64,000 nt of DNA. It comes from an uncultured Candidatus Saccharibacteria bacterium (lineage in GTDB: Bacteria; Patescibacteriota; Saccharimonadia; Saccharimonadales; JALRHH01). Below, piece after piece: positions 1 through 64,000 of this stretch. Numbering within the stretch: position 1 is the first letter of the stretch; the number at the start of each line of letters is the position of its first letter. Position numbers and translations under genes: made by a program. The stretch covers positions 1,304 through 65,303 of the forward strand of contig CAZXDT010000003.1 in the NCBI GenBank assembly GCA_964639295.1. Direction: 5' to 3'. The notes under the pieces are model-generated. The model did not search any database, was not told the DNA's origin, and was given only the letters and a program-made list of their open reading frames with translations.

Positions 1-65
1 GATAGTCAAAACCCTAGCAAGTTTTATTTTGCTAGGGTCTGTGACTGAGTGTGTATGTGCGTTAT

Positions 66-1385
66 TTAGAAAGTCGTTGTTGCTATGAAGTCTGCTTGTA
101 CAGTATACGCACCTGTTGGGGTCGTAATACCTGACAGAGCTGCAAACTTCAGGATGAGTGCTTCGTCATCAACCACTTTTACTGCTGAACCTGTTGAGGT
201 CGCGATGGTTGTGGTGTTAGCAGGGTTCGCATCCCAGGCGTAACCACCGTTAGTGGTACCACCGACTTGATCACTATCTGTTACGAATGTACCGGTACCG
301 TTACCATCATAGACTCCATCACGGACCATGTTACAGCCCGAACCGCCAGAAGCACATGTGTAAGCACTGGTGCTACCACCGTTGATACCGGCAATAGTCA
401 TACCGAACTTTTCGCCACTAATACCGACCGTGAATGCACCTTGTGAAGCACTTGTATTGAAACACTGGTCAGTGGTACTAGTAGAGACTGGGGAAGCAGT
501 ACAGGTTGCACCGGGCACTTTGAGGGAGCCAGAGCTGGTCTCTGAAAGCGAGTGATATGCAATACTCGCACCGTTAAAGGCGTTTGTACGGATCATCGCT
601 ATCGCGTTGGTGTTACTACCACCGTTAGTTGTACTCACCGGAGACACGTTAGTAGCACTGCTATCGATGTTACCGATATCAACACTAGAGGTACCAGCAA
701 GGGTGACTGCTGCACAGTCTGCACCAGGTGTCGTAGTATCGGTGTTAACTGTTGTTGATGCCACACAGAAGTCTAGACGTTCCTGGACACGTGCGTTGAC
801 GGTCAAGGTCTGTGAAGTACTTTGTGCGAAGACACCTTCCCACTTGAGGGTTGTACCGGTATCTGAGTAGATACGCATACGAGTGTAGTAGCTCTTGTTT
901 GGAGTTGTGTTGTTAACAATATCTGATGCACCTAGAGTGATCTTAAGTGCTGTTTTGCTTGTTGCATCGTCGGCAGTTGTCTTATCAAACTGAATTTGGT
1001 TATTAGAACCACCGCCTAGACCGTTTTCACGAGTAGTTGTCCCACCTGTTGAGGTCCATGGACCAGACAATGTGGCAGTTGGTGAAAGAGCGATTGTTGG
1101 TGTATTAACTGTAGTACAGGTAGTTAGTGGCGTGTCACAGAACTGAATTTCAATATAGTCTGCGTTGGCTGTGTCTGCAGTGGTATTAAATGTCCACTCT
1201 AGCTGGGTTGTTTGGCTAGGACGTGCACTAGTTGATGTTAGGTTGCGAGATAACAGTGTTGGAGCAGCAGACGCTGAACCGGTTATTAAAACCGGGGCTA
1301 CAGCAGCAAACGTCAAGACTAAGGCTGATAGCCCTGCTTGCGCCCTGCGGGAGAGATCCCGGAAACGATCTATATACACACTCAT
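66..1385 (-). CDS. Secreted Thr/Ser-rich surface protein, tandem paralog 1 (439 aa)
   Basis: Long ORF. N-terminal hydrophobic signal-like segment (..ITGSASA/AP). Paralogous to the 1779..3104 product, with an identical central block. AAGGAAA RBS-like sequence upstream. Confidence 0.8.
   Translation of the reverse strand: MSVYIDRFRDLSRRAQAGLSALVLTFAAVAPVLITGSASAAPTLLSRNLTSTSARPSQTTQLEWTFNTTADTANADYIEIQFCDTPLTTCTTVNTPTIALSPTATLSGPWTSTGGTTTRENGLGGGSNNQIQFDKTTADDATSKTALKITLGASDIVNNTTPNKSYYTRMRIYSDTGTTLKWEGVFAQSTSQTLTVNARVQERLDFCVASTTVNTDTTTPGADCAAVTLAGTSSVDIGNIDSSATNVSPVSTTNGGSNTNAIAMIRTNAFNGASIAYHSLSETSSGSLKVPGATCTASPVSTSTTDQCFNTSASQGAFTVGISGEKFGMTIAGINGGSTSAYTCASGGSGCNMVRDGVYDGNGTGTFVTDSDQVGGTTNGGYAWDANPANTTTIATSTGSAVKVVDDEALILKFAALSGITTPTGAYTVQADFIATTTF
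508..845. repeat. 338-bp tract 100% identical to 2221-2558 (inside paralog 1)
   Basis: Manual line-by-line comparison. Identity starts at gcaccgggc and ends at cccactt. Flanking sequence is only about 80% identical. Confidence 0.9.
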
Positions 1386-1515
1386 TTTGTTTTTCCTTTT
1401 ATATACTTTGTTTATTTTTTAGTATTAATGACCTATTTTTACCATAATACTCTGGGTAAACGCAAGCACTTTCACAGCATAGTTTTCCACAGGTAAGCAC
1501 TGAGGTGCACGCACT

Positions 1516-1666
1516 CCACACTTGAGATCATTTGGATTTGTTTGAGCGAAACGTAAAGGAGCCGTACTTAGGTACGGTGACTGTGTATCGTAAGCAAACA
1601 AATTCGAAGGAGCCAAGAGGCTGGCGGGTTACAAGCTCAGCTTGTAAGCAGGCCAGCCGGTGTGGG
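1516..1666 (+). ncRNA. Family-1 structured intergenic element, copy A (candidate ncRNA or REP-like repeat)
   Basis: Closing stem CCACAC/GTGTGG; hairpin GCCGTAC-ttag-GTACGGT; terminal hairpin GGCTGGC..TTACAAGCT-ca-AGCTTGTAA..GCCAGCC. Homologous to copies at 27247, 37809 and 61161. Confidence 0.6.
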
Positions 1667-1680
1667 GTGTGTTTGCAGTA

Positions 1681-1720
1681 AATAAATAAACGCCCTCTGC
1701 AATTATATGCAGGGGCGTTT
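1681..1720 (-). terminator. Rho-independent terminator after paralog 2
   Basis: - strand stem cgcccctgca/tgcagagggcg followed by tttatttatt. Confidence 0.75.
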
Positions 1721-1778
1721 ATTACCCGTTAGCTGAACTATGTCAGGATGGGATTTGATTAACCTAAAACATTCGTAC

Positions 1779-3104
1779 TTAGAAAGTAGCAGTTGCTATA
1801 AAGTCTGCTTGCACAGTGTACGAACCAGTTGGTGTCGTAATACCTGACAGAGCTGCAAACTTTAGAATCAATGCTTCGTCGTCGATAACCTTTACTGCTG
1901 AACCAGTTGAGGTCGCGATGGTTGTCGTGTTAGCAGGATCTGCGTCCCAGGCATAACCACCATTTGTGGTGCCAGCTACTTGGTCGATATCAGTTACGAA
2001 TGTACCTGTACCGTTGCCGTCGTATGCTCCATCACGGACTACATTACAACCTACGCCACCAGCGGCACATGTGTATGCACTGGTGCTACCACCGTTGATG
2101 CCGGCAATGGTCATACCGAATTTCTCACCGGTTGTACCAACTATAAATGCGCCTTGTGATGCACTTGTGTTGAAACATTGGTCAGTTGTACTTGTAGATA
2201 TTGGAGAAGCAGTACAAGTCGCACCGGGCACTTTGAGGGAGCCAGAGCTGGTCTCTGAAAGCGAGTGATATGCAATACTCGCACCGTTAAAGGCGTTTGT
2301 ACGGATCATCGCTATCGCGTTGGTGTTACTACCACCGTTAGTTGTACTCACCGGAGACACGTTAGTAGCACTGCTATCGATGTTACCGATATCAACACTA
2401 GAGGTACCAGCAAGGGTGACTGCTGCACAGTCTGCACCAGGTGTCGTAGTATCGGTGTTAACTGTTGTTGATGCCACACAGAAGTCTAGACGTTCCTGGA
2501 CACGTGCGTTGACGGTCAAGGTCTGTGAAGTACTTTGTGCGAAGACACCTTCCCACTTCAAACTCGTAGCAGGGTTGTCGTCGTAGATACGTACACGTGT
2601 GTAGTACGACTTGTTGACTGCTGCATTGTTAGTAATGTCAGCTGCACCAAGCGTAATTTTTAGTGCCGTTTTACTTGTTGCATCGTCGGCATTGGTCTTA
2701 ACGATATCAATCTGGTTATTTAAACCGTTAGATGATGCCGTACGACCATCCACTCGCGTGGTCGAGGTAACCGCAGTACTCGTCCACGGACCCGACAGTG
2801 TGGCAGTTGGTGCTATAGCAACACTTGGCGTGTTTACGGTTGTACACGTACCAAGCGGGCTGTCACAGAACTGGATTTCGATTGTCTTTGCATTCGCAGT
2901 ATCAGCCGTAGTATTGAACGTCCACTCTAATTGAGTGTTCGTCGAGGGTTGGGCACTCGTAGATGTAAGCATACGAGATGTAATGGTCGGAGCAGCTCCT
3001 GCTGTCGCTGGCAAAAGTGCTGGCAACACTCCAACTGCCCCAAGAATTACAACCTTAGTCCACAACGATACCCTACGCATTTGTAGAGTTATGTTTTGAG
3101 ACAT
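1779..3104 (-). CDS. Secreted Thr/Ser-rich surface protein, tandem paralog 2 (441 aa from the AAGGAG-preceded ATG)
   Basis: Long ORF. The ATG at 3104 is preceded by AAGGAG; the ORF track starts 21 nt upstream at 3125. Has a signal peptide and is a paralog of the 66..1385 product. Confidence 0.8.
   Translation of the reverse strand: MSQNITLQMRRVSLWTKVVILGAVGVLPALLPATAGAAPTITSRMLTSTSAQPSTNTQLEWTFNTTADTANAKTIEIQFCDSPLGTCTTVNTPSVAIAPTATLSGPWTSTAVTSTTRVDGRTASSNGLNNQIDIVKTNADDATSKTALKITLGAADITNNAAVNKSYYTRVRIYDDNPATSLKWEGVFAQSTSQTLTVNARVQERLDFCVASTTVNTDTTTPGADCAAVTLAGTSSVDIGNIDSSATNVSPVSTTNGGSNTNAIAMIRTNAFNGASIAYHSLSETSSGSLKVPGATCTASPISTSTTDQCFNTSASQGAFIVGTTGEKFGMTIAGINGGSTSAYTCAAGGVGCNVVRDGAYDGNGTGTFVTDIDQVAGTTNGGYAWDADPANTTTIATSTGSAVKVIDDEALILKFAALSGITTPTGSYTVQADFIATATF
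2221..2558. repeat. 338-bp tract 100% identical to 508-845 (inside paralog 2)
   Basis: Same manual comparison. The identical spurious + strand ORFs 552..758 and 2265..2471 in the ORF track confirm it. Confidence 0.9.
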
Positions 3105-3379
3105 ATAGTTCTCCTTAATTAACATACGTGGTGCGCACAGAGAGCCTGCATATCTTAGGATCTGGATTTAATAACAAGCAAGAGAAGCCTTCAAGCACAC
3201 GAACTAGACCAATTATATGGATTCGTTTTACTAACGGCGTCGCAAGCTGTCACTTTAGCGTCGCATATGTTTGATTTATATTGATTGTTTTTGTTTTAGG
3301 TTAATATGCACACTATTCATACCATATTATTGTGCATTAGCACAAGCAGTTATCCACAGATACACGTATCCCCTACTAC

Positions 3380-4126
3380 CTAATATGTTCCGCTCACCAC
3401 AACATCATGAACCATAACATACGTCCCGGCTGGCGTAATAGCACTCACATTTGCAATGTAGGAAATAGTGTAGTCAGTTCGTCCAACCGCTTGATTGCCT
3501 GCTGTCGCTGCAGAATGCGCAATAATATCACCCACACCATATTTAAACTGATTCACGGTGTTATAGCCGGCATTTACGGTGCCATCTGCAAAGCTATTAT
3601 CAGGAACATTTAATGAGTTTGCCCCGATATCTGGGCTTGAGTTATCTACTAGATTAATACCAAACTCTTCTGTTCCGGGTATAGGAGCACCCAGACTTGA
3701 TTTAGCAGCAAGCACCCTACCGCCTTCGCTTGTTGGGGGCTGGCTCATAGTCTGTACGACATATGCACTTGAGAGGTACGTTCGTACCCAAAAGGTTCCC
3801 GATCCCGTACCAGTTGTGCTGGTATCCAGATTGCCCAAATCAACTGTTGCGCTATTAATAAATAATTCAAGGAACGGTTCTGATGGAGTAATAAATCCAG
3901 CTTCAGCATCATAATTTGTACTTGATGATCTACCTACACCAAGTGAGCCAACATTACTCTGTGCCTGAAAGTTACTTGATGAAGAGTTACCCCCACCTGT
4001 ACCAAACTGATATTCATTGACCTTGTAGCTATTGGACGAAGACTCTTGTGCAAAGACAGGTACTTGAACAGCGAGTATCAATATCGCTAGTAAAAGTGTG
4101 TGTTTAAGTATCTGTTTCCGCCACAT
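3380..4126 (-). CDS. Secreted protein, unknown function (248 aa)
   Basis: Signal peptide MWRKQILKHTLLLAILILAVQVPVFAQ. The C-terminal strand motif ITPAGTYVMVHDVVVSGTY resembles the C-termini of the two paralogs. Confidence 0.75.
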   Translation of the reverse strand: MWRKQILKHTLLLAILILAVQVPVFAQESSSNSYKVNEYQFGTGGGNSSSSNFQAQSNVGSLGVGRSSSTNYDAEAGFITPSEPFLELFINSATVDLGNLDTSTTGTGSGTFWVRTYLSSAYVVQTMSQPPTSEGGRVLAAKSSLGAPIPGTEEFGINLVDNSSPDIGANSLNVPDNSFADGTVNAGYNTVNQFKYGVGDIIAHSAATAGNQAVGRTDYTISYIANVSAITPAGTYVMVHDVVVSGTY

Positions 4127-4159
4127 AATTTATCACTATTCTAGCATAACCAGTGTTGT

Positions 4160-4858
4160 TTAGCGGGTTTCGAATGTCTCGACGATATTGTCAAAGTCAC
4201 CGGCCGTAGGCTGTGCGGTAAGGTTTCTGTAAGTAATGCGGTATGTTGCAGTACCTCCACCTGGCCTACTAAGTACCATTGCATCAGTCCCGCCTACCAA
4301 TCCCGCAACCGCAACATAGTTTGATGTGTCAGGATTACAAATAAACGTAACTTCTTTGAATGTAAGTACGAGTGTGTGTCGGCTACTGTTTGGCTTAAGC
4401 CCAGTTCTACAGTGATCTGATACGGTGCCTTTGGGTGTCAGTTTACCGCTCTTAGAGGCAGTTACTGGGAGAACGCGGCTCGTCTGAGCAGCATCGAGCG
4501 TAACCGGGGACTCTTGGTTAATATCAATAGTTAGATCCTGTTCAATAAGTGGACCGTTGTATTGCCTGTATACAAAGTGGTTCGAACGACTTTCATTGGC
4601 AATTGCCCGCCATTTCTTTGAAGTTTGAAACTGGAAATAAGGGCTGGACTGTAACTGGGTATCAGCGACGATGAGTGAAGTTACGGCTTTGCTTTCATTA
4701 GAAGCTTCTTCGGATTTATTGTTATTGGCGATAATGTCATACGCAAAGAAACCCCCGCCAACTAACAAGCCAAAAATAATCAATGCCCAGACATAGCGTA
4801 GTTTGCGCAAGAACCGCTTGCGGCTATGGAAGCCTTGTTCTCGGTAGTAGCTCGACAT
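4160..4858 (-). CDS. N-terminally membrane-anchored protein, unknown function
   Basis: Start chosen at ATG 4858, preceded by GAGAGGGAAG; the ORF track extends to 4930. One TM segment (VWALIIFGLLVGGGFFAY). Confidence 0.7.
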   Translation of the reverse strand: MSSYYREQGFHSRKRFLRKLRYVWALIIFGLLVGGGFFAYDIIANNNKSEEASNESKAVTSLIVADTQLQSSPYFQFQTSKKWRAIANESRSNHFVYRQYNGPLIEQDLTIDINQESPVTLDAAQTSRVLPVTASKSGKLTPKGTVSDHCRTGLKPNSSRHTLVLTFKEVTFICNPDTSNYVAVAGLVGGTDAMVLSRPGGGTATYRITYRNLTAQPTAGDFDNIVETFETR

Positions 4859-5155
4859 CTGTTCTTCCCTCTCGGGACCCCCATATGGATTTACTGCCAT
4901 TATTGCACACAACACTAAAAACACAACCACTTACGAGGAGGGGTTGTTAAAGTGTGTACGCAACGCTGAACTGCAAAACAAGCTGAGAACGGTCAGTCAG
5001 AAGTTCAAAAATGTGCTTTACAGTGTCCAGTAATGTTTGTGTTGTTTGTACCAAATGTACCGTAGCATATTTTTACTACAAGCACAAGCGTGACTGATTG
5101 CGGTTATGTTTTTGACTGCAAACATAGTATTATTGATGCAAGAAGACCAGAGGCC

Positions 5156-6154
5156 ATGGATAATAAATCAGAAGATACAAATCAGCCAGAAAAACCTGAG
5201 AACACTGAGCCAGTGTCCGGTTCAAGCAACGCTGAAGGCGAAAGCCTTGAAGGCAGTACTGATGCAACTGCGTCTTCTGATGTAAAAGTAAGCGCGCCAA
5301 AACAAAGCATTGGTAAGCGTATTCAGGGACTCATAACAGGCTTGAACATCTACCTTATACTGTTTATTTTCATCGTGGTACTTGCCGCAGGTATCGTTAT
5401 GATTGGCATTCAGAAAAACAAAAAAGCTGCCACGCCAACTACTGTTAACACCCAGACGCTATCCGCTGACGAACTCAAGAAAATCGCCGAAAGCGAACAA
5501 AAAGTTGGCGATCCTAAGTCAACGCTATCTATCGAATCTAATGCTATCTTCAGCGGTAAAGTACTGATCCGTGACAGTTTAGACGTTGCGGGAACTATCA
5601 AGGTGGGTGGGGCATTGAGTCTACCAGGCATTAGCGTGTCCGGGGAGAGTAGCTTCGACCAGATCAAAGCTAACAACCTAACTATTACCGGTAACACGGC
5701 TATCCAAGGTCAATTAAGTATCCAAAAGGGTATAACCAGCAGTGGCGGTGCAAGCTTTGGTGGACCTATCTCTGCCCCTATCTTGACGGTTCAGAGCCTA
5801 CAAATCAGTGGTGATTTACAGATCACTCGACATATTGACGCAGGTGGTGGCACACCAGGAAAGGTAGATGGCAGTTCGTTAGGATCTGGCGGAACCGTAT
5901 CTATTAGTGGTAGCGACACAGCTGGGACAATAACCATCAATACCGGTGGTGGCCCGGGTGCAGGTTGTTTCGTGACCGTTAACTTCACGCAGAAATTCAG
6001 TGGCAATCCACACGTTGTTGTATCCCCTGTTGGTTCAGGTGCGGCGTCACTCCAGTACTACATAAACCGAAACAGCAGTAACTTTAGCCTCTGCACCGCC
6101 AATGCCCCAGGTGGTGGCCAAAGCTTCTCATTCGACTACATAGCCATCGACTAA
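5156..6154 (+). CDS. Membrane-anchored protein with Gly-rich beta-helix-like repeats
   Basis: ORF. ATG 5156 is preceded by AGAGG; the ORF track starts at GTG 5090. One TM segment, then repeated G-x-L/I-x-V/I-x-G motifs. Confidence 0.7.
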   Translation: MDNKSEDTNQPEKPENTEPVSGSSNAEGESLEGSTDATASSDVKVSAPKQSIGKRIQGLITGLNIYLILFIFIVVLAAGIVMIGIQKNKKAATPTTVNTQTLSADELKKIAESEQKVGDPKSTLSIESNAIFSGKVLIRDSLDVAGTIKVGGALSLPGISVSGESSFDQIKANNLTITGNTAIQGQLSIQKGITSSGGASFGGPISAPILTVQSLQISGDLQITRHIDAGGGTPGKVDGSSLGSGGTVSISGSDTAGTITINTGGGPGAGCFVTVNFTQKFSGNPHVVVSPVGSGAASLQYYINRNSSNFSLCTANAPGGGQSFSFDYIAID

Positions 6155-6177
6155 TCTAACACCTCACAAAGGGTTCT

Positions 6178-6293
6178 GAGCTTGAGTGTAGCTTGGGATG
6201 CTCATCGAGGCTTGACCTTGAGGCGTACTAAAAGTACGGCGAAAGGTCAGACGTAAGATAAGCGCCCAAGATGCGCCAAGGTCTGAAGCCGCC
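6178..6293 (+). ncRNA. Family-1 element, divergent/truncated copy E
   Basis: CTTGAG..TTGGGAT head. Stem GACCTT/AAGGTC encloses hairpin CGTAC-taaaa-GTACG. Then ACGTAAG and GCGC-ccaagat-GCGC. The long 3' hairpin is missing. Confidence 0.4.
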
Positions 6294-6294
6294 T

Positions 6295-6618
6295 TTAGAT
6301 ATCGAGAAAAACCACGACTTCGTCAGCTTTTACATGCATAATCCCACGCGCAATCTTAATATGCTCCTCATTATCATCCGTACGCACAATAATATCGCCT
6401 GAGTTTAGCAATGTCATGAAGTTGTGGTGCTTGGGCAATATGTCGAAAGTACCGGTATCGTTCACACCGGAAATACTGTTTGCCTCACCGTCAAAATACA
6501 CTTTAAATGGTGCATAGACCTTGACGTGCATCGTCTTGCCGTCAACTCGCGATTCAGGAATTGCGGCATTGGTAGCGGTATCTTTATGCTCGACAGGTTT
6601 GTTGTCATCTTCTGGCAT
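6295..6618 (-). CDS. atpC: F1 ATP synthase epsilon subunit
   Basis: Last gene of the atp operon. Epsilon-like beta-sandwich sequence (ILPKHHNFMTLL...). The true start may be the internal MHVKVY. Confidence 0.8.
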   Translation of the reverse strand: MPEDDNKPVEHKDTATNAAIPESRVDGKTMHVKVYAPFKVYFDGEANSISGVNDTGTFDILPKHHNFMTLLNSGDIIVRTDDNEEHIKIARGIMHVKADEVVVFLDI

Positions 6619-6788
6619 GATGGACCCTTCTCAGATCCTAGCTCTGTTAAGTGAAAACACTGCTGGCGAGTACCATTTTTCAGTTTTTGTGAGGAGACAT
6701 ATCCGTAGATACGTTGACGAGCAAAACTGGTAAATGGTGCCGCCAGGAGGGTTTGAGGCTGGAGGGAGGGTTTGAGAAGAGTCCATAC

Positions 6789-8982
<2,194 letters not shown>

Positions 8983-8986
<4 letters not shown>

Positions 8987-10641
8987 TTTGCTACCTCTGA
9001 GGGTTCTTTAGACTCTTCTTGAGAGGGCTCAGGTTGCTGTTCGGCGGTTTTTTCTGCTTCCTTCTTTGCAGCTTCAGCCGCTTTTTCAGCCTCTTCCTTT
9101 TCCTTCTTCTTTTCTTTCTTTGACTTTTTATCGTCTTCCTTCGGCTCTTCTGGTGGAGCAGGTGCTGCAGGGGCAGGCTCTGGCACACCCTTTAGTTCTG
9201 GTTGACACTTCTTCAGAAGCTCATCTCTCACCTGATCATACAGCTCATCAGCTGTAACTTTGACTGCGTATTCTGCAACATTGAGCTTCAAGGAGCTGAT
9301 GTCTAGTGGCACATTGCTGTCAGCGTGCAGTGCAATATCCAACATCAGTTGCTGGGCCATTAACGAATATGTGTCAGTTGGGGATTGTGTCATTACCTGG
9401 AAGAGGCGCTTACCTACCTCAAGAGCTCGTTTAGCCTCGACCGCAAGTTCGGAACCAAAGTGAGAGAACTCTTCTGCCTGACGGTAGTCTGCTAGCAACT
9501 TAAGTGTCTCGGCTGCAAGTGCCTTTTGGCGCTTGTTATGGCCAATACCACCAGCACGGGTCACAGACAAACCAATGTTCAATGCTGGGCGAACACCATT
9601 ACGGAAAATACCCATGTCCAGAATCCACTGACCATCGGTAATTGACATAACGTTGGTAGGCAAGTAGGCGGTGATGTCACCACCTGCAGCGTTAATAACC
9701 GGAATACTCGTCAAATGCGCGCCGTTACGATCAAGACGCCCTGCCCGTTCAAGCAAGCTCGAGTGCGCGTAGAACATGTCACCTGGATAGGAGTCGCGAC
9801 CTGGAGATACACCAGACATCAAGGCAACTTCACGGTATGCATGCGCGTGAGAGGTAAGGTCATCGTAAATAATAATTGTATCTTGGTTAAGCTGTTGCCA
9901 GAGGTATTCTGCCATAGCACAGGCTACGTATGGTGCGATATAGCTCATAATCAGTGACTCGAACATCGTACTTACCACCACTATCGCTTTTTCCATACTG
10001 CCCGTCTCTTGTAGCCGAGAAAGGAGTGTATCGACATCACTACGACGCTTTGCAATAAGGGCATAGACCACCACTTGGTCGGTATTCTTCTGGTTAATTG
10101 CCAGTTGTGTCACGACGGTACTCTTACCTGATTTGTTGTCACCAAGGAGTGCCATACGCTGACCACGTACGATAGGGAACAGAGAATCGATGCCCATTAC
10201 GCCACTTTCAAGCTGATCGCTGAGCAGTTTACGCTCATACAACGGTGGTGCAGTATTAAACACCGGCCATACTGCGTCAGCCGCAATTGGACCCTTGCCA
10301 TCAAGCGGTTCACCGGTAACGGTAACTACACGACCGATGAAGTCCTTGCCTACTTTACAAACCAATTCCTGGTGCTGGATAACTCCAATCATCCCGATAC
10401 GCAACACGTCACTACCAAGGTGCAAAATCGTAACATCAGTAGTAGATACCTGGTGTACAAATCCCTTACTGCCGTCTTCAAACATGACTAAGGCATGCAC
10501 TGCAGATGGCTGTAGGCCAGACATCTTGACCAGGAATTTATCCACAGCAATAACTTCACCAACAGGATTACCTGCCGCAACTAAACGGTCAAAGTGTTGG
10601 TTGCCGCTATCAGCCACCGGTGACCTCCACTGGGACAGCAA
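8983..10641 (-). CDS. atpA: F1 ATP synthase alpha subunit with a Lys/Glu/Pro-rich C-terminal tail
   Basis: P-loop GDNKSGKST; alpha-type core; roughly 65-aa low-complexity tail ([31 protein letters not shown]...). Confidence 0.95.
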
Positions 10642-11161
10642 CTGGAGCCGGTTGTGCCGCTGGTTGCCTGCCTGCCTTCAAAAGATCAGCCAAAATTTGG
10701 CCCTTTTCCTTGAACCTATTACGCAGGCTGAAATCAAAATATTTGTTGGTGGTACGCACTACACACCCTGCACCGATATTTGGCTGTAAGCCAACTTGAA
10801 GCAGAACTACCGGGTGGAGTTCTGAGCGTAACCAAGTAATGAGCTTTTGGGTGAACATTGGTGACGGATCCGCGCTAAAGCTCATATGCAACGTAGGCGC
10901 GCTGGACCTCACCTCTGTCAAAAACGACTTTAACCGTTGCCGATCTTCTTCGTGCAAGACATTCAGCTGGTTAGCGTTAATTGTCTCGTCGAATAAACGG
11001 CTCGTGCGAGGTAACTTTACTGGGGTGCCTGGTTCACGAATAGCCGACTGCTTAAGAAAGTCGTCAAGTGTCTCAACCTCACGGAGCAAACGACCTACGT
11101 CAACCCGGCTCACAACGGAGATGGGTAACTGGAGGTATGCTTCGCCCTTGTTAAGCTCCAT
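10610..11161 (-). CDS. atpH: ATP synthase delta (OSCP) subunit
   Basis: Position between atpF and atpA; size; OSCP-like C-terminal region. Confidence 0.75.
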
Positions 11162-11771
11162 TGCTCAAATCCTTTATAATCGCCTCTTTATTCGCGCTCA
11201 TATCGCTGAGAATAAATTCAAGCTGGTCATTCAAGTCAATCTGATCACCAATAGCCATCAAGACATAGTGGTTTACGATATCTGCCATGTTTTCTTCGAA
11301 TCGCTGTACCAAACGCTGCTTCTCTGCCTCAATCTCTTTGAGTAGCTGGCTGCCCATAAGCTGACGTTGTTCTTCGATGGCCTCTTGTGTTTTGGTAATT
11401 GATTCGAGAGCGAGCGTCTTGGCATCCGTAATAGACTGCTCATATTTAGTAAACTCTTCCTGAAGTTTCTGAGTAATCTCACTCTTCATGTACTCGTTAA
11501 GTTCAGAAGTTGTCAGACGAAGATCCTGCTGCAAGAACATAGCGTTCTCACCAATAATCTTTTCAAAGTGCAAACGACCCCTGTTACGGAGTTCTTCACG
11601 GAATTCTTCGTTGAAGATGCGTTCTACGTCTTTTTCAGCGCCCTCTGTCAGGGCATCGACTGCATTCTTACCCTTTTTATTCGGTGAAGACATGCTCAAG
11701 GCAAGCCAAATAAATGAAGCTGTTGCTGCACCGATAGTACTCAAGATCAGAACTAATCCCCAGATACTCAC
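11151..11771 (-). CDS. atpF: ATP synthase Fo subunit b
   Basis: Single N-terminal TM followed by a long charged coiled coil; operon position. Confidence 0.75.
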   Translation of the reverse strand: MSIWGLVLILSTIGAATASFIWLALSMSSPNKKGKNAVDALTEGAEKDVERIFNEEFREELRNRGRLHFEKIIGENAMFLQQDLRLTTSELNEYMKSEITQKLQEEFTKYEQSITDAKTLALESITKTQEAIEEQRQLMGSQLLKEIEAEKQRLVQRFEENMADIVNHYVLMAIGDQIDLNDQLEFILSDMSANKEAIIKDLSNGA

Positions 11772-11810
11772 GTATTTCCCACCCTATACATAGTTACTTT
11801 CAGGTTTCCC

Positions 11811-12659
11811 TTATATCTTTAGTAATAAATATACCCCAAATATACCGCTTATGAAAACAGTCATTCCAGTTAATACGACCTGGAACATGCCACGGACAAT
11901 AGATTTCTTGCTCAATGGGTTACGTCCTATAGAGATAATCGCGCTTCTAACACCGCCATACATCAAGCTAGCTGACACTATTGTACTAATCAAAAATACA
12001 ACGATTGCCACATAGACCCGGGCGGGATTAACGGGTTTATTAGCAACAGATTCACTCACCTTACGCAATATTTCTGGCAGATTAGGCTCTTGTGCTTTGA
12101 AAAGTGGGTTCTTGGACACAGCAATATCTGCCTGAACACGACCAATAGAGACGGACCTTTCGGCCCCTTCGCTATCTTTAATCTTGGCCGTACTCACAGT
12201 CAACCCCTTACCATCGAACCCAGCGAGTGCCCGGCCAATAATAATTGATTCTTTTTCGCCAGCCTTCATACCTATGCCGTCGATTGCAGACAGAGCCACG
12301 TAGTCACCAGGCTTTATCTCACCATTCTGGGTACTCACCAATACATCGTAGTGTCCAGCAGTGGCTACAAAGACTTTTTTACCATCAGAAGACAGCGTAA
12401 CGGGTGCATCATTGGCATCAACTACAACGCCATACATTTTCTCAGCAGAGTCTTGTTTCACAATTTCTACCTTGCTAGAATCACCTTTTTTAAGCTCAAC
12501 TAACATGCCACGCTGCATGGTTTGATCTGAGCCGTAGCCTTGGGTCACTGCCTGGGCTAACAGGGGATATCGGGTGCTAACAACACACAGAAGCGACAAT
12601 ATTGCGACTGCCGTAAGACGCTGAAAAGTACAGAGTTTCCGTATTTTTGTTTTTAGCAT
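11811..12659 (-). CDS. Membrane protein, unknown function (signal/anchor plus C-terminal TMs)
   Basis: ORF with an N-terminal hydrophobic segment and two C-terminal TM segments. Occupies the position where atpB/atpE would be expected. Confidence 0.7.
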   Translation of the reverse strand: MLKTKIRKLCTFQRLTAVAILSLLCVVSTRYPLLAQAVTQGYGSDQTMQRGMLVELKKGDSSKVEIVKQDSAEKMYGVVVDANDAPVTLSSDGKKVFVATAGHYDVLVSTQNGEIKPGDYVALSAIDGIGMKAGEKESIIIGRALAGFDGKGLTVSTAKIKDSEGAERSVSIGRVQADIAVSKNPLFKAQEPNLPEILRKVSESVANKPVNPARVYVAIVVFLISTIVSASLMYGGVRSAIISIGRNPLSKKSIVRGMFQVVLTGMTVFISGIFGVYLLLKI

Positions 12660-12700
12660 AAGTGATTACAGTATACTCACCACTGTCAATGGATGCAATA

Positions 12701-13843
12701 TTAACCAATAAGTTTAGCTAGAGCGTCAACCGTTGTTTGAACATCTTGTTCAGTTGTCTGTGCGCCCATACTGAATCGCAGGCTCGATTGCGCCTCTGCA
12801 TCAGATAAACCCATTGCCTTAAGCACATGTGATGGCTCTTCGTTACTAGCGCTGCAAGCAGAACCAACCGCACACAGAATACCCACCTCGTCTAATTGCA
12901 TCATGAGCCGCTCATTGTCGTAGCCGGGAAGTGTAAGATGGACATTATTTGGTAAACGGTATTTACGTGAACCATTGATCGTAGCCGTTGGTATAGCCTT
13001 CTCTACAAGCTCAAAAAACAAATCTTGAAGCTTCTGCATATGAACTATTTCGGTAGCTCGACGGGTTTGAACCAAATCAAGTGCCACAGCAAGTCCAATA
13101 ACGTTTGCCACGTTCTCCGTCCCGCTTCGGAGTCCTCGTTCCTGGCCCCCGCCAAGTAGTTGGCTTTTTAGGGAAATACCGGCCTTGCAGTACAACGCAG
13201 CAGTCTGTTTAGGACCATAGATTTTACTGGCGTTAATTACTACAAAATCAGCCCCTAGATGTGATGTGTGAATATCTAAATATGCCGGCGCCTGGCAGGC
13301 ATCAACATGAACGAGCAAGGGAAGGGTGCTACCCTGCTTTTGCCTGCTCTTTCGAACCTCTGCGACCAGCTGTGTAATCTTGCGGATTGGCTGAATGGTA
13401 CCAACTTCGTTGTTGGCGTACTGAATGCTAATAAGGACCGTGTTTTCATTGATTATTTTGGCTAAGTCATCCACTGCCACTCGCCCGTCCGGACGCACTG
13501 GTAATAAGGTGTGGTTATATTGCTTTGCAGGATTGAGGACGGAGTCGTGCTCTACCTGGCTGGCAATCATATTTGCCTCTGAATATTGCTGCATAACACC
13601 GTGGATCACCAAGTTGTTAGCTTCTGTGCCGCCAGCTGCAAAGGTGATTTCACTGGGACGTGAGCCAAACCAATGCGCCACATGTGCCCTGGCCTCCTCC
13701 ACTGCCTTTTTAACAGCCACAGCTGCGGAGTATTGAGCGGATGGGTTGAAGTATTGCTCAGTCAGATACGGCTGCATAGCAAGAAACACCGACTCATCGA
13801 GTGGTGTTGCTGCTGCGTTATCGAGATAAATAGTCTGGGACAT
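12701..13843 (-). CDS. Cysteine desulfurase (NifS/IscS-type class V aminotransferase)
   Basis: PLP-lysine context INASKIYGPK; active-site loop GSACSASNEEPSHVL. Confidence 0.9.
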   Translation of the reverse strand: MSQTIYLDNAAATPLDESVFLAMQPYLTEQYFNPSAQYSAAVAVKKAVEEARAHVAHWFGSRPSEITFAAGGTEANNLVIHGVMQQYSEANMIASQVEHDSVLNPAKQYNHTLLPVRPDGRVAVDDLAKIINENTVLISIQYANNEVGTIQPIRKITQLVAEVRKSRQKQGSTLPLLVHVDACQAPAYLDIHTSHLGADFVVINASKIYGPKQTAALYCKAGISLKSQLLGGGQERGLRSGTENVANVIGLAVALDLVQTRRATEIVHMQKLQDLFFELVEKAIPTATINGSRKYRLPNNVHLTLPGYDNERLMMQLDEVGILCAVGSACSASNEEPSHVLKAMGLSDAEAQSSLRFSMGAQTTEQDVQTTVDALAKLIG

Positions 13844-13869
13844 GATACTTGCTATGGTATCAGCTGGGG

Positions 13870-14235
13870 TTAACCAGCAAAAGTGTAGATCTCGCGCTTA
13901 ACACGTTCACGGTAGTGTCTGACGGCATCGCGGAAACGTAGTGCTTCACGACCTGTTACTTGTTGGTAGTGGCCGGCTTGAGACTTAAGAATGCCGTCAG
14001 GACGGACATCATAACGAGTTGTCTGTACATGCTTGTGGCCATTGTTATCAGTCCATTCTTCGTGCCAAACCCAAGTACGGGCATCAAGACAAAAGAATTC
14101 GCGACGGCGACCCTGAGGAATTGGGCCAAACAATTGTCCGCCAATACGTGCTTCATGACGAATCAAGTTACGGTACAGTTCAGCCTTACGTTGCTGTTCT
14201 CTTTGTCCGGCTATGTCTTTAAAGATTTTTAACAT
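13870..14235 (-). CDS. Hypothetical protein (121 aa, basic)
   Basis: ORF in an operon-like arrangement. No motif recognised. Confidence 0.6.
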   Translation of the reverse strand: MLKIFKDIAGQREQQRKAELYRNLIRHEARIGGQLFGPIPQGRRREFFCLDARTWVWHEEWTDNNGHKHVQTTRYDVRPDGILKSQAGHYQQVTGREALRFRDAVRHYRERVKREIYTFAG

Positions 14236-14239
14236 ACGT

Positions 14240-14494
14240 TTATGCGCCCTTAGGAAGGTTCTCTATCTGTTCGCGGGCTTGGCTTGCCATGTCGTCTTTT
14301 TCCGCCAGTTCAGCAAACTTACCGTAATATACGTTATTTTCAGGAGCAGGAGTAATTAGTGCGTCAACTTGTCGTTCAGCATCATAAATGGCAGGATTTT
14401 GCTCAACCAAATAAGAACCGTAGACGATATCATTCCATCGACTTTCCGGGATTTGTTCCGCATTTAATTGAGGTTCTTCCTCAAATTTACTCAT
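14240..14494 (-). CDS. Hypothetical acidic protein (84 aa)
   Basis: ORF tightly packed between neighbouring genes. Confidence 0.55.
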   Translation of the reverse strand: MSKFEEEPQLNAEQIPESRWNDIVYGSYLVEQNPAIYDAERQVDALITPAPENNVYYGKFAELAEKDDMASQAREQIENLPKGA

Positions 14495-14503
14495 TCTTAA
14501 CTC

Positions 14504-15316
14504 CTACAAGTTGAACAGTTTAGTAGCATTTTGTGTTGTGGCCTGCGAGATTTCTAGCACGGTTTCACCGCGTAAATTAGCCAGGTACTCGGCCGTCAAC
14601 ACAATATGTTTAGGCTCGCAGATTCTACCACGGAAAGGAACCGGTGTCAAGAACGGCGCATCGGTCTCTAGTAATAAACTTTCGCGGGGAATGGCCTTGT
14701 ACACCTGTAATTGGGACTCATTCTTAGAAAATGTCGCAATGCCGTTTACGCCAATATAGAGGCCATTTGCTAGGGCTTTCTCCATATTGGCCAGATTGTC
14801 AGTAAAACTATGTAAAACGCCCCTAATACCCTGGAAATTGCTCAGAATAGGCCAAAAGTCGTCAAATGCCTCTCTTACATGAAAGATTACTGGTAAGTCA
14901 CGTTTTTGGGCCAAATCCAGCTGATATTCCAAGATGGCAACCTGAGCTTCTTTAGGTGAGTGTGTATAGAAGAAATCCAAACCACACTCCCCCACTGCAA
15001 CAACCTTCTCTTCTGTGGCTAAAGCAGAAAATCGATCTAACTGCTCAGTGTTACTAACAAAATGTCGTGCTTCGTGTGGGTGGATCCCGATGCTTGCATA
15101 GAGATTTTCACGACTTTTCACAGTATCGACCGCAAGAATGCTGTCTTCAACATCACAGCCAACACAAATCATTTTAGCTACACCGGCCTCTTGTGCCCTA
15201 CTTACTATCTCGTCAACAGAGGTATCACCTGCCTTGGCCCACAATTCCCGCGTAGTGCGCTCTCCTACCGTCTGACCAGCAGACTGAATATGACAATGTG
15301 TATCAACAAATTCCAT
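14504..15316 (-). CDS. tatD: TatD-family metal-dependent hydrolase
   Basis: N-terminal FVDTHCHI motif and TIM-barrel His/Asp pattern. Confidence 0.9.
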   Translation of the reverse strand: MEFVDTHCHIQSAGQTVGERTTRELWAKAGDTSVDEIVSRAQEAGVAKMICVGCDVEDSILAVDTVKSRENLYASIGIHPHEARHFVSNTEQLDRFSALATEEKVVAVGECGLDFFYTHSPKEAQVAILEYQLDLAQKRDLPVIFHVREAFDDFWPILSNFQGIRGVLHSFTDNLANMEKALANGLYIGVNGIATFSKNESQLQVYKAIPRESLLLETDAPFLTPVPFRGRICEPKHIVLTAEYLANLRGETVLEISQATTQNATKLFNL

Positions 15317-15318
15317 AT

Positions 15319-16788
15319 CTATTTCCTGATGAAAGCATCAGTTGATTGCGAGACAGTTTCCCTACGGGGAAATAATGTCCCCTCAATCGGGCGGACGACG
15401 CCGTCTTCGAACACGTGGCGGATCTTTTGTGCGGTTTCGGGCATAAATGGCGCTAACATTTCAGCAATTTCGAGCAAACAGCTTACTTGGTACGCCAAGA
15501 CTTCACGAAGGTGATCTGCGTCACCAGTTTTGTTAATCTGCCATGGTTTTTCTTCGTCAATGTATTGGTTTAGCCCACGGACCTGTTCCCAGACCTCATC
15601 TAAGGCGCGGTCAAATCGGCAGTCTTCAAGTGCCTGGCGATACTGCGCCGTGTCGTGTTCGGCCTCTGGTATTCCGCCAATAATACCGTTTTGATACTGC
15701 TTAATCATGGCTGCGGTACGTTGTACACCGTTGCCGAGCTCATTCGCCAGCTCGTTATTGTAGGCGTCAGCTAATCTCTTCTTGCTGAATTCACCATCTT
15801 CGTATGACGGGATATGACGTAGTAAGTAGTACCGCAAAACATCAGCGCCATATTCATCAATAATCTCACGGGGGTCGATGACGTTGCCGAGCGTCTTGCT
15901 CATTTTGACGCCACCCTCACCATTGATAAATCCATGCACATACAGTGTCTTAGGTAACGGCAGACCAAGTGCTAACAGCATGCCTGGCCAAATAGCGGCG
16001 TGGAATCGCAAAATATCCTTACCAATAACCTGTACATTTGCTGGCCAGTATTCTTTAAAATCTTCGTGTTCTGGGTAGCCTAGCACAGTGATGTAGTTCA
16101 TTAACGCCTCAAACCAGACATACATAACCTGGTCTCTGTCACCGGGCACCGGTACACCCCAAGTAATCTTGTCTTTAGGACGAGAAATACTAATGTCGTC
16201 CAGGCCATCCTTAATAACATTGAGAATCTCATTACGGCGTGAGGCTGGCAGGATCTGGAACTCATTTGTCTCGATTGAATCGAGGATTTGTGGGGCGTAT
16301 TTGCTGAGTTTGAAGAAATAATTCTCTTCTTCAATTTTCTCATATGGACGATTGTGAGCAGGGCAGACGCCCTTATTTTCTTTAACAGTTTTCTCAGGGA
16401 AGAACGCTTCGTCACCAGTACAGTACCACCCTGTATAACTTCCCTTGTAGATGTCATCTTTTAGTGCTTTCCAGATAATACCGGCACGTTGTTCATGGCC
16501 AGCATCGGTTGTACGGATAAATCGATCGTTACTAACATTCAGCGCCTTAGCCAAGTCACGGAACAAGCCGCTTACTTCATCAGCGAAGGCCTTTGGTTCA
16601 ACACCTTTTTCTGCTGCCTTTTCCTCAATCTTGCCACCGTGTTCGTCAGACCCGGTACTAAAGATAACTGGCTTGCCTTCTGCACGTGCAGCACGAGCTA
16701 AGGTGTCTGCCATGACAAGCTCTAGGGCAAAACCAATGTGGGGCGGAGCGTTAACATAAGGAATAGAGGTGGTGATGTAGTACTTCAT
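15319..16788 (-). CDS. metG: Methionyl-tRNA synthetase
   Basis: HIGH-type motif PHIGFALE and KMSKT motif. Confidence 0.95.
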   Translation of the reverse strand: MKYYITTSIPYVNAPPHIGFALELVMADTLARAARAEGKPVIFSTGSDEHGGKIEEKAAEKGVEPKAFADEVSGLFRDLAKALNVSNDRFIRTTDAGHEQRAGIIWKALKDDIYKGSYTGWYCTGDEAFFPEKTVKENKGVCPAHNRPYEKIEEENYFFKLSKYAPQILDSIETNEFQILPASRRNEILNVIKDGLDDISISRPKDKITWGVPVPGDRDQVMYVWFEALMNYITVLGYPEHEDFKEYWPANVQVIGKDILRFHAAIWPGMLLALGLPLPKTLYVHGFINGEGGVKMSKTLGNVIDPREIIDEYGADVLRYYLLRHIPSYEDGEFSKKRLADAYNNELANELGNGVQRTAAMIKQYQNGIIGGIPEAEHDTAQYRQALEDCRFDRALDEVWEQVRGLNQYIDEEKPWQINKTGDADHLREVLAYQVSCLLEIAEMLAPFMPETAQKIRHVFEDGVVRPIEGTLFPRRETVSQSTDAFIRK

Positions 16789-16821
16789 TGTTATTAGTTT
16801 ATCCTGTTAGCTCGTTTCAGG

Positions 16822-16998
16822 CTAGTCGTCTGTAGGTGTTTGAGTCGTCAAATGCCAAAGACTACAATGTCGACACCGATACGCTTTTAATGTTGAGCCG
16901 TACTGCCAATCAGCTGCTGCAGCAGCACCTGTAGCTTGTTTTTTGGTGTCAAAAGCCAACTTATCAGCACATGGCAATTCGCTATTTTCCCCGGTCAT
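16822..16998 (-). CDS. Small Cys-containing protein (possible zinc ribbon)
   Basis: ORF with C-x-D...CRHCSLWH. Overlaps the 3' end of the trehalase gene. Start uncertain. Confidence 0.4.
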   Translation of the reverse strand: MTGENSELPCADKLAFDTKKQATGAAAAADWQYGSTLKAYRCRHCSLWHLTTQTPTDD

Positions 16999-18250
16999 AT
17001 AGCTCCTGGCAGAATCTTTCAAACACTGCGTTCGTCCAGCCAAACCCAGTCAGCGATGGGTAGACACCCTTCATTGGTGGCTTGTGCGGTTGGACCACAT
17101 TATATTTCTCTAGAAATAAGCCGTTTTGGTTAAACCAGTCTAAGTTAGTTTTGACCCATTTGCGCTGGAGTCGTTCAGCATCTTGTCTGTAGCCATACCG
17201 CTGCAAGCCTTTAATAACTATGAACTGCAAGGGCGCCCAGCCATTGGGGTGTGCCCATTGAGTTGGCAGCTTGCCCGGTACGAGTGGCAATAGCTGTTGC
17301 GCGTCAGTGGTAGCTAGGCCACCCTTTTCTTCAAATCGACGGAGCGCCTTAACCATTTGCTTGGCTTGTTTGTCGTCAACCATACCGGCCCACAACGGAT
17401 AGAATCCAGCCAGTGACGACACCGTACCACGGCGTTCTTTGTCATAGTTGTAGTCGTAGTACATGCCACGAATATTGCTCCACATGAGCTCGTTCATGGT
17501 GCTCTTGCGATGCCTGGCAGCTGTTTTCCACTCACCTGCCTCACGTTTATCGCCGGCAATTTCTGCGGCACGAGCAAAGTCCATTTCGTATTTGTATAGC
17601 AACGCATTCAGATCTACGGGCAAGTAGTTGAGTGCACGGCGATTGAAACGCGGTGTCATATCCCAGCCACTTTCCGCCTCTGCCAGGTCATGTAGGTAGT
17701 TCACGTCGTAGTAACGTGAAAGGCCTTTGTGGACTAATCGCACGTTAGGCTTAACTGTGCCGAGCCAAACACTGTTGTACTCGTCTTTGGCCACCGTAAT
17801 GGCTTCTTGCAGCCACTTATCACCCATATCGTAGGCATCATAGACATCAAATATAAAACTCGTTAGAAATGGTGGCTGTGAACGGCCCATCAGATACATT
17901 CGGGAGGCATTAGGTACAATGCCAAAACGTTTTTGCAAACTAATAAGATTTTCCAGTATGCCCACGACGAGCTTTTTATGCTCATCGTCCAACATGCCTT
18001 GGACCATAAAGTAACTATCCCAGTAATACATCTCGTTAAAGTCAAAATCATGACCCTCTTCGTAAGCCGGCACCAGATACGGATTTGGTAGTCCCAGGAG
18101 ACTTTCGTCGTCCTTTGGGTGGAATCGCTCTAGTTTCTCCCAGTATTTGGTTATGTATTCACGGGCTGGACGCACGTCATCAGCGCTCACTTGATCACTA
18201 CGAATAAAAAACGACTTGGCAAACTGTGTTGCCTTTTCTATCGCCGCCAT
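16982..18250 (-). CDS. Trehalase (GH37-like), cytoplasmic
   Basis: Motifs YYWDSYF, GRSQPPFLT, and WAHPNGWAPLQ (the QWDxPxGWAP-like signature). No signal peptide. Confidence 0.85.
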   Translation of the reverse strand: MAAIEKATQFAKSFFIRSDQVSADDVRPAREYITKYWEKLERFHPKDDESLLGLPNPYLVPAYEEGHDFDFNEMYYWDSYFMVQGMLDDEHKKLVVGILENLISLQKRFGIVPNASRMYLMGRSQPPFLTSFIFDVYDAYDMGDKWLQEAITVAKDEYNSVWLGTVKPNVRLVHKGLSRYYDVNYLHDLAEAESGWDMTPRFNRRALNYLPVDLNALLYKYEMDFARAAEIAGDKREAGEWKTAARHRKSTMNELMWSNIRGMYYDYNYDKERRGTVSSLAGFYPLWAGMVDDKQAKQMVKALRRFEEKGGLATTDAQQLLPLVPGKLPTQWAHPNGWAPLQFIVIKGLQRYGYRQDAERLQRKWVKTNLDWFNQNGLFLEKYNVVQPHKPPMKGVYPSLTGFGWTNAVFERFCQELYDRGK

Positions 18251-19026
18251 TACGTGCGTATATCTCTGTGATTAAATGCAACTGTGCCGACCGTTACCAA
18301 TACTACACAGACCGCACCTAGGAGCAGAGCATGTGCAAAGGAGATAAGGCCATTGCCATAGTAATAAAACGGTGTGAACTTGTTCAGAGGCTCCAGCCAC
18401 GACACCGATGCGGCCATAGAGGAAATCAGGTAGGTCAAGAAGGCTAGAGCGCTTGGCATGCCAATACTTGGCGCCTTGTGGCCACTTGCTGCGCCAACTG
18501 CATACGACAATATGCCAAAACACAGTCCCACCAACCATGCACCGACAGTACTCTGGAATATCTTGGCAAAACTGTAACTATCACCAATGAAGAACAGCGC
18601 CAGCTCTATGCCCAGGACAATTCCCATTGAAGCAAGGAAAGTAATAATCATTCCAGCAATCAATTTACTAAGAAGTAGTTTAGTGCGACTTATCGGCAGA
18701 CTAAGGTGTGTTTCTGTTACCCCTTTGTTTTCCTCACCCGCTACTTGGCCACCAAACACTACAATTGACAAAATAATGATCAATATGGGGGCGCGTAGCG
18801 CAAATACTTGTTGCTGCACATAACCACTAACTGTGGTGAAACTCAGATTATCACCCACTATTTTTTGCACGCCAGCTGGCAAGTTAGCAAACGAATCACC
18901 CAGAGCCCCGCCTCTAAATGCAGGGAAGAACGACATTGTCAGGCCAATAACAGCTGCCAGGGCTATAAACCACCACAGTAGTAACATGCGCTTTTGGTAG
19001 AGGATTTTGGCGATTATGAGTCTCAT
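18250..19026 (-). CDS. ABC-2 type transporter permease
   Basis: Six-TM-like profile. Translationally coupled to the upstream ABC ATPase. Confidence 0.75.
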   Translation of the reverse strand: MRLIIAKILYQKRMLLLWWFIALAAVIGLTMSFFPAFRGGALGDSFANLPAGVQKIVGDNLSFTTVSGYVQQQVFALRAPILIIILSIVVFGGQVAGEENKGVTETHLSLPISRTKLLLSKLIAGMIITFLASMGIVLGIELALFFIGDSYSFAKIFQSTVGAWLVGLCFGILSYAVGAASGHKAPSIGMPSALAFLTYLISSMAASVSWLEPLNKFTPFYYYGNGLISFAHALLLGAVCVVLVTVGTVAFNHRDIRT

Positions 19027-19928
19027 TTTTTGTCCTCGTAATAGGTAATAAACAACTCTTCAAGGTCTGGCTCCTGAATAGTAATGTCCCTGACTGGTAG
19101 TTTGGCAAATGTGGCCAGAAGCTTGGTCATGTCACCCTCGTACGCGTATACGGCGCTTGTATGATCATGTCTGACTTCTTTGAGCCCAGCAAGAGCTACG
19201 GTCGGTGCTTTCTTTGCTTCTTTACTCCAGATAACATGTACGCGTTTGGCTGTTTCTGTCTCCATCTCACTCAAAGATTGTACGGAAATAATTTCCCCAT
19301 CCTTGATAAATGCGACTCTGTCGCAAAGTTGCTGGACTTCGCCGAGTATGTGGGATGACATGAACACCGTACCGCCACGTTCGCGGTATTCACGGACCAA
19401 TTTCATAAATGTTTCTTGGACCAGCGGATCAAAACCACTTGTCGGTTCGTCTAGGATCAATAATTCTGGCTCGTGGAGTAGGGCAGAGATCAGGCCAATT
19501 TTTTGCCTGTTTCCACGTGAATAACTGCCTATTTTCTTGCTTAGGTCTGCCTGTAACACCGTAGCAAGCTCGGTTATACGCTTGCCGTGTGTGCCGCCAT
19601 ATACCCCGTTAATAAAGTTTAGATATTGCCTACCCGTCAGATCACTATCTGTGACCATATCGCCAGATAAATAGCCTATTCGTTTGTGCGCCTGGTGCGA
19701 AGTTAACGTTGGGTCACCAAACAGCACTACCTTACCCCCTGTTGGCTTCAGAATGTCCAAAATCACGCGTATAGTCGTGGACTTCCCCGCACCATTTGGC
19801 CCTAAGAATCCAAAGATCTCACCCTTTTTAACCGTAAAATTGGCCTCGCGCACTGCATGAAACTCACCAAAAGCCTTGGTCAGCTTCTGAACATCTAAAA
19901 TAGCAGTAGCGTCTTTCATTACATCCAC
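19023..19928 (-). CDS. ABC transporter ATP-binding protein
   Basis: Walker A GPNGAGKST; signature YSRGNRQK; Walker B LLILDEP. Confidence 0.9.
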   Translation of the reverse strand: MDVMKDATAILDVQKLTKAFGEFHAVREANFTVKKGEIFGFLGPNGAGKSTTIRVILDILKPTGGKVVLFGDPTLTSHQAHKRIGYLSGDMVTDSDLTGRQYLNFINGVYGGTHGKRITELATVLQADLSKKIGSYSRGNRQKIGLISALLHEPELLILDEPTSGFDPLVQETFMKLVREYRERGGTVFMSSHILGEVQQLCDRVAFIKDGEIISVQSLSEMETETAKRVHVIWSKEAKKAPTVALAGLKEVRHDHTSAVYAYEGDMTKLLATFAKLPVRDITIQEPDLEELFITYYEDKK

Positions 19929-19965
19929 AATAACACGAAGCGCATCGGAAAACTGTCTCGGCTAT

Positions 19966-21096
19966 TTAGAAAACAAGCCACTCTTCTTGCTGATGTGCGC
20001 CTCGATTTTTTATAGTAACCCCTGGTTTATCTTTCACGAAACCAATATCTCGAGCGTCAAGACCATGTTTAGCTGCTTCAGTTATGACTGTTTCAGGATC
20101 TGAGGTTGCAATTATCATCCCAGGTCCCATGTGCCACTTACCGTAGGCTTGTTCATCAGAGAATCCACGTAGTTTCTGTGCTTCTAGCATGATTGCCGGG
20201 GGATCAATTGGATTATCAATAACGACACCAAGTCCAGACGGTTCAAGCATGCGACCAAGCTTGCTTGGTTGACCTCCGCCCGTAATGTGCGAGACGGCCG
20301 TAATAGAAGCTTTTGGCTCTACATCTATGTCATAACCTCCAGTAAGTGAGGAAACAAATTTTGAATAGATAGTTGATGGTCTTTGGACTAATTTGCCAAG
20401 ACTCACCTCTCCAAGTGAGGGCACTACTACGTGCTGCCATTCTGGGCCATAATGCTCAAGCATCGCCTTACGTACATCTGTTATACCATTGGAACGAAAA
20501 CCATGTTCTTGAAGCCCGACCAATACATCACCTTGCCGTACTTGGTGACCGGTTAGTATTCGGTCTTTATGCGCGAGCCATATAATAGCTGCGCCCCAGT
20601 TATAGTTAAACTCACCGTAGCCACCTACTCTATCACCAAGTTCTGCAACTTCACCGTTCACGACTACAACACCTGCCTTTTCGGCAGCCTCAACGTATCC
20701 TTTTGCCAGTTGCTTAACGGCATTACGAGTATGCTCTGTGTTATCGAGTTGGCGTACATCTAAAATTGAGCCAATGGCGACGGGTTCTGCACCACGTACA
20801 ACTGCATCATCGCAGACCATGGCGAATAGATCATGTGCAACCACTGAGTGATCATCCATTCTTTCAGCAATTTCTACTTTCGTGCCAACTCCATCAAAGC
20901 CCATATTGATATACAGGTTTTCAGGATCCTTTAACCCTGATAGGGGTATAGCCCTCATTCCAGAGAATGACTCGTGAAATTCTGTTAGCAGTCCAGGTCG
21001 GTTTTCGTGTGTTAGTTTTGAGGCTTCATACAACATCTTAGAGATGTCGTCGCCTAGTTCAATGTTTACGTCTTGGATTGGTGCTCGTTCAGTCAT
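19966..21096 (-). CDS. purM: AIR synthase (PurM)-like protein
   Basis: DGVGTK motif, DLFAMVCDD..GAEP, and NGEVAE. Confidence 0.75.
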   Translation of the reverse strand: MTERAPIQDVNIELGDDISKMLYEASKLTHENRPGLLTEFHESFSGMRAIPLSGLKDPENLYINMGFDGVGTKVEIAERMDDHSVVAHDLFAMVCDDAVVRGAEPVAIGSILDVRQLDNTEHTRNAVKQLAKGYVEAAEKAGVVVVNGEVAELGDRVGGYGEFNYNWGAAIIWLAHKDRILTGHQVRQGDVLVGLQEHGFRSNGITDVRKAMLEHYGPEWQHVVVPSLGEVSLGKLVQRPSTIYSKFVSSLTGGYDIDVEPKASITAVSHITGGGQPSKLGRMLEPSGLGVVIDNPIDPPAIMLEAQKLRGFSDEQAYGKWHMGPGMIIATSDPETVITEAAKHGLDARDIGFVKDKPGVTIKNRGAHQQEEWLVF

Positions 21097-21140
21097 GCAC
21101 CTATTCTATTGTTAGTCTTGTGAATTACCAAGCATAAGCA

Positions 21141-21164
21141 AAAAGGCTCCCGGAGGAGCCTTTT
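21141..21164 (-). terminator. Hairpin terminator (bidirectional form) after the helicase gene
   Basis: aaaaGGCTCCcggaGGAGCCtttt. Confidence 0.75.
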
Positions 21165-21182
21165 ATCGCTAAACTGTGCTAT

Positions 21183-22412
21183 TTACGCTTCGACGAATGT
21201 CAGGGCGTGGCCAATTTTGCCAGCACGACCAGCACGACCAATACGGTGTACGTAGTCTTCGTATGACTGTGGCTGCGAGTAGTTGATCACGTGAGTGATG
21301 TCTTTTACGTCAATACCACGAGCCGCAACGTCAGTTGCAACCAGAATAGTTACTTCGCTTTTCTTGAAACGAGCAAGTGCGCGTTGACGCTGACCTTGGT
21401 TTTTACCACCATGGATAGCATCAGCCTTGAAGCCACGAGCAATCAGCTCTTCGCTTAGGCGTTCAACACTACGCTGCGTGTCATCAAATACGATAACTTT
21501 TTCTGTACCTTCTTGGTTTAGAATGTCGTGTAAACGTGACATTTTCTCTTCACGGCGTTCGTAAGGAACGATGTCCTGGTGAACGTTTTCACTTGTTTCG
21601 CCCTGTTTAACAGAGACAGAAACTGGATCCTTAGAGAAAGTGTCAATCAACTTACGGACTTTTGGTTCCATAGTTGCAGAGAAGAACATAGACTGGCGTT
21701 CAGGTGCCAAGTTGCTGAGGATTTCAGTAACGTCGTTAATGAATCCCATGTCCAACATACGGTCAACCTCATCGAGAACCACAGTGTCAAAGCCGTCAAG
21801 CTTCAATGTACCGCGTTCTATGTGGTCTTTAATACGGCCAGGCGTACCAATAACAACTTGTGGGTTGTTACGGAGGTCACGCAGCTGTGGACCCATAGAT
21901 GAACCACCGATAAGCAAAGCGCCAGTAAGGCGGCTTCCCTTGCCGATTTCTTTACATTCTTGCTCGATTTGCTGAGCCAATTCACGAGTAGGCGCGATCA
22001 TAAGAGCACGACTGCCAGGAGTTAGCATCAACTTGTGGATGATAGGGATTGCAAAGGCAGCTGTTTTACCAGTACCAGTGTTAGCAATACCTATAATGTC
22101 ACAACCAGTCAGTGCCAATGGAATGGTCTGGTCCTGGATAGGTGATGGTGTTACGAAGCCTTTGTCGCCCAAGTTCTTCTTGATCAGGTCAGAAACCTGA
22201 AAGTCGACAAACTGGTTAGCAGCTACATACTCTTCGCGCTCTACAGGCCGTGCGGCTTGTACGAAACGTGAAGGGTGGATGTAGTCTTTCTTTGGTCCAC
22301 GCTTAGAACCACCAGTATTTCGGCGTTGACCACCGAATGATTGTCCTGAGCGGCCAGAGTAACCACCTTGGCTAGGGCGTCCAAATGAACGTCGTTGTGT
22401 TTGATAAGGCAT
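21183..22412 (-). CDS. DEAD-box ATP-dependent RNA helicase with an RGG-rich N-terminus
   Basis: Motifs ANTGTGKTAAF, PTRELA, DEVD (the DEAD variant), SAT, HRIGRAGRAG. Confidence 0.95.
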   Translation of the reverse strand: MPYQTQRRSFGRPSQGGYSGRSGQSFGGQRRNTGGSKRGPKKDYIHPSRFVQAARPVEREEYVAANQFVDFQVSDLIKKNLGDKGFVTPSPIQDQTIPLALTGCDIIGIANTGTGKTAAFAIPIIHKLMLTPGSRALMIAPTRELAQQIEQECKEIGKGSRLTGALLIGGSSMGPQLRDLRNNPQVVIGTPGRIKDHIERGTLKLDGFDTVVLDEVDRMLDMGFINDVTEILSNLAPERQSMFFSATMEPKVRKLIDTFSKDPVSVSVKQGETSENVHQDIVPYERREEKMSRLHDILNQEGTEKVIVFDDTQRSVERLSEELIARGFKADAIHGGKNQGQRQRALARFKKSEVTILVATDVAARGIDVKDITHVINYSQPQSYEDYVHRIGRAGRAGKIGHALTFVEA

Positions 22413-22822
22413 ATAAATAGATCCTTTTGTTTGTAGGAAGATTCACGAATATCTGATTTCTAGGCAAAACTGTCTGACTACGTTTCTCGTTCTACGTCAG
22501 GTAGATTGTCTTGATCAAGAGAAGTTGATGATCGGTATGTTCCTGATTAATACATCGATTGTCGGAATGAATATCGAGTAATTAATCTACGAACAGACCC
22601 GGATTCATCAATAACAATACCGTAATATTAGCATAAATACTTCCGTAAGTCAACAATCTTCACTACAACAGTACATCTGTACAACAATAATGACTCACAC
22701 AGTGGCAACACAGTATTAACACCTTGAAATTGTATCTTTAGTATTGACTCAACCATTAGCACCGGGTAACATTGAATAGCAAGCATGCGCTTGTCGGCAT
22801 ACTTTCCGGAGTGTGCTTGCAC

Positions 22823-23021
22823 ATTTTCCCTTGAGCAACAAGACAAACTAGTCGGCCAATGTGCCGGCTTTTTTGGTTTGCAAATTATACAACAATTTAA
22901 GGGGCTGTGTGTATTGACGTCGTAAAATATCAAGGTGTATCATACATACAAGCTTGAGCTTAAGATCAAGTGAGGTTTCGACAAGGATATCTGACACACC
23001 CTAGGTTGCTCAAGGGAAAAT
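22823..23021. repeat. 17-bp perfect inverted repeat (22823-22839 and 23005-23021)
   Basis: attttcccttgagcaac and gttgctcaagggaaaat are exact reverse complements, 165 nt apart. Confidence 0.85.
22914..22943 (+). promoter_or_regulatory. Sigma70-like promoter
   Basis: TTGACG, 17-18 nt spacer, then (G)TATCAT. Confidence 0.45.
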
Positions 23022-23060
23022 GTTACCAAATAACTTTGTGTCGTTTGAACCGGGAAACTG

Positions 23061-23088
23061 GCCACCAGAGTAAGGTGGCTTTTTCTTT
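23061..23088 (+). terminator. Intrinsic-terminator-like hairpin 15 nt upstream of the 23103 start (possible attenuator)
   Basis: GCCACCagagtaaGGTGGC followed by tttttcttt. Confidence 0.55.
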
Positions 23089-23102
23089 GGTCTTGACTAA
23101 GA

Positions 23103-23717
23103 ATGTACCTTATACTGGGACCAATGCTCAGTATTATTAAGCCTAAGACAGAAAAGCTTCTGCAGCCTGTCGCCCAACTGCTCCGTCACGTTGACCCAAA
23201 CCTCATTACCCTACTCGGGATGATCTTCCCTGTTTTGTTCTTTATTTTTGTCATGAAGGGCTGGTACTTGCTTGCCCTAATCGCCTTTGTATTCAACGCG
23301 CTTGATCTGTTGGATGGACTTGTGGCACGCGCCCACAACAAGGTAACCGCATTTGGCGGATTTCTTGATTCAACAGTGGACCGCTTTGCTGACTTTGTAG
23401 TTATTGTGGCCTTCGGCTTTGCCGGACTCGTAAACTGGTACATCGTCCTGACACTGGTCCTATTCACCTACCTAATCAGCTATATCCGTTCGCGTACAGA
23501 ACTAGCAGCCAAAGATAGCAATCTCGTAGCCAACGTCGGCATAGTAGAGCGACCAGAACGCCTAATAACCATATTTATCGGCCTAGCAATCTACGCACTC
23601 TGGCCACATACAGAATTTATCGAACTGAACCTCGCTAGCATCACCTTTTTGGCCCTCATAGCCGGCTCCGCCTTCACCGTAGCCCAACGCATAGCCTTCG
23701 CCTACAAAAACCTTTAG
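23103..23717 (+). CDS. CDP-alcohol phosphatidyltransferase family protein
   Basis: Motif D-x2-DG-x2-AR-x8-G-x3-D-x3-D is present (DLLDGLVARAHNKVTAFGGFLDSTVDRFAD). Polytopic membrane profile. Confidence 0.85.
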   Translation: MYLILGPMLSIIKPKTEKLLQPVAQLLRHVDPNLITLLGMIFPVLFFIFVMKGWYLLALIAFVFNALDLLDGLVARAHNKVTAFGGFLDSTVDRFADFVVIVAFGFAGLVNWYIVLTLVLFTYLISYIRSRTELAAKDSNLVANVGIVERPERLITIFIGLAIYALWPHTEFIELNLASITFLALIAGSAFTVAQRIAFAYKNL

Positions 23718-23854
23718 TTTGAGCCGCTTACTAGAGCCGTGCCACCGATAATAATATTGCGACCGTTTATCTCAGCTCTACGCTCGGCATCCTGAATTGC
23801 TTTAAAGTCTCGCTCGGCGTGTAGCCACCCTCAACACCAAAGAGCTCCGCAAGA

Positions 23855-24838
23855 CTATTCCTTCCTATACTTCTCTTCATCGAAGATAGACCCTACACGG
23901 AATAGAACTAGCTGGACTTCGTTGGCTACATAAAACTTCGTAAGAGTAGACATTATATCTGCCTTGTGCAAATCCTCACCTAAACAAGATGACAATTTTT
24001 CACCCCATGACCTATCGGTAAAATCAAACAAAGGGGTAGGTTGATTTGCGTCTGGACAGTTATAATCACCCCCCACTTGACTGCAATGGAGACAGAAGGT
24101 GCCTCTTGTCACTTTATTTCTAATATCTTCGTTAGGACAATTCCCAGTATATGAATCAATCGAAATGCGATTAGGTAGCTTTCCGACCTCCATAAGCCCG
24201 TACACTGCTTCACTTAGCTCCATGCGGAAGGTCGACATTATTTTTAGAAGGGCTTCCTCATCGATCTGATCGTACTCTTCTAAGTACCTGGGTGGAAGTG
24301 CCATTCGACGTCCAAAATATTCACAAAAGTTTTCTTCAGTTCTTAATCCATCATTAAAGCCCATTATCTCTTTCCAGAAAAAATGACCAACTTCATGCCC
24401 AAAGGTGACTTGATGAAAATTCTGTTCTGGATTTAAGTGGATTCTAATTTCTTCCTTATTTGCATCCCCATTTAGACCAACTATTTGACCATGAGCAAAG
24501 AGTGTCTCGTCATGCATTCCCATTGTGTATGGTATACCGATCCTTTCACTCGTGAGATCCAAGTTTAGCCTTCCGTCATCATCGTACACAGCAAAAGTAT
24601 CAATATAAGACTGTGCCTCATACGCATCAAACAGACTCTCGACATAAAAATCATACTCTATCGGTGTTTTTCTTTCTCTGTCCGCTGCCATTCTTTCGAA
24701 CATGGCTCGAAGATTATCAGGAATCTCTACGTTCTCTTCTAATGCACGCTCAAAAATATCCTTTTTGAATCCCGGGCTTTTCCATTCAAAATCTGGATCT
24801 GGTATTGCAGGAACATCAGAGGTTGATCGCTCAGTCAT
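23855..24838 (-). CDS. ImmA/IrrE-like zinc metallopeptidase with a C-terminal Cys cluster
   Basis: HEVGH followed by EENFCEYFGRRMALP (the HExxH...E-x-N-x-F-x(6)-L-P pattern). Also CLHCS...NCP. Lower G+C than its neighbours, judged by eye. Confidence 0.6.
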   Translation of the reverse strand: MTERSTSDVPAIPDPDFEWKSPGFKKDIFERALEENVEIPDNLRAMFERMAADRERKTPIEYDFYVESLFDAYEAQSYIDTFAVYDDDGRLNLDLTSERIGIPYTMGMHDETLFAHGQIVGLNGDANKEEIRIHLNPEQNFHQVTFGHEVGHFFWKEIMGFNDGLRTEENFCEYFGRRMALPPRYLEEYDQIDEEALLKIMSTFRMELSEAVYGLMEVGKLPNRISIDSYTGNCPNEDIRNKVTRGTFCLHCSQVGGDYNCPDANQPTPLFDFTDRSWGEKLSSCLGEDLHKADIMSTLTKFYVANEVQLVLFRVGSIFDEEKYRKE

Positions 24839-24891
24839 TTCGGATTATTTTACAATGATATTTATATTTTTACAATTAATCATTCATATCT

Positions 24892-24927
24892 ATCAACAAA
24901 AAAGACCTTCGTATTGAACGAAAGTCT
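24892..24927 (-). terminator. ssrA terminator
   Basis: - strand agactttcg/cgaaggtct stem followed by a T7 run. Confidence 0.75.
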
Positions 24928-24931
24928 CTTA

Positions 24932-25312
24932 TGGTGGAGCTGGCGGGGTACCGCCCCCCGCGTCCGCTAGTTTATCTAATTAGTCTATCCTACAGGTATA
25001 GTTTGCTTGAATACAACATGGAGTGAAAGCAAACAAAAGTCCACGAGGTTTGATCCTTGTCTTAGTCCGACTACGGATCAATTGCCGGAAGCATCCAGAA
25101 ATATATGTTACGACTAGTGCTATCTGGCGTCACTCTAGGCGCAGCTGTAGGCAATTAAGCTACAGCGAAAGCAGGCTCAGGGAACAAACGTGCCTTGAGG
25201 TCTGCAATCAAAGAAGTGCGATCTGCAATTACTTTGAGTTTGTCTATAACGCTGACAAGCGACCTGCTGATCTAACTGATAAAGTCCAACGTCGAGCTTA
25301 AAATTCAGCCCC
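24932..25312 (-). ncRNA. ssrA: tmRNA (SsrA)
   Basis: 5' GGGGCTGAATTTTAAGCTCGACG. 3' ...CCCCGCCAGCTCCACCA. Acceptor stem with a G3-U pair. Internal tag ORF ...ADRTSLIADLKARLFPEPAFAVA-TAA. Confidence 0.9.
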
Positions 25313-25338
25313 GTATTTGCCTCTTTCAAGGTTACGAT

Positions 25339-25367
25339 ATTGTACCATTTTATAATGCTTGTGTCTA
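25339..25367 (-). promoter_or_regulatory. ssrA promoter
   Basis: TAGACA-17-TACAAT, 26 nt upstream of the mature 5' end. Confidence 0.55.
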
Positions 25368-25802
25368 GTGGTCTTGGCCGTGGCAGGTTGCTTGGTGCAT
25401 GGCGGTCAGTAGCTCTCGCAGTTGTGCCTGCTGACGCTCGGATAGCTTGTTGAATATTGGTTGGTGATAGTTGTTAAGTATCTCCATGGCCTTTTCGGTA
25501 ACCTTTACACCTTTGGGAGTCAGGGCAGTGATGTGCTCACGGCGATTTGTCGGGCTAACTTGGCTGCTTAACATTCCGTTTTCCTGGAGCAATTTGATCT
25601 GACGACTAATGCTAGCTTCTGTTTGGCCCAACTTCACCGCAATCTGCTTCTGGGGAAGGCCATTTGCCTGCTCTAGGATGAGTAGGATTTTAAACTGTGA
25701 AAAGCCGATCCCAAGCTGTTCCTGAAGAACTTGGTCAGACTGGCGGGCAAGTACGAAAGAGATGTGGTGGAAGAGGTAACCGAGATTATCGTGTAATTCC
25801 AT
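25365..25802 (-). CDS. MarR-family transcriptional regulator
   Basis: Winged-HTH pattern (LPQKQIAVKLGQTEASISRQIKLLQENGML); about 145 aa. Confidence 0.85.
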   Translation of the reverse strand: MELHDNLGYLFHHISFVLARQSDQVLQEQLGIGFSQFKILLILEQANGLPQKQIAVKLGQTEASISRQIKLLQENGMLSSQVSPTNRREHITALTPKGVKVTEKAMEILNNYHQPIFNKLSERQQAQLRELLTAMHQATCHGQDH

Positions 25803-25856
25803 AATAATTAAAGCTTAACATGTTAAGTATTATTATGTCAAAAGAGCAGGGGAGTA

Positions 25857-26663
25857 CTAAATAAGTTTGAACAGGGCATACCATTGTTCCAATGATAATT
25901 CCTGTGGCCGGGCTGACGGCTTGATCTGGGCAGATTCAAGAAGCTGATTTGTAGCTGGCTTATCCAATTGCAAGCCAGCACTCAGGGAGTTGAGAAGTGT
26001 CTTGCGACGGTTACTAAACCCTGCTTTGACTAAGCGGAAGAATGCCTTGGCATCGATATCAAATAGTGGCTCTTCCCTACGCTTCAGTACTAAGATCTGG
26101 GAGTCTACTTTGGGCGGAGGTGTAAACAGCTTGGCCGGAACCAGCATATCTTTTGATGTCTCCCAGTAGAACTGTGCCGTAACAGATAATAGGGACATGT
26201 CCCCTGGCCCAGCTGTCACCCGTTGTGCGACCTCTTTCTGAACTAACAGCACTGCGTGTGTCGGACGGTTACGACTCTCCGACAAGGTCCGTATAAGATT
26301 GCTCGTTAGGTAGTAGGGGATGTTGGCCACCAACTTGTAATCTGCCGGAAGACTGGTTAGATCAAAGCTCAAAATATCTTGCCTAACAACGGTCAGATTA
26401 CTCTCTGGAACGCGCTTTGGCAGATCCCGGGCTAAGGCTTCATCAAACTCCACTGCTACAACTTTGTCTGCCCGTTCTACAAGTAGTTCGGTCAAAGTAC
26501 CCAACCCTGGGCCAATCTCTAGTACCGTGTCGCCATCTTTAACATCTGCTGCGTCACACATCGCAGACAAACTCATAAAATCAGTCAGCCAATGCTGCCC
26601 AAGTGATTTCTTAGCGTAAGGTAACTCTTTCATCCCCAGTATTGTATCAGTAATCTCTCCCAA
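25857..26663 (-). CDS. rsmA: 16S rRNA dimethyladenosine transferase
   Basis: KKSLGQHWL and SAM-binding motif LEIGPGLGTLT. Confidence 0.9.
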   Translation of the reverse strand: MGEITDTILGMKELPYAKKSLGQHWLTDFMSLSAMCDAADVKDGDTVLEIGPGLGTLTELLVERADKVVAVEFDEALARDLPKRVPESNLTVVRQDILSFDLTSLPADYKLVANIPYYLTSNLIRTLSESRNRPTHAVLLVQKEVAQRVTAGPGDMSLLSVTAQFYWETSKDMLVPAKLFTPPPKVDSQILVLKRREEPLFDIDAKAFFRLVKAGFSNRRKTLLNSLSAGLQLDKPATNQLLESAQIKPSARPQELSLEQWYALFKLI

Positions 26664-26672
26664 GTAGCCTAG

Positions 26673-26687
26673 TGGTAGAATAAGTTA
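26673..26687 (+). promoter_or_regulatory. Extended -10 promoter, leaderless layout
   Basis: TGgTAGAAT, then 6 nt, then ATG 26688. Confidence 0.5.
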
Positions 26688-27224
26688 ATGAGCAAAACAC
26701 ATATTAGAAAGTTCAAGTGGGCGTACATACTGCTGTTTTTTGTACTAGCTATTGGTTATGTCATTTTCCGTTTCTTTAACCCCAGTGTTGGTTTTACCTA
26801 CTATGAACCCTCCTACGTACCAGCAAACATATCTGTTAAAACCAAAAGAATAAGCATCACTCGGGGGAATGTTCAGGTAGAGCAAGACTTCAGAACAGAA
26901 GATTGGGTCTACAGCATTAGTGAGTACAAATCCGACGAGTCAATTGGTGACGCAAAGCAAAACTACGACCCTAAAAGCATTACACCAACATGCGAGATCC
27001 GAATTTCACCAGTCAAGACACAGTATCGCTTATGTCACTGGATTGACTATGGAAAAATCGACGTTCACGAAATTAAGTTTATAAAGAATGGTACTTTTAT
27101 AGATGCACAAATTCCTACTGAACTAAAGGATCAGATCACCGTAGATCAGCTAGACACCTTTGTTGATTCGTTCAAGAAAAAGAGTACGATTGGCCTGCCT
27201 GTACTCCGTTCTAACGGAGCCTAA
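26688..27224 (+). CDS. Membrane-anchored hypothetical protein (178 aa)
   Basis: ORF with an N-terminal TM segment. Confidence 0.7.
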   Translation: MSKTHIRKFKWAYILLFFVLAIGYVIFRFFNPSVGFTYYEPSYVPANISVKTKRISITRGNVQVEQDFRTEDWVYSISEYKSDESIGDAKQNYDPKSITPTCEIRISPVKTQYRLCHWIDYGKIDVHEIKFIKNGTFIDAQIPTELKDQITVDQLDTFVDSFKKKSTIGLPVLRSNGA

Positions 27225-27246
27225 TAACTTGTGCGGACAACAGGTT

Positions 27247-27397
27247 CCACACTTGAGCCAATTTGGATTTTCTTCTGCGAAACGTAAAGGAAACGTATCT
27301 AAATACGTTGACTGCGTATCGTAAAGAAGAAAATTCGAAGTGGCCAAGAGGCCAGCGGGTCATGGGCTCCGCTCATGAGCAGGCTGGCCGGTGTGGG
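27247..27397 (+). ncRNA. Family-1 structured intergenic element, copy B
   Basis: CCACAC...GTGTGG closing stem; hairpin AACGTAT-ctaa-ATACGTT; terminal hairpin GGCCAGC..TCATGGGC-tcc-GCTCATGA..GCTGGCC. Confidence 0.6.
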
Positions 27398-27405
27398 ATC
27401 TGTGA

Positions 27406-28632
27406 CTACCAGTAGTGGTGAGCGATCCAGAAATTGTATGCTCCCGACCAGCTGCCATATCGCCCGGATGCATAGCCACTACACCACTTCAGCTGTGTTA
27501 CTGGGTTTGTTCCCCAGTCAGCACCAGCTGTAGCCATCTTGCTGCCTGGGAGTGCCTGACAGAGACCAAACGCACCACTTGGGTTACGTGCAGCCGCGTT
27601 CCAGCCTGATTCACGGCTGACAATGTAGTTCACATACGGGAAGTCAGATCGGCTGATACCTGCAGCAAGCATTGTTGCTTCCTTATCTGCTGGGATAAAT
27701 ACAGCGCGGCCACGGGCAACAATCTGTTTAACTGGTTCTACTGCGACAATCGACTGTATTTCCTTACGACCAACTTCTTTGCCGTTTTGTGTATCTACCT
27801 GATAAGTAACCAATTTTTTACCTGGAGTTCCCTTTTGCCTGACGGCAACAGATCCAAATGACAGACTCGGGTCCTCAATAGTCTGTACTTCGTTTGCAAT
27901 TACTTGTTCCTCAGTAACTACCTTACTACCGTTACGGACAACAAAAATCTGTGACTGAGGTGTAATTGGCGTCTCTGTTGCAGGCTGCACAGTATCGTCC
28001 TTAGCTAGTTCTACTTTCTTTTCCTTGAGCAACTCACCGACGGTCTTTGCGTGCGTACGTACTGGTACCTGCGTGCCGTATAAGTTCAAGTTAGTTGGCG
28101 TAGCGCGATCAATAACAACCTTCTCACCAATCGCTCCATCACGGAGGAAGTCAGTCTCCATTTGGCTTTCAATCTTGTCCTCCGGGAAGACATCTACTCC
28201 AGCCTGGCTCGCCACACTACGCGGTGTTGTAGCAGCGCTAAAGGCAAATGTCTTACGACCGTTATCAATGACGGTTACTGGACGTGATCGATAAATATTA
28301 ATACGGAACTTCTCATCCAAGATTGGCGTGTCAGCGCTCGGCTCAACAATATCACCTTCGTTAAGCGGAATGTTTACACGCTGCAGGAACTCACCAACTG
28401 TCTTGGCACGAGTTGGCAGTGTCTCTTGTTTCTTGTCATGGCTAAAAACAACCAAGTGGGAATCAGACGGAACAACCTTTTCTGCACTCGTAGAAACAAA
28501 AATAGCTAGAGATGCAAAAAACAGCACCAATATCATTACCACTGGGATAACTAATGGGTGTTTGTGCCAATTGTGGCGGGTCAACCATGCAATTGGCTTA
28601 CGCCAATGTATTGTAGGTTTAGGTATAGTCAT
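27406..28632 (-). CDS. RpfB/YabE-like cell-wall protein (DUF348 repeats, G5 domain, C-terminal transglycosylase-like domain)
   Basis: N-terminal TM; repeated KTVGE(F/L)L..(V/I).L motifs; G5-like VRQKGTPGKKLVTYQV; C-terminal SRESGWNAAARNPSGAFGLCQALPGSKM. Confidence 0.8.
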   Translation of the reverse strand: MTIPKPTIHWRKPIAWLTRHNWHKHPLVIPVVMILVLFFASLAIFVSTSAEKVVPSDSHLVVFSHDKKQETLPTRAKTVGEFLQRVNIPLNEGDIVEPSADTPILDEKFRINIYRSRPVTVIDNGRKTFAFSAATTPRSVASQAGVDVFPEDKIESQMETDFLRDGAIGEKVVIDRATPTNLNLYGTQVPVRTHAKTVGELLKEKKVELAKDDTVQPATETPITPQSQIFVVRNGSKVVTEEQVIANEVQTIEDPSLSFGSVAVRQKGTPGKKLVTYQVDTQNGKEVGRKEIQSIVAVEPVKQIVARGRAVFIPADKEATMLAAGISRSDFPYVNYIVSRESGWNAAARNPSGAFGLCQALPGSKMATAGADWGTNPVTQLKWCSGYASGRYGSWSGAYNFWIAHHYW

Positions 28633-28699
28633 AGTGTCGGCTGATTGATAACTCCACCTCTGTTTATGCAGTTATTTTGTCTCAAAAAGCCAGGTTACA

Positions 28700-29182
28700 T
28701 CATACCAAATTTTGAAATTCCCTCCAAGTAGCTAGAGTACTCCTTGTTGCCTTAAGCACGCCCTTTTCATCTGCCAGTAGCTCTTGTGGCGTCCGCCAAT
28801 CACTATCACAAATTTCAAAGTTATCTATTGTAACTAATTCCTTATTTGTAAGCTGCAATGTGAATAGGTGATATTTGTATCTAAGGCCGTAGCTATCTCT
28901 CACTGGATTACTCGTAACATATTGCAGGGCCTCTGGCTCAACGACAATCCCAGTCTCTTCTCTTAGCTCACGTGCTGCCGCAACTGCGCGGTCTTCACCC
29001 TTGTACATACCGCCGCCAGGGAGCATCCATTTGTTTGGCCCGTACCAGCCCTTAAGGACCAATATCTTGTCGTCAACCATCACTACCACTCGAGTTCGTT
29101 CGTCTTTTTGTAAATAGAAAAAGAGAGCGGGAATGGTCGCAAAAAATGCCAGTGTGCCAACAAGCTTAAAGCGTCGTAGCAT
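28700..29182 (-). CDS. NUDIX hydrolase
   Basis: Nudix box GGGMYKGEDRAVAAARELREETGI. Confidence 0.85.
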   Translation of the reverse strand: MLRRFKLVGTLAFFATIPALFFYLQKDERTRVVVMVDDKILVLKGWYGPNKWMLPGGGMYKGEDRAVAAARELREETGIVVEPEALQYVTSNPVRDSYGLRYKYHLFTLQLTNKELVTIDNFEICDSDWRTPQELLADEKGVLKATRSTLATWREFQNLV

Positions 29183-31335
29183 TAGACCTTCTTCAAGGGA
29201 GCGAAGGCCGTATTCAAGCGCTTGGTCCCCTTACCTTTAAAGTAAATAATTGCTGTTTCACCCTGCATTTCTACCACGGTGCCAGTGCCAAAGACATCGT
29301 GCTTGACGGTGTCACCTTCGTACAATTCAGGAATATACTGTGGTTCGTCATAACTTGGCATCTGCCCGTAGCCATCTTCAACTGTCTGATCATAGGTATT
29401 CTGCCAAGCAGAGCCACCCAGGGAAATACTGTCAATTTGGAAAGAGCCATCAATCTCGCTCAGGAATCTGGATGGGGGATTATGTTGCACACCACCATAG
29501 AGCATGCGACTTGTGGCGTAACTCAGATACAATTCTTCTTTTGCGCGGGTCATACCGACGTAACAAAGGCGACGTTCCTCTTCCATCTCTGACTGGTCGT
29601 AAAGCGCACGTGAATGCGGAAACATCGTTTCCTCAAGCCCCGTCATGAAAACCACTGGGAACTCCAAGCCCTTAGCCGCATGGAGTGTCATGAGCGTCAC
29701 CACATTACTGCCGTTCTCCATACTATCTACATCACTGACCAGAGCTACTTCCTCCAGGAAGCCGTCAAGACCTAATTCCTGGTAGCTCTTGGCTACACTG
29801 ATAAGTTCACGGACGTTTTCTTTGCGTGATTCACCTTGCGGTGTTTTGTCATCTAGGTAGGAATAATAATCGATCCTCCTAAGTAAACTCTCAATGAGGG
29901 CAGGCAAGGGGGTTTCGTCTAGCACTTCCCTGGCGCTGGTGAAGATATCACCCAGCTCTAGTAACCCCTTCTTAGCTTTACCACTTATACCCGAAGCATC
30001 GCTAGCTGTACTAAGAGCCTGTTGGAGCGTCATATCGCCAGTTTGCTGCCAAGCGTAGAAACTCTCTAGTGACTTTGTACCAATACCACGTGTTGGCACG
30101 TTTACGATACGTTCAAAGCTAACTCGATCTTCTGGCTGGTAGAGCAGGCGTAAGTAAGCAATAAGATCTTTAATTTCCTTGCGATCATAGAAGCGCTGTC
30201 CGCCAACAATACGATAAGGCACACCAAATCGTACAAAGGCTTCTTCTACGGAACGACTCTGGGCGTTAGTCCTGTACAGAACCGCAAACTCCGCATAGGT
30301 CCTAAATCGTGCGTCCACAGCGTTCTTAACCCGACGCACAATTCCCTCTGCCTCTGCCCGCTCATTAGCCACCTGCAATATACCGACAGGCTGGCCCGCG
30401 CCAGCATCTGTCCAGAGTTCTTTCTCCGAACGCTGTTCATTCTTAGTAATAACAGCGTGTGCAGCGTCAAGAATTGCCTTGGTGCTGCGATAATTTTGCT
30501 CTAGCTTTACGATAGTAACGTCTGGATAATCTTTCTCAAAATTCAAGATATTACGGAAGTCCGCACCGCGCCAGCTATAAATACTTTGCCAGTCATCACC
30601 CACTACAGCGATGTTTTTCTGATCATTTGTTAGGAGTTTGACCAGCTTATACTGAGCTGCATTGGTGTCCTGATACTCATCAATCATAATGTAACGGAAT
30701 TGCTGCTGCCATTTCTTACGGAGCTCTGGTTGCGTTTGCAACAGATTGACAGTACGCGCTATCAAATCATCAAAATCAAGCGCCCCTGCACCTTTAAGAA
30801 TCTTCTGATACAGCGGATAGACCTGTGCAGCGGCTCGCTCAACCGGGCTATTGCCGCTCGGAGTTATAAGTTCATTCTTGGCGTTACTGATCATAGATGA
30901 CAGCGTGCGAGCCGGAAAAGTCTTCTCATCCAACATCAGTTGCTTACTTGCCTGTTTAACGGCACTTTGCCTATCTGACTCGTCAAAGATTACAAAGTTA
31001 CGCGGTACACCAACAGACTCGCCATCCTGACGTAGTAATCGCACACAAATACCGTGGAAAGTGCCCATGTAGGGCATAAATGATCGATTATCTGCGTTCT
31101 CACCCAGTAGCGTCGCCACACGCTCACGCATTTCCTTAGCTGCCTTATTAGTAAACGTCACGGCGAGAATGTTATACGGAGTAGCCTTATGTGATGCAAT
31201 TAAGTGAGCAATACGGTGGGTTAGTGTCTTAGTCTTACCAGAACCTGCTCCCGCCAATATCAAAAGCGGCCCATCTGTAGTCTCTACAGCCCTGGCCTGC
31301 TCTGGATTTAACCCTTGAGTAAGTTCGTCTAGCAC
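29182..31335 (-). CDS. pcrA: ATP-dependent DNA helicase PcrA/UvrD
   Basis: AGAGSGKT, DEYQDTN, and UvrD-type motifs throughout; 717 aa. Confidence 0.95.
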   Translation of the reverse strand: MLDELTQGLNPEQARAVETTDGPLLILAGAGSGKTKTLTHRIAHLIASHKATPYNILAVTFTNKAAKEMRERVATLLGENADNRSFMPYMGTFHGICVRLLRQDGESVGVPRNFVIFDESDRQSAVKQASKQLMLDEKTFPARTLSSMISNAKNELITPSGNSPVERAAAQVYPLYQKILKGAGALDFDDLIARTVNLLQTQPELRKKWQQQFRYIMIDEYQDTNAAQYKLVKLLTNDQKNIAVVGDDWQSIYSWRGADFRNILNFEKDYPDVTIVKLEQNYRSTKAILDAAHAVITKNEQRSEKELWTDAGAGQPVGILQVANERAEAEGIVRRVKNAVDARFRTYAEFAVLYRTNAQSRSVEEAFVRFGVPYRIVGGQRFYDRKEIKDLIAYLRLLYQPEDRVSFERIVNVPTRGIGTKSLESFYAWQQTGDMTLQQALSTASDASGISGKAKKGLLELGDIFTSAREVLDETPLPALIESLLRRIDYYSYLDDKTPQGESRKENVRELISVAKSYQELGLDGFLEEVALVSDVDSMENGSNVVTLMTLHAAKGLEFPVVFMTGLEETMFPHSRALYDQSEMEEERRLCYVGMTRAKEELYLSYATSRMLYGGVQHNPPSRFLSEIDGSFQIDSISLGGSAWQNTYDQTVEDGYGQMPSYDEPQYIPELYEGDTVKHDVFGTGTVVEMQGETAIIYFKGKGTKRLNTAFAPLKKV

Positions 31336-31357
31336 CTGTATATTCTAGCAGACGTAT

Positions 31358-32542
31358 TTATGATTTTGAGTAGGTGAAGGTTACTGTTTTGAGTGCTTCT
31401 AGCAACCGGTTGTAGCTTGATTGCTTGAAGACATCTAGCACTTCTGCCTTTGTGTTGCTGGCTTCAATGCTCATATCACCCTCACCGCACTTATCATAGG
31501 GACCCATTACTGGCTTATTCAGATTGGCTTGCGTCATAACAATTGTTTCACCCGTTTTGCTTGTTTTAGCACGGAAGCAGAGATTACTAGTTGTTTTACC
31601 CAAGACAGTATATTTAGTGGTCAGTATGTATCCGTATTGTGTCTCCGTAAGTGCCGTCTCTTCATAAGTTGGGCATAGGTTCTTTGCAGCATGTGGTGTG
31701 TCCGTCTTTGCTGGTGTACACCTGCCCATATTGCCTACTGGGGCTATTAGTGTGTAGCCGACCGCATTATCTGAAGTAGAATCGGAAAAACTTACACGTA
31801 GTGCCCCTGTCTGCGCATCGGAAGTATCACTGCCTGGCCAATTACTTGGGATTACTATTGAAAAGTTATATAGTTTTCCAGTTATTTTCCTTGTTGCAGG
31901 TTGTTCTACTACGGGCTGAGGAGTCGATGATTGCTGAACTGCAGCTGGTTTGTCTTTTATAAAGTCAAAGGGAACTTTGAACCCAAGATTGATTGCGCCG
32001 GCATCTGCTGCCAGGCCAAGGCCTACCACTACTGGCAATAATGCACCGAGCAGCAAGAGGAATAGTCTGTTATTGCGGCGGGAGCGCTCCTGGCCAATGG
32101 GCACAAAGTATTTCTTATCTTCTACGAGCTTTTCTACGAGCTCCTGACGTTTTTGCTCTTCAACATCAACTGCTTCTTGTTTCTTCTTATCGGTAACCTG
32201 ATCGAGTACGGCGTCAACAACAGCGCCGTCACTAACTTCAGAATCAGATTCCTCTGATTTTTGCTCAGTTTCTGATGCTGGCTCTTCTTGCTCAGCAGTA
32301 TCGGAGGCCTCGGCTTCTAAGGGCTTTATGATCTTGTGTGCTGCTGATGGTGCTACCGCCTCTTTAGGAGCTTCTTCATTCTGTGCTAATGCGTCTGTAG
32401 TAACCTCTGTTTCAGATTCAGTGGCGTTGACCATAGGGTCTTTAAGAACTGCATGCCCGCTAATAATTGGACGAGAAGTAGCATCTGCGGGCGTTTCGCC
32501 CGGCTTGGATACATCCATGACGGGTTTCTTAGCCGCTGCCAT
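31358..32542 (-). CDS. Membrane-anchored protein with an acidic N-terminal region, unknown function
   Basis: ORF; central TM (LFLLLLGALLPVVVGLGLAA); no motif recognised. Confidence 0.7.
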   Translation of the reverse strand: MAAAKKPVMDVSKPGETPADATSRPIISGHAVLKDPMVNATESETEVTTDALAQNEEAPKEAVAPSAAHKIIKPLEAEASDTAEQEEPASETEQKSEESDSEVSDGAVVDAVLDQVTDKKKQEAVDVEEQKRQELVEKLVEDKKYFVPIGQERSRRNNRLFLLLLGALLPVVVGLGLAADAGAINLGFKVPFDFIKDKPAAVQQSSTPQPVVEQPATRKITGKLYNFSIVIPSNWPGSDTSDAQTGALRVSFSDSTSDNAVGYTLIAPVGNMGRCTPAKTDTPHAAKNLCPTYEETALTETQYGYILTTKYTVLGKTTSNLCFRAKTSKTGETIVMTQANLNKPVMGPYDKCGEGDMSIEASNTKAEVLDVFKQSSYNRLLEALKTVTFTYSKS

Positions 32543-33330
32543 TACACGCTTTCCTTTTCAATGGTTTGTAAGCGATATGCTGCATCAACAATACCAGAGA
32601 ATTTATGGTAGTTAAGGCTGGCACTACCGACAAGTACGCCGTCACATCCATCAATTTCCATATATCCACGAGCTAATTGATCATCAACGCTGCCGCCATA
32701 TAGAACTCTGACTTTTTCGGCTGTCTTAGCACCGTACAGCTCACGGATCTGGTGACGTATAAAGTCAAATTGTTTCTGAATGTCACTTGGCTTAGCGAGC
32801 TCACCGCCAAAGGTGCTGATAGCCCAAACGGGTTCATACGCAATCACAATATTCTCTATGTCTGCAGCAACAAGGTCGCTGAGCGCGGAGGTAATTTGGT
32901 CGTGTAAAACTTGCTTGGTTTCGCCGTTGTGGCGTTCGTCGTGTGTTTCACCGACACACAAAATCGGCATAATGTCATTACGGACGGCGGCCGTTACTTT
33001 ATCACGTACTGTTTCAAGTGACTCATTAAAGTAGATTCGCCTTTCGGAGTGACCAATAATCACGTAGTGCGCCAAATCCTGAAGCATTGTAAAGCTGACT
33101 TCGCCGGTATAAGCACCTTGATCCTTATGAAAAGCGTTCTGCGCAGCAAGCCGGAACTTGCGACGATCAATCTGCATACTGAGTGGCTGTAATACCAGCA
33201 TACTAGGTGCCAAAACTACTTCAATATCCCTGTGAATCTTGATACGTTCGTGCAAACGATGCAAAAGAAGACTCGCCTGAGAAGTATTCAGGTGCATTTT
33301 CCAGTTTCCGACGATTAGTTTCTTTCGCAT
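32542..33330 (-). CDS. tpiA: Triosephosphate isomerase
   Basis: GNWKMH, IIGHSERR, AYEPVWAI. Confidence 0.95.
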   Translation of the reverse strand: MRKKLIVGNWKMHLNTSQASLLLHRLHERIKIHRDIEVVLAPSMLVLQPLSMQIDRRKFRLAAQNAFHKDQGAYTGEVSFTMLQDLAHYVIIGHSERRIYFNESLETVRDKVTAAVRNDIMPILCVGETHDERHNGETKQVLHDQITSALSDLVAADIENIVIAYEPVWAISTFGGELAKPSDIQKQFDFIRHQIRELYGAKTAEKVRVLYGGSVDDQLARGYMEIDGCDGVLVGSASLNYHKFSGIVDAAYRLQTIEKESV

Positions 33331-33346
33331 AATACTTACGCTAATC

Positions 33347-34639
33347 CTACTCCTTATTTAACAGAGCATCAACTCCCGGTAGGGATTTTCCACTCATAAG
33401 TTCCATGCTCGCACCGCCGCCAGTAGAAACATGGTTGAAGCTATCTGTTAGTTTGCGGTCTTCTATATACCCAACCGTGTCGCCACCGCCAAGTACTGTG
33501 AACGGTTTGTGCCCAAACTGACCAAGCATAGCTTCGACCAATGTTTCAGTGCCATGTGCGAATGGCCCTATGGGACCCTGCACGCCATTAGTTTCCGTTA
33601 CGCCGAGTGCACCATTCCAAATAACCGTGTTAGCTAATTGCATACCACCAGCGATGAAAGCGCCAGAGAATGGGCCCACATCGAGAATCATCTCGTCTTC
33701 GGCGACTTCACTAGCAAAACGTTCAGGGCGCTTTGGGTAGTTTTCAATATTTGCAATCACGTGTGCATCCCAATCAACAATACGTGTCTGAGTTGTGCCA
33801 TCCACATTTTTGGCAACCACGCCATCTTGTGGCAAGTAAAAGACAAAATGTTGCTCAGCCGCCTTTTTCTTGGCCTTTTCAATTATTTCTTTGGCGAGCG
33901 GTACTTCATCCGGGTCAGCCTTACTTTTACCGACATGTATTCCCTCTGCAAGCAAGAATGTATTAGCCATGGCGCCCCCAACTGCTACAAAATCAGCAAT
34001 ATCTACCAAGCGATTCAGAATATCTATTTTGTCTTCTATTTTTGAGCCCCCAATAACTGCCATTAACGGACGATTTGGGTTTTCCATGACATTTGTGATG
34101 GTATCGACTTCTTTTTCTAACAATAATCCGGCGACACCCGGGATATATTTAGGAATTTCTGATACTGATACTGCACCATGGTGCACCACGCCAAAGGCAT
34201 CTTGTACGAATACATCAGCATATGAGGCTAGCTCCTTGGCAAAAGCTTCGTCGTTCGACTCTTCGCCAGGATTGAAACGAACATTTTCAAGCATTAGAAT
34301 CTCGCCAGATGGAAGGTCAGTAACAGCTTGTTTTGCTATATCTCCGACGCAGTCATCAACAAACCGAACGGTAGTACCAAGTAGTTGCCCCAACCTACCC
34401 GCACAGGGCTTGAGGCTGTATTTAGTGTCACGGTTGCCTTCTGGGCGGCCAAGGTGCGAGCATAAGATAATTTTGCAATTTTGTTCGAGTAGATATTGGA
34501 TGGTTGGTAGTGATTTTTTGATACGGTAATCATCAGTAATAACGCCTTTTTCATCCAAAGGTACGTTGTAATCAACTCGCACAAGAACACGCTTGTCGCG
34601 TAAGTCTATTTCTCGAATCGTCTTCTTATAAAAGCTCAA
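33347..34639 (-). CDS. pgk: Phosphoglycerate kinase
   Basis: RVDYNVP, SHLGRP, GGGDT. Confidence 0.95.
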   Translation of the reverse strand: MSFYKKTIREIDLRDKRVLVRVDYNVPLDEKGVITDDYRIKKSLPTIQYLLEQNCKIILCSHLGRPEGNRDTKYSLKPCAGRLGQLLGTTVRFVDDCVGDIAKQAVTDLPSGEILMLENVRFNPGEESNDEAFAKELASYADVFVQDAFGVVHHGAVSVSEIPKYIPGVAGLLLEKEVDTITNVMENPNRPLMAVIGGSKIEDKIDILNRLVDIADFVAVGGAMANTFLLAEGIHVGKSKADPDEVPLAKEIIEKAKKKAAEQHFVFYLPQDGVVAKNVDGTTQTRIVDWDAHVIANIENYPKRPERFASEVAEDEMILDVGPFSGAFIAGGMQLANTVIWNGALGVTETNGVQGPIGPFAHGTETLVEAMLGQFGHKPFTVLGGGDTVGYIEDRKLTDSFNHVSTGGGASMELMSGKSLPGVDALLNKE

Positions 34640-34660
34640 AGTACCCCACCCTTTTTGTCA

Positions 34661-36100
34661 TTATTCTAATACACGGACCTTGATTGTGTCAGTAGTTCCT
34701 ACAACTCCTGGGTATTTACCAGATGCCGTAACTACCATATCCCCCTTACCCAAAAGTCGTGTCTGGCGGAGCCAATCACTGAGCTTACTAGCCGCGTATT
34801 TATCCACCGGACGAACATAACTCTTCGTTCCATATACAAGCGCTAGCTGTTGAGCAGTTGTACTAGTAGAAGTTACCGCAATAATTGGTATTCCTGAACG
34901 GTGGGAAGAAATCTGTAATGCGGTCGCTCCAGACAACGTCTCTGCAACGATTGCCTTTGCCTGGAGGTTCTCTGCCAGAGTAATAATTGCTGAGCTAATG
35001 GCACCTTGTCTACTTGAATCATCTGGGCCTGCGAGATTGACCTTTTCGACTGGATCATTTTCCTGGGTATACAGGATAACTCGCTTCATGACATCAACAG
35101 ATTCGATTGGGTAGTTGCCGTTGGCAGTCTCGTCACTGAGCATGACACAGTCCGCACCCAAGATGACGGCTGTCGCAACATCAGAAACTTCTGCACGAGT
35201 TGGTTCTGGGATTTCTGTCATACTTGCGAGCATCTGTGTGGCGACAATCGTTGGCTTGGCGTATTTGGTACCGAGGGCGATAATTTTACGCTGTACAAGG
35301 GGTACTGATTCTGGCAAAGTCTCGATAGCCAAGTCACCACGAGCTACCATGACAGCATCTGTTTCAAGCATGATTCGTTCTATGTTTTCTACAGCAGCTT
35401 TGGTCTCAATTTTGGCAATAATTTTAGATGTACTCCCAAGGTTTTTGAGCATAGTCCGTAGTTTGCGAATATCCAGCTCTGTTTGAACAAAACTGAGTGC
35501 TACGTAGTCAATATCATGTGTTGAACCAAAGGTAATGTCTTTGCGGTCTTTGGCCGTAATGATATCACCACCAAAATCTGTGTCGGGTAGGTTGATACCT
35601 TTACGCTTAATGAGAATACCGTCGTTCTCTGCCTTAACGTGTACCACGCCGTCTTTCACGCTCGCAACTGTAGTACGAACCTTGCCGTCAAACAGATAGA
35701 GACGTTCACCACGCTTCATTTTCTTGCTTAGGTCGTACTGCGTTGGGATATGTCCAGAACGTTCCATATCAGCATCAAATTTAAAGCTGAGGCTCTGGCC
35801 TTTACGGACATTGATAATACCTTCGAAGTCACCTAGACGTATCTTGGGGCCTTGTAGATCTTGAATAATAGCAATTGGCTTGCCATACTCGCCACTCGCC
35901 CGACGAATCCACTGGATTTGTTGTTCTCGTTCCTCGTAGCTACCGTGACTAAAGTTAAGTCGGATGCCATTTGCACCGGCCTTAATCAGCTCTAAGATCT
36001 TTGGATAACTGTTTGTTGACGGACCGACCGTTGCAATGATCTTTGTCCGCTTAAAATGTTCAATAGGCACATTGGGTGCCTTGGATGTTGCTTCTGTCAT
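34661..36100 (-). CDS. pyk: Pyruvate kinase
   Basis: TKIIATVGP, MVARGDL, and the typical length. Confidence 0.95.
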   Translation of the reverse strand: MTEATSKAPNVPIEHFKRTKIIATVGPSTNSYPKILELIKAGANGIRLNFSHGSYEEREQQIQWIRRASGEYGKPIAIIQDLQGPKIRLGDFEGIINVRKGQSLSFKFDADMERSGHIPTQYDLSKKMKRGERLYLFDGKVRTTVASVKDGVVHVKAENDGILIKRKGINLPDTDFGGDIITAKDRKDITFGSTHDIDYVALSFVQTELDIRKLRTMLKNLGSTSKIIAKIETKAAVENIERIMLETDAVMVARGDLAIETLPESVPLVQRKIIALGTKYAKPTIVATQMLASMTEIPEPTRAEVSDVATAVILGADCVMLSDETANGNYPIESVDVMKRVILYTQENDPVEKVNLAGPDDSSRQGAISSAIITLAENLQAKAIVAETLSGATALQISSHRSGIPIIAVTSTSTTAQQLALVYGTKSYVRPVDKYAASKLSDWLRQTRLLGKGDMVVTASGKYPGVVGTTDTIKVRVLE

Positions 36101-36182
36101 TACCCTCTAGTGTAACTGGTTATGGTTATATTGAAAACGGTAATCGAGGTTAGTTTCGATTATAAGACTATATTGCGGCGGA

Positions 36183-36803
36183 TTATTTTATACTGACTGT
36201 TTCTTTATCACCCTGCACAACACTAGCACTCTTGAGGCTACCTGATTCATAACTAATTGAAGCAATGATGCTACTGTCGCTTATTGAAGCGCCGTCTTTA
36301 TAGACACAAACCTCATTGGCACCAATAGGAGTACACGTGGCCTCTATGCCGCCAAGTGCCTTTTCTGCATCAGCCTTTGACATGCCCTTTTTCAATGAAA
36401 TGGTTTTTGAGTCTGCGTTTTCCTTGAGAACTGATCCTGAACCCGTATTACCTGTACTGTTATCTGATTTACTCGACTTCATAAGTACAACAGCAAGAAT
36501 CACAACGACTATCACAATCACAACGGCAACAATAATCAATATGAGCTTAGTAGGTATCTTACTTTGGCTTGGCATCGATGCAGGTTGCATGGCGGGCATC
36601 GCATACTGCTGTGGGGGCTGTTGCATTGGCTGTGGAGCAGCTTGCTGTGGGGGCCCATACACCGCAGGCTGTTGTACGCCTGGCTGTGCGTACACTGCAG
36701 GCTGCTGCGGCTGAGTCGTTTGATCAACGTACTGCTGAGGCTGAACCTGTGGCTCCTGTGGTGGGTTTATATTTGGCTGCTGAGGGTTCTCGTTTGGGTT
36801 CAT
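36183..36803 (-). CDS. Pro/Gln-rich membrane-anchored protein
   Basis: ORF; AAGGAG RBS; low-complexity PQ N-terminus; one TM; small C-terminal domain. Confidence 0.65.
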   Translation of the reverse strand: MNPNENPQQPNINPPQEPQVQPQQYVDQTTQPQQPAVYAQPGVQQPAVYGPPQQAAPQPMQQPPQQYAMPAMQPASMPSQSKIPTKLILIIVAVVIVIVVVILAVVLMKSSKSDNSTGNTGSGSVLKENADSKTISLKKGMSKADAEKALGGIEATCTPIGANEVCVYKDGASISDSSIIASISYESGSLKSASVVQGDKETVSIK

Positions 36804-36869
36804 TTAGTATAATCTCCTTGATTCAAGCATATCAGACCATAAGCATATTAAGAAAATGAACCTAACCAC

Positions 36870-36885
36870 ATCTCGAGGGGAGTCG
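36870..36885 (-). repeat. 16-nt copy of the tRNA-Glu 3' end (third copy)
   Basis: atctcgaggggagtcg is identical to 37402-37417 and 37585-37600. It lies 2 nt beyond the stop codon of 36888..37358. Confidence 0.85.
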
Positions 36886-36887
36886 TA

Positions 36888-37358
36888 TTATCTTTGGCCG
36901 CGAATGCGTTCAATAATGCTTGTTGTCGAGACGTCACCTTCCGTACGTTCAACAACTTGCAGATGTGATGGATCCATAATGTTCCAGAAACGTGGGTCCT
37001 CACCATCAGTCGCATATAGATCTGGCTGTAGCTGAGCCACGATTTCTGCATGCACTGGGTCGATTTCGTCTGGGGGGCTTGTAGCCGGGTCAACGAATAC
37101 ATAATCCACAATTTTAAGCGCATCAAGCATCTCTGCCCTTTCGCCTTCAGGAATAATTGGCCTATCATCACCCTTACGAGCCTTAACCCTATCATCACCG
37201 CTCATCATGACAACCATAATGTCACCAAGAGCCTTCACTGTATCCAAGTAGTGCTTGTGGCCAACATGAAGCAAATCAAAGGTACCACTTGTGAGGACTA
37301 TTTTCTCGTCTTTGTGTTGGTTACGAACTTCTGCTAGGTTTTCAAGTCGTATAATCAT
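36888..37358 (-). CDS. Cytidylyltransferase-family nucleotidyltransferase (HxGH type)
   Basis: SGTFDLLHVGHKHYL motif. Start set at ATG 37358 (6 nt after the -10 hexamer); the ORF track starts at 37364. Confidence 0.8.
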   Translation of the reverse strand: MIIRLENLAEVRNQHKDEKIVLTSGTFDLLHVGHKHYLDTVKALGDIMVVMMSGDDRVKARKGDDRPIIPEGERAEMLDALKIVDYVFVDPATSPPDEIDPVHAEIVAQLQPDLYATDGEDPRFWNIMDPSHLQVVERTEGDVSTTSIIERIRGQR

Positions 37359-37364
37359 TGACAT

Positions 37365-37393
37365 ACATTAGCATAAGTATGATGAGTTGTCAA
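37365..37393 (-). promoter_or_regulatory. Sigma70-like promoter, leaderless layout
   Basis: TTGACA-17-TAATGT, then atgtca, then ATG 37358. Confidence 0.6.
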
Positions 37394-37400
37394 TGTAGAG

Positions 37401-37534
37401 GATCTCGAGGGGAGTCGAGTCACCTTCGGCGACCCCGCGACTTCTACCATGAAAGCACAGCTTTCAGGTGAAGATCACCTTGCGAATTGCCACTGGCAAT
37501 TCTCACCCTGTTACCGGTAACAGGAGTTCGAGTC
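37401..37534 (-). other. E1: tRNA-Glu 3'-half-derived composite module with an 87-nt structured insert
   Basis: Four parts: an inverted partial tRNA copy; a direct copy (palindrome CCTGTTACCGGTAACAGG, 37507-37524); the insert at 37419-37505; and an exact 18-nt tRNA 3' end at 37401-37418. Confidence 0.7.
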
Positions 37535-37540
37535 ACAAAT

Positions 37541-37570
37541 ACCAAAACAAAAACCCCAGACTAGCTGGGG
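37541..37570 (-). terminator. tRNA-Glu terminator
   Basis: CCCCAG-ctagt-CTGGGG followed by TTTTTGTTTT on the - strand. Confidence 0.8.
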
Positions 37571-37579
37571 CTCTTGTTT

Positions 37580-37654
37580 TGGTGATCTCGAGGGGAGTCG
37601 AACCCCTGTTACCAGGATGAAAACCTGGTGTCCTAACCGTTAGACGACGAGACC
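37580..37654 (-). tRNA. tRNA-Glu(UUC), CCA encoded
   Basis: Manual cloverleaf: GGTCTCG acceptor stem, anticodon loop TTTTCAT, T-arm GGGGTTCGACTCCCC. Confidence 0.95.
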
Positions 37655-37720
37655 GTACTGTGGCAAACATAATTCTGCCAATTGCAACCAAAAAATCATA
37701 ACATAACAGAGGCCAATTGA

Positions 37721-37752
37721 AAACCCCTCCCTAGTGAAAGAGAGGGGTTTTC
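37721..37752. terminator. Bidirectional hairpin terminator
   Basis: AAACCCCTC...GAGGGGTTT flanked by A and T runs. Confidence 0.6.
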
Positions 37753-37808
37753 TGGCCTATAGGCCGGAGCGGTCAGTCAAACTACTCGTTTGGCTGGGAC
37801 CGACATAT

Positions 37809-37959
37809 CCATACTTGAGACAATTTGGATGCGACTCTGCGGAGTACAAGGAGCCGTACTAAAGTACGGTGACTGCACCCCGCAAAAAGAGGCAAGTTCA
37901 AATGGTCCAAGAAGCCAGCGGGTCGCGAGCTCCGCTCGTGAGCAGGCTGGCTGGTATGG
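37809..37959 (+). ncRNA. Family-1 structured intergenic element, copy C (most divergent full copy)
   Basis: Closing stem CCATAC/GTATGG; stem GCGGAGTAC/GCACCCCGC; hairpin GCCGTAC-taaa-GTACGGT; terminal hairpin AGCCAGC..TCGCGAGC-tcc-GCTCGTGA..GCTGGCT. Confidence 0.6.
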
Positions 37960-37968
37960 AATGTCGGG

Positions 37969-39378
37969 TTAGCTACGACGAGCTAACACAAGGCGGTGAG
38001 CCATAGCACCAGCTACTGTAATAGCAGCAAAGATACCAAGGATATCGCCAGCACCAGTATCTACCAACTTAGTTGGAGTCTCTGGAGTGTTGTAGTTTAC
38101 TTTACCTTCACATACGCTTGTCTGATCAACGTCATTAACATTGAATCGAACAGTTGCGGTAAGTGAATATTCACCATCTTCGGCGTATGTGTGCTCTACA
38201 TTTGCTACCTTGTCAGTAACAAGTGGCGTAGAACCATCACCAAAGTCGTATGTTACGTTCTTGAACGTAACACCGTTCTTGGCAGTGTACTTAACACCGA
38301 GGTTGACCTTACGGCCATCAAGCTTAGCAACCTGCAAGAGATCACACTTGTACTCGGGAGCTGTAGTTACACAATCCTTTTGTACGTTAACCGTCGCAGA
38401 GTCGTTGTATTGACCAGTTTGGTCAGTATCAACAACTGCGATGTTCTTGATGTTGTTCATGCCACAAGCAAGACTTGTGCCTGGGTCTACTGTTGCCACA
38501 AATGTGATCAACGCAGAAGCACCTGGCAAGAGTGTGCCGACATTTTTACGGCCACTGAAGAAAGCGTTTGCTTCATCAGCAGTCATAACCGTACCATTGT
38601 ATGAACCGTAAAACTTCTTGGCTGTGCCAGGGACGAATGTTACGCCCTTTGGAAGTGGGTCACGGAGGTATACGTTAGTAAGGTTTGTGTTACTCAAGTT
38701 CTTAGCTTGAACAATGTATTCAACACGAGCACCAGGCTGTGCAACTAAGTTGTCAGTAGCCTGAGTTGTGCCACCTTCATTGTGCACGTACTTGTAGATA
38801 CCAACTGATGGGATCTTAACACGAGCCATGAAAGTAACGGTTGCTTCGAACTCGTGACAAGGCTTAACATCTTCAATAACTGCACCACTAAGGATAATGC
38901 TATCGTTGATTTGCTGTGTCACAAGGTTCTGGTCGGTACGAGTACCAACGTTGTGCTTCCAGTAGACGCTACCAGGAATAAATTCTAGGTTAGCGTCTGC
39001 ACGGTTTAAGTTAACCGTAGCGGTGTCGGTAATGGTGTTGGTGTTATCACCCTTCATCGTTACCTTTACAACTTGGTTCGTACCAGCAGCAGTTGGCATA
39101 TCAATCTTGATTTTAAAGTTTTCCGCAACACGGTTAGATTCCGGTAGTTCGCGGTTGTGGTAGTAGACAGAGAATTTTACAACTTCGTCATACTTCGCAT
39201 TTGTGCTTGTCTTGTATGTAGTTTCACCAGTAGTCTGGTTGGCTACGCCAATAGATCCTTCCATGAGGACATCAACTGCCATCACAGAGTGGATTGGAAG
39301 TGCAATCAAAGCAAGTAATGTAACCATAAATAGGCTCACTCGCTTTGGAGCACGCTTTAGGTATGAAAATAGTTTCAT
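37969..39378 (-). CDS. Cell-surface repeat protein (DUF11-like beta-sandwich) with a C-terminal sorting-signal-like tail
   Basis: Signal peptide. C-terminus LVDTGAG, then a hydrophobic stretch, then RLVLARRS. AAGGAG RBS. Confidence 0.8.
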   Translation of the reverse strand: MKLFSYLKRAPKRVSLFMVTLLALIALPIHSVMAVDVLMEGSIGVANQTTGETTYKTSTNAKYDEVVKFSVYYHNRELPESNRVAENFKIKIDMPTAAGTNQVVKVTMKGDNTNTITDTATVNLNRADANLEFIPGSVYWKHNVGTRTDQNLVTQQINDSIILSGAVIEDVKPCHEFEATVTFMARVKIPSVGIYKYVHNEGGTTQATDNLVAQPGARVEYIVQAKNLSNTNLTNVYLRDPLPKGVTFVPGTAKKFYGSYNGTVMTADEANAFFSGRKNVGTLLPGASALITFVATVDPGTSLACGMNNIKNIAVVDTDQTGQYNDSATVNVQKDCVTTAPEYKCDLLQVAKLDGRKVNLGVKYTAKNGVTFKNVTYDFGDGSTPLVTDKVANVEHTYAEDGEYSLTATVRFNVNDVDQTSVCEGKVNYNTPETPTKLVDTGAGDILGIFAAITVAGAMAHRLVLARRS

Positions 39379-39495
39379 AACAACTCCTTAAATTAAAATT
39401 ACAGTATCGGTTAATTCCGAAAGGTTCCCACATTGAACATTCTTTTTGCTGCTGAGAACACGAGTTGTTAAAGGTCGCCACCTGGCGCACTAATG

Positions 39496-39521
39496 CAAGT
39501 CAAATCATTACAAGTTATATA
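39496..39521 (+). repeat. Left 26-bp inverted repeat
   Basis: caagtcaaatcattacaagttatata versus the reverse complement of 41641-41666: 23 of 26 match, with a 17-nt perfect core. Confidence 0.85.
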
Positions 39522-39648
39522 GGGTGTAACAGGGTCAGGATGGTCGCTTTCGCGTAAGAATAATGCCTAAGCATCACTCACCAACCTGGCCCCTGTTTGC
39601 TACACCTGTAACCTATCTGTTGCAAAGCAACGTTGTTTCGAATGGGAT

Positions 39649-39730
39649 TGGTGGTCCCGGTGCTGCAGTAGCTGACTCGTCGGTGAGGACGAATCAAGAA
39701 CTGTGCGATTAAACGCAGCAACACCGGGAC
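39649..39730 (-). other. tRNA-like hairpin: 9-bp acceptor-like stem ending in ..CACCA
   Basis: GTCCCGGTG...CACCGGGAC followed by CACCA. No T-loop or anticodon arm could be drawn. Confidence 0.35.
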
Positions 39731-39788
39731 AACCAGAGATCACGCAGGCGAATGCCTCAAAGACCCAGAAGGGCGCGTGAACATGTGC

Positions 39789-40904
39789 TCAACAGGTGGG
39801 AATGACTCCACAGGGACTCGGCGTAGCCGATGGCGACGGTGAAGTCGTCTGTCCACTGTCAGAGTCGTCATCCGGAACGGTGGGAGTTGGAGCTCCTCCG
39901 TCACCAGAACCACCGTCGGGGTCACCCGTGGGACGACTCGTCGGACGAGGCGTGCCGCTGGGATTCGAAGGACCCTGAGGGTTCTCACCGACCGGCTGCT
40001 TCGCAGGACTTCCGTTTCCACCAGCACCACCAGGGTCGTTCGTACCCTTGGGCTTGACGCATCGGTCCTCATACGGAACGTACGGGATGCACTTCGGCTT
40101 CGGACACGTCCCCTGCTTCTCGCAGTTGGTGGTCGGGTGAGGCAGATCGAACTGCGGGTTGGTGCAGGCTCCGCGCAAGGCGAAGACCGAAGTCACCTTC
40201 CCACACTCGATCTGACCCGGAGGCACGAAGATCATGGTGATCGTTCCCGCCTTGTCCACCTTGGTGCTGCCAGCCATCTTGATGCCGTTGTGGTAGTAAG
40301 TGTTGCCACCCCAAGACGTCATCTCGTTGAGCTGTGCCGCAACCCAGTTGCTCGGATCGAGCAGCTGAGCCTTGGTGACCGGAGCACACCCATCCTTGGT
40401 TGCGTACTTCGCAGCCTTGATCGCGTCCTTAGCCTGGGGGGTACCCGAGCCGATGAAAGCAACCGCTTCTGCGGGAGTCGAAACCATCTCGCCGAAGACA
40501 CCGTGACCGGGGTCAGCAGTGTTCTCGGTGATGAGAGCAGGGTCGGTGACGATCTTGTCATCCTTGAAACCCTGCTGACGCAGAGCCTTGCGGACGACGT
40601 CGACAACGACCTCGTGCTTCTTGTCGTCAGCCTTCGGAGTAGGGCAGGCGTTCAGGGCGTCGATGGTGGCCTGGGCCGCCTCGATGTCCTTCTTGGCCTG
40701 CTTCTCGTCGGGCGTGCCCTTGACGTCCTTCAGCTTGCTGTCAGCCTTCTCCTTGGCGGAGGTGGCGTCCTTCAGCTGGACAGCCTGCTTGGAGCAGTCC
40801 ACCTTGGACGAAACGGGCTTGGTGCCACTACCGCAAGCGGTGAGCGTGACACCCATCAGAACAGCCACCAGAAGGAGGCCGACGTTCTTGATGTTGAACT
40901 TCAC
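39789..40904 (-). CDS. Lipoprotein with a Pro/Gly/Ser-rich C-terminus, foreign (high G+C) composition
   Basis: GTG start preceded by GGAAGGGG. Signal plus lipobox MKFNIKNVGLLLVAVLMGVTLTAC. G/C-rich third codon positions. Confidence 0.8.
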   Translation of the reverse strand: MKFNIKNVGLLLVAVLMGVTLTACGSGTKPVSSKVDCSKQAVQLKDATSAKEKADSKLKDVKGTPDEKQAKKDIEAAQATIDALNACPTPKADDKKHEVVVDVVRKALRQQGFKDDKIVTDPALITENTADPGHGVFGEMVSTPAEAVAFIGSGTPQAKDAIKAAKYATKDGCAPVTKAQLLDPSNWVAAQLNEMTSWGGNTYYHNGIKMAGSTKVDKAGTITMIFVPPGQIECGKVTSVFALRGACTNPQFDLPHPTTNCEKQGTCPKPKCIPYVPYEDRCVKPKGTNDPGGAGGNGSPAKQPVGENPQGPSNPSGTPRPTSRPTGDPDGGSGDGGAPTPTVPDDDSDSGQTTSPSPSATPSPCGVIPTC

Positions 40905-40926
40905 TTGAATCACCCCTTCCGGTGAT

Positions 40927-41313
40927 TTAGCTCCGCGACGGCTTGTCGAGGAACGGGATGTTGTCGAACAGGATCAGCGCGAGGTACACGAGGATCGCAG
41001 CGGCGACACCGACCAGAACCCAGAGGTCCTGCATTTCGATGCCATCGAGAACCTTGTTGCCCCAGACGACCACGACTGCAGTCAGAACTGCAGAAGCGAT
41101 GATCTTGAACTTGGAGGCGTCTCCCTTCAGCAGCCAGATGATGGCGCCGGCGGCGACTACGACACATACGGCCCACAGCAGACTCCCGAAGGAATCGCCG
41201 AAGCTGAACTTGTCCTTGTGCCACTCGTAGTAGTGAACGGCGTAGGCGGTGCCCACGATGCCCAGTACGGCGGTGATGAATCGACGGATGTCGACACGGT
41301 CGAGCTTGAACAT
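40927..41313 (-). CDS. Small 4-TM membrane protein, foreign (high G+C) composition
   Basis: ORF with an AAAGGGGA RBS and four hydrophobic segments. The overlapping ORFs in other frames are typical high-GC artefacts. Confidence 0.75.
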   Translation of the reverse strand: MFKLDRVDIRRFITAVLGIVGTAYAVHYYEWHKDKFSFGDSFGSLLWAVCVVVAAGAIIWLLKGDASKFKIIASAVLTAVVVVWGNKVLDGIEMQDLWVLVGVAAAILVYLALILFDNIPFLDKPSRS

Positions 41314-41390
41314 GAGATTTCCCCTTTCCTAGGGAGGTAGAACCAGTTCGAGAGCTCCATGCGGAACTCTTATAGCTGTAGTCTCCCTAG

Positions 41391-41443
41391 TAGGGACAGC
41401 ATGATTGCAGTCAAACTCGTTAACTGCGAACATGCTGTCCCTA
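41391..41443. repeat. 13-bp perfect inverted repeat hairpin
   Basis: tagggacagcatg / catgctgtcccta, with a 27-nt loop that itself pairs (TTGCAGT/ACTGCGA). Confidence 0.85.
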
Positions 41444-41530
41444 AGGAAATATCGAAACAATAGATTGGTTACAGTGTGTATTTGTTCTGCATGGGAGCTT
41501 CTAGAGGTAAACCTCAATAGACGCTGCAAC

Positions 41531-41598
41531 CAGTGCAGACCGTCTAATACTAGCGTGACAAGAAGAACTAACCACCTAATACTACTCGGTCTGCACTG
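41531..41598. repeat. 12-bp perfect inverted repeat
   Basis: cagtgcagaccg / cggtctgcactg, with a 44-nt spacer. Confidence 0.85.
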
Positions 41599-41619
41599 TT
41601 TACTTTCCTTAGCAGAACT

Positions 41620-41639
41620 CCGGTATCTGTTGATACCGG
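41620..41639. repeat. 8-bp stem hairpin abutting the right inverted repeat
   Basis: CCGGTATC-tgtt-GATACCGG. Confidence 0.8.
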
Positions 41640-41640
41640 T

Positions 41641-41666
41641 TATATACTCTGTAATGATTTGACTTG
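41641..41666 (-). repeat. Right 26-bp inverted repeat
   Basis: Its reverse complement caagtcaaatcattacagagtatata matches 39496-39521. Confidence 0.85.
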
Positions 41667-41806
41667 TTAACGTGCCCGCTGTCTATGAATTCCTGGCCTC
41701 TTAGAAGCAGCAAAAGCAGAGCCATTGCTGGTCTGCTATACTATTCCACCTCTGTAAAAGTCCAGTTACGGGTTAAAACCTCACACCCATAAACAAGGAT
41801 GCTCTA

Positions 41807-41835
41807 AATATACCACAAAATACCTTTTATGTCAA
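41807..41835 (-). promoter_or_regulatory. Strong sigma70-like promoter facing the high-G+C unit
   Basis: TTGACA-17-TATATT on the - strand. Confidence 0.55.
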
Positions 41836-41884
41836 TTACTTTCAACACCTTTACGGTAAAACACAAGCGTTTTGCAACCCCTGT

Positions 41885-43318
41885 TTAGGCCTTCTTGTCT
41901 GCCAAATGATCAGGTACTTTGAGTTTCTGCTTACTAAATGTGAATCCAAAGGTGCTTCCCTTGTTCTCTACGCTCTTAAACACGATTGCGCCACCCTGGG
42001 CGATAATCACTTTCTTAGCCATAAACAGTCCCAGCCCAGTACCATCCGGACGAGCCTTCTGAGCATTCTTAGCCCTATAGAACTTATTAAACAGATGGTG
42101 TTGTTCTGCAGGTGGTATACCGATACCATTATCGTTAACTGTAAACTCTACACTATCCTTTGTCTGCTTGAGCTTAATCTCTATCGCCCCGCCGGCTGGG
42201 GTGTAGTAAATAGCATTGTCAGCAAAGTTCATAATAACTTGCCGTATCTTAGTCTCATCGATCATGAGATTTGGGAAATCTTCTGGCTTTTTGTACTGAA
42301 GAGTTAAATTACGCCCAGCCGCAGCAACCTTGAGTTGATCTACTTCACTCTCAATAACGTCCGCTAGGTTAGTAGGCTTAGCCTCAATAACAAACTTACC
42401 GGTCCTAAGCCTAGACAGGTTCAACAGGTCGGCAATGAGATAAACCATACGCTGGCTACTCGCAAAAGACTGTTCCAATAACTTACGCTGCATTGGTTGA
42501 AGTTCTCCTGCATCTCCCTCTAGGACCATACTGACATAACCCTTAACAGAAGTCAGTGGTGTGCGTAACTGGTGTGATGCCATGCTAATAAACTCATCCT
42601 TGGTTTCATCCAAGGCCTTTAACTTCTCGTTGGTTTTCTGTAGCTGACGAAGGACTTGCTGGTTTTCTTCAAACAGTAGTTTGTTGTCAAGTGCGATCCC
42701 CACTGCTTCACTCAGACGCTCAAGTAACATTTTATCTTTCTCGGAAATTGCTTCTTGATCCTGCGTAAATCCTATTACCATAAGGCCTACTAGCCGATCT
42801 CTAGACAAAAGCTTAACGACGACGACTGACTTGATTGGTAATGCCGCCCTAAGTAATGCAACTTTTTGTTTCTTGTCGCCAAGAATAGCTGCAAGATGCT
42901 CATTTGTTATGTCCCGAACACTCCGTATTATGCTGCGCTCAGGTGTTGCTATCCACTCACTGTGATCATCAAGCCCAATTTTGTAGTGACTGATGTCCGG
43001 TACGTTTTGAAATGAGCTGGCAACGCCATATAAGGCTAAATAGTCTTTATGCGGCGGATTGGGCAAGATTGCCACCAATGGATACGAAGAATGGGTAACG
43101 ATGGCTTCAGCAACTTTTTGGCACAGTATCTCCAGCTCTTCGTGAGACTCAAGCACGAGGCTATCAATAGTACGGAGAAGAGAAAGAGCCTGATTCGAAT
43201 CAGCCAACTCAAGGTTTCTCTTATACATCTGCTGTGATATTTCAGCAAGATCCAACTCCAGCTGCTTTTTCTTGCTGGCGGTGAATACTTTCTTAAGACG
43301 TGTTTTTTGCTCTTCCAC
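41885..43318 (-). CDS. Cytoplasmic sensor histidine kinase
   Basis: H-box SHQLRTPLTSV; HATPase N, G1 and G2 boxes (DNGIGI, GTGLGL); no TM segment. Confidence 0.9.
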   Translation of the reverse strand: MEEQKTRLKKVFTASKKKQLELDLAEISQQMYKRNLELADSNQALSLLRTIDSLVLESHEELEILCQKVAEAIVTHSSYPLVAILPNPPHKDYLALYGVASSFQNVPDISHYKIGLDDHSEWIATPERSIIRSVRDITNEHLAAILGDKKQKVALLRAALPIKSVVVVKLLSRDRLVGLMVIGFTQDQEAISEKDKMLLERLSEAVGIALDNKLLFEENQQVLRQLQKTNEKLKALDETKDEFISMASHQLRTPLTSVKGYVSMVLEGDAGELQPMQRKLLEQSFASSQRMVYLIADLLNLSRLRTGKFVIEAKPTNLADVIESEVDQLKVAAAGRNLTLQYKKPEDFPNLMIDETKIRQVIMNFADNAIYYTPAGGAIEIKLKQTKDSVEFTVNDNGIGIPPAEQHHLFNKFYRAKNAQKARPDGTGLGLFMAKKVIIAQGGAIVFKSVENKGSTFGFTFSKQKLKVPDHLADKKA

Positions 43319-43352
43319 CCTTACCTTTCAAACAGCTAGAGTTTACTGGTAG

Positions 43353-43631
43353 TTATTTTAGCAGGTTAGGGAGTTCTTCGGGTTTTAGCCCACTAGAAAG
43401 GTATGCCACGGCATCCTTACTGACTTCCACCGCAATTTGACCAAATAATACCCTATAGGCTTCAATGAGGCTTTCTATTGCTACCTTTTCATCACCTGTG
43501 ATTGACACTGTGTGGTTTGGCCAGTCAATCGTAAGACCTTTAACTTGCTGGGCTTGTTGTACGGCAACAGGGCCAATAATAGTTTCTTGGTGCTCAATGA
43601 TTTTCTCAGCTATCTGAGCGTAGACATCCAT
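43353..43631 (-). CDS. Hypothetical protein (92 aa)
   Basis: ORF separated by 1 nt from the upstream membrane protein gene. Confidence 0.6.
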   Translation of the reverse strand: MDVYAQIAEKIIEHQETIIGPVAVQQAQQVKGLTIDWPNHTVSITGDEKVAIESLIEAYRVLFGQIAVEVSKDAVAYLSSGLKPEELPNLLK

Positions 43632-43632
43632 G

Positions 43633-44526
43633 TCAAACCTCCCCGCCTTCTGGGCTTGGATTTGCTGGAACTTCCGGAGGTGTTTCTTGTGGCGATTGTT
43701 CTACATCCGCTAATGGAGCCGTGGGATTAGTAGCAAATGCCAATACACCAAAAGTAATGAGGAATAAACCGGTAGTTAGCAATAAGTCACCCCAGTTAGC
43801 ATTGTAGTAAGTTCCCTCTGTTGTGGTATAAGAAAATACGGAGTCAGCAAAATACATAACCGCAAGGCCTGCAAGGATAGATACTACTGCCCGCCTGTAG
43901 AGCCCACCAAAGTACTTGTATGACAGTAGGAACACTACACTCGCAAAGACAACTGCCAAGAAGTCACCGAACGGATATACAATATCAAGCACGACTTTGA
44001 GGACTGTCTCACCTTCTGGGACAAGCGTTCCTCCCCTGGCAAGCACAACTTGGATATAGTACGACGGAATAAGGAGTAAGAGTGGTACCCCTATTGCAAG
44101 TATCTTTGCTTTTCGCTTTTTGCGTAAGGCATACATTGCACCGGTTGCCTTGGACAGTGAAGCTACCCCTAATATCCAGAAGAAAATACTCGGAGCAAAT
44201 CCAACATCAGCGAGCGATGGGTATGGGGCTGGAACATCTTTGACGAAGTTGTAGTATGACCATATGTTTTCTCCCATTCCCCAAAGGAATAGACCCAGAG
44301 ATATGAAGAATACTGCTCTACCCAGAGCGCTCTTGAGCCCACCCCATAGCCTTGCGGTGAACATGCCAATCAGACCCCCAAAAAATGGTATAAGCCCAAA
44401 CAGTAAAGAATACAGATAATTTAGATTACCCTCTGTTGTCTTGGTAACGAAGAGGCCAATCCAAAAGATCACGAGAACACCGTAAAATCCGGCAATCAGT
44501 TTCTGGTATATGTTGGTATTTTTCAT
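43633..44526 (-). CDS. Polytopic membrane protein, unknown function
   Basis: About 8 hydrophobic segments. Confidence 0.75.
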   Translation of the reverse strand: MKNTNIYQKLIAGFYGVLVIFWIGLFVTKTTEGNLNYLYSLLFGLIPFFGGLIGMFTARLWGGLKSALGRAVFFISLGLFLWGMGENIWSYYNFVKDVPAPYPSLADVGFAPSIFFWILGVASLSKATGAMYALRKKRKAKILAIGVPLLLLIPSYYIQVVLARGGTLVPEGETVLKVVLDIVYPFGDFLAVVFASVVFLLSYKYFGGLYRRAVVSILAGLAVMYFADSVFSYTTTEGTYYNANWGDLLLTTGLFLITFGVLAFATNPTAPLADVEQSPQETPPEVPANPSPEGGEV

Positions 44527-44575
44527 GAGCTACCCTGTTTAGTTACACTAAACGTAACCGCTTTCATCTAGATTG

Positions 44576-45712
44576 TCAATGAATGTATAGATCGGGCGTA
44601 GGGAAACCGTTGAATGGTGACGCCAAACTCAAGGTATAAGCGCCAGCATTTTCAAATATCAGCTTATCACCAATCTTGATATCCGCCGGCAATACGGCAT
44701 CACGAGCAATAATATCTAAACTATCGCCTGTAGGACCCGCTAAAGTACACAACATAGATTCATATTTACCCTTAGGCTGTACGAATGGCTGTACCTTATA
44801 CATAGTAGAGCCTTGGTGTATCATCGCTTCATATAGTGCATTGTAGATACCCGCGTCTAAGCACAACCACGTACGACCGTTCCTCACTGACCTTGATACT
44901 ACTGATGCAACAAGGACCGTTGAAGAAGCAACTATCCCACGACCAGGTTCCATGAGAATACTTGGCATATAAGGCAGCTCGTGCATGACATTGTGTAGTT
45001 TTTGGACAATTTCAGCTAAGTGAGGCGCATTCTGGTGATTCTCATACACCACAGGGAAACCGCCACCAACATTGATAACTTCTAGTTTGATCTTCTTGGC
45101 ATATAAATTATCAATCACGGGCTTGATTGTTCTCATGGCATTCGCCCATCGTTCTGCAACTGTTGCCTGCGACCCCACATAAAAACTCAAACCATACGGT
45201 TTGAGGCCATGTTTATGAGCATATAACATAAGGTCAGTGACCGTATCTACCGGAGCACCGAATCGTTCCGACATTGTAAAGACACTTCCTTCATCATCAA
45301 CAACAGTACGCACAAAGACTCTTGATCCTGGTGCATGTGCTATAAGCTTATCTAGCTCCTCAACTGAGTCAGCAGCAAAACGGTCAACACCGTTATTGAA
45401 TGCTTTTTGTATATGATCAATTGGCTTTACAGAAGTTCCGTAAATGATGTTCGTAGGTTCTACACCTAATTGCAGTAACTGATCTATTTCATAGGCGGAT
45501 GCCGCTTCAAATCCACAGCCGATCTCATTTAGGTAGGTCAGCACTTTCGGATCGGAATTAGCTTTCAGCGCATAACAAACTTCGGGCTTATCAAAAAGAT
45601 GCCTAAACATACCGTAGTTGTGCCTGAGTATTTCCCTGCTCGTGAAGAAATAGGGGGTCTGATAATCGTGCTCACGAACTTCTTTGAGTATTTCAACTTC
45701 GTTTGGGATCAT
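44576..45712 (-). CDS. PLP-dependent Orn/DAP/Arg decarboxylase-family protein
   Basis: PLP-lysine motif CYALKANS; GGGF motif; alanine-racemase-fold family pattern. Confidence 0.85.
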   Translation of the reverse strand: MIPNEVEILKEVREHDYQTPYFFTSREILRHNYGMFRHLFDKPEVCYALKANSDPKVLTYLNEIGCGFEAASAYEIDQLLQLGVEPTNIIYGTSVKPIDHIQKAFNNGVDRFAADSVEELDKLIAHAPGSRVFVRTVVDDEGSVFTMSERFGAPVDTVTDLMLYAHKHGLKPYGLSFYVGSQATVAERWANAMRTIKPVIDNLYAKKIKLEVINVGGGFPVVYENHQNAPHLAEIVQKLHNVMHELPYMPSILMEPGRGIVASSTVLVASVVSRSVRNGRTWLCLDAGIYNALYEAMIHQGSTMYKVQPFVQPKGKYESMLCTLAGPTGDSLDIIARDAVLPADIKIGDKLIFENAGAYTLSLASPFNGFPTPDLYIH

Positions 45713-45767
45713 TTTTGTTTTCTACTTTCCAGCCAAGAGTAACAGATAACGCTTTACTTTGCAAAAA

Positions 45768-46661
45768 CTATTTGAGAGCTATAGCCACAACTCCAAGGAT
45801 AATCAGGAAAGTCCCGGCCGTCTGAAACTTCGTAACCCCTTCTTTAAGGAACTTGTGTGCGAGAATCACGGTCGGGATTGAGAATGCAGCGCTTAGTACC
45901 GCAATAATGCTCGTCTTACTAGTCAGACTATACCCCAGACTTACCCCAACGTAGGCAGCTACTTCACTAGCACCAATTGCCAAAAACCATAGCCAATTGA
46001 TCTTATGTAGGACAGTCAGACTTACCCGTTGTGCACGAATGATAATAAGCGTTGTTAGCGTCATGAAGCCGTACATTAAGGCTGCGTATACCAACCAATC
46101 CCTATCAACCACGAAGTTACCCCAACATACTGTCCAGCCAGCTGCCAATACAGTTGCGACAAGAATATCCTTCAGTCCGTCAATCTTCGTAAGTTTTACG
46201 CGCTTGAGTGCAAATGACTCTTTATCAAGGCTAGCCAGGAACACACCACTGAATATGACAATCAAGCAGACCAGGCTCCAAGCCCCAAGTACTTCAGAGA
46301 ACAAGAGGACTGACATCAATACAACAAAACCTGAATAAGAAGAGAATATCGGGTTGAGAAGCGCCAGCTTACCCTTACCGAATGCACGGTATGCAAAGAA
46401 GTATACAAGAGCCTGAACGACCCCAAACGCTACTAAACCCAACCATTGTCCAAAGCTATCTGGCAATACCATTGTTCTCTCACCAGCAAAGAACCACGCA
46501 CCAACCAAACCCGTCAGGACACTCAGTCCAAAAACGTGTGCTAACGCAAGAGTTGCCATGTCACCTACAATATCTATAGTCTTCTTGGCAAAGAAATCCG
46601 CAAATCCCCAACCCAACATACCCGCAAGACCAGCCAAAATTGCAATCAGAGCATCGTTCAT
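45768..46661 (-). CDS. EamA/DMT-family transporter
   Basis: 10-TM-like profile with internal duplication. Confidence 0.8.
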   Translation of the reverse strand: MNDALIAILAGLAGMLGWGFADFFAKKTIDIVGDMATLALAHVFGLSVLTGLVGAWFFAGERTMVLPDSFGQWLGLVAFGVVQALVYFFAYRAFGKGKLALLNPIFSSYSGFVVLMSVLLFSEVLGAWSLVCLIVIFSGVFLASLDKESFALKRVKLTKIDGLKDILVATVLAAGWTVCWGNFVVDRDWLVYAALMYGFMTLTTLIIIRAQRVSLTVLHKINWLWFLAIGASEVAAYVGVSLGYSLTSKTSIIAVLSAAFSIPTVILAHKFLKEGVTKFQTAGTFLIILGVVAIALK

Positions 46662-46741
46662 ATTACGTATGAGTCTATACGTAATATGGTGCCTAGGAAA
46701 GGACTTTCTCGCACACCCGGCAATTCTATGGTGTGCAGAGG

Positions 46742-46861
46742 CTACTTATTCCTACGGTGTAATTGGCCAACTAACATTGGTTTATTAGTTGTTTTGTTTT
46801 GAGATTTAGCCCGCATCTGCAACATTTGCTGCTTTTGAGAAAAAGAAATTAAGTCTTTCAT
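46742..46861 (-). CDS. Possible small basic protein (39 aa)
   Basis: ATG preceded by AAGGAGGG. Sequence MKDLISFSQKQQMLQMRAKSQNKTTNKPMLVGQLHRRNK. Not in the ORF track because it is under 60 aa. Confidence 0.3.
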   Translation of the reverse strand: MKDLISFSQKQQMLQMRAKSQNKTTNKPMLVGQLHRRNK

Positions 46862-46966
46862 AACCTACCCTCCTTGTACTTACCATTATACGCTCGCTTA
46901 CAAGAAGGTGCTTGTGTCTGTATACCTCTGGTTACGGCGCAGTTACTCGGAAATACAAAGCAAGCT

Positions 46967-46995
46967 TTGAATTTCCTCCGTACTGCTTGTATAGT
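46967..46995 (+). promoter_or_regulatory. Sigma70-like promoter, leaderless layout
   Basis: TTGAAT-17-TATAGT, then 6 nt, then ATG 47002. Confidence 0.6.
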
Positions 46996-47001
46996 TAAGT
47001 C

Positions 47002-47373
47002 ATGTCGACCAAGATTGCGATTATCGAAGACGATCAGGCTATCAGCCAGATGTATCGTATTAAGTTTGAGGCAGAGGGCTACGAAGTCGAAACTGCCGAG
47101 AACGGTAAGCTTGGTCTTGAGCTGGCCGATAAAATGCGACCAGACATTATTCTCTTGGATCTCATGATGCCAGAAATGAACGGAGATGAAGCCCTACAAA
47201 AGCTCCGTGCCACGGAGTGGGGCAAAGACATCAAAGTAATCATCCTAACCAACATGGGTGAGCAAGAAGCGCCGGCAGTTCTAAAGACATTGAACGTACG
47301 GCGCTTTATTGTAAAGGCAGAAATGACCCCACGCCAAGTAGCCGAAATGGTGAAGCAAGAACTGAGTTCTTGA
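47002..47373 (+). CDS. Stand-alone response regulator receiver domain (CheY-like)
   Basis: DD..D..T..K receiver pattern (IIEDD, ILLDLMMP, LTN, K); 123 aa. Confidence 0.9.
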   Translation: MSTKIAIIEDDQAISQMYRIKFEAEGYEVETAENGKLGLELADKMRPDIILLDLMMPEMNGDEALQKLRATEWGKDIKVIILTNMGEQEAPAVLKTLNVRRFIVKAEMTPRQVAEMVKQELSS

Positions 47374-47407
47374 TAGTTTATAGATAATCCTTGATACAAT
47401 ATCTGTA

Positions 47408-48709
47408 ATGAAAGTAGCGATTGTCGGATATGACATTGAAGGCAAGGTGTCATATGAACACTTCCTGTCTCGTAACGACGAGATAACTATTTGTGATCAG
47501 AATCCTGATCTTGTAGTACCGGATGGGGTAGACTCACAACTTGGCGAAACATATCTAGATAATCTTGACCGATTCGATGTCATAGTACGTACCGCTGGGC
47601 TATATCCTGGCAAGATTCTGGCAAAGAACCCTACCGTGGCAGACAAAATAACCTCGCAGACCAACATATTCTTTAAGCACTCACCCACCAAGAACATCAT
47701 TGGCGTAACAGGAACCAAGGGAAAGGGAACCACCAGTTCCCTGATAACCGCAATGCTCGAAAAGTCCGGTAAGCACGTACTTCTTGGTGGAAATATTGGT
47801 GTACCACCCCTTACTTTCCTTGACGAGCTAACTTCAGATTCTTGGGTAGTTTTAGAATTATCTAGCTTCCAGCTTATTGACCTACGCCACTCCCCGCATA
47901 TTGCTGTTTGCTTGATGGTAGAGTCAGAACATATGGACTGGCACGAGGACATGGAAGAATACATCGCCGCCAAGCAACAACTGTTCATCAACCAAAATAG
48001 CGACGATGTCGCAATTTACTATGCCAAGAACGAGATATCGGAAAGCATTGCTGATGCATCCGAAGGTGTGCAAATACCATATTACGAGATCCCCGGAGCA
48101 ATTATCAAAGGTGACTCTGTCATTATGCACAATCAAGAGCTCTGTAAAACCAGCGAGCTCAAGCTACTAGGTAAGCATAACTGGCAGAATGTCTGTGCAG
48201 CAATTACTGCGGTTTGGCAGATTACCCAGGATGTTGAAGCAATTAAACAGACTCTAGTTAACTTCTCTGGCCTGCCTTTCCGTATTGAGTTCCGTCGTGA
48301 AGTTAATGGAGTGCGCTATTATAACGACTCATTCGCAAGCCAACCAAGCGCAACGATTGCTGCCGTGAGTGCTATACCAGGGAAAAAGGTAATCATCATT
48401 GGTGGTCATGAACGAGGCCTTGACCTGAGCGAATTTTGTAAATCGTTACAGTCACAGAAGTCTGAAATCAGAAAACTTGTTGTTATCGGCGCATCCGGTG
48501 ATCGTGTTGTTCAGAACCTCAAACGGTTCAATGTTAGTAACTTTGTACGCTCCAGCGCCAGTAACATGGAAGAGATCGTTCAGGCAGCAACCTCAGAAGC
48601 ACAAACGGGTGATGCAGTAATACTCTCACCTGGTTTTGCGAGCTATGATATGTTTAAAAACTTCGAAGATCGTGGAAATCAGTTTAACCAAATAGTAGAC
48701 GCATTATGA
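47408..48709 (+). CDS. murD: Mur ligase, MurD family (UDP-MurNAc-L-Ala:Glu ligase)
   Basis: GVTGTKGKGTT P-loop; Mur ligase middle and C-terminal domain patterns. Confidence 0.9.
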   Translation: MKVAIVGYDIEGKVSYEHFLSRNDEITICDQNPDLVVPDGVDSQLGETYLDNLDRFDVIVRTAGLYPGKILAKNPTVADKITSQTNIFFKHSPTKNIIGVTGTKGKGTTSSLITAMLEKSGKHVLLGGNIGVPPLTFLDELTSDSWVVLELSSFQLIDLRHSPHIAVCLMVESEHMDWHEDMEEYIAAKQQLFINQNSDDVAIYYAKNEISESIADASEGVQIPYYEIPGAIIKGDSVIMHNQELCKTSELKLLGKHNWQNVCAAITAVWQITQDVEAIKQTLVNFSGLPFRIEFRREVNGVRYYNDSFASQPSATIAAVSAIPGKKVIIIGGHERGLDLSEFCKSLQSQKSEIRKLVVIGASGDRVVQNLKRFNVSNFVRSSASNMEEIVQAATSEAQTGDAVILSPGFASYDMFKNFEDRGNQFNQIVDAL

Positions 48710-49998
48710 GCAAATACCAATCATTCGTATTTAAGTCATACGCTTTTGACCCCAATTCTAAAGTGCTGAGCCTCCAGTATGGATATGATGACTCGTTACT
48801 ATTTACAGAAACATTCAAATTTGACTTTGATTTTGTAGACTATGACCCAGCTGTGCTTGATAGAGCGTGCCAACTCCTCTTCTTTATAGCAGGTGTCTCC
48901 TACTACAAAGCTTATGTAGCGCCAAAAATCCGTATAGAAGCGGGCGAGCTTGACGAACAAACGGCAACTTTCTTACGTAAGACATACCAGAAGGGGCTTG
49001 GTGAGTTCTTCTACGTCAATCAGTTAGATCCTAGTACTTCGATTCCCTTCCAAGCCACCACGAGTAAAACACTTAACATGTTAAGTGTTAATGGAGCAGG
49101 GCAGTTGGTGGGATTGGGTGGCGGTAAAGATTCACTTGTGAGCATTGAACTACTTCGTGGACAGACGAACCTTGCGACCTGGAGCGTTGGCCATAAGTCA
49201 CAACTGACCCCCTTGGTTAAACGGATTGGTTTACCCCACTTTTGGGTTGAACGAACCTGGGGCAGGCAATTACTAGCACTCAGTGAACAAGATGCTCTTA
49301 ACGGGCACGTCCCCATCTCCGCCATATTTGCCTGTGTCGGTTCAGTTGTAGCAATACTCTCTGGCAAGCGAGATGTCGTGGTATCTAACGAACAGTCAGC
49401 AAATGAGCCCACGCTTGAATACAATGGAGTACCTATCAACCATCAATATTCCAAATCACAGGAATTTGAAATAGATTTTCAAGCGATACTGCAACATTAT
49501 TTCGGGGATACTTTACGTTACTATTCCCTGCTTCGTTCATATAGTGAACTGTACATTAGCGAATTATTCTCGAAAGTAGGATTCGAAAAGTACAAAGATG
49601 TCTTCAGCTCCTGTAACCGTGCATTCATACACACCAGCGATCATATGTCCTGGTGTGGTGAATGTCCTAAGTGTGCCTTCGTATTTCTTGCTTTAACACC
49701 ATTTATTGAACGATCCGAGCTAGAAAACCTCTGGGGTAAAAATCTTTTACTCGACCCTTCACTTGAGCCCACTTACCGACAACTGCTTGGTATCGAAGGT
49801 GACAAGCCGCTAGACTGTGTCGGCGAAGTCAAAGAGTCTCGTTCTGCCATGCAACTAGCTTTCGGAACCTACCCAGAGCTTAAGAACAAGTTTACTTTTG
49901 AGATTCCAAGTGACTATAACTGGCAAACTCCTGGGCCAAACGAGCTACCTGCAGAGATCTATGATATTTTGCAAACATCACTGCAAAATCAGCAGTAA
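48706..49998 (+). CDS. MurL-like protein (candidate UDP-MurNAc-L-Ala-L-Glu epimerase)
   Basis: 4-nt overlap with murD. PP-loop-like GLGGGKDS. C-terminal WCGECPKC. The assignment comes from my recollection of the MurD2/MurL gene pair and is not verified. Confidence 0.5.
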   Translation: MSKYQSFVFKSYAFDPNSKVLSLQYGYDDSLLFTETFKFDFDFVDYDPAVLDRACQLLFFIAGVSYYKAYVAPKIRIEAGELDEQTATFLRKTYQKGLGEFFYVNQLDPSTSIPFQATTSKTLNMLSVNGAGQLVGLGGGKDSLVSIELLRGQTNLATWSVGHKSQLTPLVKRIGLPHFWVERTWGRQLLALSEQDALNGHVPISAIFACVGSVVAILSGKRDVVVSNEQSANEPTLEYNGVPINHQYSKSQEFEIDFQAILQHYFGDTLRYYSLLRSYSELYISELFSKVGFEKYKDVFSSCNRAFIHTSDHMSWCGECPKCAFVFLALTPFIERSELENLWGKNLLLDPSLEPTYRQLLGIEGDKPLDCVGEVKESRSAMQLAFGTYPELKNKFTFEIPSDYNWQTPGPNELPAEIYDILQTSLQNQQ

Positions 49999-50506
49999 GT
50001 ACGTATACGGGGTACAAAAGAAGCTCAAAATTTAGCTTGCCGACTGATAACATTGCCAGAACTGCACTTACCGCGTACAAGAGCCAAGGTAAGGCCGTTT
50101 CTGAACGAGGGTGAGAGTATGTCTTAATGACCGTAGCGGTTACTCCAATTGCACGAACAATTACAACCATGACGAGCGAAAATAGTGCGTTATCTGTCAC
50201 GAGCCATGTAATGATTCCCGTCAACGCTAACAGGATAAGGAGAGAGTCGTTACGACTAAAACCGCCCTCGCCATACTTGAGTGAGAGCAGAGCAACTATT
50301 GCCACTCCCACGGTCTGAAGTCCCACAAACCATAATGAATCATGCGCCCCAATTGCTGCTTGGCTCAAAAATGCTACCGAACCCATAAGAAGCCAGATAA
50401 ACCAGGTTGCTCTTTCTGGTGATGATCTTTTCTGAAGAACGGCTGCAATATATACACCAGTTCCAGCTAAGTTTACGAGCCCACTGATAATACCTAGGCT
50501 AAGCAT
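49892..50506 (-). CDS. Polytopic membrane protein, unknown function
   Basis: Six hydrophobic segments. Its 3' end overlaps the convergent gene by 107 nt. Confidence 0.65.
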   Translation of the reverse strand: MLSLGIISGLVNLAGTGVYIAAVLQKRSSPERATWFIWLLMGSVAFLSQAAIGAHDSLWFVGLQTVGVAIVALLSLKYGEGGFSRNDSLLILLALTGIITWLVTDNALFSLVMVVIVRAIGVTATVIKTYSHPRSETALPWLLYAVSAVLAMLSVGKLNFELLLYPVYVLTADFAVMFAKYHRSLQVARLAQEFASYSHLESQK

Positions 50507-51323
50507 CGCTTTTTATTGTATTATTTGCCGCACGGATGACGTTGTCGAACAGGGCACAGACGGTGAGGGGACCTACCCCGCCCTTCTCTGGCGTAATAGT
50601 TATATCAGGTAATTCACGCACGTCTTGGGCAACATCGCCAATAAGCCCGTTGCTGTCTGTAGCGACACCAGCGTCGACAATTACCGCATTAGACTTGATC
50701 ATATCTGCTTTTACAAGGCCTGGCACTCCTGTTGCGCAGACTAAAACATCTGCATCTTTGGTTACTTCCGCAAGGTTTGGAACCGACTTATCAATAACTG
50801 TTACCTCGAGGTTTGATTCGCCCCATAATTTGGTAAGTGGCTTCCCTACTAACCGACCATTTCCAACAATCGTCAGTACTTTACCTCGTAGATCCACATT
50901 AAAACCGGCCAATAACCAAGTAATAGCTAGTGGAGTTGGGGCATCAAACGTAGTGTTTTCCCCTAGCCCGTCGACATCTTTTTCTGCTGCGACAGCATTT
51001 AGTATCTCTGTTGTTTGAGTGGGGTCAGGAACTGGAATCTGCACAATAATACCGTGAACTGACGGGTCTTTGTTAAGTTCCGCAATACGACCCAGTGCCT
51101 CTGACTGCTCAATTGTGTGTACATCAACATCAACATCGACTTCTTTGCCGTAGCTCTGCTTGATCTTCATGTAGCTATCAACTACTGGGTCTGGGTTGGT
51201 ACGAATAATTGCTAGTTTGGGTGCGATGCCGCGTCCTTGACGCAATGCGCGCACCTGCCCAACCTGCCGTTGCTGTATGTAGCCGGCTAATTCTTTACCA
51301 TTGAGTAACTTCATTGGCACCAT
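50499..51323 (-). CDS. folD: Methylenetetrahydrofolate dehydrogenase/cyclohydrolase
   Basis: FolD pattern (YMKIKQ, VQIPVP, GVGPLT). Confidence 0.9.
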   Translation of the reverse strand: MVPMKLLNGKELAGYIQQRQVGQVRALRQGRGIAPKLAIIRTNPDPVVDSYMKIKQSYGKEVDVDVDVHTIEQSEALGRIAELNKDPSVHGIIVQIPVPDPTQTTEILNAVAAEKDVDGLGENTTFDAPTPLAITWLLAGFNVDLRGKVLTIVGNGRLVGKPLTKLWGESNLEVTVIDKSVPNLAEVTKDADVLVCATGVPGLVKADMIKSNAVIVDAGVATDSNGLIGDVAQDVRELPDITITPEKGGVGPLTVCALFDNVIRAANNTIKSDA

Positions 51324-51419
51324 TGTACGCCATAAGGTGTTGCAAGAACAGAGGTAAACTGATACAATCGTCTGGTCTTTTGGGTGTATTACTCAAAAAT
51401 GCACCACATAGTTCAATAA

Positions 51420-51496
51420 GGGCCAGTAGCTCAGCTGGTTAGAGCACCTGCCTCTTAAGCAGGGTGTCGAGGGTTCGAGTCCCTCCTGGCCCTCCA
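51420..51496 (+). tRNA. tRNA-Lys(CUU), CCA encoded
   Basis: Manual cloverleaf: GGGCCAG acceptor stem, anticodon loop CTCTTAA, T-arm GAGGGTTCGAGTCCCTC. Confidence 0.95.
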
Positions 51497-51500
51497 TAAT

Positions 51501-51529
51501 AAAACACCCTCCTCGCCGAGGGTGTTTTA
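51501..51529 (+). terminator. tRNA-Lys terminator (T1)
   Basis: ACACCCT-cctcgccg-AGGGTGT followed by TTTT. Confidence 0.8.
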
Positions 51530-51544
51530 TTATGCTGAGCTATG

Positions 51545-51688
51545 TGGACTCGAATTCTCGACACGCCAAAGGGTGTCGAGGTGAGAACTGCCTGTGGCAG
51601 TTCGCAAGGGAGCCAACTCTTGCAAACTGGTTTGCAAAGATGTTGCGACGGGTCGGCTGAAAGTCGGTCGAGTCCCTCCTGGCCCTCC
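51545..51688 (+). other. E2: tRNA-Lys 3'-half-derived composite module with an 86-nt structured insert
   Basis: Four parts: an inverted partial copy at 51545-51563; a direct 12-nt copy at 51569-51580; the insert at 51581-51666; and an exact 22-nt tRNA 3' end including CCA at 51667-51688. Confidence 0.7.
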
Positions 51689-51852
51689 AGATGGCTTGCG
51701 CAAACTCAATGTTCCTCCCGGCTCTCCAAGCATAAGCATCATAAAAGGCTTCTCGCTAGTAGGGGTAGCCGAGGGCTACAGAGTAATTTTACCGGGTTGT
51801 TCTAATACAACGCCCTTCATTAGAGAAGTCGAATCCTTGGTGTTTTTAACTA

Positions 51853-51881
51853 TTGACAATTTAACTTGCTTATGTTAATAT
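51853..51881 (+). promoter_or_regulatory. Sigma70-like promoter, leaderless layout
   Basis: TTGACA-17-TAATAT, then 6 nt, then ATG 51888. Confidence 0.65.
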
Positions 51882-51887
51882 GTTCTT

Positions 51888-52415
51888 ATGAATCAAGCAA
51901 ACTTTCCAGGCCCCAACCCTAGTGAACATCCAGAAGTTGCCGATAATCCAGAAGCTATGCAGCCCGCCACGGAAGCGAGCAAGCAAGCGTTGCTCGACCT
52001 GATAGCAACTAACCCAGCTGACGACCGAACGCTTGCCTTTGCGGAAGAAGCAAAAGGCAGAATACAAACTACAAACTTTCCAGAAGATGTTTTTCCCCGT
52101 CTAGCCAGTATTCGTCGTGTTGAATGGCCAGATAATACATATGGGAAACAGCTCGTAACTAACTATTCTATTGTTGCATCTCCGGATGGTCCGCAAATAG
52201 AAAAACACGTGCACACATTTGACCCAAGCACAGAACTGGCAAATATTGATACAAACGCTAATGATGGTTCCTCACTCCTTACTAGTGCTCTGATAAGGAT
52301 GAGAGCACAGCGAGCATCAAGTACCGATGAAGATGAATTAGGTTTAAGTTTTGTTTCTGAAGCAGAGACAAAAGCCCTGATAGCCTTACTTGAAGAAGCA
52401 CACCCTCTTAGCTAA
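51888..52415 (+). CDS. Hypothetical acidic protein (175 aa)
   Basis: ORF directly downstream of the leaderless-type promoter. No motif recognised. Confidence 0.7.
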   Translation: MNQANFPGPNPSEHPEVADNPEAMQPATEASKQALLDLIATNPADDRTLAFAEEAKGRIQTTNFPEDVFPRLASIRRVEWPDNTYGKQLVTNYSIVASPDGPQIEKHVHTFDPSTELANIDTNANDGSSLLTSALIRMRAQRASSTDEDELGLSFVSEAETKALIALLEEAHPLS

Positions 52416-52536
52416 ATTGTACGAACCGGTTTTATATACTCTATTTTAAATCAGTAGTGGGGGAAATTTAACGTATTAGCTAGTATATGTAATCTCGTAT
52501 AGGTGCGCATATTTGCTGCTTACTGTTTAGAAGTGA

Positions 52537-52565
52537 GTCGAAGTCTCCGGGCTTCGACTTTTTTA
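52537..52565 (+). terminator. Rho-independent terminator
   Basis: GTCGAAG-tctccggg-CTTCGAC followed by T7. Confidence 0.7.
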
Positions 52566-52754
52566 ATTTTCTTAGAACATTCGGAATTTCTATATGTTCA
52601 GGATACGCATCTATCATATAACTCGCTGTATCACCACGGTCTATTACTGCGGACCCGAAGTTGTTTATGGATGGTTGACAAGAAATTTAAATAGGAATAC
52701 CATCAAAAAAAAGAAAAGTACATATATTAATCAATTACTATAAGGAGATTACAA

Positions 52755-52895
52755 ATGTCAGTAATCACTATGGATCGCAGAATAGCAACAATTGTAGTGG
52801 TCAGTGGACTAGTAGTTGTCGCTACTATCGTCTTCGGGCTCAGTAATAGTATGAGCCAGCTCACTCAGGCAGCCACATTTATGACAGGGCACTAG
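52755..52895 (+). CDS. Possible small membrane protein (46 aa)
   Basis: AAGGAG RBS 7 nt upstream. Sequence MSVITMDRRIATIVVVSGLVVVATIVFGLSNSMSQLTQAATFMTGH. Below the ORF-track cutoff. Confidence 0.45.
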   Translation: MSVITMDRRIATIVVVSGLVVVATIVFGLSNSMSQLTQAATFMTGH

Positions 52896-52927
52896 AATTG
52901 TTCATAGGAGTTAGCAGCTAGGCCAGC

Positions 52928-52963
52928 GTGTCGACTGGATACGTGTGCTAGCTGAGCGCTCCA
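52928..52963 (+). repeat. Degenerate copy of the tRNA-Lys 3' part (GTGTCGA....CTGAGCGCTCCA)
   Basis: Shares GTGTCGA and the ..C.CTCCA tail with tRNA-Lys. It is directly followed by a copy of the tRNA terminator. Confidence 0.5.
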
Positions 52964-52965
52964 AA

Positions 52966-53000
52966 CAAAAACACCTACCTCGCCGTAGGTGTTTTTGTTT
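52966..53000 (+). terminator. Terminator T2, a paralog of the tRNA-Lys terminator T1
   Basis: AAAACACC-TA-CCTCGCCG-TA-GGTGTTTT versus T1 AAAACACC-CT-CCTCGCCG-AG-GGTGTTTT. All four differences are compensatory. Confidence 0.8.
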
Positions 53001-53014
53001 GCTATAGTCAGCCC
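53000..53014 (+). promoter_or_regulatory. Extended -10 promoter, leaderless layout
   Basis: TGcTATAGT, then 6 nt, then ATG 53015. Confidence 0.5.
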
Positions 53015-53575
53015 ATGCACATGCCTATTGTAGATTCAGCACTCTCTAGAGACGAAGCAACGAAGCAGAACCCAGAATCCCCCTGCCCCGAAGAGATACT
53101 CAATCAGATCGTCCTCATTACTGTCAATTACTACTCCTTCGACCGCAAAGTCCATACCGGGCAGGTAGTCATCCACAAAGATCTGGCAGATGATGTAAAA
53201 GGCGCTTTTAAACTACTTCTTGAAGATAAGTTCCCCATCCAATCAGTAATTCCCATCTCAGAAGATAGATTCATGTGGCAGGACGATATTTCAACAGTCG
53301 AAAACAACACTTCGGCATTCAATTACAGGCTTGTTAGGGATACGGACATAATGTCGAACCATGCCACCGGAAGAGCAATTGATATCAACCCAAAGCACAA
53401 TCCCTACTTCCCGGGAGAAAAAGTATATCCACCCCACGCCACATACGACCCACATGTGTCTGGCACAATCTTACCGGACAGTAAACTTGTTAAGTATTTC
53501 CAAGATCTGGGCTGGCGCTGGGGCGGTAACTGGGATGAAGACTCAGACTATCAACATTTTGAAAAGGTAGCATAA
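53015..53575 (+). CDS. M15-family (VanY / D-Ala-D-Ala carboxypeptidase-like) zinc peptidase
   Basis: SNHATGRAIDI (H-x6-D) and DYQHFE. Confidence 0.8.
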   Translation: MHMPIVDSALSRDEATKQNPESPCPEEILNQIVLITVNYYSFDRKVHTGQVVIHKDLADDVKGAFKLLLEDKFPIQSVIPISEDRFMWQDDISTVENNTSAFNYRLVRDTDIMSNHATGRAIDINPKHNPYFPGEKVYPPHATYDPHVSGTILPDSKLVKYFQDLGWRWGGNWDEDSDYQHFEKVA

Positions 53576-53578
53576 GCC

Positions 53579-54388
53579 ATGAACAAGTCTGAATTTCTTT
53601 CGCGTATTGAGCGTTGGCCACTAGGGCACCTATGGACCTTTGCGATTAAACAAGCCTGGGCTGCATTGTTCGGGGGGCTTATGCTGCTTGCAATTATTGT
53701 GACTAAATACATTGACCTGCCGCTTCTCGCTAGATACGACTGGCTGTTTGTCATGGCAATAGCTATTCAGGGACTTATGCTGCTGACCAAGCTTGAGAAA
53801 CCACATGAAGTGATAACTATTATTCTATTTCACTTGGTTGGGCTCGGTATGGAACTATTCAAAACATCTTCTCAAATCAACTCCTGGTCGTATCCGGGTG
53901 AGGCATTTTTCCATCTAGGAAATGTACCTCTGTTCTCTGGCTTTATGTACGCAGCAGTCGGTAGCTATATGGCTCGCGCATGGCGAGTACTTAATCTTGA
54001 ATTTAGCCACTACCCAAAGCGGGTATTAACTTGCCTACTTGGTACAGCAATTTATATCAACTTCTTTACTCACCACTATATCTTCGATGCCCGTTACATT
54101 TTATTCGTAGCTATGGTGCTGATATATGGACGAGTAACCGTCAGCTACAGAATAAACACAAAAACAAGGCATATGCCCCTGTTAGTTGGCTTTGCGCTGA
54201 TAGCACTGGTTATCTGGATTGCGGAGAATTTGGCAACTTACACACATGTATGGCTGTACCCAAATCAGCTCATTGCATGGCAGCCTGTCGGTCTTCATAA
54301 AGTCGGCTCATGGCTCCTGCTTATGGTGATCAGCTTTATTATGGTAGATATACTGTACTACATACGTAGCCGGACAGCAGCCAGGTAA
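53579..54388 (+). CDS. Polytopic membrane protein (possibly DUF817-like)
   Basis: About 8 hydrophobic segments. The family guess is from memory only. Confidence 0.7.
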   Translation: MNKSEFLSRIERWPLGHLWTFAIKQAWAALFGGLMLLAIIVTKYIDLPLLARYDWLFVMAIAIQGLMLLTKLEKPHEVITIILFHLVGLGMELFKTSSQINSWSYPGEAFFHLGNVPLFSGFMYAAVGSYMARAWRVLNLEFSHYPKRVLTCLLGTAIYINFFTHHYIFDARYILFVAMVLIYGRVTVSYRINTKTRHMPLLVGFALIALVIWIAENLATYTHVWLYPNQLIAWQPVGLHKVGSWLLLMVISFIMVDILYYIRSRTAAR

Positions 54389-54712
54389 TTACCTTTTCTT
54401 GTCAGCCTTGTCTAGTTTAAGGCCTACGACGACATAGTAAATCACCGCAGATACTGCTAGCAGAACGATAAGTGCTGATACTACCGCTCCCCACATGAAG
54501 TCAGCCGTGCGATCACCAACAGTTAGTGAAAAGTGTGCAGCCTGTAAGCCATCTTGATTCCCCACCAGAAGTCCAACTAGAGGGTTAATAAACCCATCAA
54601 CAACCGCCTTTACCGCGGCACCCACTTGTGTACCGATAGCCAAACCGACAGCTAGGCCTACAACACCATGCTCACGCACAAATCCCATAAAGTTCTTTAG
54701 TTGCTTCTTCAT
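54389..54712 (-). CDS. mscL: Large-conductance mechanosensitive channel
   Basis: FREFxxRGNVVDLAVGVIIG-like N-terminus (FMGFVREHGVVGLAVGLAIG). Start at ATG 54712 after AAGGAG. Confidence 0.9.
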   Translation of the reverse strand: MKKQLKNFMGFVREHGVVGLAVGLAIGTQVGAAVKAVVDGFINPLVGLLVGNQDGLQAAHFSLTVGDRTADFMWGAVVSALIVLLAVSAVIYYVVVGLKLDKADKKR

Positions 54713-54800
54713 GCCTACTCCTTTACTAATGAATATTCTCAATGTACGCTAGCTGTCCGCAAAACTCCAGAGGTAACACAAATACTATTACACAATACAC

Positions 54801-54829
54801 TTGACAAATATAAACATAAGTAGTATAGT
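54801..54829 (+). promoter_or_regulatory. Sigma70-like promoter, leaderless layout
   Basis: TTGACA-17-TATAGT, then 6 nt, then ATG 54836. Confidence 0.65.
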
Positions 54830-54835
54830 GTAACC

Positions 54836-55387
54836 ATGAACGAATCAAACCAAAACACCCCACAAACAGCTGAAACAGATCAAACAACTGTAGAAGCATC
54901 AAAAAACAATAAATTTAGGAAAGCCCTTACCGCTGCAGCATCAGTAGTTGCATTGACCGGCTTAGTAGGTGGCGCAGCACTTGTCGAACAGTCAAACGAC
55001 ACTGCCTCACATGCAGTTAGCGAAAAGCCAGCTCCAGCAAACCCAGAAGTTACAGCGCCTGAGAAGCAAGTAGTTGTTCCTGGTGAGACACTCACTGAAT
55101 TGCCTCAGCCGGTACAAGTAGAGTCAACACAGGATTCTAATGAACAGGTTCAAACACCTGCTGAAACCTCTGATGACAACAATGTTAAAGAGTCTAGAAT
55201 GCCAAGTGAACCAATGGTTACTGAACCTTCTGAACCGAAGATGCCAAGTGAACCAATGGTTACTGAGCCTACTACTCCTGAAGTCACACCAACGGATACC
55301 CCAACTGAATTTGTTTCAGATGGTGGTCCTACCGAAGGACCTACTGAGTTCGTATCTGATGGTGGTCCCGTAGAACCCAAGCAGTAA
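54836..55387 (+). CDS. Membrane-anchored Pro/Thr/Glu-rich protein with tandem peptide repeats
   Basis: TM segment (ALTAAASVVALTGLVGGAAL). Repeats MPSEPMVTEP x2 and PTEFVSDGGP x2. Confidence 0.7.
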   Translation: MNESNQNTPQTAETDQTTVEASKNNKFRKALTAAASVVALTGLVGGAALVEQSNDTASHAVSEKPAPANPEVTAPEKQVVVPGETLTELPQPVQVESTQDSNEQVQTPAETSDDNNVKESRMPSEPMVTEPSEPKMPSEPMVTEPTTPEVTPTDTPTEFVSDGGPTEGPTEFVSDGGPVEPKQ

Positions 55388-55404
55388 ATTAGTTTTACAC
55401 TTCT

Positions 55405-55432
55405 AAACGACCAGCTTACGCTGGTCGTTTTT
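55405..55432 (+). terminator. Hairpin terminator (bidirectional form)
   Basis: AAACGACCAGC-ttac-GCTGGTCGTTT followed by TT. Confidence 0.75.
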
Positions 55433-55523
55433 GGTACACCGGGCTGGGTAGTGCACATCTTTAGCCATGCTCGGTGCGAGCACCTGCGCGTGGCTTTGAT
55501 GACCGAACCATGGATCGAGTCCA
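55432..55523 (-). other. E3: degenerate second copy of the tRNA-Arg 3' part
   Basis: Contains GGACTCGA. CAGGTGCTCGCA resembles tRNA CAGGTGTCGCA. It ends CCGGTGTACCA, versus CCGGGTGTACCA in the tRNA. Confidence 0.45.
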
Positions 55524-55545
55524 GGCTCGATAAATCGAGTTGAAA

Positions 55546-55573
55546 TTAAAACCGCCCCCTTAGGAAGCGGCTT
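55546..55573 (-). terminator. tRNA-Arg terminator
   Basis: GCCGC...GCGGT stem followed by TTTTAATTT on the - strand. Confidence 0.6.
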
Positions 55574-55583
55574 AAATTTCACC

Positions 55584-55660
55584 TGGTACACCCGGCAAGA
55601 TTCGAACTTGCGACACCTGGTTCCGAAGACCAGTGCTCTAATCCACTGAGCTACGGGTGC
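55584..55660 (-). tRNA. tRNA-Arg(UCG), CCA encoded
   Basis: Manual cloverleaf: GCACCCG acceptor stem, anticodon loop CTTCGGA, T-arm GCAAGTTCGAATCTTGC. Confidence 0.95.
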
Positions 55661-55714
55661 TTGAAAGCCTTTACAGATTACCATATCTGTTAATAACAGA
55701 ATAGGCTGGTTGTT

Positions 55715-56317
55715 CTACGTCTGGTCGGATTTTTTGGTGTCTTTTTTGATTTGTTCTGGGGCTGGGAGTGATTTTGGAGTTGATCCGGCTTCTTGCTGGG
55801 CCATGGTCTTCTCTAAAATTTCTAATACGCTTTTGGCGTGATCGTGGCTCATGCCGAGGCGTGATACGACAAGTGGCTGATTGTTAGGGCCACCTGTTTG
55901 CATAAAGTTCATGACCACACCGTGTTCGTTAACAATCACGTGTGCCATATCGGTGTAAACAATACGAGCATCAACCGGCATAACCATAACAGCGTTTTTA
56001 ACTGCACCCATTGCATCGGCACTCATGCTGATAGTACCGGTGTCAGATTGGTCGTAACCGGCTAGCTCCCAGAGTTTGGTTGCGTCGTCTTCTTTAATGG
56101 CAAAGTGGCTAATGAGGAGCAGTAGGATATCTTCGGCTGGACGGGTCATCCCCTGCTCGATTGCAGACAGATCAGTAGTATCAATCTCTACACTTCCAGC
56201 AACCTCGGCGAGGCTCTCGCGCAAAGATTCACGCATGCCACGTATTCGTGCACCGAGTGTTTTATATGGAAATTCCTGGTTTGTGTCTGCCATCTCTGTA
56301 ACCATGGTACGCTCCAA
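55715..56317 (-). CDS. XRE-type HTH protein with a DUF3467-like C-terminal domain
   Basis: N-terminal HTH-like LGARIRGMRESLRESLAEVAG. C-terminal DARIVYTDMAHVIVNEHGVVMNF. The family guess is from memory. Confidence 0.65.
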   Translation of the reverse strand: MERTMVTEMADTNQEFPYKTLGARIRGMRESLRESLAEVAGSVEIDTTDLSAIEQGMTRPAEDILLLLISHFAIKEDDATKLWELAGYDQSDTGTISMSADAMGAVKNAVMVMPVDARIVYTDMAHVIVNEHGVVMNFMQTGGPNNQPLVVSRLGMSHDHAKSVLEILEKTMAQQEAGSTPKSLPAPEQIKKDTKKSDQT

Positions 56318-56358
56318 ACCCTAGCTAATCAACCCCCGAAAAGGATATACTTGAATCA

Positions 56359-57387
56359 ATGTTTATTTTAGAAAACGTACCACTCACCGGCTACTCCACT
56401 ATGCGACTTGGTGGCGTGGCTGCTTATGTGACGGATGTGAGTAATCGACACGATGTCGTTGAGGCTATTGCATGGGCGGAACAACGACAGCTACCAGTAA
56501 TGATGATTGGTGAAGGCAGTAACATTGTCTGGAAGGACGAGGGTTACCCGGGGCTCTTACTGATTAATAAGATAGAAGGTTTTGAGGTCACAGGAGAATA
56601 CGATACGGGGACCTACATCACTGCTGGGGCTGGTATGAACTGGGATAGCTTTGTCGCACAAACTGTCACCAAGGGTTTATCTGGCTTGGAATTTCTATCA
56701 CTTGTTCCCGGTACTGTTGGTGCAACACCCGTGCAGAACGTCGGAGCGTATGGCGCGGAGGTATCCAGTACAATCACTACGATTGAGGCTTATGATACCC
56801 AGACCAAAGGTTTCGTAACACTACGGGGTAGCGACTGTGAGTTTGGATACCGTACAAGTCGCTTTAAGACTACCGACAAGAATCGGTTCTTTATAACTGG
56901 GGTGACATTCTTCCTCCAGAAAACCACTCCGCAACCACCGTTCTACGGAGCACTACAGACGTACTTCGACCAAAACAATATTACAGAAATTAGTATCCAA
57001 ACGATTCGTGATGCGGTAATTGCTATTCGCTCTGCAAAACTACCTGACCCTGCGCAAGTTGCTAATAACGGATCCTTCTTCGCTAACCCGATTATTGATC
57101 AGGGCGCCTTTGCACAACTATCTGCCGACTTCCCTGATGTGCCTCACTGGGCAATCGAGAACGACATGGTCAAGATTTCTGCGGCTTGGCTTATCGAACA
57201 AGCTGGTTTTAAAGACTTCCACGACCAAGAAACTGGCATGGGAACCTGGCCAAAACAGCCCTTAGTGCTCGTAAACGAACATGCTGAATCAACCGCTCAG
57301 CTACTCGCCTTCAAGCAAAAGATTCTCGATGCTGTCAGTAGCAAATTCAACATAACCCTTGTACAAGAACCAGAACTGCTGCCATGA
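56359..57387 (+). CDS. murB: UDP-N-acetylenolpyruvoylglucosamine reductase
   Basis: FAD-binding GEGSN motif and a MurB C-terminal pattern (GSFFANP, SAAWLIE). Confidence 0.9.
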   Translation: MFILENVPLTGYSTMRLGGVAAYVTDVSNRHDVVEAIAWAEQRQLPVMMIGEGSNIVWKDEGYPGLLLINKIEGFEVTGEYDTGTYITAGAGMNWDSFVAQTVTKGLSGLEFLSLVPGTVGATPVQNVGAYGAEVSSTITTIEAYDTQTKGFVTLRGSDCEFGYRTSRFKTTDKNRFFITGVTFFLQKTTPQPPFYGALQTYFDQNNITEISIQTIRDAVIAIRSAKLPDPAQVANNGSFFANPIIDQGAFAQLSADFPDVPHWAIENDMVKISAAWLIEQAGFKDFHDQETGMGTWPKQPLVLVNEHAESTAQLLAFKQKILDAVSSKFNITLVQEPELLP

Positions 57388-57773
57388 GTGCCGGGTATTC
57401 CGAAACACCGCTCTTGAAGAAATTGGGGTTCGAGATAGGTGACACAGTATACGTCGAAGATACTCCAGTGTGGTATTCGAAACTGCTCAGTGAAAATGAC
57501 ATTGAGCTTGAAGCAGGGTTACCTGCAACGCATGTACACTTATTTTGCGATACTAAGTCGACCCTTATAAACTTCCTCGATAACTATAATGTAGAAGAAC
57601 TTGAAAAGTCACTGTGGGTCAGTTGGCCAAAGAAAGCTTCGGGAATTAAAACCGACGTAACAGAGCAAGATTTGCGTGACTACATACTGCCGCTTGGTTG
57701 GGTAGACACAAAAGTGGCTGCAATCGATGAAACTTGGTCCGGCCTCAAATTCCTCCGCCGTAAGGTCGGCTAA
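57384..57773 (+). CDS. Hypothetical protein (129 aa)
   Basis: ORF translationally coupled to murB by a 4-nt overlap. Confidence 0.65.
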   Translation: MSAGYSETPLLKKLGFEIGDTVYVEDTPVWYSKLLSENDIELEAGLPATHVHLFCDTKSTLINFLDNYNVEELEKSLWVSWPKKASGIKTDVTEQDLRDYILPLGWVDTKVAAIDETWSGLKFLRRKVG

Positions 57774-58219
57774 TAGTTGGCTTCTGAATAGACATTGCCG
57801 GCTAGGATTTGCACAAGTGCATGTTTCACTTCAGGCACTACATTGTCAGGCAATGAATCTTTGGGTAGCCAACTGAGCTCATCGCATTTATCAAGCTCCA
57901 TGTTTTTTGGAATACCGGAGTATTTATCAACGATAAAGAAAAGTGAAACACGTTCATGATCCCCTTCGATTGACCGATATACCATGCAATGAGCCAAGCG
58001 CAGATCTTTAGGGTCTATATCAAGGTCAATTTCTTCCTTAGCTTCTCTTACAGCTGTAAAGGTAGGTGCCTCATTGCCATCAAGGTGACCAGCTGGAAAA
58101 CTGTAATTGCCGTCCTGGTAGCCAGTGTTGGCACGCCGCATGAGTAAATACTTGTCATCACGTTCAACTATAAGATACACGGCCGGTACTATTTTGTGCC
58201 TATCTTGCCAACGTGTCAT
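57770..58219 (-). CDS. NUDIX hydrolase
   Basis: Nudix box GHLDGNEAPTFTAVREAKEEIDL. Confidence 0.85.
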   Translation of the reverse strand: MTRWQDRHKIVPAVYLIVERDDKYLLMRRANTGYQDGNYSFPAGHLDGNEAPTFTAVREAKEEIDLDIDPKDLRLAHCMVYRSIEGDHERVSLFFIVDKYSGIPKNMELDKCDELSWLPKDSLPDNVVPEVKHALVQILAGNVYSEANY

Positions 58220-59496
58220 TTTGTATCGCTTGGGAGGGGGAATTTTTGGCAGAAGGCGGTTACTTCTGCGTGAAGTTTCTCGAGTGTTTCTGGATTATCA
58301 CGGTTGTCTATGGCTTGTTTCATCCATTCGGCAATCTGTTCCATGTGCTCTTCCTTGAGTCCTCGAGTGGTAATGGCTGGTGTGCCGAGGCGAATACCAC
58401 TGGGACGGAACGGTGGCAACGGGTCATCGGCTACGGCGTTCTTGTTGAGTGTGAGCCCAACGTCATCGAGTGCTGATTCTGCGACATTGCCATCAATACC
58501 AAAGCTCTTATAAACGTCAGCCAGAATCAGGTGGTTACTTGTACCACCGGTGACGAGTTGGAAACCGCGTGTTTGGAGTGCATCTGCTAGAGCCGCTGAG
58601 TTTTTGACTATCTGCTGCGCGTACTCCTTGAATGAAGGCTCAAGCGCCTCGCCAAAAGCTACGGCTTTAGCAGCGATCGCATGCATGTGCGGACCGCCCT
58701 GCATACCTGGAAAGATAGAACGATCAATAAGCGTTGGGATGTTTTCCAGTGTTTTCTCTGGAGCTTTGAGTGGGTTGCCAACGATTCCCTTGCTCAATAT
58801 CAAACCACCACGGGGGCCACGCAACGTCTTATGTGTCGTCGTTGTGATAACATGGAATCCGTAATCGAAGGGATTCTTGGCCACGCCGCCAGCAATCAGA
58901 CCAGCGATGTGGGCCATATCGGCCATAAGCAGTGCGCCTACTTCGTTGCCGATCTCTGCAAACTTGGCGTAGTCCAGTTCACGTGGGTAAGCACTGAAAC
59001 CTGCGAGGATGATCTTGGGCTTGTGCTCGATCGCCAGTTCACGAAGTTCGTCGTAATCAATCTCCCCTGTTTCTGGGTCTTTCATTTTGTAGCGTATAAA
59101 GTTGTACAACTTAGCACTGCGAGTAACTGGCGCACCGTGCGTAAGGTGGCCACCATGACTCAAATCCATTGCAAGTACAGTGTCACCGGGCTCTAGCCAG
59201 GCGCTATACACTGCCTCGTTAGCTGGTGCGCCAGAGTGTGGCTGCACGTTTGCGTGATCTGCTTTGAACAGTTGTTTAGCACGGTCAATTGCCAACTGCT
59301 CTACTTGGTCGGTGTATTCCTGGCCACCGTAGTAGCGCTTGCCTGGATAACCTTCTGAATATTTGTTAGTAAATACACTGCCAAGTGCATCTAATACGTC
59401 ACGGCTGACGTAATTTTCTGATGGAATAAGTTCCAGCCCATCGCGCTGGCGCTGCTCTTCACCCTTAATATATTTCTCTACAATTGTGTCTTTCAT
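58216..59496 (-). CDS. glyA: Serine hydroxymethyltransferase
   Basis: TTTTHKTLRGPRGG PLP-lysine motif. Confidence 0.95.
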   Translation of the reverse strand: MKDTIVEKYIKGEEQRQRDGLELIPSENYVSRDVLDALGSVFTNKYSEGYPGKRYYGGQEYTDQVEQLAIDRAKQLFKADHANVQPHSGAPANEAVYSAWLEPGDTVLAMDLSHGGHLTHGAPVTRSAKLYNFIRYKMKDPETGEIDYDELRELAIEHKPKIILAGFSAYPRELDYAKFAEIGNEVGALLMADMAHIAGLIAGGVAKNPFDYGFHVITTTTHKTLRGPRGGLILSKGIVGNPLKAPEKTLENIPTLIDRSIFPGMQGGPHMHAIAAKAVAFGEALEPSFKEYAQQIVKNSAALADALQTRGFQLVTGGTSNHLILADVYKSFGIDGNVAESALDDVGLTLNKNAVADDPLPPFRPSGIRLGTPAITTRGLKEEHMEQIAEWMKQAIDNRDNPETLEKLHAEVTAFCQKFPLPSDTK

Positions 59497-59623
59497 ATCA
59501 AAACTCCCTCATTAGCTACGTATTTTGTGTGGTTGAGAGATAAGTAGCTAGATCATGTTCCTATATTACAGTGGATAACTAAATTGACAAAGTCATTGAT
59601 TCCTATATCACAGGGAGTATAAT

Positions 59624-61153
59624 ATGGGCATTATGTCAGATACAAACGAGAAAATTGGTCACCTTATTTATCAAGTACGACAAGAACGCGGTATGACGCA
59701 AGCAGAGTTTGCACGCAAGCTCGGTACCAGTCAATCAGCCGTTAACCGTATAGAACACGGCAAACAGAATCTCAGCCTTGAGACACTCGGCCGCATCAGT
59801 GATGTACTGAAGAAGCCCTTGATTACCCTTGGCACCAACGCGATGAACTTCAAAATTGAAGGTGGCCATGAACTCAGTGGGACTATCCAAACAAATGTAT
59901 CCAAGAACGCTGCGGTTTGTCTCTTATTTGCTGCCCTACTCAATAAAGGAACAACGCGGTTCAAACGTATGCCTCGCATTGAAGAGGTCTACCGAATTAT
60001 CGAAGTGCTGACGAGTATTGGTGTCGGTGTTAAATGGCTACCTGGTAATGATTTAGAGATTAAACCCCCTGCTGAAATCAACATGAGCAAGATGGACAAT
60101 GTCGCTGCACGTAAAACCCGCAGTGTCATTATGATGCTTGGCCCACTCATGCACCTGTTTGACGATTTCCGGATCCCATACGCTGGTGGCTGTAAGCTTG
60201 GTACTCGTACCGTTCAGCCGCACCTGTTTGCTCTTGAGGAATTTGGCGTTGATATCATCGCCAAGACCGGCTTCTACCAGGTTAATGTAACCAAGAAGCA
60301 GCCAGAAGAGATTGTGCTGTACGAATCTGGTGACACCACTACAGAAAACGTCATTATGGCTGCTGCCAAATTTGACGGCGAAGTAACTATCAAGATGGCT
60401 AGTGCTAACTACATGGTCCAAGACCTGTGTATCTTCCTTAAGAAACTTGGTGTCAAAATTGACGGTATTGGTACCAGCACACTCAAGATCCGTGGCGTAA
60501 AAGACATTAAGAAGAACGTTACGTATTCACCAAGCGAAGACCCTATTGAATCTATGACCTTCATTGCTGCTGCAGTTGCTACCAACTCAAAGCTCACTAT
60601 TTCTCGCTCACCGATTGAATTCCTGGAGCTAGAACTCCTTAAGCTCAAGAAAATGGGACTCAAAGTTGATGTATCGGAAAAGTACAAAGCCGATAACGGA
60701 CACACTGATCTTGCGGACATTACCGTCCATAAACACAACGGCGAACTACGTGCGCTAGAAGAAAAGATCTATGCTCGTCCCTTCCCTGGGCTTAATATCG
60801 ATAACCTGCCACTATTTGTACCAATTGCCGCAGTCGCTAAAGGCCGCACATTGATCCATGACTGGGTCTATGAAGAACGCGCGCTGTACTACACAGAAAT
60901 GCGTAAACTAAACGTCAACGTCACCTTAGCCGATCCACACCGTGCATACATTGACGGGCCAACCAAGTGGAGTGCAGCTGATGTCGTCTGCCCACCTGCA
61001 CTGCGCCCAGCAATGCTGCTTCTTATTGGTATGTTGGCTGCAAATGGTGACTCTGTGCTACGTAACGTCTACTCCATTAACCGTGGATATGAAGATTTTG
61101 CAGAACGACTCAGTAGTGTCGGGGCGCATATCTCCCTAATGCACGAGATTTAG
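59624..61153 (+). CDS. murA: XRE-HTH domain fused to UDP-GlcNAc 1-carboxyvinyltransferase
   Basis: Residues ~10-65 form an HTH (RGMTQAEFARKLGTSQSAVNRIEHGKQN). The rest is MurA-like (SKNAAVCLLFAALL; active-site loop GGCKLGTRTV). The start may be ATG 59633. Confidence 0.9.
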   Translation: MGIMSDTNEKIGHLIYQVRQERGMTQAEFARKLGTSQSAVNRIEHGKQNLSLETLGRISDVLKKPLITLGTNAMNFKIEGGHELSGTIQTNVSKNAAVCLLFAALLNKGTTRFKRMPRIEEVYRIIEVLTSIGVGVKWLPGNDLEIKPPAEINMSKMDNVAARKTRSVIMMLGPLMHLFDDFRIPYAGGCKLGTRTVQPHLFALEEFGVDIIAKTGFYQVNVTKKQPEEIVLYESGDTTTENVIMAAAKFDGEVTIKMASANYMVQDLCIFLKKLGVKIDGIGTSTLKIRGVKDIKKNVTYSPSEDPIESMTFIAAAVATNSKLTISRSPIEFLELELLKLKKMGLKVDVSEKYKADNGHTDLADITVHKHNGELRALEEKIYARPFPGLNIDNLPLFVPIAAVAKGRTLIHDWVYEERALYYTEMRKLNVNVTLADPHRAYIDGPTKWSAADVVCPPALRPAMLLLIGMLAANGDSVLRNVYSINRGYEDFAERLSSVGAHISLMHEI

Positions 61154-61160
61154 CCAGCTT

Positions 61161-61309
61161 TCACACTTGAGCCAATTTGGATTTTGTTCTGCGAAACGTA
61201 AAGGAGCCGTACTAAGGTACGGTGACTGCGTCACGTAAAGAGGAAAATTCGAAGGGGCCAAGAGGCCAGCGGATGGCGAGCTCCGCTCGACAGCAGGCTG
61301 GCTGGTATG
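61161..61309 (+). ncRNA. Family-1 structured intergenic element, copy D
   Basis: TCACAC...GTATGA closing stem; GCGAAACGT/GCGTCACGT stem; GCCGTAC-taag-GTACGGT hairpin; GGCCAGC..CGAGC-tcc-GCTCG..GCTGGCT. Confidence 0.6.
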
Positions 61310-61436
61310 AATGCTGGCTAACGTAGAAGATCTTCTAGGTGAGACTTGTAGCCTGTCTTTAGATACATAATGTAGCTCAACGCTATAACAATGAGTGTCA
61401 CTAATATGACTGTTCGTTGCCATTCTTTGAGGTTTT

Positions 61437-62030
61437 TCATGGGCGAACCTCTGCAAGTTTAGCTGTAATTACTAACCTATCTTTTGCGGACCATAATGGA
61501 GTACATGTGTAGATCGTTAGTGTTGGATCTGCTGTTTGAGCTATGAGTGATGTATCTGTTGGGGGTACTTGGTTAACACCAGTTACCAAATAATCGTATC
61601 GTTTGCCCTGCCAATATAATGTCATTTCATCACCGGTATGTACTTTATCGAGGTAATAAAAAACTGCTTTGCCACTATAAGTGAATCGGTGCCCTGCCAT
61701 AATTGTGTTACCACCAATAATTGGCGTGCTGTTATCTGGTAGGTGCCATATACCTTTGTTAAGAGTGTGTTGATCTGGTCCATCAAACACCTCCTCTCGC
61801 ATATTGAGTACTGGAATGACCAATGTGTTTTGTTGAGGGATCGGGGCATTTACAGCAACACTGGTTGGAGCTTTATGTGAAATCACGGGCGCCTCATATC
61901 GCGTCCACCAGGTTAATGCAGGTAAAAATGGCCATGCAAGAATATACAACGCCAAAACAATAACTACTACTGCTAAACCATTATTAAGGCGACGATGGGT
62001 AATAATGCCATGCATGTACCTATTGTACAT
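61437..62030 (-). CDS. Sortase-family transpeptidase
   Basis: N-terminal TM; catalytic His context (MAGHRF); TLxTC-type motif LTIYTCTP; downstream Arg. Confidence 0.85.
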   Translation of the reverse strand: MYNRYMHGIITHRRLNNGLAVVVIVLALYILAWPFLPALTWWTRYEAPVISHKAPTSVAVNAPIPQQNTLVIPVLNMREEVFDGPDQHTLNKGIWHLPDNSTPIIGGNTIMAGHRFTYSGKAVFYYLDKVHTGDEMTLYWQGKRYDYLVTGVNQVPPTDTSLIAQTADPTLTIYTCTPLWSAKDRLVITAKLAEVRP

Positions 62031-62235
62031 AACTTATTTCCAAGATTTGTATGTAATCTGGATTACATAAAACTCTTGCATATTGTTAAGTAACGTTGGA
62101 TAATGTATTAAGAACAAAGAGCATCAAATGAGCGGTTGGGGTTTTATGGCATCCATTTAAGCAACGCTTAGAATGCCTTACTACTCAAGAGGACAACTCG
62201 CTTACCTCACAAATCTAATCCAAGGGGAGGTCCAT

Positions 62236-64000
62236 ATGAGACACCTTAGTTTCTCCAACATAAAACAAAGACTACGTAATGTCATAGTTGCATCGGTATT
62301 TATTGGTGCCCAAGCAGGGTTTGCTTTGGTTCCATTTTTACCAGCAGCTACGGTAAGTGCAGCACCCATTTGTGTAAACGACACGGCTGGTGCAAATGAT
62401 GAACCGGGGCAAAAGGACCTTACTAAACTATGTGTTGATTATGCAGGACTGCCTAGTACTGTTAACACAACATGGGGTTGGGATGAACTTGGGACAAGTG
62501 GCGCAAACACCCTTGACGCTTGTAACCTCTTCGATACAGACGGTGACGGCAACATTAACTATGCAGTCTGTGTAACCACAACTGGTAAGCCAGCTGTACT
62601 CCAAAGTACAACCACCTATTCATGTGGCGACGACAAGGTTGACCGCTGTACCTCACCTGCAACACCAATTGCAAACGGCGCTACTGTCTGTGCTGTAAGT
62701 CAGCAGAATTCTGATCCATTCCCTACCGGTGATGATTATCCAAAAGACACACAAGGCACCTGTACTGTCAGCACTGCTGCAGTCGGTGGTGCAACTGCAA
62801 AGTTGATTGATGTATGTTCATACCCATCATCACAGCCAAACTCAGACCCTTCTGACTGTGTAATTGCTCGTGAAAACGCCGGTAAACTTGAAGTCATAAA
62901 GAATCTCGTGCCTGATGCCGACTCTGGACTCTTTAACCTTCAGATAGATGCCGTGACCAAGGTTACAAACGTTGGCGACAACGGAACAACTGGTGAAGTT
63001 GTTGTCTCTGCTGGCAACCACAGTGTTGGTGAGCTTGCTGGTACAAACACTTCTCTTGCCTCATACACCTCTAGTATTGAATGTAAAAACTTGAACGGTA
63101 CAGGCGCTGTAGTTGCTAGTGGAGCAACAACAAGTCTTGCGAGCGTTCCAGTAGCAGATGGTTCCGATATCGTCTGTATCATTACAAACACTAAGCAACA
63201 AGGTAGCATTACTCTCATAAAGAACGTTGTAAACAACAACGGTGGTAGCGCAACTCCTGATCAATTTGGACTAAGCATTGCTGGTAATGGCGTAACTTCA
63301 GGACAAAAGGTGACCCTTAGTCCTGGCTCATACGCTATTAACGAAGCTGGTCTAGCTGGTTACAGCTTTGTAAGCATTACGGGTACTGGTTGTCCTGCGC
63401 AACTTAATGGACTCGTAAACCTCACAAACGGACAAGATATCACTTGTACTATTACGAATGATGACATTAGCCCAACACTCACAATTGTAAAGAATGTTAC
63501 GAACAACAACGGTGGAACAGCTACAGCAAGTAATTTCCAAGGCAAGATCGATGGCAACAATGTTGCCTGGAGCACAGTAGTTCCATTGAACGCTGGTTCA
63601 CACAGCGCAAGTGAATCTGCGATACTTCCTGGTGGCGCTGGCTACACCGCCTCAACATGGAGCGGCGACTGTACAAGTAATGGTAATGTAACGCTCACCC
63701 TTGCACAGAATGCAGTCTGTACGATTACAAACGACGATCAGGCCCCAAGCCTGACGCTCAACAAACTCGTTTCCAACCTACACGGCGGTACCGCAACAGA
63801 AAGCGCATGGACGCTAACTGCTAACGGACCAACGAGTATTTCAGGACAAGGTGCTGCTGGTAACAGTGATGTTATAAGCGGACCTACATTCTCTGCTGGT
63901 ACATACACATTGAGCGAAAGCGGTGGCCCAAGTGGCTACGCTGCGAGCGCATGGACTTGTACTAATAATGTGACAGTTACTAACAACCAGATTACTTTGG
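62236..64000 (+). CDS. Large cell-surface repeat protein, 5' part (runs off the window)
   Basis: ATG after GGGGAGG. Signal peptide. The frame is open for 588 codons to the window end. Contains about 95-aa repeats ...C(T/I)ITN(D/T)...P(S/T)LT(I/L)..K.V.N.(N/H)GG(T/S)AT... Confidence 0.8.
   Translation, partial: MRHLSFSNIKQRLRNVIVASVFIGAQAGFALVPFLPAATVSAAPICVNDTAGANDEPGQKDLTKLCVDYAGLPSTVNTTWGWDELGTSGANTLDACNLFDTDGDGNINYAVCVTTTGKPAVLQSTTTYSCGDDKVDRCTSPATPIANGATVCAVSQQNSDPFPTGDDYPKDTQGTCTVSTAAVGGATAKLIDVCSYPSSQPNSDPSDCVIARENAGKLEVIKNLVPDADSGLFNLQIDAVTKVTNVGDNGTTGEVVVSAGNHSVGELAGTNTSLASYTSSIECKNLNGTGAVVASGATTSLASVPVADGSDIVCIITNTKQQGSITLIKNVVNNNGGSATPDQFGLSIAGNGVTSGQKVTLSPGSYAINEAGLAGYSFVSITGTGCPAQLNGLVNLTNGQDITCTITNDDISPTLTIVKNVTNNNGGTATASNFQGKIDGNNVAWSTVVPLNAGSHSASESAILPGGAGYTASTWSGDCTSNGNVTLTLAQNAVCTITNDDQAPSLTLNKLVSNLHGGTATESAWTLTANGPTSISGQGAAGNSDVISGPTFSAGTYTLSESGGPSGYAASAWTCTNNVTVTNNQITL

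Follow-up and report, generated by a model that had tools for sequence, protein, structure and literature searches.

A tRNA gene that is followed by a second, broken copy of its own 3' half raises the question of what the broken copy is and how it came to be there. In the window, by which we mean the whole 64-kb stretch of Saccharibacteria DNA analyzed here, an intact tRNA-Lys gene is followed by such a copy, E2, in which the T-loop is split by a structured insert. A tRNA intron, a scar of past integration, a small RNA gene and a mobile element are the candidate readings. The reading that we favor, with moderate confidence, is that E2 is an integrated, gene-less miniature mobile element belonging to a tRNA-gene-targeting family that extends across the Candidate Phyla Radiation (CPR).

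The tRNA-Lys locus and its sister modules

The intact tRNA-Lys(CTT) gene lies at 51420-51496 on the forward strand (ARAGORN; Rfam RF00005, 72 bits), and right behind it the terminator scan and the sequence place an intrinsic terminator hairpin with a T-run (about 51501-51528, +). After a spacer of 17 nt, E2 starts with an antisense 'clamp', GGACTCGAATTCTCGACAC (51546-51564, +), the reverse complement of the tRNA-Lys T-arm at 51464-51482 in 17 of 19 positions; its two differences are counted against the uninterrupted T-arm, and 100 shuffles gave no match. A 5-nt loop, GCCAA (51565-51569, +), leads from the clamp to the short direct arm AGGGTGTCGAGG (51570-51581, +), 12 nt that equal tRNA-Lys 51461-51472 and span the variable loop and the 5' strand of the T-stem. 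Loops resembling GCCAAAAG are seen again in the tRNA-Lys modules of other genomes. The conserved three-hairpin core, or 'insert', occupies 51581-51667 (+, 87 nt; covariance model R1, 89.8 bits) and consists of P1 (51582-51606), P2 (51609-51649), a GGG linker and P3 (51653-51667). The covariance model starts the core at 51581 because G51581 is common to the core and the direct copy; the non-tRNA portion of E2 is 51582-51667, 86 nt. The module closes with a distal tail (51668-51689, +) that runs from T-loop position 55 of tRNA-Lys through CCA. This tail is an exact direct repeat of the last 22 nt of the tRNA gene: TCGAGTCCCTCCTGGCCCTCCA stands at both 51475-51496 (copy 1, +) and 51668-51689 (copy 2; repeat family D19), and because the repeat runs to 51689, E2 ends there and not at 51688. 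All the E2 elements listed in the first-pass annotation are there, some of them shifted by a single base. Further on, a third, degenerate tail copy (14/17; 51712-51728, +), of a kind expected 0.13 times by chance in the whole window, is probably a relic of an older insertion layer.

E2 contains tRNA positions ~42-53 and 56-77 only, with the T-loop interrupted and the entire 5' half missing, and it lacks the complete cloverleaf of acceptor, D, anticodon and T arms that a functional tRNA has. Neither ARAGORN nor Rfam calls E2 as a tRNA; 51420-51496 is the only call there. In the MFE fold of E2 the clamp pairs with both tRNA-derived arms across the insert, and the folds place the junctions at a multi-helix junction, not at a bulge-helix-bulge. 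No recombinase is encoded in E2 or in the rest of the 64-kb window, and a recombinase match to a non-coding ORF over the tRNA-Lys/E2 region was short and was discarded as spurious. We found no sigma-70-like promoter for the module, and its transcription would therefore need read-through of the tRNA terminator.

A sister module, E1, lies at 37401-37534 on the reverse strand behind tRNA-Glu(TTC) (37654-37580), with its clamp at 37534-37516, short arm at 37515-37506, core at 37506-37419 and an 18-nt tail at 37418-37401. E2 had been described as sharing the layout of E1 and carrying a homologous insert, and this holds: a covariance model built from other genomes gives 101.8 bits for E1 and 89.8 bits for E2 (E=7e-23) and, run with filters off, finds no further full core matches in the window. 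The resemblance is not fortuitous, as a 30-nt core, GGTGAGAAyTGCCnGTGGCArTTCGCAAGG, occurs in exactly two places in the window, E1 (37478-37507, -) and E2 (51580-51609), and nowhere in shuffled sequence. A third module, E3, behind tRNA-Arg, was considered as a member of the same core family and rejected, the covariance model giving no match. Because E3 falls in another insert family that fills the same slot, all three tRNAs of the window (3/3) carry a downstream module. There is also a third tRNA-Glu tail, CGACTCCCCTCGAGAT (36870-36885, -; repeat family D8), which starts at the same T-loop base and closes a one-gene cassette (cytidylyltransferase-like ORF, 37346-36890) without insert or clamp.

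Distribution, tRNA context and fold of the core

A relaxed core pattern, scanned against one genome per species, matched at least 120 loci, and those listed are nearly all from Saccharibacteria or other CPR/Patescibacteria. In the fetched loci, 692 kb in total, covariance model R1 recognizes 122 full-length copies, and an 8-kb locus often has two or three of them. At least 127 pattern matches were obtained, of which 58 sit 57-90 nt downstream of a same-strand tRNA, as in E2; 28 of the 127 listed are just upstream of a same-strand tRNA. Most other matches are at the edge of a contig or mark the far end of a longer insertion, and a few (e.g. L024 and L108) have no recognizable tRNA context. The pattern has no match in viral contigs, and no free or circular form was found. 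At least 16 tRNA isotypes are involved, and the core is almost invariably embedded in sequence copied from the adjoining tRNA, with flanking arms that match the adjacent tRNA in every case. The tRNA-like flanks on which the first-pass annotation built its account are thus present at other copies as well, and always correspond to the local tRNA.

In the downstream modules (about 50 inspected) the break is always in the T-loop: the left arm stops at canonical positions 52-54 and the right arm begins at 55/56, usually continuing to the 3' end. Tails are often perfect over 21-22 nt through CCA; others vary in length, and many copies are degenerate. Upstream modules mirror this arrangement, with a long arm from tRNA position 1 to the break, then the core, then ~10 nt of continued tRNA and usually an antisense turn-back; here the break lies in the D-loop, the D/anticodon junction, the anticodon loop, the variable loop or the T-loop. 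The first-pass annotation asked whether the break always falls between T-loop positions 54 and 55; this fits the downstream modules (52-54 / 55/56) but not the upstream ones, which use other loops as well. The GGT target duplication that it also asked about is not seen; none of the inspected loci has a target duplication at its junctions, and 2-3 tRNA bases are missing there instead. Core boundaries are precise to 1-2 nt in more than 100 copies, and in nearly every locus with sufficient flank an intact copy of the same tRNA adjoins the interrupted one. The core has the same orientation relative to the tRNA in upstream and downstream modules. It is antisense in three tRNA-Phe loci (L009, L028 and L068), where it lies downstream of its tRNA in the opposite orientation, with a bidirectional-looking terminator hairpin on each side in L028.

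Within the scanned loci, which were chosen for carrying a core, 96 of 150 tRNAs have a core within 260 nt, and ~15 of the 48 core-less tRNAs of the fetched loci show the same architecture with other insert families. Several insert families occupy the same slot, and hence the slot (terminator, antisense T-arm, structured filler and T-loop-to-3' tail) is the constant feature, not this core. The earlier view of an insert common to the loci is right for E1 and E2, which are homologous, but their insert is only one of several families that fill the slot.

These positions in the cloverleaf loops, together with copies that hold several inserts, recall archaeal multi-intron tRNAs, and the insert might be a true spliced tRNA intron of the archaeal non-canonical kind or like the group I introns of Patescibacteria. 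Archaeal non-canonical introns interrupt functional genes, from which they are spliced, and their junctions form a bulge-helix-bulge. The E2 family resembles them, and split or permuted tRNAs, in its insertions in the D-loop, anticodon loop, variable loop and T-loop and in having several per copy. However, its host copies are partial and non-functional, E2 lacking the whole tRNA 5' half; an intact copy of the same tRNA stands alongside; a bulge-helix-bulge cannot be drawn at the junctions; and antisense copies exist. The introns of Patescibacteria belong to group I, splice themselves and interrupt the anticodon loop of tRNAs that are functional and present as a sole copy (PMC13011429). They share with E2 the phylum and the insertion in tRNA genes, but the E2 core, at 87 nt, has no match to group I introns or to any other Rfam family and sits in a non-functional fragment with an intact tRNA beside it. 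We regard an intron as the least probable explanation of all.

The fold of the core was derived from an alignment of 57 standard-length copies, in which the hairpins P1, P2 and P3 surround conserved junction bases. RNAalifold finds compensatory changes at 22 of 30 core pairs, 95.4% of the cells in the alignment are paired compared with 74.3% in column shuffles, and the covariation score is 0.537, with sliding of the partners lowering it to at most 0.093. In alignment A2, GTGAGAA, GC, GC and TTCGCAAG are invariant in part because the search pattern required them, and among copies obtained with the model or the clamp pattern those P1 positions covary too (for example GAGGA/UCC and GAAAA/UUUU). 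A G-U pair in P3 is present in 50/57 copies, and the sense strand of the core is the more stable one in 46/49 copies, by a mean of 4 kcal/mol (p=4e-9). Because the pairs covary and stability is biased towards the sense strand, the core is predicted to work, or to be under selection, in single-stranded form, with the strand shown here as the relevant one, either as RNA or as single-stranded DNA.

The conserved fold also bears on the simplest account of E2, a plain attachment-site scar in which E1 and E2 share 86 nt as the ends of decayed related islands and the hairpins are functionless. A repeat of the tRNA 3' end and an island-like variable region downstream are in line with a scar. However, 22 of 30 pairs with compensatory changes, a fold kept in more than 100 copies despite sequence divergence, the narrow gap of 57-90 nt between tRNA end and core in 58 modules and a sense strand favored in 46/49 copies all speak against it, and a scar alone is very improbable.

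The clamp behaves differently from the core. With the flanks joined, flank-only sequence folds (MFE) into a junction-spanning hairpin with the clamp in all 52 of 52 downstream modules, and this hairpin, unlike the core (46/49), has no strand bias (25/49, p=0.3); the clamp could therefore equally be a DNA-level inverted repeat. The 91 G-U pairs and 0 A-C mismatches in clamp hairpins were considered as a sign of strand-specific selection and dismissed, given the unbiased energy test (25/49, p=0.3). As folded, the two tRNA arms can be joined by the clamp into one duplex, which would resemble the T-arm of the chromosome and from which the core branches off. Rfam holds no relevant match for E1 or E2, for the whole window at the gathering threshold or for 51380-51900 at E<=10, and no terminal inverted repeats were found in the core.

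Integration, independent mobility or a host RNA

Whether the DNA between the two tRNA ends is foreign can be judged from what lies behind these ends. Of the 30 downstream modules with a tail that reaches the tRNA end, 26 have different 35-nt sequences behind the intact tRNA and behind the distal tail. Many of the differing pairs are two different terminators, and some are related and have diverged with compensatory changes. A terminator-like hairpin follows the tail in 19/50 modules compared with 1/47 control windows, and hence many tRNA/tail pairs bear two different terminators. As the sequences behind the two ends usually differ, a local tandem duplication is disfavored as the origin. The interrupted tRNA of two upstream modules (L008 and L033) has the same anticodon but has diverged in sequence; the acceptor strands are self-consistent in L033, and a compensated anticodon stem is retained in L008. 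Modules also occur as tandem arrays with different cores (L017, L100, L130 and L136), and extra tails without insert and clamp are found at 36870-36885 of the window and in L078, L094 and L043. These bare tails start in the T-loop except in L043, where the tail starts in the acceptor stem.

Larger relatives carry a recombinase. A large serine recombinase with Resolvase, Recombinase and Zn_ribbon_recom domains is present in 10 of the 120 loci listed, its gene convergent with the tRNA 3' end and abutting it. The locus L102 (~4.3 kb) consists of tRNA-Gln, a large serine recombinase, three ORFs and a clamp/core/tail end, and L017 has a decayed recombinase between two modules. In L078, a 5.3-kb recombinase island, the far end is a bare tail without core, so such integration can proceed in its absence. 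Compared with integrative elements in general, E2 and about 50 relatives have the expected repeat (22 nt and exact in E2) and an intact proximal tRNA, in E2 tRNA-Lys. Foreign DNA is indicated by the differing flanks (26/30), by the tRNAs of L008 and L033 and by a locus that differs in the close relatives L121 and L122. An adjacent integrase is missing for E2 and is found only in the larger relatives.

We rank an integrated miniature element first on this evidence. The element would begin in the tRNA-Lys T-loop and finish with the insert (about 51475-51667, roughly 193 bp), and would have entered the resident tRNA-Lys T-loop by Campbell-type recombination, site-specific or driven by tRNA homology. 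It would bring its own T-loop-to-CCA copy of the tRNA and a terminator (51501-51528), and because of these the tRNA-Lys gene would be kept intact; the original tRNA-Lys 3' end would be displaced downstream as the 22-nt tail at 51668-51689. The sole conserved part would be the distal end, made up of the antisense T-arm, the 12-nt sense arm and the 87-nt core that replaces T54/T55, and this end would act as a folded single strand of RNA or single-stranded DNA. Since larger recombinase-bearing relatives end in the same structure, the miniature copies were probably moved in trans or are stripped-down relics. The anatomy, homology and fold of the modules, their tRNA-specific arms, the differing flanks and terminators, the tandem build-up and the recombinase-bearing relatives are observed. 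The recombination step, its enzyme and the role of the core are what we infer from these comparisons, and our guess is that the core would be a cis-acting element or small RNA needed for propagation of the element. Several observations count against the integration reading. A recombinase acting on double-stranded DNA leaves the strand-specific, covarying hairpins unexplained, and the core keeps its orientation in upstream and downstream modules, unlike a recombination arm site. The window has no recombinase, no circle and no viral-contig match was found, the far end of L078 is core-less, and a sigma-70-like promoter for the module was looked for in vain. Signs that the core can move alone, given next, count on the same side.

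Second in rank, as a tentative alternative, is a core that moves independently. Here the 87-nt core would be a tiny autonomous or trans-mobilized element that inserts into tRNA-like loops via a DNA or RNA intermediate and persists only where a tRNA copy is redundant or where other integrative elements have left tRNA fragments, and E2 would be a pre-existing tRNA-Lys 3' fragment invaded later at T54/55. Dead tRNA copies with two or three different inserts in different loops and no clamps (L082, L097 and L114) fit this well. The same P2 variants are combined with different tRNAs, the E2 core differing from a tRNA-Leu core (L023) by one mismatch across the first ~70 nt. The clamp-less multi-insert tRNAs, the antisense copies in tRNA-Phe fragments (L009, L028 and L068) and the shuffled P2 variants suggest that the core can move alone. 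The range of insertion points (D-loop, D/anticodon junction, anticodon loop, variable loop and T-loop), the boundaries exact to 1-2 nt in more than 100 copies and the intact tRNA beside the interrupted copy in nearly every adequately flanked locus are further points in its favor. However, such a core has no terminal inverted repeats, target duplication, associated transposase or reverse transcriptase, or common target motif, and other insert families use the same slot. The clamp scaffolds count against it as well. A metagenome scan with the tRNA-Lys clamp-loop-arm motif returned 27 sites, 21 of them genuine modules, and the insert follows the clamp in 21/21; an empty scaffold, that is, a clamp with an uninterrupted T-arm, was found at 0 of the 21 sites. 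The insert-less tails lack the clamp and the short arm as well, and since they begin in the T-loop (L043 excepted) they offered no site for an insertion there. One of the two options in the first-pass annotation had the insert entering a pre-existing 3'-half copy, which survives as this second-ranked reading. We prefer to see the 3'-half copy as part of an integration event because the flanks differ, empty scaffolds are absent (0/21) and modules accrete in tandem.

The closest relatives show how freely the module changes. In L122, the closest relative that has the same FolD-tRNA-Lys neighborhood (FolD 88% identical), the module has a ~70-nt internal deletion and a truncated tail, and in L121 (FolD 87% identical) a different insert occupies the same slot. 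The E2-type module is not essential and is fast-evolving. This decay and replacement weigh against the modules being host-beneficial structured small RNA genes with tRNA-derived ends for processing or stability, which could serve as decoys or regulators of T-arm or 3'-end factors or as a source of T-loop-to-CCA fragments. In support of a host RNA are the strong strand-specific covariation, tails that are often perfect for 21-22 nt through CCA, an architecture conserved across CPR classes and the sheer frequency of modules (3/3 window tRNAs and 96/150 in core-selected loci, with ~15/48 of the rest carrying other inserts). Besides the decay, however, tails differ in length, many copies are degenerate, a search for a promoter-like site found none, the three antisense tRNA-Phe copies lie downstream of and opposite to their tRNA, and such tandem arrays and recombinase-bearing islands typify selfish DNA. 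We consider a host RNA improbable.

The earlier suggestion of a sequence- or structure-directed mechanism is plausible, and it is conceivable, though doubtful in our judgment, that the core, the tRNA-derived arms and the antisense clamp together form a new kind of structure-guided mobile unit. In one form, the unit might be an attachment site made of a folded single strand, or else an RNA, directing its element to the cognate tRNA gene via T-arm mimicry; in another, it might be a small RNA with a catalytic or processing role that seeks out the exposed loops of the cloverleaf.

Known systems and significance

Elements that integrate into tRNA T-loops and leave repeats of the 3' end are familiar, and work by Williams from 2002 reportedly dealt with the sublocations that integrases use within tRNA genes. 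The nearest described counterparts are the ssrA islands of Dehalococcoides, which insert at mid-T-loop with a ~20-bp direct repeat of the 3' end, encode a large serine recombinase of ~540 aa, DsiB, on the reverse strand adjoining attL, occur in tandem, include gene-poor, 'cis-mobilizable' members and have a conserved 15-bp motif just upstream of the distal repeat (PMC3146451). The layouts of L102, L017 and L078 are like these islands. The E2 family differs in targeting many tRNA genes, in consisting mostly of ~190-bp gene-less units, in having an 87-nt three-hairpin fold with a clamp and a second tRNA arm where the islands have a 15-bp motif, and in including a mirror-image class that duplicates the tRNA 5' part. 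Tycheposons likewise integrate site-specifically in tRNA genes, with partial tRNA snippets at their boundaries, tandem arrangement and cargo-only elements, and are 10-20 kb in size with integrase and replication genes (bioRxiv 10.1101/2020.12.28.424599). The E2-family elements and their recombinase-bearing relatives are broadly similar in architecture, but the structured insert within a tRNA fragment and the antisense clamp are undescribed for tycheposons.

Other mobile systems match less well. Integron attC and CTX-phi attP are folded single-strand sites used by tyrosine recombinases and are not known to have tRNA-derived arms. E2 may be comparable to them in that its imperfect palindrome could fold the clamp and the tRNA arms into a target-mimicking duplex, but the arms of the E2 family are tRNA-derived and its clamp hairpin is strand-neutral. 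A transposon or MITE was rejected, there being no terminal inverted repeats and no target-site duplication, with 2-3 tRNA bases lost instead. A TnpB/IscB guide RNA was also rejected: the long tRNA arm has no fixed side, following the core (3') in downstream modules and preceding it (5') in upstream ones, and TnpB/IscB-type nuclease genes are not enriched near the listed loci. No feature supports the hammerhead, the hatchet or other small ribozymes, or IS91-type GTTC targeting.

Rfam 15 and the searched literature contain no family or paper describing an E2-type module; the related finds were the Patescibacteria tRNA group I introns (PMC13011429) and general island papers. Absent from both are the ~190-bp gene-less form, the covarying three-hairpin core replacing T54/T55, the antisense clamp, the mirror-image class with its duplicated 5' part and the density of modules in CPR genomes.

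CPR genomes are tiny, yet a large share of the tRNA genes in the examined loci bear modules. In Saccharibacteria genomes the modules are the explanation for many fragments of the 'pseudo-tRNA' kind and flag the hot spots of integration. A structured core with exchangeable flanks that match the target is what would be expected of a programmable, structure- or sequence-guided insertion system, and, if the structure-guided unit proves true, its target specificity would be reprogrammed by exchanging the tRNA-derived arms. If the modules are only selfish, E2 would still be an unusually compact integrative element (~190 bp) that repairs the essential gene it interrupts.

A third module-like stretch and extra tRNA tails in the window

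A third module-like stretch, E3, lies on the minus strand at window positions 55430-55583, downstream of tRNA-Arg(TCG) (55660-55584), and therefore a downstream module is present at all three tRNAs of the window. E3 runs from a terminator through hairpins and the motif GGTTCGGTCATC...GATGTGCACTACCC to cccggtgtacca, which matches the 3' end of tRNA-Arg with one mismatch, and closes with a terminator of its own. The covariance model R1, built from copies in other genomes of the three-hairpin core carried by the modules behind tRNA-Glu (E1) and tRNA-Lys (E2), gave no match to E3. Its motif and layout are common to E3 and the module behind tRNA-Pro in L032, one of the loci from other genomes selected for carrying the core.

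Extra tRNA tails occur next to both of the other modules. A single cytidylyltransferase-like ORF of 152 aa (PF01467; window 36870-37346 including the bracketing tail, minus strand) lies between the tail of E1 and a third copy of the tRNA-Glu tail, which begins directly after the stop codon, and has promoter-like sequence of its own; the whole looks like a one-gene cassette at a tRNA hot spot. Behind tRNA-Lys, a degenerate third tail (14/17) follows that of E2 after a gap of just 22 nt, gap and third tail together spanning window 51690-51728; it is probably the remnant of an older insertion that has been almost wholly deleted.

The window also holds four copies of a repeat of approximately 150 nt (1510-1664, 27241-27395, 37848-37958 and 61155-61309) with covarying hairpins such as GGCCAGCGGGTCATGGGCTCCGCTCATGAGCAGGCTGGCC. 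One copy sits just upstream of tRNA-Glu, and a search of Rfam with it returned no match. Separately, a coding sequence of approximately 1.7 kb is tandemly duplicated near the window start (63-2936; repeat families D1, D4 and D5), and an ORF adjoining tRNA-Arg (55199-55368) has short in-frame repeats rich in Pro, Thr and Glu.

Other insert families, arrays and possible whole-tRNA cassettes

At least three to four further insert families fill the slot between the antisense T-arm copy and the tRNA tail, 40-200 nt downstream of tRNAs (L016, L027, L032, L035, L036, L037, L041, L051, L057, L084, L087, L088 and L121). One such insert starts with GAAAACAGCCGGTGGCTGTTTGAGTTTTCCTTGCTTGGCC, and some of these families retain a GCCnGTGGC hairpin resembling P1 of the core. 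A sister family from Parcubacteria, Kaiserbacteria and similar (L003, L004, L011, L019, L029, L047, L048, L091 and L113) shares the P1 hairpin (GTGAGAAATGCTGGGAGCATTTCGCAAG) but has a different 3' part (...GGACAGnnCCTGTAAGG); its copies likewise adjoin tRNA fragments, some in antisense.

Complete modules are arrayed head-to-tail in L100 (35-420), L130, L136 and L140, every unit having the antisense T-arm clamp, core, tail and terminator; unrelated sequence splits the third L100 unit within the P1 loop. The upstream tRNA copy (Trp, Leu or Glu) in L082, L097 and L114 carries two or three different inserts, located in the D-loop, anticodon stem and T-loop, next to an intact tRNA copy.

Inverted repeats of 14-17 nt lie in the leader and trailer of an intact tRNA-Gln or tRNA-Pro in L094, L115 and L051 (for example, GTTCAGCATTCTTCTCT ... 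AGAGAAGCATGCTGAAC), and further downstream is a tail that shares a 5-9-nt overlap with the short arm of the interrupted copy upstream. The arrangement resembles the insertion of a cassette with a complete tRNA into the resident gene.

Large serine recombinases running into tRNA genes

The large serine recombinase ORFs of L102 (1891-3555), L078 (1108-2673), L070 (1494-3119) and L106 (4930-6009) extend antisense into the neighbouring tRNA gene, a run from which their GFEPP-type C-terminal tails derive. The attachment site therefore coincides with the 3' end of the recombinase gene or falls inside it.

Follow-up and report, generated by a model that had tools for sequence, protein, structure and literature searches.

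The window analysed here is a 64-kb stretch from the genome of an uncultivated CPR bacterium of the Candidatus Saccharibacteria, and it carries five copies of a repeat, four full and one short. The repeat is 125–185 bases long across its two forms and occupies more than 1% of the stretch. All five copies lie on the + strand (Table 1), as the sequence-only reading had claimed, and both the number and the strand were confirmed with two covariance models. Model R1, built from the four full copies reported earlier, matched the + strand at 1512–1670, 27243–27401, 37805–37964 and 61157–61315 with 162–177 bits (E 1e-35 to 1e-39), the best score on the reverse strand being 26 bits. The short copy E (6172–6290) was scored by R1 with an E-value of 0.05. 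Since model R2, specific for the hairpin form, finds this copy with a high score and, with 20–40 bits, also recognises arm P2 in the full copies, copy E is a true relative of the full copies. It had been described as truncated; it proved instead to be a distinct form without hairpin P3, which is found in other genomes too, and it retains CUUGAG, UUGGGAUG, the hairpin GCGUACU-AAA-AGUACG and CCAAGAUGC. With the copies of related sequences the whole data set comprises 15 copies from about six genomes, the window's five included, and in the window and its relatives copies score 135–177 bits vs at most 26 bits on the reverse strand.

Table 1. Copies of the repeat in the 64-kb window, with form, variable outer closing stem, covariance-model score and minimum free energy (MFE)
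Copy	Position	Strand	Form	Outer closing stem	Score (bits)	MFE
A	1505..1677	+	Y form (three-way junction); conserved core 1515-1666	GCACGCAC / GTGTGT(T)TGC	168.8	-92.1 on +; -64.6 on -
B	27240..27403	+	Y form	ACAGGTT / GATCTGT	176.8	
C	37796..37968	+	Y form	CCGACAT / ATGTCGG	161.7	
D (reference copy)	61150..61321	+	Y form	TTAGCCAGC / GCTGGCTAA	167.8	RNA: -84.8 (z -6.2) on +; -64.6 on -
E	6166..6292	+	hairpin form without P3		121 with R2; 16.4 with R1	-62.3 (z -5.3)

The copies had been reported at the 3' ends of genes, and this siting holds: B, C and E lie at most 5 nt from a − strand stop codon, the corresponding distances being about 110 nt for copy A and about 120 nt for copy D. Three of them (B, D and E) are placed between convergent genes, again as proposed. 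Copy B is found between the stop of a + strand gene (26688–27224) and the CTA stop complement (27406–27408) of the RpfB-like gene, and copy E between the convergent stops of gene 5090–6154 and of atpC (6295–6618). In copy D, the TAG stop (61151–61153) of + strand gene 59624–61153 is situated within the 5' arm of the element. The right end of copy C abuts the TTA stop complement at 37969–37971. Copy A is located between two paralogous − strand genes, with a bidirectional terminator (1690–1722) only 5–10 nt away. Convergent junctions are enriched for copies, 3 of about 8 being occupied vs 2 of about 35 co-directional ones in the window. The element also creates spurious ORFs, for example 61136–61456 on the − strand.

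A consensus scan of both strands revealed no terminator-like site within the element; the real terminators adjoin copies A and C. An intrinsic terminator is a G+C-rich hairpin followed by a U tract; the element has no such tract behind it and falls outside this class. Insertion into terminator hairpins was considered and rejected, there being no T runs after the outer stems.

Two forms of the element were recognised. The Y form, of about 165–185 nt, has three parts around a three-way junction, namely the long closing stem P1, the long arm P2 and the hairpin P3; the hairpin form, of about 125 nt, has P1 and P2 only. The two are homologous, as the matches of R2 to the full copies show. In an alignment of 10 copies from five genomes, 94.8% of cells are paired and 38 of 60 pairs show compensatory changes on both sides. 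These values were reached by none of 500 shuffles, and slid controls pair at 32–43%. The loops are invariant and the stems covary. The architecture that had been read by eye is borne out, with its closing stem, internal-loop arm, GCCGTAC-N4-GTACGGT hairpin and GGCCAGC...GCTGGCC hairpin. So are the compensatory changes listed with it, among them the variant apical hairpin AACGTAT/ATACGTT of copy B, with one exception: in GCGGAGTAC/GCACCCCGC of copy C only 7 of the 9 positions pair.

The length originally given, some 150 nt, was too short. The closing stem continues for a further 7–10 bp, giving an element of about 165–175 nt, and this extension differs in sequence from copy to copy (for example TTAGCCAGC, CCGACAT, ACAGGTT and TCTAGCAAC) but is always paired. 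The 12 nt flanking each side of the core pair with one another at a mean of −10.4 kcal/mol, vs −4.0 ± 2.5 kcal/mol when flanks are swapped between copies. The ends pair within each copy, but do not form a terminal inverted repeat with a shared consensus of the kind that defines a classical MITE.

The fold is a property of one strand, in agreement with the earlier claim. There are 65 G·U cells vs 10 A·C cells, and the + strand is more stable than the − strand by 10–28 kcal/mol in all eight full copies compared. Several of the G·U pairs are nearly unchanged rather than exchanged (10/10, 9/10 and 8/10 sequences). RNA and DNA parameters yield the same fold and the same strand asymmetry (with DNA parameters the MFE of copy D is −45.1 on + vs −31.5 on −), so that the RNA-like features of the fold are not decisive for RNA or DNA. 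Two other explanations were rejected. The first is coding potential: the stems covary, and copy C departs from the other copies by a 1-nt deletion and a 2-nt insertion. The second is mutation bias as the source of the G·T excess, which was dismissed on theoretical grounds: deamination of C to T should favour wobble pairs on the leading strand, and that is the other strand here.

Comparison with relatives demonstrated insertion polymorphism. The whole interval of copy C is missing in L135 and L138, which have 0–3 nt in its place between flanks that are 80–90% identical. The arms of the closing stem are missing from these empty sites as well; they therefore travel with the element, and the idea that they derive from the target site was rejected for copy C. 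The site of copy E is empty in L147, L148 and L149 and holds a Y-form copy in L123, and relatives have the hairpin form at the gene end occupied by copy B. In the orthologous spacer of copy A in L147 no copy was found, the centre of that spacer being unalignable with that of the window. Conversely, L138 has copies between UvrD and NUDIX genes and between PK and PGK genes, pairs that overlap or lie 19–21 nt apart in the window and in L135. Clean empty sites are thus known for copies C and E and for the UvrD/NUDIX and PK/PGK insertions of a multi-copy, non-coding repeat, as is usual for classical MITEs. The target duplications deduced from empty sites are at most one T (copy C), CAT (UvrD/NUDIX) and possibly CTA (PK/PGK), that is, of inconsistent length. 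An IS630-like TA or CTAG target was rejected, since neither copy C nor the UvrD/NUDIX copy shows a TA duplication.

The family also turns over between genomes. Subfamilies are genome-specific, related genomes differ in density, with 0 to 3 copies per 21 kb, and L140 contains an internally deleted, decayed remnant. Copies occupying the same locus in different genomes resemble each other only loosely, mainly in a few motifs, and nearby intergenic DNA is 83–90% identical. A copy from a genome whose genes are only 69% identical is itself 75–82% identical to the window copies. Short-read Logan contigs end inside copies, three of them (L001, L145 and L146) within copy D. Of the three roles that had been offered for the repeat, the REP/MITE-like repeat recognised as a single-stranded hairpin is favoured by the empty sites, the genome-specific subfamilies, the decayed remnant and the contig breaks. 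The sRNA gene family gained no positive support, no + strand promoter-like site having been found upstream of A or C. As a side observation, the element breaks short-read assemblies of Saccharibacteria genomes that carry copies.

Position and orientation follow the same rule throughout the data set. Each of the 15 copies points against the prevailing direction of the genes, its 3' end always facing that of an antisense gene or transcription unit, and in 13 of the 15 an end of the element lies 0–9 nt from a stop codon. By comparison with relatives' empty sites, possible for C, UvrD, PK and atpC, these stops proved ancestral throughout, and at least three insertions with a clean empty-site comparison occurred 0 nt from an ancestral TAA, TAG or TGA. 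The gene-strand sequence beside the element is CTAA, ATGA, GTAG or CTAG, in other words the stop codon itself, and the other side reads GGCT, ACAT or TCTA. No DNA target sequence readily explains insertion 0 nt from in-frame stops of three kinds, TAA, TAG and TGA. Copies in both orientations with target-site duplications, which the sequence-only reading had named as the mark of a plain MITE, did not appear. A plain MITE is excluded by the single orientation together with the lack of a consistent duplication and of a conserved terminal repeat. In the window most genes are on the − strand and the GC skew of the + strand is negative over most of the length, which makes the folding + strand the leading-strand template, an assignment drawn from skew and gene bias with the origin unlocated. 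With 15 copies from about six genomes, a replication-related rule of orientation is not separable from a gene-related one.

The repeat is undescribed and represents a new variety of bacterial structured repeat. The reading that we favour, with a probability of roughly 60%, is that of a lineage-specific, non-autonomous family of mobile elements in a clade of Candidatus Saccharibacteria, whose folded single strand is recognised by an enzyme acting in trans. The comparisons demonstrate copy number, fold, covariation, strand specificity, insertion polymorphism, boundaries, orientation and stop-codon adjacency; we infer the single-stranded intermediate and the trans-acting enzyme, and the strand in question may be ssDNA or RNA. 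Its active form would be one folded single strand, the window's + strand, and an enzyme encoded elsewhere in the genome would recognise the invariant, mostly unpaired parts. These would include the apical hairpin GCCGUAC-N4-GUACGGUGA with the flanking GA/GA loop, the AUUUGGAU/AAAUUCRAA helix with its fixed G·U pairs, the CCAAGA junction, and the CGGG/GAGCAGG loop of P3. The enzyme would act at the base of the closing stem, which would need only to pair. Such an action would account for a conserved core with ends that differ in each copy yet always pair, and would explain why neither a conserved terminal repeat nor a consistent target duplication is seen. Copies persist at gene ends in one orientation, where the closing stem would rejoin the flanks, so that neighbouring genes would keep the ancestral stop codon and, if the copy is close, the start codon of the next gene.

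Several observations weigh against this reading. Neither a mobilising enzyme nor an autonomous parent came to light in the loci covered, and docking at three kinds of stop codon suits no obvious DNA target. A further point is that the folding strand, by GC skew and gene bias, is the leading-strand template, the opposite of the IS200/IS605 rule; a strand-biased ssDNA mechanism, as suggested from the sequence, is plausible but would use the strand opposite to that prediction. Another is that the compensatory changes, and a core better conserved across genomes than protein genes are, would also fit an RNA function in the host. The elements might accordingly be a family that serves the host as RNA made on the + strand, an alternative that we regard as unlikely. 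They would fold only in transcripts that run against the gene, arising by convergent read-through or spurious antisense transcription, and the fold would halt these or tag them for processing, for instance by RNase III at the 15–17-bp closing stem. In convergent pairs it would serve too as a 3'-end stabiliser for the upstream + strand gene. The one-strand fold with its retained G·U pairs, the invariant loops and covarying stems, the enrichment at convergent junctions and the constant facing of antisense 3' ends are all consistent with such a function, and a 3'-end or insulator role is possible given the position and orientation, as is an sRNA role. Against it, copies A and C lack an upstream + strand promoter-like site and the element lacks a U tract, close relatives do without the element at the same loci with no sign of a substitute, its density differs between related genomes, and one copy has decayed. 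A host function, moreover, does not call for arrival by insertion; a mobile element that has been domesticated could, however, combine the two.

Known families and a mobilising enzyme were sought by several routes. At gathering thresholds, Rfam 15 recognised only tRNA and tmRNA in the whole window, and at E ≤ 10 copy D with its flanks gave only a chance 10.5-bit match to bicoid_3 (gathering score 91), which agrees with the sequence-only reading, where the element resembled none of the RNA classes considered. Distant-mode searches of phage and plasmid collections gave no match, and the 113 loci that pattern scans returned from viral contigs were all chance matches by covariance-model score. Full-text literature searches for Saccharibacteria MITEs and for the conserved motifs found nothing relevant. 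Transposase and reverse-transcriptase domains were lacking from the scanned ORFs of the window and the Pfam-annotated genes of the fetched loci, and neither an autonomous parent element nor a related insertion sequence was found among the loci examined. The neighbours of all 15 copies are ordinary or Pfam-less genes, including those for the RpfB-like protein, DUF11, atpC, sortase, UvrD, NUDIX, PK and PGK. Two candidate partners were rejected. The 178-aa ORF adjoining copy B carries a membrane anchor at its N terminus, lacks Pfam domains and has no counterpart next to any other copy; the HNH_3 gene of L138 belongs to a small island with flanking repeats resembling tRNA 3' ends, unrelated to the element.

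Two further explanations were weighed. The first is a SINE-like retroelement, in which + strand RNA would be copied by a reverse transcriptase encoded elsewhere, of group II intron, DGR or retron type, the copy entering the chromosome at the replication fork. Its RNA-like fold, with many G·U pairs and a tandem GA/GA beside the apical hairpin, its mutually pairing ends, reminiscent of the a1/a2 repeats of retrons, and its uniform orientation within a stretch of one replichore would suit this. So would the inserted strand, which has the sequence of the nascent lagging strand; in oligonucleotide recombineering this is where single-stranded DNA is most easily incorporated. However, none of the 15 copies has an annotated reverse transcriptase beside it, a poly-A or other tail is lacking, homology between arm and target was not seen, and DNA parameters reproduce the structure and its strand asymmetry, all of which makes this explanation rather improbable. 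Retrons share the general plan of a closing stem around conserved internal hairpins, comparable to the a1/a2 stem with the msr and msd hairpins, and in an msr-msd locus the reverse transcriptase gene is immediately downstream, and no such gene is annotated at any of the 15 copies.

The second explanation, to which we give little credence, takes the copies for degenerate fragments of a single-strand system already known, be it IS200/IS605 ends (PATEs or orphan TnpB guide-RNA scaffolds), REPINs that a RAYT mobilises, or the attC sites of integrons. Such systems likewise involve strand-specific folded DNA, no or minimal target duplication and a bias of orientation. The copies nevertheless have one global fold instead of separate left-end and right-end hairpins, a variable tetranucleotide beside the element that simply reflects the stop codon, and a scattered distribution among housekeeping genes without any array, and tnpA, tnpB, RAYT and intI are not present in the loci.

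A more far-reaching proposal, for which our confidence is low, is a previously unrecognised kind of mobile element, defined by its fold and not by its end sequence. Its conserved core, Y-shaped or hairpin, would be read single-stranded, and cutting and joining would take place where a closing stem of any sequence has its base. Insertion would be in one fixed orientation, precisely at the 3' boundary of an ORF. If true, it would match none of the DDE, HUH-with-fixed-target, integron and group II intron modes. Such an element might be RNA-mediated or coupled to lagging-strand synthesis, and it may also have been recruited to insulate the very compact CPR genomes from antisense transcription. CPR bacteria such as the Saccharibacteria have very small, tightly packed genomes, to which few repeats and little mobile DNA are usually ascribed, and here a repeat turns over between close relatives and yet, across genera, is conserved better than protein-coding genes. 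Its mobilising activity, if found, could bring to light a new mode of DNA insertion guided by structure; should the element work as an RNA instead, the phylum would gain one of its first described lineage-specific regulatory RNAs.

Among known systems, REPs and REPINs (mobilised by RAYT, a Y1 HUH enzyme) and the PATEs of IS200/IS605 are extragenic, hairpin-forming sequences at gene 3' ends which are thought to move as folded ssDNA through an enzyme in trans, and which have no classical terminal repeat or target duplication. The element resembles them in each of these visible features: extragenic location, 3' ends, hairpins, and the lack of classical terminal repeats or duplications. REPs measure 20–40 nt and REPINs are symmetric doublets, in contrast to a single asymmetric fold of 125–185 nt with a three-way junction; the hairpin form is a long imperfect palindrome, as in a REPIN, but its fold is strongly strand-asymmetric, and the Y form has a third arm. 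PATEs and orphan TnpB scaffolds possess separate subterminal hairpins and a fixed 4–5-nt left target (a tetranucleotide in PATEs), whereas the element has a single global fold and no fixed target motif. In IS200/IS605 the active strand lies on the lagging-strand template, and here, by a skew-based assignment with the origin unlocated, the folding strand is on the opposite one.

The attC sites of integrons, such as the Vibrio cholerae repeats, are imperfect palindromes of 60–140 nt that follow stop codons and recombine through the antisense strand. Location directly after stops, structure kept over sequence, an antisense folding strand and uniform orientation are shared with the element. An attC site, however, has conserved ends (the R and L boxes, with R''/R' of the form RYYYAAC/GTTRRRY) around a variable centre, and is found in cassette arrays adjoining intI; the element reverses this plan, with a conserved centre, variable ends without an R box or GTTRRRY, and copies 5–26 kb apart, up to tens of kb, among housekeeping genes. 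SPRITE, ERIC/IRU and Correia-type MITEs are, similarly, intergenic repeats of 100–170 bp with stable predicted RNA folds, and neither Rfam nor sequence comparison linked any of these families to the element. SPRITE looks like a Rho-independent terminator, unlike an element without a U tract. In Correia elements the terminal repeats measure 26 bp and TA is duplicated; conserved terminal repeats are lacking in the element.

The bcr1 repeats of the Bacillus cereus group, of about 155 bp, have a branched structure kept by compensatory changes, are flanked by 5-bp direct repeats and are known to be transcribed (PMC3184786, which also gives an overview of REP elements). Both bcr1 and the element are small, non-coding and multi-copy, unevenly distributed between related strains, and have a compensated branched fold. 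The element differs in lacking a consistent duplication, in having ends that differ in each copy, in pointing one way in all 15 copies, and in docking at stop codons in a CPR lineage, and the two have no sequence similarity. Pairing-only ends, uniform orientation, docking at stop codons and a one-strand fold together make up a combination that sets this repeat apart from every catalogued family.

Aligning the four reported copies with MAFFT and analyzing them using RNAalifold gave a predicted consensus fold with a three-way junction and 60 pairs, 18 of them with compensatory changes in the four window sequences alone, which bears out the shared architecture proposed in the sequence-only reading. 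This Y form comprises a closing stem (P1), a long arm (P2) and a hairpin (P3). A covariance model built from the aligned copies (R1) recovered the four full + strand copies that had been claimed, and its top reverse-strand score in the window was 26 bits. A repeat search of the window revealed no further non-coding interspersed family. In all full copies P1 runs 7-10 bp past the conserved CCACAC/GTGTGG, in copy-specific sequence, so that the element measures ~165-185 nt rather than the ~150 nt first given. Pairing between the two 12-nt flanks of the core averages -10.4 kcal/mol, compared with -4.0 +/- 2.5 kcal/mol when flanks were mixed between copies.

The fifth copy (E), previously read as truncated and divergent, is instead a distinct form containing P1 and P2 without P3, and no truncated relic. 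It folds stably (-62.3 kcal/mol, z -5.3), aligns with three similar elements of other genomes (41 predicted pairs, 20 compensated) and scores 121 bits with R2, a model of this hairpin form. Since R2 also detects P2 in the Y-form copies (20-40 bits), the two forms are homologous.

Further copies came from outside the window. Scanning species-representative genomes for a pattern yielded a single true match, in L003, an uncultured Candidatus Saccharibacteria MAG (149.6 bits); a metagenome scan gave three copies from a single sample (L123, L125 and L133); and syntenic loci of five related genomes were reached via homologues of two window proteins (64-90% amino-acid identity). In total, 15 distinct copies from the window, the syntenic loci and the scan matches were examined. 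The subfamilies are genome-specific, each genome having its own.

Copies of the element and the tmRNA and tRNA genes of the window. The R1 matches of copies A-D score 162-177 bits (E 1e-35 to 1e-39); L numbers are contigs or loci of relatives and metagenomes.
Feature	Location	Strand	R1 match	Outer closing stem
Copy A, Y form	1505-1677	+	1512-1670	
Copy B, Y form	27240-27403	+	27243-27401	
Copy C, Y form	37796-37968	+	37805-37964	CCGACAT/ATGTCGG
Copy D, Y form	61150-61321	+	61157-61315	TTAGCCAGC/GCTGGCTAA
Copy E, hairpin form	6166-6292	+		
L123 copy				TCTAGCAAC/GTTGCTAGA
Extra copy	L138:9287-9448			
Extra copy	L138, spacer separating PK and PGK genes			
Extra copy	L138:11234-11358			
Extra copy	L140:11228-11352			
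Extra copy	L147:1555-1712			
Extra copy	L003:5458-5583			
tmRNA gene	24932-25312	-		
tRNA gene	37583-37654	-		
tRNA gene	51420-51493	+		
tRNA gene	55587-55660	-		

Structure statistics come from an alignment of 10 Y-form copies to the model. Standard pairs made up 94.8% of cells and both-sided changes occurred in 38 of 60 pairs; none of 500 column shuffles matched these values. As the copies are related and their alignment follows the model, the figures are tilted towards the structure. The controls in which 3' partners were slid by 1-3 columns, where pairing fell to 32-43%, and the independent outer-stem pairing test are free of this bias. The sequence-only reading had noted G-T pairs on the + strand that would be A-C on the other; G.U pairs indeed outnumber A.C mismatches by 65 to 10 in the Y-form copies, and three G.U pairs are hardly ever swapped (kept in 10/10, 9/10 and 8/10 sequences), so it is the + strand, in single-stranded form, that is under selection. 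The folding energy of copy D is -84.8 kcal/mol (z -6.2), that of its complement -64.6. With DNA parameters neither the structure nor the strand asymmetry changed (-45.1 versus -31.5 kcal/mol), so that folding energies cannot separate RNA from ssDNA.

The flanks of copy C align to the relatives L135 and L138 at 80-90% identity, with 0-3 nt replacing window positions 37796-37968; the closing-stem arms are absent from these empty sites and are therefore part of the inserted unit. At the site of copy E the convergent genes overlap (CTAA) in L147 and L148 and lie 4 nt apart in L149, the site being occupied by the hairpin form in the window and by a Y-form copy in L123. Two L138 copies are lacking in the window and L135: one fits precisely between the stop of UvrD and the start of NUDIX, codons that overlap in those two sequences, and the other separates PK from PGK, which there lie 19-21 nt apart; L140 holds an internally deleted remnant of the latter. 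Where different genomes have a copy at one locus, the copies are only loosely alike, mainly in a few common motifs, with nearby intergenic DNA 83-90% identical; this speaks for turnover or recurrent insertion and against vertical descent. Logan short-read contigs end inside copies. Target duplication is not consistent across the compared empty sites (1, 3 and 3 nt in the three clearest cases), and no terminal repeat sequence is common to the copies. From these comparisons the element apparently is, or recently was, mobile. The earlier suggestion of a REP/MITE-like repeat stands as regards insertion polymorphism and empty sites; a plain MITE does not, since 15/15 copies have one orientation and no consistent target duplication.

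That orientation is antisense to the prevailing gene direction. The five window copies lie on the + strand, the GC skew of which is negative along most of the window, and most window genes are on the - strand; by skew and gene bias the folding strand would be the leading-strand template. As claimed earlier, the element is located at gene 3' ends: in 13 of the 15 copies the core or hairpin end lies 0-9 nt from the stop codon of an opposite-strand gene. The variable outer arm spans this gap and often includes the stop (CTA in L123 and L125, TCA in L138). The exceptions are copy A, 5-10 nt past the terminator of the upstream gene, and copy D, whose 5' arm includes the stop codon of the + gene and whose 3' end adjoins a perfect 14-bp palindrome (TAGAAGATCTTCTA, 61324-61337; no T run after) on the side of the sortase gene. 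Copy D, albeit a single case, argues for an orientation rule tied to chromosome strand and not to the nearest gene. The stops are ancestral at every site that could be checked by a relative's empty site (C, UvrD, PK and atpC), so at least three insertions with clean empty sites fell exactly at an ORF boundary, that of copy C despite >100 nt of available spacer.

Position, orientation and the fixed G.U pairs agree with a host RNA, either a 3'-end element or an insulator that would block antisense or convergent read-through, as does a copy 75-82% identical to the window copies from a genome with 69% gene identity. However, neither A nor C is preceded by a promoter-like site on the + strand, the element lacks a U tract, and close relatives are without it at the same loci; we consider this explanation unlikely. 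A domesticated mobile element would reconcile it with the most likely explanation, a mobile element that is non-autonomous and whose folded single strand would be recognised by a trans-acting enzyme working at the foot of the closing stem. The mobile-element reading draws on the conserved, partly unpaired core, ends that need only to pair, the lack of a conserved terminal repeat or fixed duplication, one-strand selection, uniform orientation and insertion polymorphism. No transposase, recombinase or reverse transcriptase was found among the scanned window ORFs or the precomputed gene annotation of the retrieved loci; the last of these absences stands against RNA-mediated spread, retron-like or SINE-like, which we regard as improbable. 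Survival at stops may be due partly to selection, since the closing stem brings the flanks together and so keeps the upstream stop and, where spacing is tightest, also the start that follows; at UvrD/NUDIX in L138 the element's complement gives AGGGAG 5 nt ahead of the NUDIX ATG. Selection alone fails to account for copy C, hence some targeting of gene ends seems likely.

Several neighbouring features were recorded. Copy A lies in the spacer of two tandem - strand paralogues (66-1385 and 1779-3125, within 63-3125; no Pfam match, 74-83% identical over several blocks), of which relatives have longer runs (L147 1711-7974). Between a KsgA-like gene and copy B, a 178-aa ORF (26688-27224, +) carries a membrane anchor at its N terminus and lacks Pfam domains; in L135, L138 and L140 its position is empty, KsgA directly following the RpfB-like gene, and it is a lineage-specific gene gain. 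Copy C is ~140 nt from a tRNA gene, with a bidirectional terminator (37724-37745) in between. A 106-aa ORF crossing copy D (61136-61456, -) is almost certainly a spurious product of the repeat, and 59624-61153 (+) unusually fuses an N-terminal HTH_3 domain to a full EPSP synthase domain. Some 740 nt (46662-47407) between EamA transporter (-) and Mur ligase (+) genes hold short overlapping ORFs only, gave no Rfam match at gathering thresholds, and could contain an unrecognised RNA or divergent promoters. Short segments in L138 (14430-15010, HNH_3 gene) and L136 (6110-6570, 93-aa ORF) are bounded on both sides by TGGTGGAGCTGGCGGG, a motif complementary to a tRNA 3' end including CCA; they have the look of small elements inserted at a tRNA gene, unrelated to the repeat. 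After the RpfB-like gene of L135, a 90%-identical relative, the spacer (11228-11415) holds neither element form; its sequence is a different one, rich in hairpins, with the motif CTTGAG, a near-perfect hairpin of A+T-rich sequence and, directly after the stop codon, ATGAGGGAACC/GGTTCCCTCAT, and may be another repeat family or a terminator. In L149 a gene-free 600 nt (1409-2008) is predicted to fold at very low energy on either strand (~-232 kcal/mol) and matches neither R1 nor R2.

Rfam 15 gave no match for the repeat in the whole window at gathering thresholds and a single chance match in a permissive search with copy D, in keeping with the earlier impression that it resembles no recognisable RNA class; nor did the element turn up in viral contigs, in collections of phages and plasmids or in such literature as could be searched. 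There is a real, if less than even, chance of a new mobilisation mechanism. In logic the element is closest to REP/REPIN-RAYT, IS200/IS605 and integron attC, yet the tested defining features of IS200/IS605 derivatives and attC are lacking; as to REPINs, the hairpin form is a long imperfect palindrome, but the fold is strongly strand-asymmetric and the Y form has a third arm. The IS200/IS605 strand rule is reversed, the folding strand being the leading-strand template by skew. Among described analogues, SPRITE and structured repeats of the bcr1 type come nearest (PMC3184786), and the element belongs among the small structured interspersed repeats of bacteria.
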